The notes beneath the pieces were generated by a model. That model was not told the DNA's origin, ran no database searches, and was given only the letters and a program-made list of their open reading frames with translations. From the NCBI GenBank assembly GCA_013415595.1, contig JAAEEW010000041.1, positions 1-30,627 of the forward strand: 30,627 bases of DNA, in the 5' to 3' direction. This document shows positions 1 through 30,627 of this stretch, in pieces. A program made the translations under genes and the position numbers. This DNA comes from Methanosarcinales archaeon. GTDB taxonomy: Archaea > Halobacteriota > Methanosarcinia > Methanotrichales > Methanotrichaceae. How positions within the stretch are numbered: the first letter of the stretch is position 1; each line of letters opens with the position of its first letter.

Positions 1-2
1 CG

Positions 3-308
3 GAGACGCTGAAGGCCATTCATGACCATAACCCCGAGCTGGTTGAGCTTATCGAGAGCCTGGACAAGGTGCTCCTGGAAGATGGAGCCCTGGACAGGAA
101 GACCAAGAGGCTGATTGCCCTGGCCTGTGTGGCCACCCGGATGTGCGAGGACTGCATCTATCCCCAGGCCAAGGTGGCCATGAACTACGGGGCCACCAAG
201 GAGGAGATCCTGGAGGCCATGCAGGTGTGCATAATCACCGGCGGCGTGCCCACCTTCTCCGTGGCCAAGAAGGGCCTGATGAAGCTCTTCCGGGAGATGG
301 AGGACTGA
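3..308 (+). CDS. Carboxymuconolactone decarboxylase (CMD)/AhpD-like protein, 5'-truncated by window edge
   Basis: Frame is open from base 3 (ETLKAIHDHNPELVELIESLDKVLLEDGALD...). LDRKTKRLIALA-CxxC (CEDC) and GATKEEILEA are typical of the CMD family. Confidence 0.85.
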   Translation, partial: ETLKAIHDHNPELVELIESLDKVLLEDGALDRKTKRLIALACVATRMCEDCIYPQAKVAMNYGATKEEILEAMQVCIITGGVPTFSVAKKGLMKLFREMED

Positions 309-424
309 ACAGTCCCCCTCCCGGACTGATCTTTTGCATAAGTTCCTTTTTCCGGAGCAATTCGTTTTTGCAGTCCCGGCCGGGCCTTTTGTCCGTCGCC
401 CAGGTCGGCCTGCACCTCCATGCC

Positions 425-459
425 CTGAACCTTCAGTCCGCCTGAACCTATCAGTCCGC
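425..459. repeat. Imperfect tandem repeat, 17/18 bp x2
   Basis: ctgaaccttcagtccgc (425-441) and ctgaacctatcagtccgc (442-459). Related palindrome ggactgaacagtcc at 302-315. Confidence 0.8.
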
Positions 460-464
460 GCGCC

Positions 465-1271
465 TCAATCTTCACGCCCCGTCTCGCACTTCTGGATGAT
501 CCTCCTCACCATCTCCTCGAAGGCCTGGGCCGTCTTCTTGCGGGAGTTGAGGATGATGGGCCGGCCCCGGTCCCCGGCCCTGACTATATCCGGGTCCACC
601 TCCACCTTCCCCAGGACGGGGACCCCCATGGACTGCACTCTTTTGTCCCCTCCGGCGGCGGAGAAGAGGTCGATAGGCCTTCCGCACTCCGGGCAGACAA
701 ATCCGCTCCTGTTCTCCACGATGCCCAGGACCGGGACCTCCATCAGCCGGGACATCTCCACCGCCCGGGCGGCGTCCATCATCGACAGGTCGTGGGGAGT
801 GGTGACCACCACCGCCCCGGTGGGGTGCAGGAGCTGGGCTATGCTGATGGGCTCGTCGCTGGTGCCCGGGGGCAGGTCCACGATCAGGTAGTCCAGGTCG
901 CCCCAGTCCACCCGCTCCACGAACTGCTTCAACATGGCCATCTTCATGGGCCCCCGCCAGGCCACCGACCCGTCCTCCCCCACCAGGAAGGCCATGGAGA
1001 TCACGGAGAGACCCTGGTCCGGCCCCACCACGATCTGCACCGGCTCCACCTTCCCGTCCAGGCCGGAGACCAGGGGCTGTCCCTCGATCCCCAGCATCTT
1101 GGGAACGTTGGGTCCGGTGATGTCCGCATCCAGCAGGCCCACGTTCTTTCCGTAAGTGGCAAGGCTCAGGGCCAGGTTGACGGCAACCGTGGTCTTTCCC
1201 ACCCCGCCCTTGCCGCTCATCACCATGATGCGGTGCCTGGCCAGCTCATTCTCTCTCGTCTCCAGGGTCAT
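465..1271 (-). CDS. apbC: Mrp/NBP35 (ApbC) Fe-S cluster carrier ATPase
   Basis: Deviant Walker A SGKGGVGKTT, DADITGPNVP, DYLIVDLPPGTSD, and ENRSGFVCPECG with the cluster-binding CxxC. Confidence 0.95.
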   Translation of the reverse strand: MTLETRENELARHRIMVMSGKGGVGKTTVAVNLALSLATYGKNVGLLDADITGPNVPKMLGIEGQPLVSGLDGKVEPVQIVVGPDQGLSVISMAFLVGEDGSVAWRGPMKMAMLKQFVERVDWGDLDYLIVDLPPGTSDEPISIAQLLHPTGAVVVTTPHDLSMMDAARAVEMSRLMEVPVLGIVENRSGFVCPECGRPIDLFSAAGGDKRVQSMGVPVLGKVEVDPDIVRAGDRGRPIILNSRKKTAQAFEEMVRRIIQKCETGRED

Positions 1272-1525
1272 GCAAACAGCTCCAGTGCCCAGAATTCCAG
1301 GTCATGATCAAAAAAACAAGCGGTCCGTGAGCAGCCTGATGACGGCCTTCCCCGGAGGAGACATCGCCGCCCGGGCACCTGAAGGACAAAAGGCACCTGT
1401 GCAGCCTTCGGGCGATTTTTAGAGACGGATTTGTATCCATCCGGCCACTTAATTTGTGTGAAAATAGCTTTCTGCCATCTTTTTACAGGAAAATTTCATA
1501 TCCTTCCCTGAGAACATGGACCACC

Positions 1526-1768
1526 ATGGCACGACTTCTGGAGGGACGAAAGAGGGGCAGAGAGAAGATGGGGATTGGGGGCTGGATGGCGGGCGGCGAC
1601 GGGACCGGCGGCGAGGGCGCCTTGAAGGCGGCCCGGCCTTCAGACCTGCCCGTCCCCTTCCTGGAGCTGGTTGCGGCCCGGGAGATACTGGGAGAGATAT
1701 TCGACTTAAGCCCGGGTGAGGTGGAGGAGATGATACGCCATCGCATGGCGGAGAGGTCGGCCACCTAG
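1526..1768 (+). CDS. Small hypothetical protein; start uncertain (1526 or 1568)
   Basis: Gly-rich N-terminus followed by a plausible helical segment PVPFLELVAAREILGEIFDLSPGEVEEMIRHRM. AT-rich promoter-like sequence at about 1445-1500. Confidence 0.55.
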   Translation: MARLLEGRKRGREKMGIGGWMAGGDGTGGEGALKAARPSDLPVPFLELVAAREILGEIFDLSPGEVEEMIRHRMAERSAT

Positions 1769-1964
1769 ACCCAACCTTCGCATCAATTTATCCGCTCGCG
1801 TCTCCTCGCCCCTTTCCCGTTCTGCTTCCACTCCCCACCTCCGGCCCCGGAATCCCTCACCTACCGGATGCTGGGTTCTTGCGGGCTTTCAGAGTCACTT
1901 GCCGTCAACGCATTTTCTGATAGCATTCCTGATCGCACCCTCTCATCGCCCTCTCATCACACAC

Positions 1965-2762
1965 TCATCGAGCTTTGTCGCCGATCTCCCGGGCCTCTGC
2001 CTGGATGGCCCGCTCTATCTTCTCCTGCTCCCCCAGGTAGTAGTGATCGACCGGCTGCAGCTCCTCGTCCAGCTCGTAGACCAGGGGCACGGCGGTGGGG
2101 ATGTTCAGGTGCACCACCTCCCGGTCGGAGATGCCGTCCAGATGCTTGACCAGGGCCCGGATGCTGTTTCCGTGGGCGACCACGATCACCCTCTGCCCGG
2201 AGAGCACCGCCGGGGCCACCGCCCCCTGCCAGTAGGGAAGCAGCCGCTCCAGGGTGTCCTTCAGCGACTCACAGCGGGGCAGGCTGGCGGGGGCCACCCC
2301 TTCGTAGCGCCGGTCCCGGTCCGGGTCTGCCAGGCCCCGCAAAGCCAGGTCCCCCAGCGCCGGGCCTGACCCTTCCCCCTCCTGGCAGGGCGGCCGGACG
2401 TCGTACCCCCGCCTCCAGGCCTGAACCTTCTCTTCTCCGTACTTCCGGACCGTCTCCTCCTTGCCCAGGCCCTGCAGGGCGCCGTAGTGACGCTCGTTGA
2501 GCTGCCAGGCCTTCTCCACCGGCAGCCAGCACAGGTCCATCTCCTCCAGGACCAGCCACAGAGTCCTGATGGCCCGCTTGAGAACGGAGGTGAAAGCCAG
2601 GTCAAACGCGTAGCCCTCCTTCCTCATGGTCCTGCCCGCCTCCCGGGCCTCCTTCACCCCCCGGGGGCTCAAGTCTGCGTCAATCCATCCGGTGAAACGC
2701 CGCTCCAGGTTGAAGGTGCTCTGTCCGTGGCGAAGGAGCACCAGTCTGTAAACTCCAGCCAT
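1965..2762 (-). CDS. gpmA: 2,3-bisphosphoglycerate-dependent phosphoglycerate mutase
   Basis: LVLLRHGQS phospho-His motif, [42 protein letters not shown]. Start placed at ATG 2762 (MAGVYRL); the longer ORF runs through the intergenic region. Confidence 0.95.
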
Positions 2763-2878
2763 GCCTTGCCTCATGCCAGATTGGACTGCGGATTTATTAC
2801 ACTTTTCGAGACCTGCCCACACCGGCTGTGCAAATTGATGAAAAAGTGGGCCCGGGGCTGAAAGATTCGCCTCTCCTT

Positions 2879-2916
2879 CCCCCGGCCCCATCCTTCCGGG
2901 CCGGGGGCCATTTTTT
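2879..2916 (+). terminator. Terminator-like hairpin plus T-tract in a divergent intergenic region
   Basis: Perfect 10-bp stem cccccggccc (2879-2888) / gggccggggg (2898-2907), then T6 at 2911-2916. Confidence 0.4.
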
Positions 2917-2973
2917 GTCCAATTAGGGGACAATCCAAAAAGAGTTATACCCATCGATCGGAAAAAGAGCCCC

Positions 2974-3681
2974 ATGAACCACCGGATGTTCTACAACCCG
3001 TTCAACCTGCTCTTCATGTTAATCCTGGCAGTGATTCTCAGCATCAGCGTGGCTGTGCTCTTCCTGGGGGTGATCAGCACCGCCTTCACCAGAATCGGCT
3101 TCTCCTGGAGCGATGCCCTGATTCTCCTGCTGGTCTCCCTCCTGGGAAGCAGCGTCAACATCCCCGTGGCCAACCTGGAGTCCAGAACTCCGGTAGTGAG
3201 GGACCGCCAGGTTCGAGTCTTTGGCATAACCTACACCATCCCCTTCCAGGAGACCATTCGCACCCACACCACCCTGGCCGTCAACCTGGGCGGGGCCGTG
3301 GTCCCCACCCTGGTCTCCCTGTACCTGGTGCTGGCCTGTCCCGGCACTCTCCGGTTCTGCCTGGCCGCCATCCTGCTGGTGGCCCTGGTGACCAACCGGG
3401 TGGCCAGGCCGGTGCGGGGGGTGGGCATCGTCACCCCGGCCCTGGTGCCGCCCCTGGTGGCGGCCCTGGGAGCCTCCATCCTGGTGGCCGCCTTCCAGGC
3501 CCCCCACGAGTTCCTCTTCGCGACCGCCTACACCGGCGGGGCCATGGGAACCCTGCTGGGAGCCGACCTGCTGAACTTCGGCAAGATCCGGGACCTGGGA
3601 GCCCCGGTGGCCAGCATCGGCGGGGCCGGGACCTTCGACGGCGTCTTCCTCTCCGGAATCATCGCCGTCCTGCTGGTGTGA
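2974..3681 (+). CDS. DUF1614-family polytopic membrane protein
   Basis: Multiple hydrophobic helices. [28 protein letters not shown] and [22 protein letters not shown] are recognised as DUF1614 features. Confidence 0.85.
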
Positions 3682-3723
3682 ATAGGCAAAATATAATATG
3701 CTGACAGTCCAGAATTACCCCTC

Positions 3724-4980
3724 ATGAGCTTGAGGGGCTTTCTGAGGGGGCTGAGAGAGGCCTCCCTCCTGCAGGAGATCCGGGAGCCGGTCTCCCCCCA
3801 GTACCAGGCTGCGGCCAGAGCATACGACGCCGGGCCCATCCTTTTTCATGACCTCAGCGGCAGCCAGGCCTGCATCAACGTCATCGGCACCCGGGACCTG
3901 CTGGCCCGGGCCCTGGGCATCCCCGCCCAGGACATGGTCAGACATCTGAGCAGCCTGGAGTTCGAGGGGCCGGTGCGAGAGGTCGACTCCGCCCCCTTCC
4001 AGGAGGTCGTCGGCCGGCCGGACCTCTCCAAAATTCCGGTCTTAACCCACTTCCCCGGGGACGGGGGGCCCTACATCACGTCGGCGGTGGTGGTCTCCCG
4101 GTTCGAGGACCGGATCAATGCCTGCGTCCACCGGCTGATGGTTCTGGGCAAAGATAGGCTGGCCGCCCGGCTGGTCCCGGGCAGGCACACCCACCGCATG
4201 TACACCGATGCCCTGGAGAAGGGGCAGACCCTGCCGGTGGCCATCGCCATCGGGGTGGACCCCCTGGTGCTCATCGCCGCCAGCACCCGGGTTCCCGAGA
4301 ACAGGGAGTTCAACTACGCCGCCGCCCTGCGGGGAGGGCCGGTGGAGCTGGTCACCCTGGATAACGGCGTCCCCGCCCCCCAGGCGGAGATCGTGCTGGA
4401 GGGATACATCACCGCCGATCGGGCCTCCGAGGGCCCCGTCGTAGACATCACCGGCACCGCCGACCTGGTCAGACAGGAGCCGGTGATCCAGCTCACCCGC
4501 ATGATGACCAGGGAGCGTCCCCTCTACCAGGCCCTGATGCCGGCGGGAGGAGAGCACAGGATGCTGATGGGGGTCCCCTACGAGCCCTTGATCTACCGGG
4601 CGGCCTCCAGGGTGGCCCGGGTGAAGAACGTCATGCTCACCGACGGCGGTTGCTGCTACTTCCACGCCGTGGTGCAGATCGAAAAGCAGTCCGAGGACGA
4701 GCCGAGACGGGTGGTGGAGGCCGCCTTCCAGGCCCACGGCAGCATGAAGCACGTGCTGGTGGTGGACTCGGACATCAACATCTACGACCCCCGGGACCTG
4801 GATTACGCCATCGCCACCCGGATGAGGGGGGACGAGGACATCTACCTCTATCCAAACGTGCGGGGCAGCACTCTGGACCCCAGAAGCGTGGAGGGGATGA
4901 CCACCAAAGTGGGGGTCAACGCCACCGCCCGGCTGGACAAATTGTGGAAGTTCCAGAGAATAAAGCCGGGAGAGGCCTGA
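3724..4980 (+). CDS. UbiD-family (prFMN-dependent) decarboxylase; likely anhydromevalonate phosphate decarboxylase of the archaeal modified mevalonate pathway
   Basis: DGGPYITSAVVV, NACVHRLMV, EIVLEGYI, EGPVVDITGT, DLDYAIATRMRGDEDI, GSTLDP and TTKVGVNAT match the UbiD family. The specific substrate is inferred from archaeal homologues. Confidence 0.88.
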   Translation: MSLRGFLRGLREASLLQEIREPVSPQYQAAARAYDAGPILFHDLSGSQACINVIGTRDLLARALGIPAQDMVRHLSSLEFEGPVREVDSAPFQEVVGRPDLSKIPVLTHFPGDGGPYITSAVVVSRFEDRINACVHRLMVLGKDRLAARLVPGRHTHRMYTDALEKGQTLPVAIAIGVDPLVLIAASTRVPENREFNYAAALRGGPVELVTLDNGVPAPQAEIVLEGYITADRASEGPVVDITGTADLVRQEPVIQLTRMMTRERPLYQALMPAGGEHRMLMGVPYEPLIYRAASRVARVKNVMLTDGGCCYFHAVVQIEKQSEDEPRRVVEAAFQAHGSMKHVLVVDSDINIYDPRDLDYAIATRMRGDEDIYLYPNVRGSTLDPRSVEGMTTKVGVNATARLDKLWKFQRIKPGEA

Positions 4981-5000
4981 AAGGATCTGGGGATGGGAAA

Positions 5001-5040
5001 GGGAGGCGCCTCCCCGTGAACAGTTGTTTCTATTTTCCCC
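5001..5040. terminator. Palindrome plus T-rich tract between convergent genes
   Basis: gggaggcgcctccc is a perfect 14-bp palindrome (5001-5014), followed by gttgtttctattttccc. Confidence 0.45.
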
Positions 5041-6723
5041 TCAAGCCCGGGCCAGCTCCCACAGCCTGATTTCACTTCCCTCGCCGCAGAGGGCCAGATG
5101 GCTCATCTTTGGACTGAAGGCCACCGCCCGGGCCCGGCCCAGGCAGTCTAGCTCCAACGCCTCGCAGCCGGCCACCAGGTCCCACACGCGCAGGAGCCGG
5201 CCGGAGTCTGCGGCCAGGAGATACCTGCCGTCCGGACTGAAGGCCGCCGCCAGGGCGTGGCAGGATAGATCAAAGCCCAGCGCCTCCTCGCCCCCGGCCA
5301 GGTCCCAGACGCTGCCCTGGCCCTCCTGGCTGCAGGTCAGCAGATAGCTCCCCTCTCCGCTGAAGGCCGCCGCGATCACCGGAGCTCCGCGCTCGATCCT
5401 TGATGCCTCCCGGCCGCCAGTCAGCTCCATCACCCGGGCGGAGCCGTCCTTGCCGGCAACGGCGATGTACCTGCCGCAGGGGCTGAAGGTCAGAGAGTTG
5501 ATGGTATCCCCAAGGCTGGCGCGCCACAGCTCCCGCCCATTCGAAGGCTGCCACAGGCGGACCTGGTTCCAGCTGGTGGTGGCCAGATATCTCCCGTCAG
5601 GGCTGAAGGCCACCACCCGGGGTATGTAATCGTGGGATAGACGGGCTACCTCTCTGCCGGATGCATATTCGTAGATCCTGGCAGAGCCGTCCCCGGTGGA
5701 GAGGGCCAGATGACGGCCGTCCGGACTGAAGGCCAGGGCGTGAACGGAGGACGTCTGTCCCAGCCTCGATATCTCGATTCCCCGTCCCACGTCCCAGACC
5801 CGCGCTGTGCAGTCGTCGCCGGCTGTGGCCAGATGGCGGCCGTCAGGGCTGAAGGCCAGAGACCACACCCTACCTCTGTGGCCGGTGAGGGGTGGGAGCA
5901 GTGAACTGACGGCCAACCCCGGCAGCGTGCCGAATCCGGGCAGGGAGGCCGGGTCCGCCTTCTCGAGCCACTCCCGGCGGGCCCTGCACTCAGCCGATAG
6001 ATCGGCGTTCAGGCTCTCCAGCCTGCCAGTCATCCTCTCGATCTCAGCCTTCATTGTGGGCAGGTCGGGATTGGTGGGGATGCGAATCAGGGAGATCCTG
6101 TCCGTGGCCATGGACAGGGCCACCAGGGGAACTCCTCCCACCACCACCAGCTTGGCGTAGTGCTTGACCTTCTTCCAGAACAGCTCCCCCTCCAGCTCCT
6201 GCAGCTTCTTCTGATAGGCATTCAGCTCTGAGCCCATCTCCGAGGCCATCTTCCTGTAATCCCTGCTAAAGAAGCTGCGATCGAAGGCGATGAGGCCCTG
6301 GGTGGGGTAATTCTCGGTGCATTCGTAGACCTGGAGCAGGGCGTTTCGCCGATCCCCCATGAAATAGAAATAATTGAAGTTGCCCCAGTAGCCCAGAGCA
6401 ATGAGGTCCCGGTTATCGGCTTCCCCGGACGTTCCTTTGGTCTTTCCGAGGGGATCCAGATTGATCAGATAATTGAACTCCCGGCGAGCATTGCGATACT
6501 CTTCCAGCTCTACCTCCGAAATATCGGAGCTGATTCCATCCACCAGATGCCTCAGACCTACCCTGGCCTTTATCAGCACCTGCTCATCCAGCTTCTCGTC
6601 GATTCTCCTGAGCTGGTCCTTGATCTCGTCAAACCGCCTGTTAATTTGCTGGGGATTGTTCCTGATCATCTTCTGGGCTGAATCCAGCGCACATAGCATC
6701 CTGAAGGCAAGCCAAATATCCAT
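5041..6723 (-). CDS. WD40-repeat protein: helical/coiled-coil N-terminal domain plus 7-bladed beta-propeller
   Basis: Seven repeats of the form xAFSPDGRxLA...RxW[DE] in the C-terminal ~285 aa. The N-terminal ~260 aa appear helical, with heptad-like stretches and a hydrophobic segment. Confidence 0.9.
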   Translation of the reverse strand: MDIWLAFRMLCALDSAQKMIRNNPQQINRRFDEIKDQLRRIDEKLDEQVLIKARVGLRHLVDGISSDISEVELEEYRNARREFNYLINLDPLGKTKGTSGEADNRDLIALGYWGNFNYFYFMGDRRNALLQVYECTENYPTQGLIAFDRSFFSRDYRKMASEMGSELNAYQKKLQELEGELFWKKVKHYAKLVVVGGVPLVALSMATDRISLIRIPTNPDLPTMKAEIERMTGRLESLNADLSAECRARREWLEKADPASLPGFGTLPGLAVSSLLPPLTGHRGRVWSLAFSPDGRHLATAGDDCTARVWDVGRGIEISRLGQTSSVHALAFSPDGRHLALSTGDGSARIYEYASGREVARLSHDYIPRVVAFSPDGRYLATTSWNQVRLWQPSNGRELWRASLGDTINSLTFSPCGRYIAVAGKDGSARVMELTGGREASRIERGAPVIAAAFSGEGSYLLTCSQEGQGSVWDLAGGEEALGFDLSCHALAAAFSPDGRYLLAADSGRLLRVWDLVAGCEALELDCLGRARAVAFSPKMSHLALCGEGSEIRLWELARA

Positions 6724-6955
6724 TCCCGATCAACTCGCATTGCTATACAATAGAGAGAAATCTCTGAAAAGACCAGCCAAGACTCTCGAGTCCCATTTTC
6801 AAAGAGAGCTGAAGGTCACGGCAAATGAACCGGGAATCTAATAAACCTGTCGAAAAAGTCGACCAGATTCCAAAGAGGCCCCATGATGAGACTATTCGCT
6901 ACGAATGACCCATGTAGGGCCCCTATGCCAGGGCCCCGATCCCTGGCCACCTCAG

Positions 6956-7054
6956 CTAAATTTCCAGGTACAGCCTGATGCTGTAGATGGCCGCAGCCGC
7001 CAGGAATAGCCCGATGCATAGGGCCATGATCTGCAGAGCAATATCCGGAACCAC
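6956..7054 (-). CDS. Putative 32-aa single-pass membrane microprotein (not in ORF track)
   Basis: Manual translation from GTG 7054 to TAG 6956 gives MVPDIALQIMALCIGLFLAAAAIYSIRLYLEI. A GAGGTG Shine-Dalgarno overlaps the ftsZ stop 6 nt upstream, and third positions are mostly G/C. Confidence 0.65.
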   Translation of the reverse strand: MVPDIALQIMALCIGLFLAAAAIYSIRLYLEI

Positions 7055-7064
7055 TCGTCCCACC

Positions 7065-8114
7065 TCATCCCCTGACTTCTATTCTCTCCTCTGACCTCTC
7101 TTCCGCTTCGCGAGCTGCACCGGCCCGCCCGAAACCGGAGACTATGGCCGTCACCCTCACCCGGCTGCCGAAGTCCTTTCTCACCCTGGCCCCCCAGATC
7201 AGGTGGGCCTGGGGGTCCAGTTCCCTGGTCATGGCCAGGGCGATGGCCGAGGCCTCCCGCAGGGTGATCTCCTCGCCGGCGGTGATGTGGAGCAGGCAGC
7301 GGGTGGCCCCCCTCCAATCCGCCTCCAGCAGGGGATTGTGCAGAGCCGACCGGATGACCTCCTCCGGTCCGTCGCTGGTTCTGGCCTCCCCCACCAGGAT
7401 GGCCGAGGGCTGGCCGGCCTTGATCACCGTCCTCAGGTCGGCATAGTCCAGGTTGATGAGGGAGGGCTCGCTCACCGCCTCGGAGAGCCCGGAGACCATC
7501 TCCGCTGCCACCTGGTCCATCACCGAGAAGGCCCCGGCCGGTGATAGATGGGGGGCGATCTGCAGCAGTCGGGAGCGGTCCAGCAGGATCAGGGAATCCA
7601 GAATCCCCTGCAATCCACGAACCGGGGACTCCTGAACCAGCAGCTGGAGCCGTTCCCTGGAGAGGGCGGTGGTGAAGATGCCTATTCCCATGGCCCCCAC
7701 ATCCCTGACCAGCCCGGCCAGCACGGGAAGGGCTCCGGTGCCCGTCCCTCCGCCCAGGCCGGCGACCAGGATGATCAGCTCGTAGCCCTGGAGCAGCTTT
7801 CTGAGGGCCGGGATGTCCGACTGCGCCGCCCGGCGGCCTACGTCCCAATCGCCATGAGCCCCCAGGCCTCCCGCCACCTCCCGGCCTATCAGCAGCTTGC
7901 GGTCGGCCACCGCCTGGGCAAGCTGGTGGACGTCGCTGTTCAAGGCCACCGTATCCGCCCCCGACAGACGGCCCCGGCCCAGCCTGGAGACGATCCTGCT
8001 TCCGGCCCCGCCCAGTCCCACCACGGCAATCCGGGATGGCGCGTCCTCGACGGAGGAACCCGGGCGGCACCTGGCCTCCTCAGAGCCGGTCCCGGGAGGG
8101 CTGGTAATGCTCAT
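7065..8114 (-). CDS. ftsZ: FtsZ/tubulin-family GTPase, divergent FtsZ paralogue
   Basis: VVGLGGAGSRIV, ALNSD, GLGAHGD, tubulin signature GLGGGTGTG, T7 loop INLDYADLRTV, LLHITAG, IWGAR and VRVTAIVSG. Start is ATG 8114 (alternative GTG 8129). Confidence 0.9.
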   Translation of the reverse strand: MSITSPPGTGSEEARCRPGSSVEDAPSRIAVVGLGGAGSRIVSRLGRGRLSGADTVALNSDVHQLAQAVADRKLLIGREVAGGLGAHGDWDVGRRAAQSDIPALRKLLQGYELIILVAGLGGGTGTGALPVLAGLVRDVGAMGIGIFTTALSRERLQLLVQESPVRGLQGILDSLILLDRSRLLQIAPHLSPAGAFSVMDQVAAEMVSGLSEAVSEPSLINLDYADLRTVIKAGQPSAILVGEARTSDGPEEVIRSALHNPLLEADWRGATRCLLHITAGEEITLREASAIALAMTRELDPQAHLIWGARVRKDFGSRVRVTAIVSGFGRAGAAREAEERSEERIEVRG

Positions 8115-8233
8115 GGCCCCTTTTTGCACTCCTTTTAAACTTCCTTAACTATCTAATTCCCCGTATCTTAATAATAGTACATAAGTCTTCCCGGAAGGAT
8201 ATCTTTATCATCGATCCTGAACTGCGGGGATTT

Positions 8234-9013
8234 ATGGTGCTAGACGAGATTTTGGTCACCAGAGCCATCGTTGAGAGCTACCTGGAGAGCTTTCTGAAGT
8301 ACACGGACGTGGACGTGGCTCTGGTGGGAGCCGGTCCTGCCAACCTGGTGGCTGCCAAGCGCCTGGCCGAGGCTGACGTGAAGACCGTCCTCTTCGAGAA
8401 GAGGCTGTCTGTGGGCGGCGGCCTGTGGGGCGGGGGGATGATGTTTCCCAGGATCGTGGTGCAGAAGGATGCCTGCCGCATACTGGACGAGTTTGGGATC
8501 TGGTACCGGGAGTACGAGGACACGTACTTCGTGGCCAACTCCATCGAGGCCGTGGCCAAGCTCACCGCCGGGGCCATCGACGCCGGGGCGGAACTGATCA
8601 ACCTGGTTACGGTGGAGGACGTAATGATCCGGGAAGACGACCGGGTGGCCGGGCTGGTAATCAACTGGACGGCGACGGAGATGGCCGGGCTGCACGTAGA
8701 TCCTCTGTCCATCCGGGCCAGGCTGGTCATTGACGGCACCGGCCACGACGCCGTGGTCTGCCGGGTGGTCCAGAGGAAGATTCCGGGAGCCAGGATCGGG
8801 ACCCAGGGGGTCATGGGAGAGAAGCCCATGTGGGCGGAGCAGGGGGAAAGGACGGTGGTCGAGGCCACCGGCGAGGTCTACCCCGGGCTCATCGCCGCCG
8901 GAATGGCCGCCACCACGGTCTGTGCCGGCCCCCGCATGGGCCCCATCTTCGGGGGCATGCTCCTCTCCGGAGAGAAGGCCGCCTCCATCGCCCTGGAGAA
9001 GCTGGGCCGCTAG
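8234..9013 (+). CDS. thi4: Thiamine thiazole synthase, sulfide-dependent (non-suicidal) type
   Basis: VGAGPANL, FEKRLSVGGGLWGGG, IDGTGHD, GPRMGPIFGGMLLSG. GLHVDP has His where yeast THI4 has the sacrificial Cys (CMDP). Confidence 0.93.
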   Translation: MVLDEILVTRAIVESYLESFLKYTDVDVALVGAGPANLVAAKRLAEADVKTVLFEKRLSVGGGLWGGGMMFPRIVVQKDACRILDEFGIWYREYEDTYFVANSIEAVAKLTAGAIDAGAELINLVTVEDVMIREDDRVAGLVINWTATEMAGLHVDPLSIRARLVIDGTGHDAVVCRVVQRKIPGARIGTQGVMGEKPMWAEQGERTVVEATGEVYPGLIAAGMAATTVCAGPRMGPIFGGMLLSGEKAASIALEKLGR

Positions 9014-9025
9014 ACCCGATCGGGG

Positions 9026-9427
9026 ATGGGCGAGATGAGAGGGGCACAGCATCTGGCTGAGTTCATCCTGGCCCACTACTGCGGACGGGTGGTGGAGGTG
9101 GGGGTGGGCTATCAGGGGGACGTGGCCTGCCGGCTGCAGAGCCTGGACCTGGTGGCCACCGACCGGTCCGGCCGGGACCTGGACGGGCTGACGGTGGTGG
9201 GAGACGACGTCTTCTCCCCCCGCCTGGAGCTCTACCAGGGGGCCAGCCTGCTCTACTCCATCCGCCCGCCCCTGGAGATCCAGGTGGCCATGGGACGTCT
9301 GGCCCGGCAGGTGGGGGCAGACGTGCTCGTCCGCCCTCTGGGAGACGAGATCGCTGATCTGCCCGGATTTGTGCGCACCCTGGTGAACCACGGCCAGGCC
9401 CGATTCTACCTGTTCAAACCTCTCTGA
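9026..9427 (+). CDS. UPF0146-family protein; start could be 9035
   Basis: VVEVGVG, VATD, DDVFSPRLELYQGASLLYSIRPPLE match the archaeal UPF0146 pattern. Lies 12 bp behind thi4. Confidence 0.85.
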   Translation: MGEMRGAQHLAEFILAHYCGRVVEVGVGYQGDVACRLQSLDLVATDRSGRDLDGLTVVGDDVFSPRLELYQGASLLYSIRPPLEIQVAMGRLARQVGADVLVRPLGDEIADLPGFVRTLVNHGQARFYLFKPL

Positions 9428-9623
9428 TCCAGGGCGCCCCAATCCAGGAGCGTCCAGGATTGGATGCGGCTGCCTCCCCGCCGCGCCCTTCCACCCCCGA
9501 ACCGCCGACCCCGGGGGCAGAACGACGCCTATGGCCCGGGCCCCGGCCGGCGGCTCGGGAGGCAATCGTGGCCCGGGCACCATCGCCAGGACACGGGAAA
9601 TCGAGGCCCTTCGCCGCTCTCTT

Positions 9624-12287
9624 TCAGCTCCCCAGCTCCGGGAGGGCCTTCTTCAGCACCTCGGCCACCAGCACCACCACCAGAGTGGTTGCAGCCACCT
9701 GAATCCAGCTCTCCAGGGAGAGTGGCGCCGTCTCGAACAGCCTCTGGAAGAGGGGCAGGTAGATGGCCGCCAGTATGGCCAGGGCAGATGCCACGATTCC
9801 TCCCAGCAGCTTCACGTTGCCCCGGGGGTTCAGGCGGAGGATGGACTGGTGGAGGGACCGGCTGCTGTAAGAGTTGTAGATCACCGCCACCCCCATGGCG
9901 GCGAAGGCCATGGTCCGGGCGTGCTCCAGGCTCTCCCCGGCCCGGTAGGACTGCACGAAGAGGGCCAGGGCCCCCAGGAAGATGGCCGAGGAGACGCCGA
10001 AGGTGTAGATGAGCAGGGGCCGGGAGAGGATGGCCTCGCCGGGGTTCCGGGGGCGGCCCTCCATCAAGCCCTTTCTGGCTGGCTCCACGGCCAGGCCGAT
10101 GGCCGGGAAGTCCTCGGCCACCACGTTGATCCACAGTATCTGCAGGGCCAGGAGGGGGACTGGCAGGCCCACGACCACTCCGACCAGGATCAGCATCACC
10201 TCGGCAAAGGTGCAGGAGAGCAGGTAGGAGCTGGCCTTGCGGATGTTGTCGTAGATCCGCCTCCCTTCCTCCACGGCGCTGACGATGGTGGCGAAGTTGT
10301 CGTCGGCGATCACCATGTCTGAGGCCTCCTTGCTCACCTCGGTCCCCGCCCGGCCCATGGCCACCCCGATGTCCGCCGCCCGCAGGGCCGGGGCGTCGTT
10401 CACCCCGTCCCCGGTCATGGCCACCACGTGGCCCCGTTTCTTGAAGGCGTTCACGATGCGCACCTTGTGCTCCGCCGTGGCCCGGGCAAAGGCCGAGATC
10501 CCGTCGATGCGGTCCATGAGCTCCTGCTCGCTCATGCGGTCCAGCTCCGGGCCCTCCAGCACCCCTCCTTCCCCGGCGATGCCAAGCTCCTCGGCGATGG
10601 CCTGGGCGGTGAGCTTGTGGTCTCCGGTGATCATCACCGGCTTGATGCCCGCAGCCATGCAGGTGCGAATGGCCGCCGCCGCCTCCTCCCGGGGCGGGTC
10701 CATTATGCCCACCAGGCCCACATAGGTCAGGTCCGCCTCCACATATTCCCGCTCCACAGGCTCCTCGGGGGCCAGATCCTTTGAGGCGAAGGCCAGGACC
10801 CGCAGCGCCCGCCTGGCCATGTCCTCCGAGGTGGCCAGGATGCTCCTCCGGTCCTCGTCGGTCAGAGGCCGCATTCCCCGGGGGTCCATGATGCTGGTGC
10901 AGTGGTCTAGCACCACCTCCACCGCCCCCTTCATGGAAACGGAGAGACCTTCCGCGGACTGGTGGACGGTGGTCATGCGCCTCATCTGGGAGTCGAAGGG
11001 ATACTCCAGGATCTCCACGTTCTCCCCGCGAACCCGATCCAGCACCCCGGCCTTCCTGGCCAGGACTATCAGCGCCCCTTCGGTGGGGTCTCCGGCCACC
11101 CGCCAGCCTCCGTTGCTGTTCTCGACCTCCGAGTTGTTGCATACAGCCCCCACCTCCAGCAGGCTCACGAGCTGCCGGTCCTTCTCCGGCTCCACCGGCC
11201 TCCCCTGACGAAGGAAGGAGCCCTCAGGCTCGTACCCCGAGCCGGTGACCTCCACCCGCCCCCCGGCCCAGATCTCTCTTACCGTCATCTCTCCCCGGGT
11301 CAGGGTTCCCGTCTTGTCGGTGCAAATCACGGTGGTGGAGCCCAGGGTCTCCACGGCCTGCAAGCGGCGGATGATGGCGTTCTTCCGGGCCATGAGCTGG
11401 GTGCCGTAGGCCAGGGCCAGGGTGACCACGAAGGGCAGAGACTCCGGTATCCCGGCCACGGCCAGGGCGGCGGCGATGATCAGCGTGTCCAGAACCGGGT
11501 TTCCGCGGCTGATCTGGAGGAAGAAGACCACTCCTGCCGCCAGAAATACCAGAAATGCCAGTTGCCGGGCCAGGCTCTCCAGCTTGACCTTGAGGGGCGG
11601 GTCCTCCGGAGCCTGCTGAACCATGCCCGAGATGCGGCCCAGCTCTGTGCCCTGGCCGGTCTCCGTGACCACCGCCCGGGAGTTGCCGTAGCCGATGATG
11701 GTCCCCATGTAGATCATGTTCCGCCGTTCGGCCAGGGGGACGTCTCCCTCAATGGTGGCCGGGTCCTTTCTCACCGGCACCGACTCTCCGGTGAGGGAGG
11801 CCTCGATGGCCTGCAGGGACATGGACTCCAGGATGCGGGCGTCGGCGGGGACCTTGTCCCCGGCCTCCATGTAGATCACGTCCCCGGGCACCAGATCTCT
11901 CACCGGCAGGCTGACCATGCTGCCGTCCCGATAGACGTCGGCCTCCGGGGCCACCATCTCCCGCAGGGCATCCATGGCCCGCTCGGCCTTGAACTCCTGG
12001 ACGAAGCCCAGCAGGGCGATGAAGAACAGAATGCCCAGCACCACGTAGGCGTTGGTGGTCTCCCCGGAGAACCAGGAGATGGCCGAGGCGGCCAGCAGGA
12101 CCAGGACCATGTAGTTCTCGAACTGGCGGAGGAATATGCGGGCCGGGGAGGGCTTGTAAAGGCTGGCCAGCTCGTTTGGCCCCGTCTCCCCCAGCCGCCT
12201 GGCCGCCTCCGGGCTGGACAGTCCCTCCGGGCTGGACCGGAGACTCTCCAGGGCCTTCCCGGGGTCCAGGGAGTGCCAGTCGGTCAT
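9624..12287 (-). CDS. P-type ATPase, type IIA-like (Ca2+/cation transporting)
   Basis: LTGES actuator motif, DKTGTLT phosphorylation site, KGA, DPPR, MITGD and TGDGVNDAPAL hinge, with multiple TM helices. Confidence 0.95.
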   Translation of the reverse strand: MTDWHSLDPGKALESLRSSPEGLSSPEAARRLGETGPNELASLYKPSPARIFLRQFENYMVLVLLAASAISWFSGETTNAYVVLGILFFIALLGFVQEFKAERAMDALREMVAPEADVYRDGSMVSLPVRDLVPGDVIYMEAGDKVPADARILESMSLQAIEASLTGESVPVRKDPATIEGDVPLAERRNMIYMGTIIGYGNSRAVVTETGQGTELGRISGMVQQAPEDPPLKVKLESLARQLAFLVFLAAGVVFFLQISRGNPVLDTLIIAAALAVAGIPESLPFVVTLALAYGTQLMARKNAIIRRLQAVETLGSTTVICTDKTGTLTRGEMTVREIWAGGRVEVTGSGYEPEGSFLRQGRPVEPEKDRQLVSLLEVGAVCNNSEVENSNGGWRVAGDPTEGALIVLARKAGVLDRVRGENVEILEYPFDSQMRRMTTVHQSAEGLSVSMKGAVEVVLDHCTSIMDPRGMRPLTDEDRRSILATSEDMARRALRVLAFASKDLAPEEPVEREYVEADLTYVGLVGIMDPPREEAAAAIRTCMAAGIKPVMITGDHKLTAQAIAEELGIAGEGGVLEGPELDRMSEQELMDRIDGISAFARATAEHKVRIVNAFKKRGHVVAMTGDGVNDAPALRAADIGVAMGRAGTEVSKEASDMVIADDNFATIVSAVEEGRRIYDNIRKASSYLLSCTFAEVMLILVGVVVGLPVPLLALQILWINVVAEDFPAIGLAVEPARKGLMEGRPRNPGEAILSRPLLIYTFGVSSAIFLGALALFVQSYRAGESLEHARTMAFAAMGVAVIYNSYSSRSLHQSILRLNPRGNVKLLGGIVASALAILAAIYLPLFQRLFETAPLSLESWIQVAATTLVVVLVAEVLKKALPELGS

Positions 12288-12639
12288 GGGGCGCTCACCC
12301 GGCTGCTCTTCACCTGAAAATCAGAACACGGTGCACAGGATATCATCTTCATAAAATTCCTCTGGCTCGCAGGGGATCAATAGCCAGGAGGGATTGCCCC
12401 TCCAGAGAGCAGACGAGTCACAGGACCTGTGGCTGATTGAAACCGCCGCGATTGATATCGATTATTCCGTCCATCCTCTTGCTTTTCTGGTGGTCGTGAA
12501 GTCTTTGGCTAATCCAGGTCGGGCTTTCCCCCCAGAGCGGCGGGAAAGCAACGACCTGCCCGGCCCTGCTGCCGGGGTGATTTGGGGATATTGACTCTTT
12601 AGGGTAGGCATTGCTGGTATTTAGGAGATGCCCCTGCGA

Positions 12640-12761
12640 AATTTTTAATTATAGTTTAACAATATTTATTAATACAAAGACGATCTTTTTTTGACTGACC
12701 AATAAAAAACGATAATTTTAAATATAACAAGATAAACTTATAATCAAAGAAGTAGGAGGTT
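12640..12761. promoter_or_regulatory. AT-rich promoter region with RBS for the downstream transglutaminase-like gene
   Basis: Strongly AT-rich block in a GC-rich genome with several TATA-like tracts. aggaggt lies immediately before ATG 12762. Confidence 0.6.
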
Positions 12762-13454
12762 ATGCAACTGCCGGCCAAGTACAACTGGGGAGGAGACGAG
12801 ATCCTGAGGGACACCATCATGTGGAACAAGCGAGCAGTCCTGGGATACCCCAACGTCTACATCCCCACCGACATCCGGGAATGGATCGCTTCGCCGGAGA
12901 GCGAGGTGATCAAGAGCACTCTTCGGGAGATCGACCTGCCCTCGGCCAGGAATGCCGGCTCCTTCGACCTGCGGGCCTGGAAGATCTGGAAGTACGTGGC
13001 CGAGAACGTTCAGTACGTGACCGACGAGGAGTCCAGCGGCGTTGTCGACTTCTGGCTGTACCCTGCCGAGACCCTCACTCTGCGCAAGGGCGACTGCGAG
13101 GACTCCTCCTTCCTCCTGGCCTCCCTGCTCCTGGCCAGCGGAATAAGCGATCACTGCTTCCGGGTGGTGCTGGGGAAGGTGCAGGGGGCCCAGGGAGACT
13201 ACGGCCATGCCTGGGTGGTCTACCAGGGCGAAGACGGCAAGTGGTGCCAGCTGGAGAGCACGGCCAACTCCGTGCCCCCATCCCTGGTCCAGGCCGACCC
13301 CCTCACCGAGAGCGGGGCCAAGGACAGGTACGAGCCCCAGTTCTGCCTCAACCGGGCTCACCTGTGGCTGATCTACCCGGCACAGATGCAGATGGCGGAG
13401 TACATCCAGATGAGGGAGACCACCCCCGGCGGGCGGCCCGGGGCTTCCCTCTAG
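12762..13454 (+). CDS. Transglutaminase-like cysteine proteinase (BTLCP/LapG-like)
   Basis: DFWLYPAETL..KGDCEDSSFLLASLL, GHAWV and QLEST give a Cys-His-acid triad pattern. No signal peptide is evident. Confidence 0.85.
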   Translation: MQLPAKYNWGGDEILRDTIMWNKRAVLGYPNVYIPTDIREWIASPESEVIKSTLREIDLPSARNAGSFDLRAWKIWKYVAENVQYVTDEESSGVVDFWLYPAETLTLRKGDCEDSSFLLASLLLASGISDHCFRVVLGKVQGAQGDYGHAWVVYQGEDGKWCQLESTANSVPPSLVQADPLTESGAKDRYEPQFCLNRAHLWLIYPAQMQMAEYIQMRETTPGGRPGASL

Positions 13455-13542
13455 GCCCCAGGGGGGAAGGTTTCCGGGGCGCCGGATTCCGAAGAGGCCC
13501 GGGAACTGGCCAGATCGAGGCCCGGGCAAGATCCCGGAGAAT

Positions 13543-14052
13543 CTACCGGAATTGGCGGTCCTTGGCCAGCCGCTCGAACCGCTCTGCGATGCCTTTCCAG
13601 TGGGAGCCCTGCCAGTAGGTCTGCCCGCAGGCCAGGCACCTCCAGGCGATCTTGCACTCCTTTGTCTGCTCCTCGAAATCCCCCGGTGATTCAATCGAAG
13701 ATCCTTCCATGGCCGGGGATTCTTCCGCAACCAGAGATTCTTCCCGGACCAGAGGGCCGTTGCATAGCGTGCACCTGGCCGGCTCCTGCTGAAATGTGAC
13801 GCCGGCCCTGGCCATCTCCTGGAGCTGATCGTCCAGCCGGGAGGAGCGGATCAGTATGCAGTCCTGGCCGGCCCGGGCGCAGGCCTGCGATAGCTCCCGG
13901 TCCCGGGTGATGAGGGTTCTCCCACCCTCCCTGGCCCGGCTCATCAGCCCCCGGTCATCTTCGTCGCCCGGATTTTCCACGTCCAGCCCGGCCATCCGCA
14001 GCCCGCGGCCCAGGCGAAGGAGCATGTGGTCCACCAGGAAGGCCCCTTTCAT
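13543..14052 (-). CDS. Mut7-C (PIN-like) RNase domain protein with C4 zinc ribbon
   Basis: FLVDHMLLRLGRGLRMAGLD, LITRDREL, RCTLCNGPL and RCLACGQTYWQGSHW. Confidence 0.9.
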   Translation of the reverse strand: MKGAFLVDHMLLRLGRGLRMAGLDVENPGDEDDRGLMSRAREGGRTLITRDRELSQACARAGQDCILIRSSRLDDQLQEMARAGVTFQQEPARCTLCNGPLVREESLVAEESPAMEGSSIESPGDFEEQTKECKIAWRCLACGQTYWQGSHWKGIAERFERLAKDRQFR

Positions 14053-14108
14053 AGCTGGAGAATGGAAGGCCGCAACTATTTATCAATTGAGCCGAATTTT
14101 TGGGAGCG

Positions 14109-16028
14109 ATGAAGAAGGCCATGAGCAATGTGGACGCGGCCGCCATGGTCGCCGAGCTGCAGGAGCGGCTGGTGGGCGGCTTTGTGGGCAAGGCCTACCA
14201 GATCACCGGAGACTCCGTCTGGATCACCGTTCAGTCCCCGGCCGAGGGCCGACTGGACCTGCTGATCGAGGCCGGCAAGCGCATCCACATAACGAGGGGG
14301 GAGCGGAAAGCCTCCAAGACCCCGCCCCAGTTCCCGACCATGCTCCGGGCCCACCTGTCCGGGGGCCGCATCGCCGCCGTGGAGCAGTACGACTTCGACC
14401 GGGTGGTGCAGATCACGGTGGAGAGAAGCGGCGGAAAGCGACTGCTGGTGGTGGAACTCTTCCCCAAGGGAAACGTCGTCCTCCTGGACGAGGAGATGAA
14501 GATAATTCTCCCTCTCCGGCCCATGGCCTTCCGGGGGAGGAAGCTGGTGGCCGGGGAGGAGTACCTCTACCACTACGGCCAGCAGGACCCCCGGTCCGTA
14601 TCCCTGGAGTACCTGACCAACCTGCTGACCACCTCCGATGCCGACCTGGTGCGAACCATCGTGCGGGGCCTGAACATGGGCGGGGTCTACGGCGAGGAGG
14701 TCTGCCTGAGGGCCGGCCTGGAGAAGAACCGACCGGCGGCCACCCTGAATCCCGAAGAGATGGTGAGGGTCCGCGATTCCCTGAGGGCGGTCTTTTGCCT
14801 GGAGGAGGTCCAGCCCCGGATCGTTTTGCAGGACGGCCAGCCCCTAGACGTGATCCCCTCCCCCCTCCAGGTTTACCGGGAGCGGGAGGCCAGGCCCTTC
14901 ACCAGGTTCAGCGAGGCTCTGGACGCCTTCTTCGTGGCCGAGGAGCCCGCGCAGAAGAAGACGGCCATAGACCGCAGGCTGGAGATCCAGCAGCGGGCCA
15001 TCCAGGAGTTCGAGGCCCTGGAGAGGGAGAGGGCTCTTCTCGGAGAGATGGTCTACCAGCACTACGGAGAGATAGATGCCATTCTGAGGGTGATTGCCGG
15101 GGCCAGGGAGAAGGGATTTTCCTACCAGGAGATCTGGGACCGCATAAGCGAGTCCGGAATGCCGAAGGCCCAGGCCATCAGGTCCCTGGACTACAGGGGG
15201 GAGTTCAGGATGCAGGTGGAAGACCGGGAGCTGGAGCTGAACGCCGAGCTGACCGTTCCCCAGAACGCAAAGCGCTACTACGACCGGGCCAAGGAGGCGG
15301 GCAAGAAGCACTCCGGAGCGGTGAGCGCCTACGAGGCCACCCTGCAGCTAAAAGACAGGAAGGCGGAGCCCCGCAAGTCGAAGGGCCCGGTCCTGCGCAG
15401 GAGAAAGCCCCGCTGGTTCGAGAGGTTCCGGTGGTTCACGTCCTCAGACGACTTCCTGGTGATCGGCGGCCGGGACGTGGACAGCAACGAGGAGATCTAC
15501 GCCAAGTACCTGGAGAAGAGGGACCTGGCCCTGCACACCGACGCCCCCGGGGCGCCCCTGACGGTGATCAAGACCGAGGGCCGGGAGGTGCCGGAGACCA
15601 CCATCCAGGAGGCGGCCCAGTTCGCCGTCTCCTACAGCAGCATCTGGAAGGGGGGGCTGGCCGAGGGCGACTGCTACCTGGTGAACGGCGACCAGGTGAC
15701 CAAGACCCCGGAGCCGGGGGAGTTCCTGCGAAAGGGGGCCTTCGTCATCCGGGGAGAGCGCCGCTACTTCCGGGACGTCCCGGTGGGTGTGGCAGTGGGC
15801 ATCGCCGGGGATATGCTCATCGGCGGGCCGGTCTATGCCATCGAGGAGCGGGCCGATCCGGTGGTGGTAATCGAGCCGGGGGAGTTCAACGCCGACGACC
15901 TGGCCAAGCGGATCTACCGCCAGTTTGCGGAGAAGTACGAGGACAAGAGGGTGATCAAGGCCATAGCCCCCACCGACCTGATCGTCTCCTTCCTGCCGCC
16001 GGGAGGCTCCAGGGTGCGGGAGAGGTAG
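14109..16028 (+). CDS. rqcH: Ribosome quality-control protein RqcH/Rqc2 (NFACT family)
   Basis: MSNVDAAAMVAEL, FPTMLRAHLSGGRI, QYDFDRVV, VELFPKGNVVL, TVPQNAKRYYDRAK, WFERFRWF, GGRDVDSNE, SKTPEPGEFL-like KTPEPGEFLRKGAFVIRGER. Confidence 0.95.
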   Translation: MKKAMSNVDAAAMVAELQERLVGGFVGKAYQITGDSVWITVQSPAEGRLDLLIEAGKRIHITRGERKASKTPPQFPTMLRAHLSGGRIAAVEQYDFDRVVQITVERSGGKRLLVVELFPKGNVVLLDEEMKIILPLRPMAFRGRKLVAGEEYLYHYGQQDPRSVSLEYLTNLLTTSDADLVRTIVRGLNMGGVYGEEVCLRAGLEKNRPAATLNPEEMVRVRDSLRAVFCLEEVQPRIVLQDGQPLDVIPSPLQVYREREARPFTRFSEALDAFFVAEEPAQKKTAIDRRLEIQQRAIQEFEALERERALLGEMVYQHYGEIDAILRVIAGAREKGFSYQEIWDRISESGMPKAQAIRSLDYRGEFRMQVEDRELELNAELTVPQNAKRYYDRAKEAGKKHSGAVSAYEATLQLKDRKAEPRKSKGPVLRRRKPRWFERFRWFTSSDDFLVIGGRDVDSNEEIYAKYLEKRDLALHTDAPGAPLTVIKTEGREVPETTIQEAAQFAVSYSSIWKGGLAEGDCYLVNGDQVTKTPEPGEFLRKGAFVIRGERRYFRDVPVGVAVGIAGDMLIGGPVYAIEERADPVVVIEPGEFNADDLAKRIYRQFAEKYEDKRVIKAIAPTDLIVSFLPPGGSRVRER

Positions 16029-16080
16029 AGACTCCGGCCCCGGATGAATCCGGCCGTTCCCGAGGACCGTTCATACTATA

Positions 16081-16098
16081 AAAAGAAAGGTTTAAAGT
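16081..16098 (+). promoter_or_regulatory. BRE/TATA promoter of ilvA
   Basis: Purine-rich aaaagaaagg followed by tttaaagt, ending about 21 nt before ATG 16120. Confidence 0.55.
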
Positions 16099-16119
16099 AC
16101 TTGGCGCAGACATTCTGTC

Positions 16120-17325
16120 ATGATTTCTCTGGCCGAGTTTCAAGATGCTGCCCGGGTCCTCCAGGGCAGGATCCTGCCTACGCCCCTGATCTACAGCCCC
16201 ACCTTCAGCCAGATGAGCGGAGCGGAAGTTTACCTCAAGCTGGAGTGCCTGCAGAAGGGCGGCTCCTTCAAGGTCCGGGGGGCCACCTACAAGGTGCAGT
16301 CCCGCCGGCAAGAGATCGGCCCTGGGGGAGTGGTGGCCGCCTCCGCCGGAAACCACGCCCAGGGGGTGGCCCTGGCCGCCAGGGACGCCGGGGTCCCGGC
16401 CAGGATCGTAATGCCCAGGTGGGTCTCCATCAGCAAGCAGGAGGCCACCCGCCGCTACGGGGCAGAGGTGATCCTGCAGGGAGAGACCCTGGTGGAGAGC
16501 ATCGCCCTGGCCCGGGAGATGGCCGGGGAGGGCCGGACCTTCATCCACCCCTACGACGATCGGGAGATCGTGACCGGCCAGGGAACCATAGGGCTGGAGA
16601 TCGTGGAGGATCTGCCGGACGTAGACTGCATCTTCGTGCCCCTGGGCGGCGGGGGGCTGATCAGCGGCATAGCCCTGGCCGCCAGAGCCCTGAGGCCAGA
16701 GGTCCGGATGGTGGGGGTGCAGGCCGCCTCCTGCCCCTCCGCCCGGGCGGCCCTGCAGGCCGGCGAGCCGGTGGAGGTCGCAGCCCAGAAGTCCATCGCC
16801 GACGCCATTACCGTCACCCGGGTGGGAGACCTGAACTTCCCCATCATCCGGGACTGTGTGGACCATGTGGCCCTGGTGGAGGAGGACCAGATAGCTGCGG
16901 CCATACTGATGCTCCTGGAGCGAAAAAAGGTGCTGGCCGAGGGCGCCGGAGCCGCGCCCCTGGCCGCCCTCCTGAACATGACCGCCTCCGTAGCCCGGGG
17001 GAGCAAGGTGGTGCTGGTGGTCTCCGGCGGAAACCTGGACCGCACCCTCCTGGACCGCATCTTGCGGCAGGGGATGCTGCACAGCGGCCGGATCATGCGC
17101 TTCTCCGTCTGCCTGGAGGACGTCCCCGGCTCTCTGGCCCGGCTGCTATCCCTGATGGCCGAGCAGGAGGCCAACGTGCTGCACATCCGCCACGTGCGAA
17201 GCGAGCGGGAGCTGCCCATCTGCGCCAGCCGGGTGGAGGTGGAGATGGAGACCCGGGGCTTCGAGCACGTGAAGAGGATAGCCGAGGCGCTGAGGCAGGC
17301 CGGGTACCGCATGGAGATGAAGTGA
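16120..17325 (+). CDS. ilvA: Threonine ammonia-lyase with C-terminal ACT domain
   Basis: KLECLQKGGSFKVRGA (PLP Lys), ASAGNHAQG, HPYDD, GQGTIGLE, PLGGGGL, EGAGA, SGGN, and ACT domain LEDVPGSLARLL. Confidence 0.95.
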   Translation: MISLAEFQDAARVLQGRILPTPLIYSPTFSQMSGAEVYLKLECLQKGGSFKVRGATYKVQSRRQEIGPGGVVAASAGNHAQGVALAARDAGVPARIVMPRWVSISKQEATRRYGAEVILQGETLVESIALAREMAGEGRTFIHPYDDREIVTGQGTIGLEIVEDLPDVDCIFVPLGGGGLISGIALAARALRPEVRMVGVQAASCPSARAALQAGEPVEVAAQKSIADAITVTRVGDLNFPIIRDCVDHVALVEEDQIAAAILMLLERKKVLAEGAGAAPLAALLNMTASVARGSKVVLVVSGGNLDRTLLDRILRQGMLHSGRIMRFSVCLEDVPGSLARLLSLMAEQEANVLHIRHVRSERELPICASRVEVEMETRGFEHVKRIAEALRQAGYRMEMK

Positions 17326-17351
17326 GACTTAGATGAAGATGAGGTGAGACT
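17315..17351. repeat. 15-bp direct repeat duplicating the ilvA 3' end
   Basis: agatgaagtgagact (17315-17329) and agatgaggtgagact (17337-17351), one mismatch. Confidence 0.75.
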
Positions 17352-17356
17352 GAAGT

Positions 17357-17373
17357 GGGCGGGCCCCTTTTTT
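17357..17373 (+). terminator. Short GC stem plus T6 terminator candidate for ilvA
   Basis: gggcgggcccctttttt between convergent genes. Confidence 0.45.
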
Positions 17374-17399
17374 GATGATGTCCCTTCCCGTCTTGCCCT

Positions 17400-18254
17400 T
17401 CACCCGTTCTTCCTGTAGAGCACGTGCCCGCACTGCTTGCAGTGGGAGGCGTCCATGTCGTGGCGGTTGAGGCCGCAGTCGGGACAGATGACGCTCTTCT
17501 TGGCGGAGATGGTCAGCCACTCCCGCACGATCTGGCTGGCCTGCCAGGGTATGAGGATTATCCCGGAGATGATCATCAGCACCGTCACCCACCTCCCGGC
17601 TTCGGAGACGGGGACGATGTCGCCAAAGCCCACCGTGGAGAGGGCGACGACGGTGAAGTAGAAGGCGTCGCCGAAGTTTCTCACCATGGGATTGGCCGGG
17701 CTCTCCACATAGTAGAACAGCCCTGAAGAAATGAAGAAGATGATCAGTATGGTGAGGGTCAGGCGCATCACCTTCAATAGATCGGTGGCGATGACGCCAA
17801 AGAACATGTGGTCGACGGCGAAGAAGCGCAGGAAGCGGAATATGCGAAAGACGGCAAATACCCGGATGGTCTTCAGCACGCCGATGTGCAGGGAGAGGCC
17901 GAAGAAGGGCATTATTATCTCCAGAATGGTGGGAAAGATGGCCACCAGGTCGATGATGCTGTAGATGTGCCTGACGTGGGAGCGCCGGTCGTAGCTGCCG
18001 TAGAGCCGGAGGACGTACTCCACTATGAAGAAGAAGACCACCGACACCTCAATCCTCCACAGGACCTCTCTGGCCTGATCGGAGATGGTGTAGGTGTTGG
18101 CCACGAAGATGGCGCAGATCAGCAGGTTGAGAGATATTATCAGGAAGTCTATGCCCCGGCCGAGAGGCGTCCGGTGATCTATCATATAAAAGTGAACAGA
18201 CTCCCTGAAGGAGCGTTCGGGCTGGCTAACCTGACTGTTCTCTGGCCTGGACAT
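17400..18254 (-). CDS. 6TM voltage-gated K+ channel-like ion transport protein with C-terminal Cys4 zinc ribbon
   Basis: S4-like IRVFAVFRIFRFLRF, pore FGDAFYFTVVALSTVGFGD, tail CPDCG...HCKQCG. Start 18254 (alternative 18263). Confidence 0.92.
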   Translation of the reverse strand: MSRPENSQVSQPERSFRESVHFYMIDHRTPLGRGIDFLIISLNLLICAIFVANTYTISDQAREVLWRIEVSVVFFFIVEYVLRLYGSYDRRSHVRHIYSIIDLVAIFPTILEIIMPFFGLSLHIGVLKTIRVFAVFRIFRFLRFFAVDHMFFGVIATDLLKVMRLTLTILIIFFISSGLFYYVESPANPMVRNFGDAFYFTVVALSTVGFGDIVPVSEAGRWVTVLMIISGIILIPWQASQIVREWLTISAKKSVICPDCGLNRHDMDASHCKQCGHVLYRKNG

Positions 18255-18308
18255 CGTGATCACTGTTATGTTTTACCGGAATAAGTTGTCTTCGATGGGA
18301 TATCCAAT

Positions 18309-18334
18309 AAGTAGTATAAAAAAGTAGTATAAAA
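18309..18334. repeat. Perfect 13-bp tandem repeat AAGTAGTATAAAA x2 in a divergent promoter
   Basis: Units at 18309-18321 and 18322-18334 are identical and each contains a TATA-like GTATAAAA. Confidence 0.85.
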
Positions 18335-18411
18335 ATTTCTTTGGCCCGGGGGTTCACATTCGCCCTCCGCCCTCCTCGACCTTATATCTCCACCGGAGGA
18401 TGGGCTGAATC

Positions 18412-18912
18412 ATGGATTTCGAGCTCCACCCTGCCGTATCCCTGAAGGCGGGCACCTTCAACCTGCTCATCGCCCCGGAGAGCATGCTGGCCGGGGCCCT
18501 GAAAGACCACCTGGAGCTCCAGCGCTACAAGATGCTCTACGTCTGCGGCAACTACTCCCGCATACTGACCGGGCTGGACCGCAGGTTTCGAAACCTGGAG
18601 GTGAGGAGGGCCTTCACCGCCTTCCAGCTCCTGACCGTGCTGGAGGAGGCCGGACAGACCATCGTCCTGGTGGAGCACGACCCCACCCTGTACGAGGACC
18701 TGATGGAGATGGCGGACTACGTGGCCCGGGCCCTGAAGGACGCCGCCGCCCGCTCCCTGGTGCTGCTCTACTCCCCGGCCAGCGACCCCTTCCTGGAGGA
18801 GATGGCCCGCCTGGCGGACCGGGCGTTCTTCTTCAGCCAGCCGCCCCAGGCCCGCCGCCCGGGAAAGTCCCGCCGGACCACCACCGGCCAGTCCACCCTG
18901 GAGGCATTCTGA
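18412..18912 (+). CDS. Inactivated RecA/RadA-like P-loop protein (ImuA-like) associated with PolB2
   Basis: GTFNLLIAPE at the Walker A position without GxxGxGKT, EVRRAFTAFQL (compare RadA ARAYNSDHQ) and Walker-B-like IVLVEHD. Heads an operon with PolB2. Confidence 0.7.
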   Translation: MDFELHPAVSLKAGTFNLLIAPESMLAGALKDHLELQRYKMLYVCGNYSRILTGLDRRFRNLEVRRAFTAFQLLTVLEEAGQTIVLVEHDPTLYEDLMEMADYVARALKDAAARSLVLLYSPASDPFLEEMARLADRAFFFSQPPQARRPGKSRRTTTGQSTLEAF

Positions 18913-19338
18913 TTGGGCCGCAGCTTCGAGAGCGTGCGGATGGGGGCCCGGGAGGTCTCGGAACGGTGGCTCAAGGCCAGGCGGGCCCTGAAGAAGGACG
19001 AGCAGATCTACGCCCAACGGCTGGCGGAGATGGCCAGGAAGCACTCCAGCGAGGCCTTCTATGCCTTCGACGACCCCCTGGAGGCCGCCGTGTTCTCCGT
19101 CCTGCTGGAGATGATGAAGGAGATGGAGGCGGGAAAGGCCGGCGGAGGGCCCATGGAGGGCGCCGGCTGGTGCCTGGCCGACCACGACCACGACGGCAAG
19201 CGCGGCCAAGACGGCCGGAGCGGCGATGAAGGAGGGACGGGAGGAGGAACAGAATGTGGATCTTCGACTCCGGATACCGGGGATGGGTCGAGCTGTGGGC
19301 CAAGAAGGGACCAAAGTCGATCGAAGAGAGCAGGATAG
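18913..19338 (+). CDS. Small alpha-helical PolB2-associated protein (arCOG07300-like) with low-complexity C-terminal extension
   Basis: TTG start abuts the preceding TGA. The helical core is MGRSFESVR...HSSEAFYAFDDPLEAAVFSVLLEMMKE. The last ~65 aa are Gly/Asp-rich and overlap polB2 by 85 bp. Confidence 0.75.
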   Translation: MGRSFESVRMGAREVSERWLKARRALKKDEQIYAQRLAEMARKHSSEAFYAFDDPLEAAVFSVLLEMMKEMEAGKAGGGPMEGAGWCLADHDHDGKRGQDGRSGDEGGTGGGTECGSSTPDTGDGSSCGPRRDQSRSKRAG

Positions 19339-21233
19339 CCTGCCCCCGGTCCTTCTATCTCCACCTGAAGGACCCCCACCCCCACTGGGAGATGCTGGAG
19401 GCCCTGGAGGGACTGTACGGGGCGGAGGAGTGCCGTTTCCAGACCGTCTACGGGCCCCGGGAGGGCTACCGGGTCTTCGCCGGGCGAGGGGTGGCGGAGA
19501 AGATCGAGCGGCAGACCAGGTTCCAGGCCGAGCTGTACAACGTGAATGTCAGGATGGACCAGCGCTTCCTGGCGGAGAGGGGCGGCTTTCCCTGCAGCTA
19601 CCCCCGGGAGTCCAGGTTCGCCCACAGCTTCCCCGTTCCCCTCAGCCGCCTGGAGATGAAGGTGCAGGGCAACCCCAGCCTGGACCGGTCGGTTTGCTCC
19701 CTGGTGGTCGATGACGGCCGGAGAAGGGTCCTGGAAGGCCCGGAGAAGGCGGTGCTGGAGGACCTGTTCGAGCTGGTGAAGAGCGCCAACCCGGACGTCA
19801 TCCTCTTCCCCCAGGCCGACCTGTGGACCGGGCTCATGGAGGCCCGGGCCCGGCACTACGGACTGGAGGTCACCTTCAGCCGCAGCGGCCGGTTCCGGAA
19901 GCTGGACTCCCGCCCCTACTGGAGCTACGGCAAGGTCAACCACAAGCACGCCGCCCTGATCCCCGAGGGCCGGATACTCATAGACACCGAAAAGAGCTTC
20001 ACCTACCGGGAGGGAGGCCTGGCGGGGGTGCTCCTGGCCTCCCGCCTCTCCGGGCTGTGCCCCAACCTGACCTCCCGCTTCACCCCCGGAACCCTGATAT
20101 CCAGCTACGAGGTCTACGAGGCCCTGGCCCGGGGGATGGCCGTGCCCTTCCGGAAGCGGGACCCGGAGAGGGTGCGGGATCTGGCCGAGCTGAAGGCCGC
20201 GGACAGGGGGGGCATGATCTTCCAGCCCCGGCCGGGGGTCTACGAGAAGGTGCACCAGCTGGATTTCACCTCCCTCTACCCCACCATAATCGTCAACTAC
20301 AACCTGTCCCCGGAGACCGTAGCCCAGCCGGCCCAGTGCAGGGGATTCCTGAGCACCATCCTGGAGCCCCTGCTGAACCTGCGAATCGAGACCAAGAGGC
20401 TGAAGAAGTCCCAGCCTGAGATGAAGGGCCTGGACGCCGTCCTGAAGTGGATGCTGGTTACCTGCTTTGGCTACACCGGCTACCGCAACGCCAAGTTCGG
20501 CCAGATAGAGGTGCACGAGCACATCACCGGCATATCCAGGGATCTCCTGCTGCAGGTGAAGGACATCGCCGAGGACATGGGACTGGAGGTGCTGCACGGC
20601 ATCGTCGACTGCCTATGGGTGCGAGGGGGGCCGGCATCCGGGTTCAAGGAGGCGGTGGAGAGGGAGACGGGGATACTCACCGAGGCCGAGTCTTACCACT
20701 GGATCGCCTTTCTGCCCATGAGCGACGGCTCCGGGGCCTACAACCGCTATTTCGGCAGGCTCTCCGACGGCCAGGTCAAGGTCAGAGGGGTGGCCGCCCG
20801 CCGGGGGGACACGCCCCCCTACGTGCGCCGGATGCAGATGGAGATGCTCCAGGCCCTGGCCGGGGCGGAGGACCTGACCAGCCTGGCCCAGCGGGAGGAG
20901 CAGATGAGGAGCATCGGCCAGCGCTACATCCTGGAGCTTCCCGGCGCCAGCCCGGAGGAGATGGTCATCCGCCGCCGTGTGAGCAGGCTGTCCTACACCC
21001 GGCGCTGCGCCGAGGGATCGGCGGTGGAGGCCTTTCGCAGGCGAAAAATCCAGGTGGCACCGGGCATGGAGATCGGCTACGTGGTCCGGGACGGCAGGAG
21101 GTGGTCCGTGGAGACGGAGTGGGACGCCCGGGACTTCGACATCGGATATTACCGGACCCTGGCGGAGAAGGCCTGGAAGGAGGTGGCCTTCGTCTTCGAA
21201 TGGCAGAGGGAGAAAAGAAGAGATGCCGTCTGA
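19254..21233 (+). CDS. polB2: Family B DNA polymerase, PolB2 group (exonuclease-dead, variant motifs)
   Basis: Motif A DFTSLYPTII intact. Motif B KWMLVTCFGYTGY replaces KxxxNSxYG, motif C HGIVDC replaces YGDTDS, and Exo motifs are not recognisable. RBS ggaggagg upstream. Confidence 0.92.
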   Translation: MWIFDSGYRGWVELWAKKGPKSIEESRIACPRSFYLHLKDPHPHWEMLEALEGLYGAEECRFQTVYGPREGYRVFAGRGVAEKIERQTRFQAELYNVNVRMDQRFLAERGGFPCSYPRESRFAHSFPVPLSRLEMKVQGNPSLDRSVCSLVVDDGRRRVLEGPEKAVLEDLFELVKSANPDVILFPQADLWTGLMEARARHYGLEVTFSRSGRFRKLDSRPYWSYGKVNHKHAALIPEGRILIDTEKSFTYREGGLAGVLLASRLSGLCPNLTSRFTPGTLISSYEVYEALARGMAVPFRKRDPERVRDLAELKAADRGGMIFQPRPGVYEKVHQLDFTSLYPTIIVNYNLSPETVAQPAQCRGFLSTILEPLLNLRIETKRLKKSQPEMKGLDAVLKWMLVTCFGYTGYRNAKFGQIEVHEHITGISRDLLLQVKDIAEDMGLEVLHGIVDCLWVRGGPASGFKEAVERETGILTEAESYHWIAFLPMSDGSGAYNRYFGRLSDGQVKVRGVAARRGDTPPYVRRMQMEMLQALAGAEDLTSLAQREEQMRSIGQRYILELPGASPEEMVIRRRVSRLSYTRRCAEGSAVEAFRRRKIQVAPGMEIGYVVRDGRRWSVETEWDARDFDIGYYRTLAEKAWKEVAFVFEWQREKRRDAV

Positions 21234-21269
21234 AAGTATGAACTCCGGGGCGATCCAGATCCCCGAAAT

Positions 21270-22211
21270 TCAGACGCCGTCAGGCACCTGATCTCCTCCG
21301 GCATCCATCTCCCTGATGGACCGCCAGTAGAAGTAGCCGATGATGGAGATGGTCACCAGGGGGGAGAGCCAGCTTGGAATGTGCATGCCGAAGCTGTCCA
21401 GGATCATGATGCTCCCCAGGCACAGTATGGAGTACATGGCCCCGTTCTTGAGGTACCTGTACTTCTTGATCCGCTCGATGTTCCCGATGGTCACCTCTCG
21501 CACCACTATGGCCCCCAGGCCGTTTCCCAGCAGTATCAGAGGCACGGATAGGGTGAAGGCGAAGGCCCCCAGAACGCCGTCGATGGAGAAGGTGGCGTCG
21601 ATCACCTCCAGGTAGAGGATCTTGCTCACGTCCGACATCTCGCTGCTCATGAGCCTTCGCTCGTTCTCCTCGGCGTTCTGCTTGAAGCCGTGGGTTATGA
21701 AGAAGGCGGTGGAGCCGGTTACCGCCCCCAGGGCCATGAGAGGCTCCCGTTTGATGGCCAGGTAGACCAGGACGGTGAGCAGGATGGAGACCACGGCGTA
21801 AAACCAGATACCCTGGGTGCGAACGAAGCGCTCCCCCCGCAGCCCGTAGCGCTTGGGCTCCAGGAAGAGCCAGTGGAAGAACAGGAAGACCAGGAATGTC
21901 CCTCCGCCGATGAGCAGCACCGGCGCCGAGGACTCGATGGCCTCGATCACCAGGGGGTCGTTGCTGAAGGTGCTGGTCAGGGCCCCCACCGGGCCCAGCG
22001 ACGGCGTGGTGATCCACACGATGAGCCAGGGCAAGACGCCCCTCACCACGAAGACGGCGAAGAGGAGGCCCCACAGCAAGAACCATCGGCGGGCCTTAGC
22101 CTGCATGGTGGACAGGACCTCGGCGTTGATGATGGCGTTATCTATGCTGCTGATGGTCTCGAAGAGGCACAGTCCGACCACGATGAGGATCATGGAGATG
22201 AGATCTAGCAT
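21270..22211 (-). CDS. DUF475 / TerC-family membrane protein
   Basis: FETISSIDNAIINA, LYLEVIDATFSIDGVLGAFA, GNGLGAIVVRE and KYRYLKNGAMYSI. Start at ATG 22211, with TATA-like tttaaat about 30 nt upstream. Confidence 0.9.
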   Translation of the reverse strand: MLDLISMILIVVGLCLFETISSIDNAIINAEVLSTMQAKARRWFLLWGLLFAVFVVRGVLPWLIVWITTPSLGPVGALTSTFSNDPLVIEAIESSAPVLLIGGGTFLVFLFFHWLFLEPKRYGLRGERFVRTQGIWFYAVVSILLTVLVYLAIKREPLMALGAVTGSTAFFITHGFKQNAEENERRLMSSEMSDVSKILYLEVIDATFSIDGVLGAFAFTLSVPLILLGNGLGAIVVREVTIGNIERIKKYRYLKNGAMYSILCLGSIMILDSFGMHIPSWLSPLVTISIIGYFYWRSIREMDAGGDQVPDGV

Positions 22212-22266
22212 GTCGATCACCGGCAATGAAGTCAAGGAATTTAAAGTGAACCACCTCCCCGCCCGG

Positions 22267-22296
22267 CGGGATGGGGCGGGATGGGGCAGGATCGGC
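22267..22296. repeat. 10-bp tandem repeat (2 perfect + 1 degenerate unit)
   Basis: cgggatgggg cgggatgggg caggatcggc. Confidence 0.7.
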
Positions 22297-22420
22297 ATGG
22301 CAGCGGAAAAACAAAGAGCTGAGGGCTAGATACGGATGAGAGCTGATGCGATTCCGGATCATAAGGCCGGCTCACCATGAAGCGGGATACAGGCGAAGAT
22401 ACGAAAGGCCTTGCATAGGG

Positions 22421-22492
22421 AGGCTTCAAGAGACTTGCACGAGACTTCAAGAGGCTTTAACAGGCGTTCAAACGGCCTCAAGAGGCCTCAGG
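22421..22492. repeat. Degenerate 10-11 bp tandem array, 7 units
   Basis: aggcttcaag / agacttgcacg / agacttcaag / aggctttaac / aggcgttcaaa / cggcctcaag / aggcctcagg. The last unit contains the peptidase stop codon. Confidence 0.75.
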
Positions 22493-24431
22493 AGCCACCG
22501 CCGGGGAGGTTCTCGATGGGGACCGGGTCCACCTGATCGGCCAGCTCAAAGCCGAATATCCTGGAGTAGAAGTAGAGCTCCGACTCCAGGGACTTCTGGA
22601 TGTTCCCGGCCTGCCTAAAGCCGTGCTGTTCATCCGGAAAGGCCACGTAGGCCACGGGAAGGCCTTTCTCTCTCAGGGCATCGACCATCTTCAGGGCCTG
22701 ATCGGGAGGGACCACCCTGTCCTCCAGCCCCTGGAAGAAGATCACCGGGCAGGAGAGACGGTCCACGGAGTGGATGGGCGAGCGCTCCACGTAGACGTCC
22801 CGGCGCTCCGGGTAGGGGCCGATCAGGTGGTCCAGGTAGCGGGACTCGAACTTGTGGGTCTCCCGGGCCAGGGTCTCCAGGTCGCTTATCCCGTAATAGC
22901 TGGCCCCGGCCTGGAAGGTCCGGTGGAAGGTGAGGGCGCAAAGGGTGCAAAATCCCCCGGCGCTGCCGCCCCGGATGGCCAGCCGCTCTACGTCCGCCAG
23001 CCCCCTGCCCGCCAGGTGAAGGGCTCCCATCACGCAGTCGTCCACGTCGGCCAGGCCCCAGCGGCCGTACAGGCTATGCCGGAAGTCCCGACCAAATCCG
23101 GTGCTTCCCCGGTAGTTGACGTCCAGCACGGCGAAGCCCCGGCTGGTCCAGTACTGGACGGCCAGGTTGAGGGCGCTGGAGGCGGCGGAGGTGGGTCCCC
23201 CGTGGCTCATCACCAGGAGCGGCGGCCTCTGCCCTTCCGGTGCCTGAAAGTCCCTGTTCCGGGGAGAGTAGAAGAAGGCGTGGGCCTTCTGGCTGTCGCT
23301 GGTGGGGAAATTTATGGGCGTTGGGACCGAGACGTAATCCCGGTCCAGGGGCAGGGAGAAGGACGACCTGAGCACCTCGGCGACTCCGCTTTGCAGGTCC
23401 ACCTGGACCACGGAGGAGGGAGTGGTGGGCGATCCGCCCACGAAGACCGCCTGGCCCGGCCGGGCCTGGAGATGGGATATCTCGGTGAACGGCGTATCCA
23501 CAGGCTCCAGGTCCTTGCTCCTGGTGTCCAGAAGGGCCAGCCGCCAGGTTCCTTCAGTGGTGCAGGAGCAGAGCATCCTTCCCCGGGACTCGTTGGCGCA
23601 GGCATAGTTGCCCAGGGACCACTGGGGCCGGGCGAACTCCGCCTCCATCCCGGTCATGGACTCGACGCCGCCCTCCCGCCAGCGATAGACGTTCCACCAG
23701 CCGCTCCGGTCGGAGACGAAGTACAGATCGCCTTCCGGCGACCACATGGGCTGGACCACGGACTCCCGGGGGCCCCCGGCCACCAGCGAGATGTCATCCA
23801 GCCCCCCGTCTGCACCCACCCGGCCGACCCAGAGCTCCGTTCCGTCCCAGGGCATGCTGGGGTGGTCCCAGGTGGTCCAGGCCAGGCGGCTGCCGTCGGG
23901 GCTCAGGCGGGGCCAGGAGTAGAAGTCGTGTCCCCAGGCCAGAATCACCGGCTCTCCCCCCTCCAGCCCCAGGGCTGCCAGGGAGTTGACCGCCTCTCGC
24001 CCAGAAACGCTATGATCCTCCATCACGAAGATCAGCCGCCTGCGCCGGGAGTCCATGACCCCGTCGGCGTAGCGCAGGGCTTTCGGGGGAGAGATGGGCC
24101 GGGGATCTTCGCCCCGGCTCAGCCGGTAGATGCGCTGGTCCTGGAAGTTGGAGAAGTAGATGGCATCTCCCTGCACCACATAGGACGCTCCGCCGTACTC
24201 ATGCACCAGGCTACGCACGTTGAAGGGGGCGGGGGTCACGTCCTCCGTCCGGCCGTCTGCTGTCCGGCGGACCACTACGTAGCGCCCCTTCTCTGCAGGA
24301 CGGGACTCCAGCCAGTAAGTTTCCGGCCCCTGCAGCACCACCTGCTCCAGGCGAAGCGTGGCAGAGGAGATGAGGCCGGCGGTGAAGGGGGACTTCCAGG
24401 AACCGTAGGGAGCAATGCGGATTTGGGTCAT
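22488..24431 (-). CDS. S9 family (prolyl oligopeptidase/acylaminoacyl peptidase) serine peptidase
   Basis: N-terminal APYGSWKSP, propeller region, HGGPT, NYRGSTGFG, nucleophile GGSAGG, and D (LEDRVV) and H (EQHGF) of the triad. Confidence 0.95.
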   Translation of the reverse strand: MTQIRIAPYGSWKSPFTAGLISSATLRLEQVVLQGPETYWLESRPAEKGRYVVVRRTADGRTEDVTPAPFNVRSLVHEYGGASYVVQGDAIYFSNFQDQRIYRLSRGEDPRPISPPKALRYADGVMDSRRRRLIFVMEDHSVSGREAVNSLAALGLEGGEPVILAWGHDFYSWPRLSPDGSRLAWTTWDHPSMPWDGTELWVGRVGADGGLDDISLVAGGPRESVVQPMWSPEGDLYFVSDRSGWWNVYRWREGGVESMTGMEAEFARPQWSLGNYACANESRGRMLCSCTTEGTWRLALLDTRSKDLEPVDTPFTEISHLQARPGQAVFVGGSPTTPSSVVQVDLQSGVAEVLRSSFSLPLDRDYVSVPTPINFPTSDSQKAHAFFYSPRNRDFQAPEGQRPPLLVMSHGGPTSAASSALNLAVQYWTSRGFAVLDVNYRGSTGFGRDFRHSLYGRWGLADVDDCVMGALHLAGRGLADVERLAIRGGSAGGFCTLCALTFHRTFQAGASYYGISDLETLARETHKFESRYLDHLIGPYPERRDVYVERSPIHSVDRLSCPVIFFQGLEDRVVPPDQALKMVDALREKGLPVAYVAFPDEQHGFRQAGNIQKSLESELYFYSRIFGFELADQVDPVPIENLPGGGS

Positions 24432-24635
24432 GTAACTCGATTCAATAGCGGATGATTTACTGTAATAAACAATTTTGGCTTTTGATTCGAGATTCCCGGA
24501 GCAGGTTGAAGAAGAGATGCCAGCGGTTTTCCGCTGAAACCACGTCCTGCAACATCTAAAACAAAGAATTAAATATGATAATTTAGTATGTTAAGTAATG
24601 AAATATGTTTGGATAGGGTGAGGGAAAAGCGAGGG

Positions 24636-25796
24636 ATGATAGAAGAACAAGAAAAGCCCTGGATCGTGGTCTCGGATATCCACCTTGGCGGCAGCGAGTG
24701 CAATTTCATTGATTTCAGAGAATTTGTGTCCTGGGTAGATGCCCTGGGCACGGCCAGGATAGAGGGATGCGAGTACGAGATCCACAAGCCAGGTACGGTC
24801 GTGCTTCTGGGGGACGCCCTGGAGCTATGGGACCCCAGGGATGATGACCGGACCAACACCATAAATGAGACCTTGATAGCCCTTTCTGAGCTCAGCGGAA
24901 AAAATTATAAAATTGTCTATGTGGCCGGAAATCACGACGAGGATGTGGGCGAGATCTCCAGATTATGTCAGAAGAATGGAGCGAATATATGCTCCGGCAA
25001 TCTGGATCTGAAGGTGGTGGAACGCCAGTACCCGGAGACCGCCGAGGTCGCCTACGAAGGCACTTTTAAGAATATCCCGATCGTGAACAGGATGCTCGAC
25101 CGGAAGCATCTGCAGCTCGATGGGGTGACGATCGGACCCCATAAATACGTCTTCATGCACGGGCATCAATTCGACAAAGGACAGTTTTTCCACAGAGCGT
25201 CGAGGGTGCTTGGAATAAGATTTGATCCCATCGATTATTTTCAGGATCTGGCCAACGTGTCGTTGACCAAGGAGGTCGGACTTCGCTTCAATAAGACATC
25301 TATGATTTTCATGGGTCTGCTGGCCGCGTTTGTTCTAGTCCTCTCTCAGTTCAAAAATGCCACTATCTACAGCATCGGAGGCTTCTCTTTGCTGGTGGCG
25401 TCGTCATTCTTCACACTGACCGTTATTCCGAAGGTGGTTGCTTCGAGCAATACCGTGATCTGGCCCAAGATCAAGAATAGACTCCATCTGGCAGCCAAAG
25501 GACTGACTCCCCAGCAGATAGCTGAGGAGAGATACAATAAAGAAAAAGGAAAATTCCTGAATACGGATGTCATCGTCTTTGGACATACCCACATTCCGGA
25601 CGCCTACTACTCAAAGGATATCCAGAAATTGTTCATCAACACCGGCTGCTGGGTCTGTGACAAAGATTGTCCGGAAGATCAGAGAAATACATTTTTATAT
25701 ATAGATGATGTGGGCCCCCATCTGCTGAAATGGGACAAAGGTGGCGTCAAATGCCTGAAGCACGCCAAAGATTCCCAGTGCAGGCTATATACTTGA
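24636..25796 (+). CDS. Calcineurin-like metallophosphoesterase (LpxH-like) with inserted transmembrane hairpin; start 24636 or 24588
   Basis: All five motifs present: VSDIHLG, LGDALELW, GNHDE, HGHQFD and FGHTH. Two hydrophobic helices lie between motifs 4 and 5. GC content is visibly lower than in neighbouring genes. Confidence 0.88.
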   Translation: MIEEQEKPWIVVSDIHLGGSECNFIDFREFVSWVDALGTARIEGCEYEIHKPGTVVLLGDALELWDPRDDDRTNTINETLIALSELSGKNYKIVYVAGNHDEDVGEISRLCQKNGANICSGNLDLKVVERQYPETAEVAYEGTFKNIPIVNRMLDRKHLQLDGVTIGPHKYVFMHGHQFDKGQFFHRASRVLGIRFDPIDYFQDLANVSLTKEVGLRFNKTSMIFMGLLAAFVLVLSQFKNATIYSIGGFSLLVASSFFTLTVIPKVVASSNTVIWPKIKNRLHLAAKGLTPQQIAEERYNKEKGKFLNTDVIVFGHTHIPDAYYSKDIQKLFINTGCWVCDKDCPEDQRNTFLYIDDVGPHLLKWDKGGVKCLKHAKDSQCRLYT

Positions 25797-25865
25797 GTTC
25801 AGATCGCCTGCTTATGCAAGCTGATTAGATCGCCGGCCTCAAGCCCCAGGCTCCCAGCAATTCTG

Positions 25866-25906
25866 ATTTTGTATATATAATTAAAATTTTAAATAAAATA
25901 CAAAAT
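25866..25906. repeat. 41-bp AT-rich imperfect inverted repeat
   Basis: attttgtat (25866-25874) and atacaaaat (25898-25906) flank a central perfect palindrome ttaaaattttaa (25881-25892). Confidence 0.75.
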
Positions 25907-26007
25907 ACTAACTGGAAGTCCAATTATACAAATTATTTGGGCCCCATGAGCCGTTCCCACGGGGTCTTTGTCATCAGTTCACGTTCACGAAATCCGTATG
26001 GAGGACC

Positions 26008-26517
26008 TTATTTATTCTCCGGCTCCTTCTGCTTCAGCACACCCATGGCCATCAGGGATGCCTTGGCCTGGGCCCGGACCAGCAGCGACTCGTCCTCCGC
26101 CGCCTTCTTCAGGCCTTCGACGGCCTTCCCGTCCTTGATCTCACCCAGCACCCAGGCGGACCCGGCCCGAATGCCGTCGTCTGCATCCTCCAGGGCGGCG
26201 ATCATCCGGTCCACGACCCCCTTGCCCCGGGCAGCCAGGCGCACCATGGCGTTGCTCTTCACGATGTGCTCATCATCCTTCAGCGCCTGGACCATGGCCT
26301 CCACGGCCTCCGGCTCCTGGCGGTTGGCCAGATAGGACACAGCGTTGGACCTGGCCAGCATGTTCCTGTCCCCGGTGACGGCCCTGGCCAACCGCTCTGT
26401 GGACCAGCTCTCGTCCGGAAGCTCATCAGGCATCCCAGGCTCCATGTGGAAGAGTGGATCCGTAGACAGCTCCGCCTTGGGCTCCTTTCCGGCCTCGACC
26501 TTCTTCTCGTCTGGCAT
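26008..26517 (-). CDS. HEAT/PBS-lyase-repeat protein
   Basis: Repeated ALxDxxxxVRxxAxxxLG units (ALKDDEHIVKSNAMVRLA, ALEDADDGIRAGSAWVLG, AAEDESLLVRAQAKASL). Confidence 0.88.
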   Translation of the reverse strand: MPDEKKVEAGKEPKAELSTDPLFHMEPGMPDELPDESWSTERLARAVTGDRNMLARSNAVSYLANRQEPEAVEAMVQALKDDEHIVKSNAMVRLAARGKGVVDRMIAALEDADDGIRAGSAWVLGEIKDGKAVEGLKKAAEDESLLVRAQAKASLMAMGVLKQKEPENK

Positions 26518-26535
26518 GTGTAGGAAATAGAGGGC

Positions 26536-27120
26536 CTATTGTACTTCAGCCTTTCCAAGCTGGAAGGCCTTCATGTTCGCCTCCATGTACCTGGGCGGCA
26601 CCACGTCCTTCAATGCCTCCAGCAGCAGGTCCTCGGGGATGGGGATGTACCGGGAGAGAGCACCCAGCATCACCACGTTCATGGCCTGGGCCGTCCCCGC
26701 CTGGCGGGCCAGTTCGCTGGCGGCTAGAGTCCTCACCTTGGCCGTCTCCCGAAGAGGCGCCAGCATGCTCTCCAGATCCGGATATTCAGAGACCCCGGTG
26801 GTCACGGTCACCGGCAGCACCCGCTCGGTGTTCACTATGGCCACCCCGCCGGGGGCCAGGTACTGGCCGAACCTCAGGGCCTCGGCCGGCTCCAGGGCCA
26901 GGAGCACGTCGGCCCCCCCTTCGGCCACCATGGGGCTGAAACCGCATCCGATGCGGGTGTGGTTGATGACGCTGCCGCCCCGCTGGGCCATGCCGTGGGT
27001 CTCCGCGCCCCGCACCGGAAGCCCGGCCTTGACCGCCGCCCGGCCCAGGACATCAGAGATCAGAATCACGCCCTGGCCGCCGACTCCTACTATTACTATG
27101 TCCGACTGAGAGGTCTTCAT
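26536..27120 (-). CDS. iorB: Indolepyruvate:ferredoxin oxidoreductase beta subunit
   Basis: MKTSQSDIVIVGVGGQG, AETHGMAQRGGSV, ADVLLALEPAEA, NVVMLGAL. The ATG overlaps the iorA stop (ATGA). Confidence 0.95.
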   Translation of the reverse strand: MKTSQSDIVIVGVGGQGVILISDVLGRAAVKAGLPVRGAETHGMAQRGGSVINHTRIGCGFSPMVAEGGADVLLALEPAEALRFGQYLAPGGVAIVNTERVLPVTVTTGVSEYPDLESMLAPLRETAKVRTLAASELARQAGTAQAMNVVMLGALSRYIPIPEDLLLEALKDVVPPRYMEANMKAFQLGKAEVQ

Positions 27121-28898
27121 TCCACCACCTCCACCGAGCCGATGGGACAGATCTGAGCGCACACCCCGCAGCCGGTGCATAGCGCGTTTATGCTGGCCTT
27201 CTCGTCGACGAACTCGATGGCCGGACATCCGAACTCCACGCACTTCTTGCAGCCGGTGCAGCTGTCCCGGACCCGGAAGGGTCTGCGACGCTCGCCGGAC
27301 CGTCTGGCCCCTATCACGCAGGCCTGCTCGGCTATCACCACCGACAGCCCTGGATGCTCCCGGGCCCGGCGGAAGGTCTGCACCGCAGCGTCCAGGTCGT
27401 AGGGGCTCACCGTCTCCACCAGCCCGGCCCCCAGGGCTCTGGATATCTCCTCCAGGGAGACCCGGCTCGTGGCCTCTCCGGTGGCCATGACCCCGGTCCC
27501 CGGGTGGGGCTGGTGCCCGGTCATGGCGGTGGTGGAGTTGTCCAGCACGGCCACGGTTATGCGGGCCTTGTTGTAGGCGGCGTTCAACAGCCCGGTCAAG
27601 CCGGAATGCAGGAAGGTGGAATCGCCCAGACTGCAGCAGATGGGCCGCTCCTCCCCTCCGAACCTGATCCCGCTGGCCACGGTGATGGAAGCCCCCATGC
27701 ACAGACAGGTGTCCACAGTTCCCATGCCCACGGCCATGGTGTAGCAGCCGATGTCGCTTGGGTAGACTGCGTCCCGGCCAAAGGCCTTTCTCATGGCGTA
27801 GTAGGTGGCCCGGTGGCTGCACCCGGGACATAGAGAAGGCGGCCGGGGGGGAAGGATCTCCCGGGGCAGAATGGGAGCGCTTCTGGTCTGCTCTCCGGCC
27901 ATGGTGGCCACGGCGTTATCCACCTGCAGCAGGTCGAACTCCCCGTCCCGGGGAAGGGCCCCGCTGGACTTGCCCAGGATCTTCAGCCCCGGGTTGTACC
28001 TCAGAGCGATGCGCTCCACCTGTTCCTCCAGCACCGGCTCCAGCTCCTCCACCACCATCAGCACATTGCAGTGCTCCACCATCTTCTTGACCAGTTCAAA
28101 GGGCGGCGGAAACGTCCCCACCCGCAGGAAGGAGAGGTTCAGATCCATCCTGGCGATGGCCTCCCCGGCGTACAGCCCCGATATCCCGGAGGCGATTATG
28201 CCGTGGTCTCCCCGCAGGGTCAGGCTGTTCCAGGGGGCGGACTCCAGCTCCCCGGCCAGGGCCTCTTGCTTGCTGAGAAGCTCCCGGTGCAGGGGCCGGA
28301 CGTGGACCGGCAGGGCTACCCGGCGCCGGGGATTCTTGTCGAAGCCGGCTCCCTGGCTGGGCTTCTGAATGGTGCCCGTCTCCACGTCCGAGCGGGCGTG
28401 GGAGACCCGGGTGGTGGGCCGGAGCATCACCGGAAGGTTCAGCTTCTCCGATAGGCCAAAGGCGTAGATGGCCATGTCTTTGGCCTCCTGGGGATCGGCA
28501 GGGTCCAGACAGGGGATGTCGGCGAACTGGGCATAGCGCCGGGAGTCCTGCTCGTTTTGAGAGGAGTGGCAGTAAGGGTCGTCGGCGGAGATTATCACCA
28601 GCCCTCCGCCCACTCCCAGGTAAGCCAGGGTCATGAAAGGATCGGCGGCCACGTTCAGGCCTACGTGTTTCATGGTGACCACCGACCTGGTGCCAGCCCA
28701 GGACCCCCCTATGGCCACCTCCATGGCCACCTTCTCGTTGACAGACCACTCCACGTGCATCCCCTGCTCCCCGGCCCACGGAGCCAGGGACTCCACGATC
28801 TCAGACGATGGAGTGCCGGGGTATCCGGATGCCAGGCCACAACCAGCCTCCAGAATGCCCCTCGCGATCGCGACGTTTCCCAGCAGATATTCCCTCAC
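27117..28898 (-). CDS. iorA: Indolepyruvate:ferredoxin oxidoreductase alpha subunit
   Basis: LLGNVAIARG, GYPGTPSSEI, EWSVNEKVA, MKHVGLNVAAD, SSQNEQD, LCPGCSHR, SDIGCY, GDSTFLHSG (TPP) and a C-terminal 2x[4Fe-4S] ferredoxin motif. Start placed at GTG 28898 (ORF track extends to 29009). Confidence 0.95.
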   Translation of the reverse strand: MREYLLGNVAIARGILEAGCGLASGYPGTPSSEIVESLAPWAGEQGMHVEWSVNEKVAMEVAIGGSWAGTRSVVTMKHVGLNVAADPFMTLAYLGVGGGLVIISADDPYCHSSQNEQDSRRYAQFADIPCLDPADPQEAKDMAIYAFGLSEKLNLPVMLRPTTRVSHARSDVETGTIQKPSQGAGFDKNPRRRVALPVHVRPLHRELLSKQEALAGELESAPWNSLTLRGDHGIIASGISGLYAGEAIARMDLNLSFLRVGTFPPPFELVKKMVEHCNVLMVVEELEPVLEEQVERIALRYNPGLKILGKSSGALPRDGEFDLLQVDNAVATMAGEQTRSAPILPREILPPRPPSLCPGCSHRATYYAMRKAFGRDAVYPSDIGCYTMAVGMGTVDTCLCMGASITVASGIRFGGEERPICCSLGDSTFLHSGLTGLLNAAYNKARITVAVLDNSTTAMTGHQPHPGTGVMATGEATSRVSLEEISRALGAGLVETVSPYDLDAAVQTFRRAREHPGLSVVIAEQACVIGARRSGERRRPFRVRDSCTGCKKCVEFGCPAIEFVDEKASINALCTGCGVCAQICPIGSVEVVE

Positions 28899-29079
28899 AA
28901 AAAGACCATCCTTTTTATATTTATCAGATATATTTATCCTGGGAAGGTCTATTCTGATTCCTAGCTGATAACTTTTTTGATCAGCGGCTGCTGGAAATCC
29001 ATTGCGCATGATGACAAAAGTATTTAGGCGGGAATGACCACCAGAGGGTAATCACAGCAGCAAATGGGATTAAAATAAT

Positions 29080-30123
29080 ATGAAAAGTACCACAGGCTGG
29101 AATGCCGACTTCACCGGGTCGTTTCACAACTACCTCTCCCGGGGATGCCAGATCTGCCGCACCGGGGCCTCCATGGTTCTATTCGTAACCGGTCTATGTC
29201 CCCGGGATTGTGCCTACTGCCCACTCTCCCGGGACCGGAAGGATCAGGACATTATGCTGGCCAACGAGCAGCCGGTAAGGATCCTGCAGGACATGCTGGA
29301 GGAGGCCGGGGCCATGGACGCCCTGGGGACGGGGATAACCGGAGGCGAGCCGCTGCTGAAAGCTCCGCTGGTTATGGAGTGCATCGCCCTCATCAAGAGA
29401 GAGCGGGGCTATGACCACCACATCCACCTCTACACCGGCTCGGCCCCCGGGCAGGCCCTGCTGGCCGATCTGAAGGAGGCGGGGCTGGACGAGATCCGCT
29501 TTCACCCCCGGGAGCAGCCGGACGGAAAAGAGCTGTACCGGCTGCTGAAAGAGGCCCGCTCCCTGGGCCTGGAGGCGGGGGTGGAGATGCCGGCCCTGGC
29601 CTTCATGCCGGAGGTGGTGGAGGCGGTGAGGAGGGCGGATGCCTTCCTGAACCTGAACGAGCTGGAGTTCTCCGAGACCAACCAGCAGGCCCTCCGGGCC
29701 CGGGGTTTTCGGGCCAAAGAGGACTCCTGCGGGGTCCTGGGGAGCGAGGAGGTGGCCCGGAGATACATGATAGACGGGCTGAAGGTCCACTACTGCTCCT
29801 CCACCTTCAAGGACGCCGTCCAGCTCCGGGAGAGGCTGAAGCGCAGGGCCCGCATCGTGGGCCGGCCCTTCGACCTGGCCACCGAGGACGGCACCCTGAT
29901 CTACGGCACCATCCACAGCCCGGACCAGGCGGCCACCCTGGACGCACTGGCCGCCCTGGAAGTGCCCCCGGAGATGTATTTTGCCTCCGGAGACGAGGTG
30001 GAGATCGCAGGCTGGATACTGGAAGACATCGTGGAGGAGCTGAGAGACCTGGGCTGCCGGATGGCCCTGGTGGAGCGCTACCCCATGGAGGGCGGACTGG
30101 TGGTGGAGAGAATACCTTTATAA
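29080..30123 (+). CDS. Radical SAM protein (uncharacterised archaeal PFL-activase-related family, COG2108-like)
   Basis: GCQICRTGASMVLFVTGL-CPRDCAYC (CxxxCxxC), ITGGEP, HIHLYT, LDEIRFHP, NLNELEFSETN and VHYCSS. Confidence 0.88.
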   Translation: MKSTTGWNADFTGSFHNYLSRGCQICRTGASMVLFVTGLCPRDCAYCPLSRDRKDQDIMLANEQPVRILQDMLEEAGAMDALGTGITGGEPLLKAPLVMECIALIKRERGYDHHIHLYTGSAPGQALLADLKEAGLDEIRFHPREQPDGKELYRLLKEARSLGLEAGVEMPALAFMPEVVEAVRRADAFLNLNELEFSETNQQALRARGFRAKEDSCGVLGSEEVARRYMIDGLKVHYCSSTFKDAVQLRERLKRRARIVGRPFDLATEDGTLIYGTIHSPDQAATLDALAALEVPPEMYFASGDEVEIAGWILEDIVEELRDLGCRMALVERYPMEGGLVVERIPL

Positions 30124-30161
30124 GTCAGGATTTCATTCTCTCGGGGCGGTGAATAGGCTGG

Positions 30162-30464
30162 ATGGAGAGCGCTGAAGAACGAATTCAAGAGAGGCTCAGG
30201 AATTACCTTAAGAGAGACGGCATTGGTATCAGGAAGGCTGTTCTAAAGCTATTCTTAAAAGACAGATCCTATACCACCGAGGATATCTTCACCTTCCTGG
30301 AGAAGGAGGGCTTCGAGGTGAGCTATCGGGGAGTCTCGGCCATGGTGGGCCTGATGAACACCAGACTGGGCATACTCAGCATAGACGTCTCTGGAGATCA
30401 TAACGTTTACTCGCTTAAGGACGACCACAAGACCATCGTCAAGTCCGTGCTGGACAACTACTGA
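30162..30464 (+). CDS. DUF2551-family protein (possible winged-helix)
   Basis: RLRNYLKRD..GIRKAVLKLFL and VSYRGVSAMVGLMNTRLGIL are recognised as the methanogen DUF2551 pattern. Confidence 0.75.
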   Translation: MESAEERIQERLRNYLKRDGIGIRKAVLKLFLKDRSYTTEDIFTFLEKEGFEVSYRGVSAMVGLMNTRLGILSIDVSGDHNVYSLKDDHKTIVKSVLDNY

Positions 30465-30543
30465 GAATTGCTGAACTGTTTCTGAAAAATAAAAACTGCT
30501 TTTAGGGCTTTTCTGCTTTTTGCGGCCGTATGCCGCCGATTTT

Positions 30544-30627
30544 TCAGTTTGGCGGCTCGCCCCGCTTCATTCTCTTTAGATATTTATTCAACACCCGGTC
30601 CGCCAGCAGGTTGACTCCGGTCAGGGC
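30544..30627 (-). CDS. 3' end of a gene entering from beyond the window
   Basis: The minus strand reads ALTGVNLLADRVLNKYLKRMKRGEPPN* to TGA at 30544-30546. Too short to identify. Confidence 0.4.
   Translation of the reverse strand, partial: ALTGVNLLADRVLNKYLKRMKRGEPPN

Follow-up and report, generated by a model that had tools for sequence, protein, structure and literature searches.

We propose that the short open reading frame (ORF) lying behind a divergent ftsZ gene in the 30,627 nucleotide stretch of DNA analysed here, hereafter the window, is a gene for a single-helix membrane microprotein of 31-32 aa that is specific to the Methanotrichaceae, usually sits behind ftsZ2 and has a function that does not depend on FtsZ2, an account that we find reasonably probable as a whole. 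At this locus the microprotein is the stable element and FtsZ2 the unstable one.

Organisation of the locus

The microprotein coding sequence occupies positions 6956-7054 of the minus strand and has 32 codons, made up of a GTG start (7054-7052) and 31 further sense codons, and closed by a TAG stop (6958-6956). A Shine-Dalgarno-like GAGGTG (7066-7061, minus strand) overlaps the TGA stop codon of ftsZ2 (7067-7065) and lies 6 nt before the GTG, the gap from the ftsZ2 stop to the microprotein start being 10 nt in the window, and the ORF has a start, a Shine-Dalgarno-like site and a stop of its own. We take GAGGTG to be a match to the archaeal anti-Shine-Dalgarno sequence, and hence a putative ribosome binding site; in homologous loci GAGGTGAT or GATGTGAT is found at an equal distance from the start. 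A 35-aa form starting from an alternative GTG at 7063 was rejected, as this start falls inside the Shine-Dalgarno-like site and the homologues align from 7054, the start that is also backed by a public gene call (P0001). The translation agrees letter for letter with that of a preliminary description made from the window, which had placed a Shine-Dalgarno site, a GTG and a 32-aa peptide directly after the ftsZ TGA. Its remark that the codons are host-like holds only roughly, GC3 being 0.72 in the microprotein against 0.79-0.90 in the adjoining genes.

The upstream gene (7065-8129, minus strand; 354 aa as the longest ORF) matches Pfam Tubulin (4e-23) and FtsZ_C (5.5e-22), and both its position and its place in the tree make it the FtsZ2 orthologue, with a branch of great length that agrees with the earlier label of a divergent FtsZ. 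Its GTP-binding motifs are altered in the motif alignment, its C-terminal tail is short, its TIGR00065 score of 259 bits is under the cut-off of 295, and it reaches 209 bits against M. jannaschii FtsZ1 where the other paralogue reaches 420 bits. In the gene tree it falls within the Methanotrichaceae FtsZ2 clade (support 100/99, terminal branch 1.16), and the window shares with its relatives the order thi4-ftsZ2-microprotein-ubiD. The same genome encodes FtsZ1, split between two contig ends (C32 and C80), and SepF (C254, 42.7 bits); a third FtsZ was considered and dropped, only the split FtsZ1 and the FtsZ2 orthologue being present. FtsZ1 turned up in all but one of the 105 family genomes (104), the exception being G043 (87% complete), which has no full-length match.

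The upstream synteny anchor is thi4, of the thiazole synthase family (8234-9013, plus strand), which is divergent from ftsZ2, and the downstream anchor is a convergent UbiD-family decarboxylase gene (3724-4980, plus strand), which the relatives also carry downstream of the microprotein. A gene for a WD40 beta-propeller protein of 560 aa (5041-6723, minus strand) stands between the microprotein and ubiD; it is an insertion in the window genome only, absent from this place in the relatives, and lies outside the conserved unit.

A coding sequence restricted to the Methanotrichaceae

A profile search recovered homologues of 28-32 aa, ending in ...IYSIRLYLEI, as single copies in 76 of the 104 other Methanotrichaceae genomes (the relatives compared include MAGs), with one strong match per genome at E values from 1e-16 to 4e-6. 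Beyond the family, 287 genomes of the class gave no convincing match, and of 185,579 species scanned only Methanothrix, Methanosaeta and Methanotrichaceae records contained the microprotein, three of them under the bare title 'uncultured Methanosarcinales archaeon'. An exhaustive HMMER search of 1.84 billion proteins yielded no more than 32 representative clusters, 31 being 28-62 aa long. The exact sequence is present in the ESM Atlas, where a 64-member cluster of 31-aa 'hypothetical protein' entries is probably the same family; the other Atlas matches were set aside as noise (scores of at most 0.82, DUF948 on 14-22% of members). A word-index search with the 40-aa stop-to-stop frame returned three proteins only, which is an undercount when set against exact look-ups and HMMER and is no evidence of rarity. 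Pfam and NCBIfam scans with the 32- and 35-aa forms gave no family match at E values up to 10, and searches of the literature on the motif, and on Methanothrix or Methanosaeta together with FtsZ or small proteins, turned up no description of the microprotein. It is an undescribed, lineage-specific small membrane protein of the Methanotrichaceae, deposited already as a 31-aa 'hypothetical protein'. The preliminary description had called the gene uncalled and probably missed by annotation, which is right insofar as no Pfam or NCBIfam family covers it and wrong in general, as public collections contain the exact product of 32 aa along with many homologues of 31 aa, and the gene is called in several MAGs, each time as a hypothetical protein. 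As the current calls are sporadic and bear only that name, a curated family model is merited for consistent naming.

That the ORF is a real protein-coding gene we regard as nearly certain. Its reading frame persists through 52 distinct nucleotide versions, it starts with ATG in nearly all homologues, whose lengths at these loci are 27-32 aa, and it has a pooled dN/dS of 0.27 in the microprotein frame versus 0.89 and 1.95 in the two shifted sense frames and 0.46-2.0 in antisense. Entropy at codon positions 1, 2 and 3 is 0.90, 0.45 and 1.36, greatest at the third, then the first, then the second, and the position of the stop is fixed while TGA, TAA and TAG are each used. Conservation in frame next to ftsZ orthologues and a constrained dN/dS, the checks proposed when the ORF was first noticed, were both found, and the gene is under purifying selection. 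Spurious ORFs are many in high-GC genomes, and the 3′ untranslated region (6820-6955, minus strand) has a stable predicted fold (MFE -57.7 kcal/mol, z -3.5 versus shuffles) and a U5 run, possibly and tentatively the transcript end, from which one might take the ORF for a product of chance in GC-rich DNA or for an RNA element, the 3′ UTR or terminator of ftsZ2. Across homologous loci, the unaligned downstream sequence is random-like (entropy 1.92), which leaves conservation of the fold unsupported, and the sole match in an Rfam scan scores 21 bits against a threshold of 47 bits. Furthermore, the ORF is kept where ftsZ2 is gone, and the window has 258 stop-to-stop ORFs between 30 and 60 aa, of which only this one reaches a Kyte-Doolittle mean of 2.4 over 19 residues (its value is 2.49). 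The frame-specific, codon-periodic substitutions, together with a stop fixed in place but spelled by three codons, effectively refute a non-coding origin, which we hold to be very improbable.

Linkage and probable coupling to ftsZ2

An ftsZ2-like gene lies just upstream in 41 of the 52 distinct loci, and in 34 it is intact or cut by a contig end only. Among these 34 loci the two genes share an ATGA overlap in 20, are separated by 4-13 nt in nine and by 33-68 nt in five. Judged by sequence, they have the look of an operon pair, on the same strand, with an overlap or a gap of no more than about 15 nt and the Shine-Dalgarno-like site within the upstream gene. The Shine-Dalgarno-like site and the ATGA overlap argue for translational coupling and for the co-transcription with ftsZ that had been suggested from the window, and we think it very likely that the microprotein is co-expressed with ftsZ2 where the latter is present.

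In the window the ORF, which is +1 relative to ftsZ2, already opens 11 nt ahead of the ftsZ2 stop, so that one could also read it as a recoding extension, in which a frameshift or readthrough adds a C-terminal membrane helix to some of the FtsZ2. The relative frame, however, varies by locus, being -1 at the ATGA overlaps, +1 in the window and in-frame after a tandem TGA-TGA in g13, the gaps reach 68 nt, and an ATG and a Shine-Dalgarno-like site of their own are present in nearly all homologues, which makes recoding extremely improbable.

Coupling by ATGA that is this tight and frequent is a real association, and guilt by association favours a division role, which counts against our proposal of a function independent of FtsZ2. 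One such role builds on the preliminary description, with the microprotein as a dedicated membrane anchor or partner of the FtsZ paralogue, supplied in fixed proportion through translational coupling. Its place directly 3′ of ftsZ2 in 34 of 52 loci, 20 of them by ATGA, and its predicted embedding in the membrane are what such an anchor would have, and the shortened, variable C-terminal tail of Methanotrichaceae FtsZ2 could need another tether. The distribution of the two genes bears directly on this claim.

Retention of the microprotein without FtsZ2

Eleven loci have the microprotein and no upstream ftsZ, with thi4 or UPF0146 in its place at 94-273 nt; in relatives without ftsZ2 the distance between thi4 and the start of the microprotein is 126 nt. 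For the nine loci other than L092 and L094 (the g2 subclade, g4 and g5), whole-genome searches found FtsZ1 only, with no full-length FtsZ in the MAG G043. In the three ftsZ2-less clades, the within-clade pN/pS is about 0.05-0.3, computed from few substitutions (1-7 per pair). The g2 subclade still has thi4 while g4 and g5 have lost it, so that ftsZ2 was deleted independently at least twice. The microprotein is also kept behind an ftsZ2 pseudogene (g10) and behind an ftsZ2 without the GTPase signature (g7).

The reverse case exists as well, with ftsZ2 found without the microprotein in g6 and g8 and the microprotein ORF frameshifted in g3; the microprotein is missing from 16 of 16 g8, 3 of 3 g6 and 2 of 2 g12 genomes, the genera that have it being g1, g2, g4, g5, g7, g9-g11 and g13-g16. 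This case is the weaker of the two, because the microprotein may have arisen too late to be in g6, g8 and g12, instead of being lost from them, and the FtsZ2 gene tree, compatible with a basal as well as with a derived position of the microprotein-less genera, fits one gain followed by losses and a later origin alike. Neither gene is confined to genomes that have the other.

Since the microprotein gene outlives deletion or decay of ftsZ2 under purifying selection, the pairing is not obligate and a dedicated FtsZ2 anchor is a weak reading. Further evidence against it comes from ftsZ2 standing alone in g6 and g8 with the ORF decayed in g3, from the presence in the genome of SepF, the canonical FtsZ anchor of archaea, and from the small part of the microprotein, some 6-8 residues at most, that could protrude from the membrane and leaves it without a globular FtsZ-binding domain; a search for longer or fused FtsZ-transmembrane forms found none, which is weak evidence. 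The anchor claim for the FtsZ paralogue does not survive this comparison well and we judge it rather improbable, whereas independence of the microprotein from FtsZ2 is likely.

A function in division or at the septum, exerted with FtsZ1, SepF or the septum and sheath assembly rather than with FtsZ2 specifically and comparable to that of Blr and SidA, would keep the conserved genomic association with a division gene and also explain why the microprotein outlasts FtsZ2, as it fits a partner that is never lost, FtsZ1 being near universal in the family and SepF being encoded here. The g6, g8 and g12 genomes also divide with FtsZ1, however, and have no microprotein, and in the ftsZ2-less loci the gene is monocistronic with no division gene nearby, and we therefore consider such a function unlikely, though less so than an FtsZ2 anchor.

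Predicted structure and comparison with known systems

AlphaFold2 predicts one continuous helix over residues 4-30 (27 of 32) with a pLDDT of 94.9, which together with the hydrophobicity bears out, as a prediction, the single hydrophobic helix of the preliminary description. The C-terminal motif Y24-S-I-R27-L-Y29-L-E31-I32 is kept, Y29 and L12 are invariant by column counts, and a face of invariably small residues is formed by A11, S/A/G15, G/A19, A/G21-T22 and S25. The charges leave the topology ambiguous, neither end standing out as positive. With a length below about 50 aa, signals of its own, a predicted helix of bilayer length and purifying selection, the microprotein has the traits of a small single-pass membrane protein.

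Bacteria have small single-pass membrane division proteins in E. coli Blr (41 aa) and Caulobacter SidA (29 aa). Like them, the microprotein is tiny (in the range of 30-40 aa), consists of one hydrophobic helix with hardly any soluble domain and is connected with the divisome genomically or functionally, and action would be expected through helix-helix contact with larger membrane proteins. Unlike them, it is archaeal, family-restricted and not known as stress-induced, there is no sequence relationship, and it is linked to division by position only, a link that the gene does not need in order to be kept in FtsZ2-less relatives. AcrZ, KdpF, CydX and MgtS are small transmembrane accessory subunits or modulators, with which the microprotein shares a length of at most 50 aa, a single transmembrane helix, a conserved small-residue face and a juxtamembrane motif, features that fit binding to a larger membrane complex. 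Genes for such proteins usually stand in the operon of the complex that they join, whereas the only recurrent operon partner of the microprotein is FtsZ2, which is cytoplasmic and often lost. Hok, TisB and Ibs are small hydrophobic toxin peptides, and by size and hydrophobicity the microprotein could be grouped with them as a type-I-toxin-like peptide that damages the membrane. Type I toxins occupy multi-copy or strain-variable loci accompanied by an antisense RNA, and the microprotein has a single strong match in each genome, always at the same syntenic place, is inherited vertically across the family under purifying selection and is coupled to a housekeeping-type gene, with no conserved antisense ORF signal seen; we give a toxin a very low probability.

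SepF (PMC8178401, PMC8187382) and CdpC (bioRxiv 10.64898/2026.07.16.738847) bind the membrane by an amphipathic helix and FtsZ by a folded domain, and CdpA is an anchor of the midcell ring according to its authors (PMC12126565). The microprotein resembles all three in being predicted to associate with the membrane and in coming from an archaeon that uses FtsZ. Its length leaves no space for an FtsZ-binding domain, and its distribution does not follow that of FtsZ2; PF04472, the SepF domain that binds the C-terminal peptide of FtsZ, gave no match to it at E values up to 10. In the cdrS-ftsZ2 operon of haloarchaea, cdrS is described as a small transcriptional regulator gene co-transcribed with ftsZ2 (PMC8406309). 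Both cases place a gene for a small protein with ftsZ2 in an archaeon. The cdrS product is soluble and its gene lies upstream of ftsZ2, whereas the microprotein gene follows ftsZ2 and its predicted product is a membrane helix, and the sequences are unrelated.

Proposed model and implications

The following model would fit these observations. Where ftsZ2 is present, both genes would be co-transcribed and translationally coupled, and where ftsZ2 is gone the microprotein would be read from the old divergent promoter region. As the entire peptide would be finished before it leaves the ribosome, insertion into the membrane would presumably follow translation. The helix, from about residue 4 to 30, is expected to cross the membrane, which would place the conserved aromatic and basic end (Y24, R/K27, Y29, E/D31) at the membrane-water interface. 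The microprotein may pack against another membrane protein, or its own copies, as an accessory subunit or modulator; for a helix-packing accessory subunit we see roughly even chances. A division- or envelope-related partner is possible and unproven, and one related to division in particular seems to us somewhat doubtful. A bolder version, in which the microprotein is a Methanotrichaceae-specific septum or division component of sheathed, filament-forming methanogens that took over or bypassed a membrane-proximal role of FtsZ2, is improbable enough to be offered as speculation only; if true, such a takeover would account for the fast evolution of FtsZ2, its repeated deletion, pseudogenisation and loss of GTPase motifs, and the conserved 31-aa neighbour.

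Small membrane proteins are under-annotated, and we know of none in an archaeal FtsZ-based division system. The 31-aa gene is a clean and testable case, with strong comparative support, located at a division gene and restricted to Methanothrix/Methanosaeta, acetoclastic methanogens that are major contributors of biogenic methane. The Methanotrichaceae are sheathed and form septa. It has been proposed that FtsZ2 is needed to constrict flexible envelopes and is lost with a rigid wall or septum (bioRxiv 10.1101/2020.06.04.133736). Repeated decay of FtsZ2 in this sheathed, septum-forming family would be an independent natural test of that proposal.

A microprotein gene behind ftsZ2

The ftsZ-like ORF of the window (ftsZ2; 8129..7065, minus strand) terminates ...GAA GTC AGG GGA TGA, with its TGA at 7067-7065, and is followed on the same strand by an SD-like hexamer, GAGGTG (7066-7061), six intervening bases and a 32-codon frame running from GTG (7054-7052) to TAG (6958-6956), whose translation is identical to the peptide of the preliminary description. 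An alternative start at GTG 7063, adding three residues, was rejected, since that GTG is itself part of the SD-like hexamer and alignments of the homologues begin at 7054. The window has 258 stop-to-stop ORFs between 30 and 60 aa, and of these the microprotein, with a 19-residue Kyte-Doolittle mean of 2.49, is the sole one to reach 2.4; its GC3 of 0.72 is somewhat under the 0.79-0.90 of neighbouring genes. The region 3′ of it (6820-6955, minus strand) has an unusually stable predicted fold (-57.7 kcal/mol, z -3.5) with a U5 run that, from the window sequence only, may be the transcript end.

Over 52 distinct nucleotide versions of the ORF, variability is codon-periodic (entropy 0.90/0.45/1.36 at codon positions 1/2/3) and the pooled Nei-Gojobori dN/dS, a check that the preliminary description had proposed, indicates purifying selection, at 0.27 in the microprotein frame; the remaining sense frames give 0.89 and 1.95, and the antisense frames 0.46-2.0. 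The stop position is fixed, written as TGA (37 versions), TAA (11) or TAG (4), and the sequence just past it is unalignable. By this signature the ORF behaves as a translated gene; an RNA element was rejected on the same periodicity, frame-specific dN/dS and fixed stop with three codons, and on an Rfam scan of the region that gave no match.

The expectation that annotation had missed the gene stands in part, as Pfam and NCBIfam scans of the microprotein returned no model; it is not universally missed, since public collections include 31-aa 'hypothetical protein' records (among them OPX75638.1, UEC40968.1, MDQ1312562.1 and OPY47027.1). At least 1000 contigs carry one of the microprotein sequences, and a cluster in the ESM Atlas has 64 members; our literature search found no paper on the motif or on a small protein at Methanothrix ftsZ.

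The upstream gene is a divergent FtsZ2 orthologue

The upstream protein has Pfam Tubulin and FtsZ_C domains, scores 259 bits against TIGR00065 (cut-off 295), and reaches 209 bits against M. jannaschii FtsZ1, versus 420 bits for L030 (genome G006), a same-family orthologue of this genome's other FtsZ paralogue. This genome's own copy of that paralogue, FtsZ1, has canonical motifs and lies in two pieces at the ends of two contigs (C32:4862-5363 and C80:5876-6283); it is one gene broken by assembly, not two, and automated counts could thus give three FtsZ fragments for this genome. In a maximum-likelihood tree the window protein falls within a Methanotrichaceae clade (support 100/99), separate from the branch with the second FtsZ of Methanosarcinaceae, another family (f2) and a single FtsZ1 outgroup row; this is a single-gene tree, and the order of gains and losses is beyond its resolution. 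Branches are very long in Methanotrichaceae (1.16 for the terminal branch of the window protein, 1.28 for genus g8 and 0.82 for genus g3, versus at most 0.06 in Methanosarcinaceae). Because of this placement and a gene order common to the window and its relatives (divergent thi4, ftsZ2, microprotein, convergent ubiD), we identify the gene as the FtsZ2 orthologue and not as a third paralogue. In this genome alone a further gene (5041-6723, minus strand) is inserted between microprotein and ubiD; its 560-aa product combines an uncharacterised N-terminal half of ~270 aa with a C-terminal seven-blade-type WD40 propeller, and such eukaryote-like WD40 proteins are, to our knowledge, uncommon in methanogens.

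Relative to its relatives, window FtsZ2 carries GGAGSRI for GGAGNNT, TTALSRE for TTPFxxE, DRSRLL for DNNRLL, NSD for NTD and GAHGD for GAGGD, all non-conservative changes at GTP-binding and catalytic motifs, and retains the T7-loop NLDYAD. These altered motifs, with the sub-cut-off TIGR00065 score, make its GTPase competence doubtful and bear out its first description as a divergent FtsZ.

ftsZ2-like sequence lies immediately upstream of the microprotein in 41 of 52 distinct loci, and in 34 of these ftsZ2 is intact or cut by a contig end alone. Spacing in the 34 is an ATGA overlap (20), a gap of 4-13 nt (nine; 10 nt in the window) or a gap of 33-68 nt (five). At the overlap loci (L002-L004 and others), GATGTGAT in the last 20 nt of ftsZ2 is the SD-like site of the microprotein and also encodes the conserved FtsZ2 C-terminal ...R-I-D-V-I-K/R peptide (GAT GTG ATA), a stretch that thus appears to be under both coding and translational-signal constraint. 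The close spacing, the overlaps and the SD-like site within ftsZ2 make co-transcription and translational coupling likely. Because the frame relation varies between loci, we rejected the idea that frameshifting or readthrough fuses the microprotein to FtsZ2.

The microprotein is confined to Methanotrichaceae

The sequence behind the best ftsZ matches was scanned in 40 related genomes. Eight same-family loci have a homologous ORF of 28-31 aa, ending ...IYSIRLYLEI, that overlaps the stop of ftsZ or follows it at once, and none was found behind ftsZ in the other two families of the class sampled. A profile built from ten homologues (A1) matched 76 of the 104 remaining Methanotrichaceae genomes, strongly and once in each (E 1e-16 to 4e-6), the relatives being mostly MAGs. 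Seven further families of the class, represented by 287 genomes, gave no convincing match, the single hit (E 0.004) covering the hydrophobic core alone. All 27 loci from a pattern scan of 185,579 species, one genome each, belong to Methanothrix, Methanosaeta, Methanotrichaceae or 'uncultured Methanosarcinales' MAGs. Among 1.84 billion representative proteins, searched exhaustively with HMMER, 32 clusters matched; save for two apparent frameshift variants they measure 28-62 aa and are matched at their C-terminal end. A toxin-like peptide was rejected in view of the single copy, conserved synteny and vertical conservation of the gene.

Microprotein and ftsZ2 are separable

The preliminary description proposed a co-transcribed membrane partner or anchor for this FtsZ. 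A dedicated FtsZ2 anchor would account for the adjacency in 34 of 52 loci, 20 by ATGA overlap, yet the pairing breaks in both directions. The microprotein has no ftsZ upstream in 11 loci: thi4 starts 94-126 nt away in four g2 species, and UPF0146 is the neighbour, 167-273 nt off, in genera g4 and g5. Flanking homology marks these as deletions at the same locus, and whole-genome searches for nine of the 11 found an FtsZ1-type gene alone, except in G043, an 87%-complete MAG, where no full-length FtsZ was found. Selection nevertheless persists, with more synonymous than non-synonymous changes per site within every ftsZ2-less clade (seven versus one change in g4; pN/pS ~0.07-0.3 within g5 and the g2 subclade).

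The microprotein is likewise kept behind degraded ftsZ2. In both g10 species ftsZ2 has in-frame stops and a frameshift. Genus g7 retains the microprotein in 7/7 genomes by profile, and at the four loci inspected the upstream ORF is recognisable as FtsZ in its C-terminal part alone; in two such ORFs of 298-344 aa (L066:2882-3913:+ and L068:3025-3918:+) Pfam found FtsZ_C and no Tubulin domain, and the conceptual translation, made for L066, has no GGGTGTG signature. Keeping FtsZ_C and the T7-loop region, the g7 ORF may be a pseudo-GTPase FtsZ derivative.

Conversely, in g6 and g8 ftsZ2 directly meets convergent ubiD and the microprotein is missing, and in g3 a frameshift disrupts its ORF, whose stop is gone; at L014 (G002:C52, ~17429-17590) ftsZ2 is followed by MNDLLIEL..., a frameshift and ...LGLATNYNIRLHLEI, which points to a copy in decay or else to an error of assembly. 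The g8 FtsZ2 match at L029 (G007:C16:83136-84149) sits within a 665-aa open frame, others in g8 being 412-638 aa, which may reflect an extended N-terminus or just GC-rich sequence that happens to be open. Furthermore, this genome has a gene for SepF, established as the FtsZ tether of archaea (PMC8178401, PMC8187382), and the microprotein is too small for an FtsZ-binding domain. We thus find a dedicated FtsZ2 anchor improbable.

A model for the microprotein

The model that most reasonably fits these observations is that of a real gene, likely co-expressed with ftsZ2 where ftsZ2 exists, whose selective value is probably independent of FtsZ2. AlphaFold2, from a 49-sequence alignment, predicts a single helix over residues 4-30 (mean pLDDT 94.9), which would place it among small single-pass membrane proteins. 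In alignment column counts L12 and Y29 are invariant, and a small-residue stripe follows one helix face: position 11 (Ala or Ser, 100%), 15 (S, A, G or T without exception), 19 (Gly or Ala, 73%), 21 (Ala or Gly, 94%) and 25 (Ser or Cys, 96%). The end motif Y/F24, R/K27, Y29 and E/D31 is kept in 100% at each position. We suggest that the stripe is a helix-packing face and that the end motif forms an aromatic/basic collar at the membrane interface; the lack of a clearly positive end leaves the membrane topology ambiguous. A 31-aa peptide must insert into the membrane after translation. By analogy with other tiny transmembrane proteins, the microprotein would act as an accessory subunit or modulator, packing on a larger membrane protein or on itself, the best-supported mechanism, which we hold with about equal belief and doubt. 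That its partner is division- or envelope-related is a more tentative possibility.

For FtsZ2 itself, the loci compared (L001-L029 and L061-L072) indicate that it is unstable across Methanotrichaceae, being cleanly deleted in the g2 subclade and in genera g4 and g5, pseudogenised in g10 and reduced to a remnant with no GTPase part in g7. Loss of FtsZ2 with a rigid envelope has been proposed for pseudomurein methanogens (bioRxiv 10.1101/2020.06.04.133736), and Methanotrichaceae may be an independent case of such loss in a rigid-envelope, septum-forming archaeon.

Follow-up and report, generated by a model that had tools for sequence, protein, structure and literature searches.

How does a translesion polymerase that has no clamp-binding motif of its own come to be held on the sliding clamp? 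The question is raised by a stretch of DNA of 30,627 nucleotides (hereafter, the window), which is contig C249 of a 1.94-Mb, 86%-complete, metagenome-assembled genome of the Methanotrichaceae. It holds three adjoining genes, iRadA, PPB2 and PolB2, and this cassette is the Methanotrichaceae copy of the published iRadA-PPB2-PolB2 mutasome operon, known from Makarova, Krupovic & Koonin 2014 (PMC4104785) and Timinskas, Timinskas & Venclovas 2025 (PMC11791011). Many archaeal iRadA proteins have been reported to carry PCNA motifs; such motifs are less frequent in PolB2 and seldom occur in both proteins. AlphaFold-Multimer and AlphaFold3 models placed the iRadA motifs in the PCNA pocket (PMC11791011). 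The arrangement in which iRadA carries the PCNA motif was therefore already published in silico in 2025, and the cassette is a new example of it, not a discovery. What the locus adds is an independent, clean example together with a genome-internal control of the specificity of the motif for PCNA clients.

Our answer, to which we give a probability of about 0.8, is that the terminal motif of iRadA would dock on PCNA and so tether the PolB2 complex. If the tail binds PCNA, this would explain how a translesion polymerase without a clamp motif is delivered to the clamp. A dead recombinase paralogue would then act as the tether, in parallel with bacterial ImuB, Pol V and the accessory subunits of eukaryotic Pol zeta.

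The iRadA protein

The iRadA gene (18412..18912, + strand) encodes the 166-aa ATPase-dead, RadA/Rad51-fold subunit of the PolB2 mutasome. A sequence search found 431 homologues, with labels including Methanothrix and Methanotrichaceae. The AF2 model, built from an alignment of 83 sequences, has a mean pLDDT of 87.7 and a pTM of 0.80. It consists of a globular RecA-fold core, residues 1-141 (18412..18834, + strand), in which beta strands and helices alternate over residues 1-140 (block pLDDT 81-98), and of a basic linker rich in Pro, Gly, Ser and Ala, residues 142-159 (18835..18888, + strand; pLDDT 50-64). The tail from residue 141 is predicted to be disordered, because the means of its 10-residue blocks reach only 64, 50 and 59.

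In the PDB, Foldseek ranks Rad51, RadA, DMC1 and RecA highest (probability 1.00; query-normalised TM-score up to 0.60), with residues 1-141 aligning onto the ATPase cores of Rad51 and RadA. The N-terminal helical domain is lacking, and the modelled 166-aa chain opens straight in the beta sheet. A motif scan of all 166 residues found no Walker A (GxxxxGK[ST]); the sole GKS, residues 151-153, lies inside the disordered tail. Pfam, NCBIfam and PADLOC gave no match for iRadA, and a profile of 83 homologues run against PDB sequences returned weak, Walker-B-like matches to ABC ATPases (E ~0.005). The kinship with RadA is thus detectable only at the level of the predicted fold. An earlier reading of the DNA, made from the letters alone (hereafter, the sequence-only reading), had called this a dead RadA-like protein, and the RecA/Rad51 fold, the missing Walker A and the operon shared with PPB2 and PolB2 bear that out.

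The window protein is 63% identical to its nearest full-length homologue and 89% identical to a variant with an internal deletion. This variant, P0002, is the closest database relative, has 131 aa and is found on 5 contigs. Direct repeats of CCTGGAGG at window positions 18792-18799 and 18897-18904 bracket exactly the 35 codons that P0002 lacks; the loss takes away the final helix and strand together with the linker and the motif's Gln, and leaves the end ...DPFLEAF. Judged from the repeats, P0002 appears to be a slippage deletion between them.

The C-terminal motif and its conservation

The last codons of the gene, CAG TCC ACC CTG GAG GCA TTC TGA (18889-18912), encode Q160-S-T-L-E-A-F166-stop, with the Gln codon starting at 18889 and the stop at 18910-18912. 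Sequence, translation and homologues together mark Q160-S-T-L163-E-A-F166 (18889..18909, + strand) as a putative PCNA-interacting, PIP-type motif at the extreme C-terminus. It is preceded by residues 144-159, PPQARRPGKSRRTTTG, and both the translation and the AF2 model agree with the position and sequence first proposed for it, at the end of the 166-aa ORF and after a disordered basic linker. The core residues of a PIP box (Gln at position 1, Leu, Ile or Met at position 4, an aromatic at position 7) are supplied by Q160, L163 and F166. The second aromatic or hydrophobic residue of position 8 has no counterpart: the chain stops at F166, and in relatives the place is taken by Ser or Thr or left empty. 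A PIP box is also expected in a flexible terminal region and to be conserved relative to its flanks, and here the tail has a pLDDT of 50-64 and shows the contrast in column entropy given below.

Among the 120 nearest iRadA homologues (52-89% identity), the tail of 113 contains Q..[LIMV]..[FYW], at 0 or 1 residue from the C-terminus in 112. The seven exceptions are four one-residue variants and three truncated proteins. The typical ending is Q-x-T-L-E-x-[F/Y/W], followed by nothing or by one Ser or Thr. At greater distance the motif thins out: the strict form occurs in 25 of 68 full-length representatives of clusters at 50% identity, and several others have near-variants. Because 43 of these 68 diverged representatives are without the strict motif, the PCNA-type tail is, as far as sequences tell, a feature of a clade and not universal in iRadA. 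The motif is kept at the C-terminus of homologues down to ~35% identity, with the linker next to it scrambled.

Position statistics were taken from 138 homologues selected for having the motif, so that Q and L define the match and only the remaining positions inform. T3 is found in 128 of them and E5 in 119. The aromatic at position 7 is Phe in 83, Tyr in 52 and Trp in 3. Column entropy is 0-1.5 bits at motif positions 1 and 3-7, against 2.1-3.4 bits in the 20 linker columns before them; these 20 residues are 24% K+R and 42% P/G/S/A. After the aromatic residue, 74 of the 138 have Ser, and in 49 (the window protein and 48 others, mostly with Phe) the aromatic residue ends the chain. The codons of T3 and L4 vary synonymously among homologues, the dominant codon pair being CTG GAG, and selection on the motif at the protein level is supported by these comparisons. 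The check proposed with the first reading, namely whether the terminal QxxLxxF is conserved, thus came out in its favour beside a hypervariable linker (112/120 close homologues, 25/68 cluster representatives).

PPB2 and PolB2

The gene of PPB2 (arCOG07300; 18913..19338, + strand) begins with a TTG that abuts the stop codon of iRadA. Published PPB2 proteins share an 'MGRT' arm in which R3 and R9 are conserved (PMC11791011). In the window the arm is MGRSFESVR (N-terminus MGRSFESVRMG...), and M1, G2, R3 and R9 are invariant in an alignment of 14 homologues. Residues 1-70 are the conserved three-helix core, with helices at 12-23, 28-44 and 55-76 in a low-confidence AF2 monomer (mean pLDDT 57.2). 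The rest is a unique Gly/Asp-rich tail, which gives the protein an atypical length of 141 aa. This Gly/Asp/Ser-rich tail of ~70 residues (window 19123-19338) is absent from 13 homologues, and it runs past the PolB2 start (19254), sharing 85 nt with that gene in another frame. Such a tail may have arisen recently by read-through.

PolB2, a Dpo2-type family B polymerase of 659 aa (19254..21233, + strand), matches NCBIfam NF004416 with 874 bits, the cut-off being 516. Motif A is kept as DFTSLYP at residue 337. Motif C reads HG-IVD-C at residue 448, and IVD replaces DxD in 118 of 120 PolB2 homologues. The N-terminus, MWIFDS, is common to homologues. The C-termini are heterogeneous. At that of the window protein (...EWQREKRRDAV) a Q..L..aromatic pattern is absent, and a loose match within the last 25 residues occurs in 1 of the 120 homologues. 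The claim of the sequence-only reading that the polymerase itself has no such motif at its C-terminus therefore holds for the PolB2 of the window and for nearly all relatives compared.

The motif among PCNA clients of the same genome

The genome of the window contains a PCNA gene (G000:C71:1986-2261, approximate), and it offers a control on how specific the motif is. We scanned 5,129 crude ORFs of at least 100 aa for Q.[ST]L..[FYW] within the last 12 residues. Five ORFs have this strict pattern, where 0.77 were expected, and they are FEN1, the RFC large subunit, EndoQ, NreA and iRadA; by this count the C-terminal motif of iRadA exceeds chance. A loose form of the motif is matched at 13 other crude-ORF ends, some of them of spurious ORFs. 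The sequences are QSTLDRWL in FEN1, QRSLFDFA in RFC-L and QTTLEDFL in NreA. The EndoQ homologue (G000:C173:1743-3026, L003; 2e-110 to P. furiosus EndoQ, PDB 5zb8) ends in QRSLFDF-stop. In addition, PolD DP2 ends in QTGLADFM, and the replicative PolB, near a contig end, carries QRNLFDFE. The C-terminal motifs of EndoQ and NreA have been validated experimentally (PMC4858679, PMC4929162), and that of NreA is genetically required for NreA function (PMC4929162).

These motifs also bear on the single aromatic residue of iRadA, which had raised the worry that binding might be weak. Such a concern finds no support here. The motifs of FEN1, RFC-L, PolD, PolB, NreA and EndoQ in this genome all have a single aromatic, at position 7, and none at position 8. 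The single-aromatic form is thus the local norm. For EndoQ motifs with one aromatic, a KD of 55 nM for PCNA has been measured (PMC4858679). A position 8 that is missing altogether is, in this genome, common only to iRadA and EndoQ; the EndoQ end QRSLFDF-stop suggests that the local PCNA tolerates motifs without a residue there.

Compared with canonical archaeal C-terminal PIP boxes of the form Qxxhxxaa (for example, A. fulgidus FEN1 QSTLDSFF, T. kodakarensis EndoQ QRSITEFL, and NreA), the iRadA motif is alike in Q1, Leu4 and the aromatic at 7, and in its extreme C-terminal site after a basic disordered flank. Its first five residues are nearly identical to those of the genome's own FEN1 motif (QSTLE and QSTLD, respectively). 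It differs at position 8, where validated boxes usually have a hydrophobic residue, whereas iRadA stops at Phe and its relatives have Ser or Thr.

Other explanations of the conserved tail

The iRadA end might be conserved for reasons that lie in the nucleotides, as the ribosome-binding site of PPB2 and as a stop/start junction that couples translation. A Shine-Dalgarno-like GGAGG for PPB2 does lie at 18900..18904 (+ strand), within the Leu-Glu-Ala codons CTG GAG GCA and 8 nt upstream of the TTG at 18913, which itself abuts the iRadA TGA. Moreover, E5 is unusually conserved for a PCNA-binding motif (119/138), with CTG GAG as the dominant codon pair. However, Q1, T3 and the aromatic at position 7 fall outside GGAGG and are conserved equally or better, the codons of T3 and L4 change synonymously, and seven loci without any PPB2 in them still have the iRadA ending QxTL(E/G)x(F/Y). 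The same peptide pattern also marks known PCNA clients elsewhere in the genome. We therefore hold a purely nucleotide-level explanation to be very unlikely. From the sequence, GGAGG is best seen as an added constraint on motif positions 4-5, not as an alternative explanation, and part of the Leu-Glu conservation may reflect the PPB2 ribosome-binding site. It is still harder to take the ending as a chance resemblance without function. The motif is short, with three defining residues, and loose matches do turn up at those 13 other crude-ORF ends, but its retention to ~35% identity beside a scrambled linker effectively refutes chance, and the other four of the five strict-pattern ORFs (0.77 expected) are known PCNA clients. 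We consider this reading practically negligible.

A conserved tail could also dock elsewhere, in a groove of PolB2 or PPB2, on RadA or RPA, or on the proteasome alpha ring through an HbYX-like end. The Ser that follows the aromatic in 74 of 138 homologues gives -A-Y-S endings that superficially resemble hydrophobic-Tyr-X, and in relatives some iRadA copies lie apart from PolB2. Yet the window protein and 48 homologues stop at the aromatic, mostly Phe, which does not fit HbYX, and the invariant Q, L and aromatic at i, i+3 and i+6 have the spacing that defines the PCNA motif. Apart from iRadA, the strict pattern occurs in this genome only in PCNA clients, and the published multimer models seat iRadA motifs in the PCNA pocket (PMC11791011). 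Docking on another partner is in our judgement quite unlikely. An HbYX proteasome-docking end was rejected for the window iRadA on its E-A-F terminus, with 49/138 chains stopping at the aromatic. The FxxA polymerisation motif of Rad51 was likewise rejected for the tail, in which the residue order is A-F and not F-x-x-A.

Proposed tethering of PolB2 and comparison with known mutasomes

Tethering to PCNA is thus the reading that we carry forward. In published models, the iRadA core binds PolB2 at a Rad51-oligomerisation-like beta-alpha motif that belongs to PolB2, and also binds the PPB2 N-terminal arm (PMC11791011). By analogy, the RecA-fold core of the window protein (residues 1-141) would be built into the PolB2 complex by binding PolB2 and the N-terminal arm of PPB2, giving a mutasome presumably composed of iRadA, a PPB2 trimer and PolB2. 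The basic linker of ~18 residues would serve as a flexible leash, at the end of which Q160-x-x-L163-x-x-F166 would enter the hydrophobic and Gln pockets of PCNA beneath the interdomain connector loop. The PolB2 complex, whose polymerase has no clamp motif, would in this way be held on the clamp at a damaged template, allowing translesion synthesis. Both the physical binding of iRadA to PCNA and its role in recruiting the polymerase are inferred. The proposal of the sequence-only reading that the accessory subunit could tether PolB2 to PCNA is supported in silico by the conservation of the tail, the PolB2 without a motif and the published work (PMC11791011).

The operon in the window agrees with the described PolB2 mutasome (PMC4104785, PMC11791011) in several respects. 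The gene order iRadA-PPB2-PolB2 is that of operon type 1a; the iRadA protein has a RecA/Rad51 core without an N-terminal domain or Walker A; the PPB2 arm is MGR(S/T), and PolB2 has IVD for DxD; and the PCNA motif is on iRadA, not on PolB2. The supplement of PMC11791011 gives QRTLEAF as the motif of iRadA in Methanothrix harundinacea; the operon is of type 1a, and its PolB2 carries IVD and is without a PCNA motif. The window QSTLEAF belongs to the same family and motif type. The window copy differs from the described system in that no DUF72 or Orc1/Cdc6 gene is adjacent, and in that its PPB2 has the extra Gly/Asp-rich tail of ~70 residues with the 85-nt overlap with the PolB2 start. A search of the same 86%-complete genome for DUF72, a published neighbour of PolB2, found none.

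The bacterial ImuA-ImuB-DnaE2 and Pol V (UmuD'2C-RecA) systems similarly bring together an error-prone polymerase, a RecA-fold protein and a small accessory subunit. In ImuA-ImuB-DnaE2, the clamp-binding motif sits on ImuB, an accessory subunit without catalytic activity, instead of on the polymerase. The bacterial mutasomes use a family C or Y polymerase with the beta clamp, whereas the system in the window uses family B with PCNA, and the fold of ImuA and the tethering role of ImuB would be combined in one RecA-fold protein, iRadA. The likeness is best described as an analogy and not as homology of the system. The comparison with ImuB that had been drawn at the outset accordingly stands for function, with a dead accessory subunit that would carry the clamp motif, and fails for relatedness, the proteins being of unrelated families. 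Parallels between Pol V and the PolB2 mutasome have also been drawn in PMC11791011.

iRadA copies in related genomes

Across 61 genomes of the same family, iRadA matches are present in 42 and PolB2 matches in 35. In most of the genomes with PolB2 there is one match to it, and iRadA is often multi-copy (genomes G012-G060, e.g., L008, L015, L027, L031 and L032), 3-13 matches being common. G049 has the most, 42, and many of the matches across genomes are fragments interrupted by in-frame stops. There are iRadA-PPB2 pairs, and also solitary iRadA genes, at a large distance from PolB2. In one complete genome, for example, the neighbours of PolB2 are DUF72 and a TnpB-like gene; the iRadA copy that matches best is ~70 kb away and lacks an adjacent PPB2. 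Another complete genome, G024, has two solitary iRadA copies with 94% nucleotide identity over ~590 bp, both of which keep QRTLEAYS. The solitary copies examined keep the PCNA-type tail, ending 0 or 1 residue after the single aromatic.

In relatives iRadA often occurs in several copies and away from PolB2, so it may do more than tether PolB2. A more specific version is that iRadA paralogues act as free PCNA-binding adaptors or competitors, which would regulate access to the clamp independently of PolB2 and form a 'position-8-less' PIP subclass; on the sequences at hand we regard this as unlikely. Two further ideas on the copies were dropped. Carriage of multi-copy iRadA as cargo of a large repeated mobile element is unsupported, as blastn of three copies in one complete genome gave gene-sized identity and no shared flanks. 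The existence of iRadA-bearing genomes without PolB2 was not established, one candidate having a PolB2 whose start runs off a contig end.

A DUF72 gene beside PolB2 in a complete, Methanothrix-like genome (G017; L027:2953-3936, - strand) ends in QFTLGEF-stop. This is a C-terminal PCNA-type motif that ends at the aromatic residue, as in iRadA.

Surroundings of the cassette

Upstream of the cassette, two ORFs on the + strand, 13856-16081 (741 aa) and 16044-17336 (430 aa), have no Pfam, NCBIfam or PADLOC match; in this DNA of 65% GC they may be genuine orphans, or else spurious reading frames. Closer to the cassette, the 150-nt gap between a divergent ion-channel gene and iRadA contains a perfect tandem repeat, two copies of AAGTAGTATAAAA at window 18309-18334, which forms a duplicated TATA-like box and may act as a promoter or regulatory element for the cassette.
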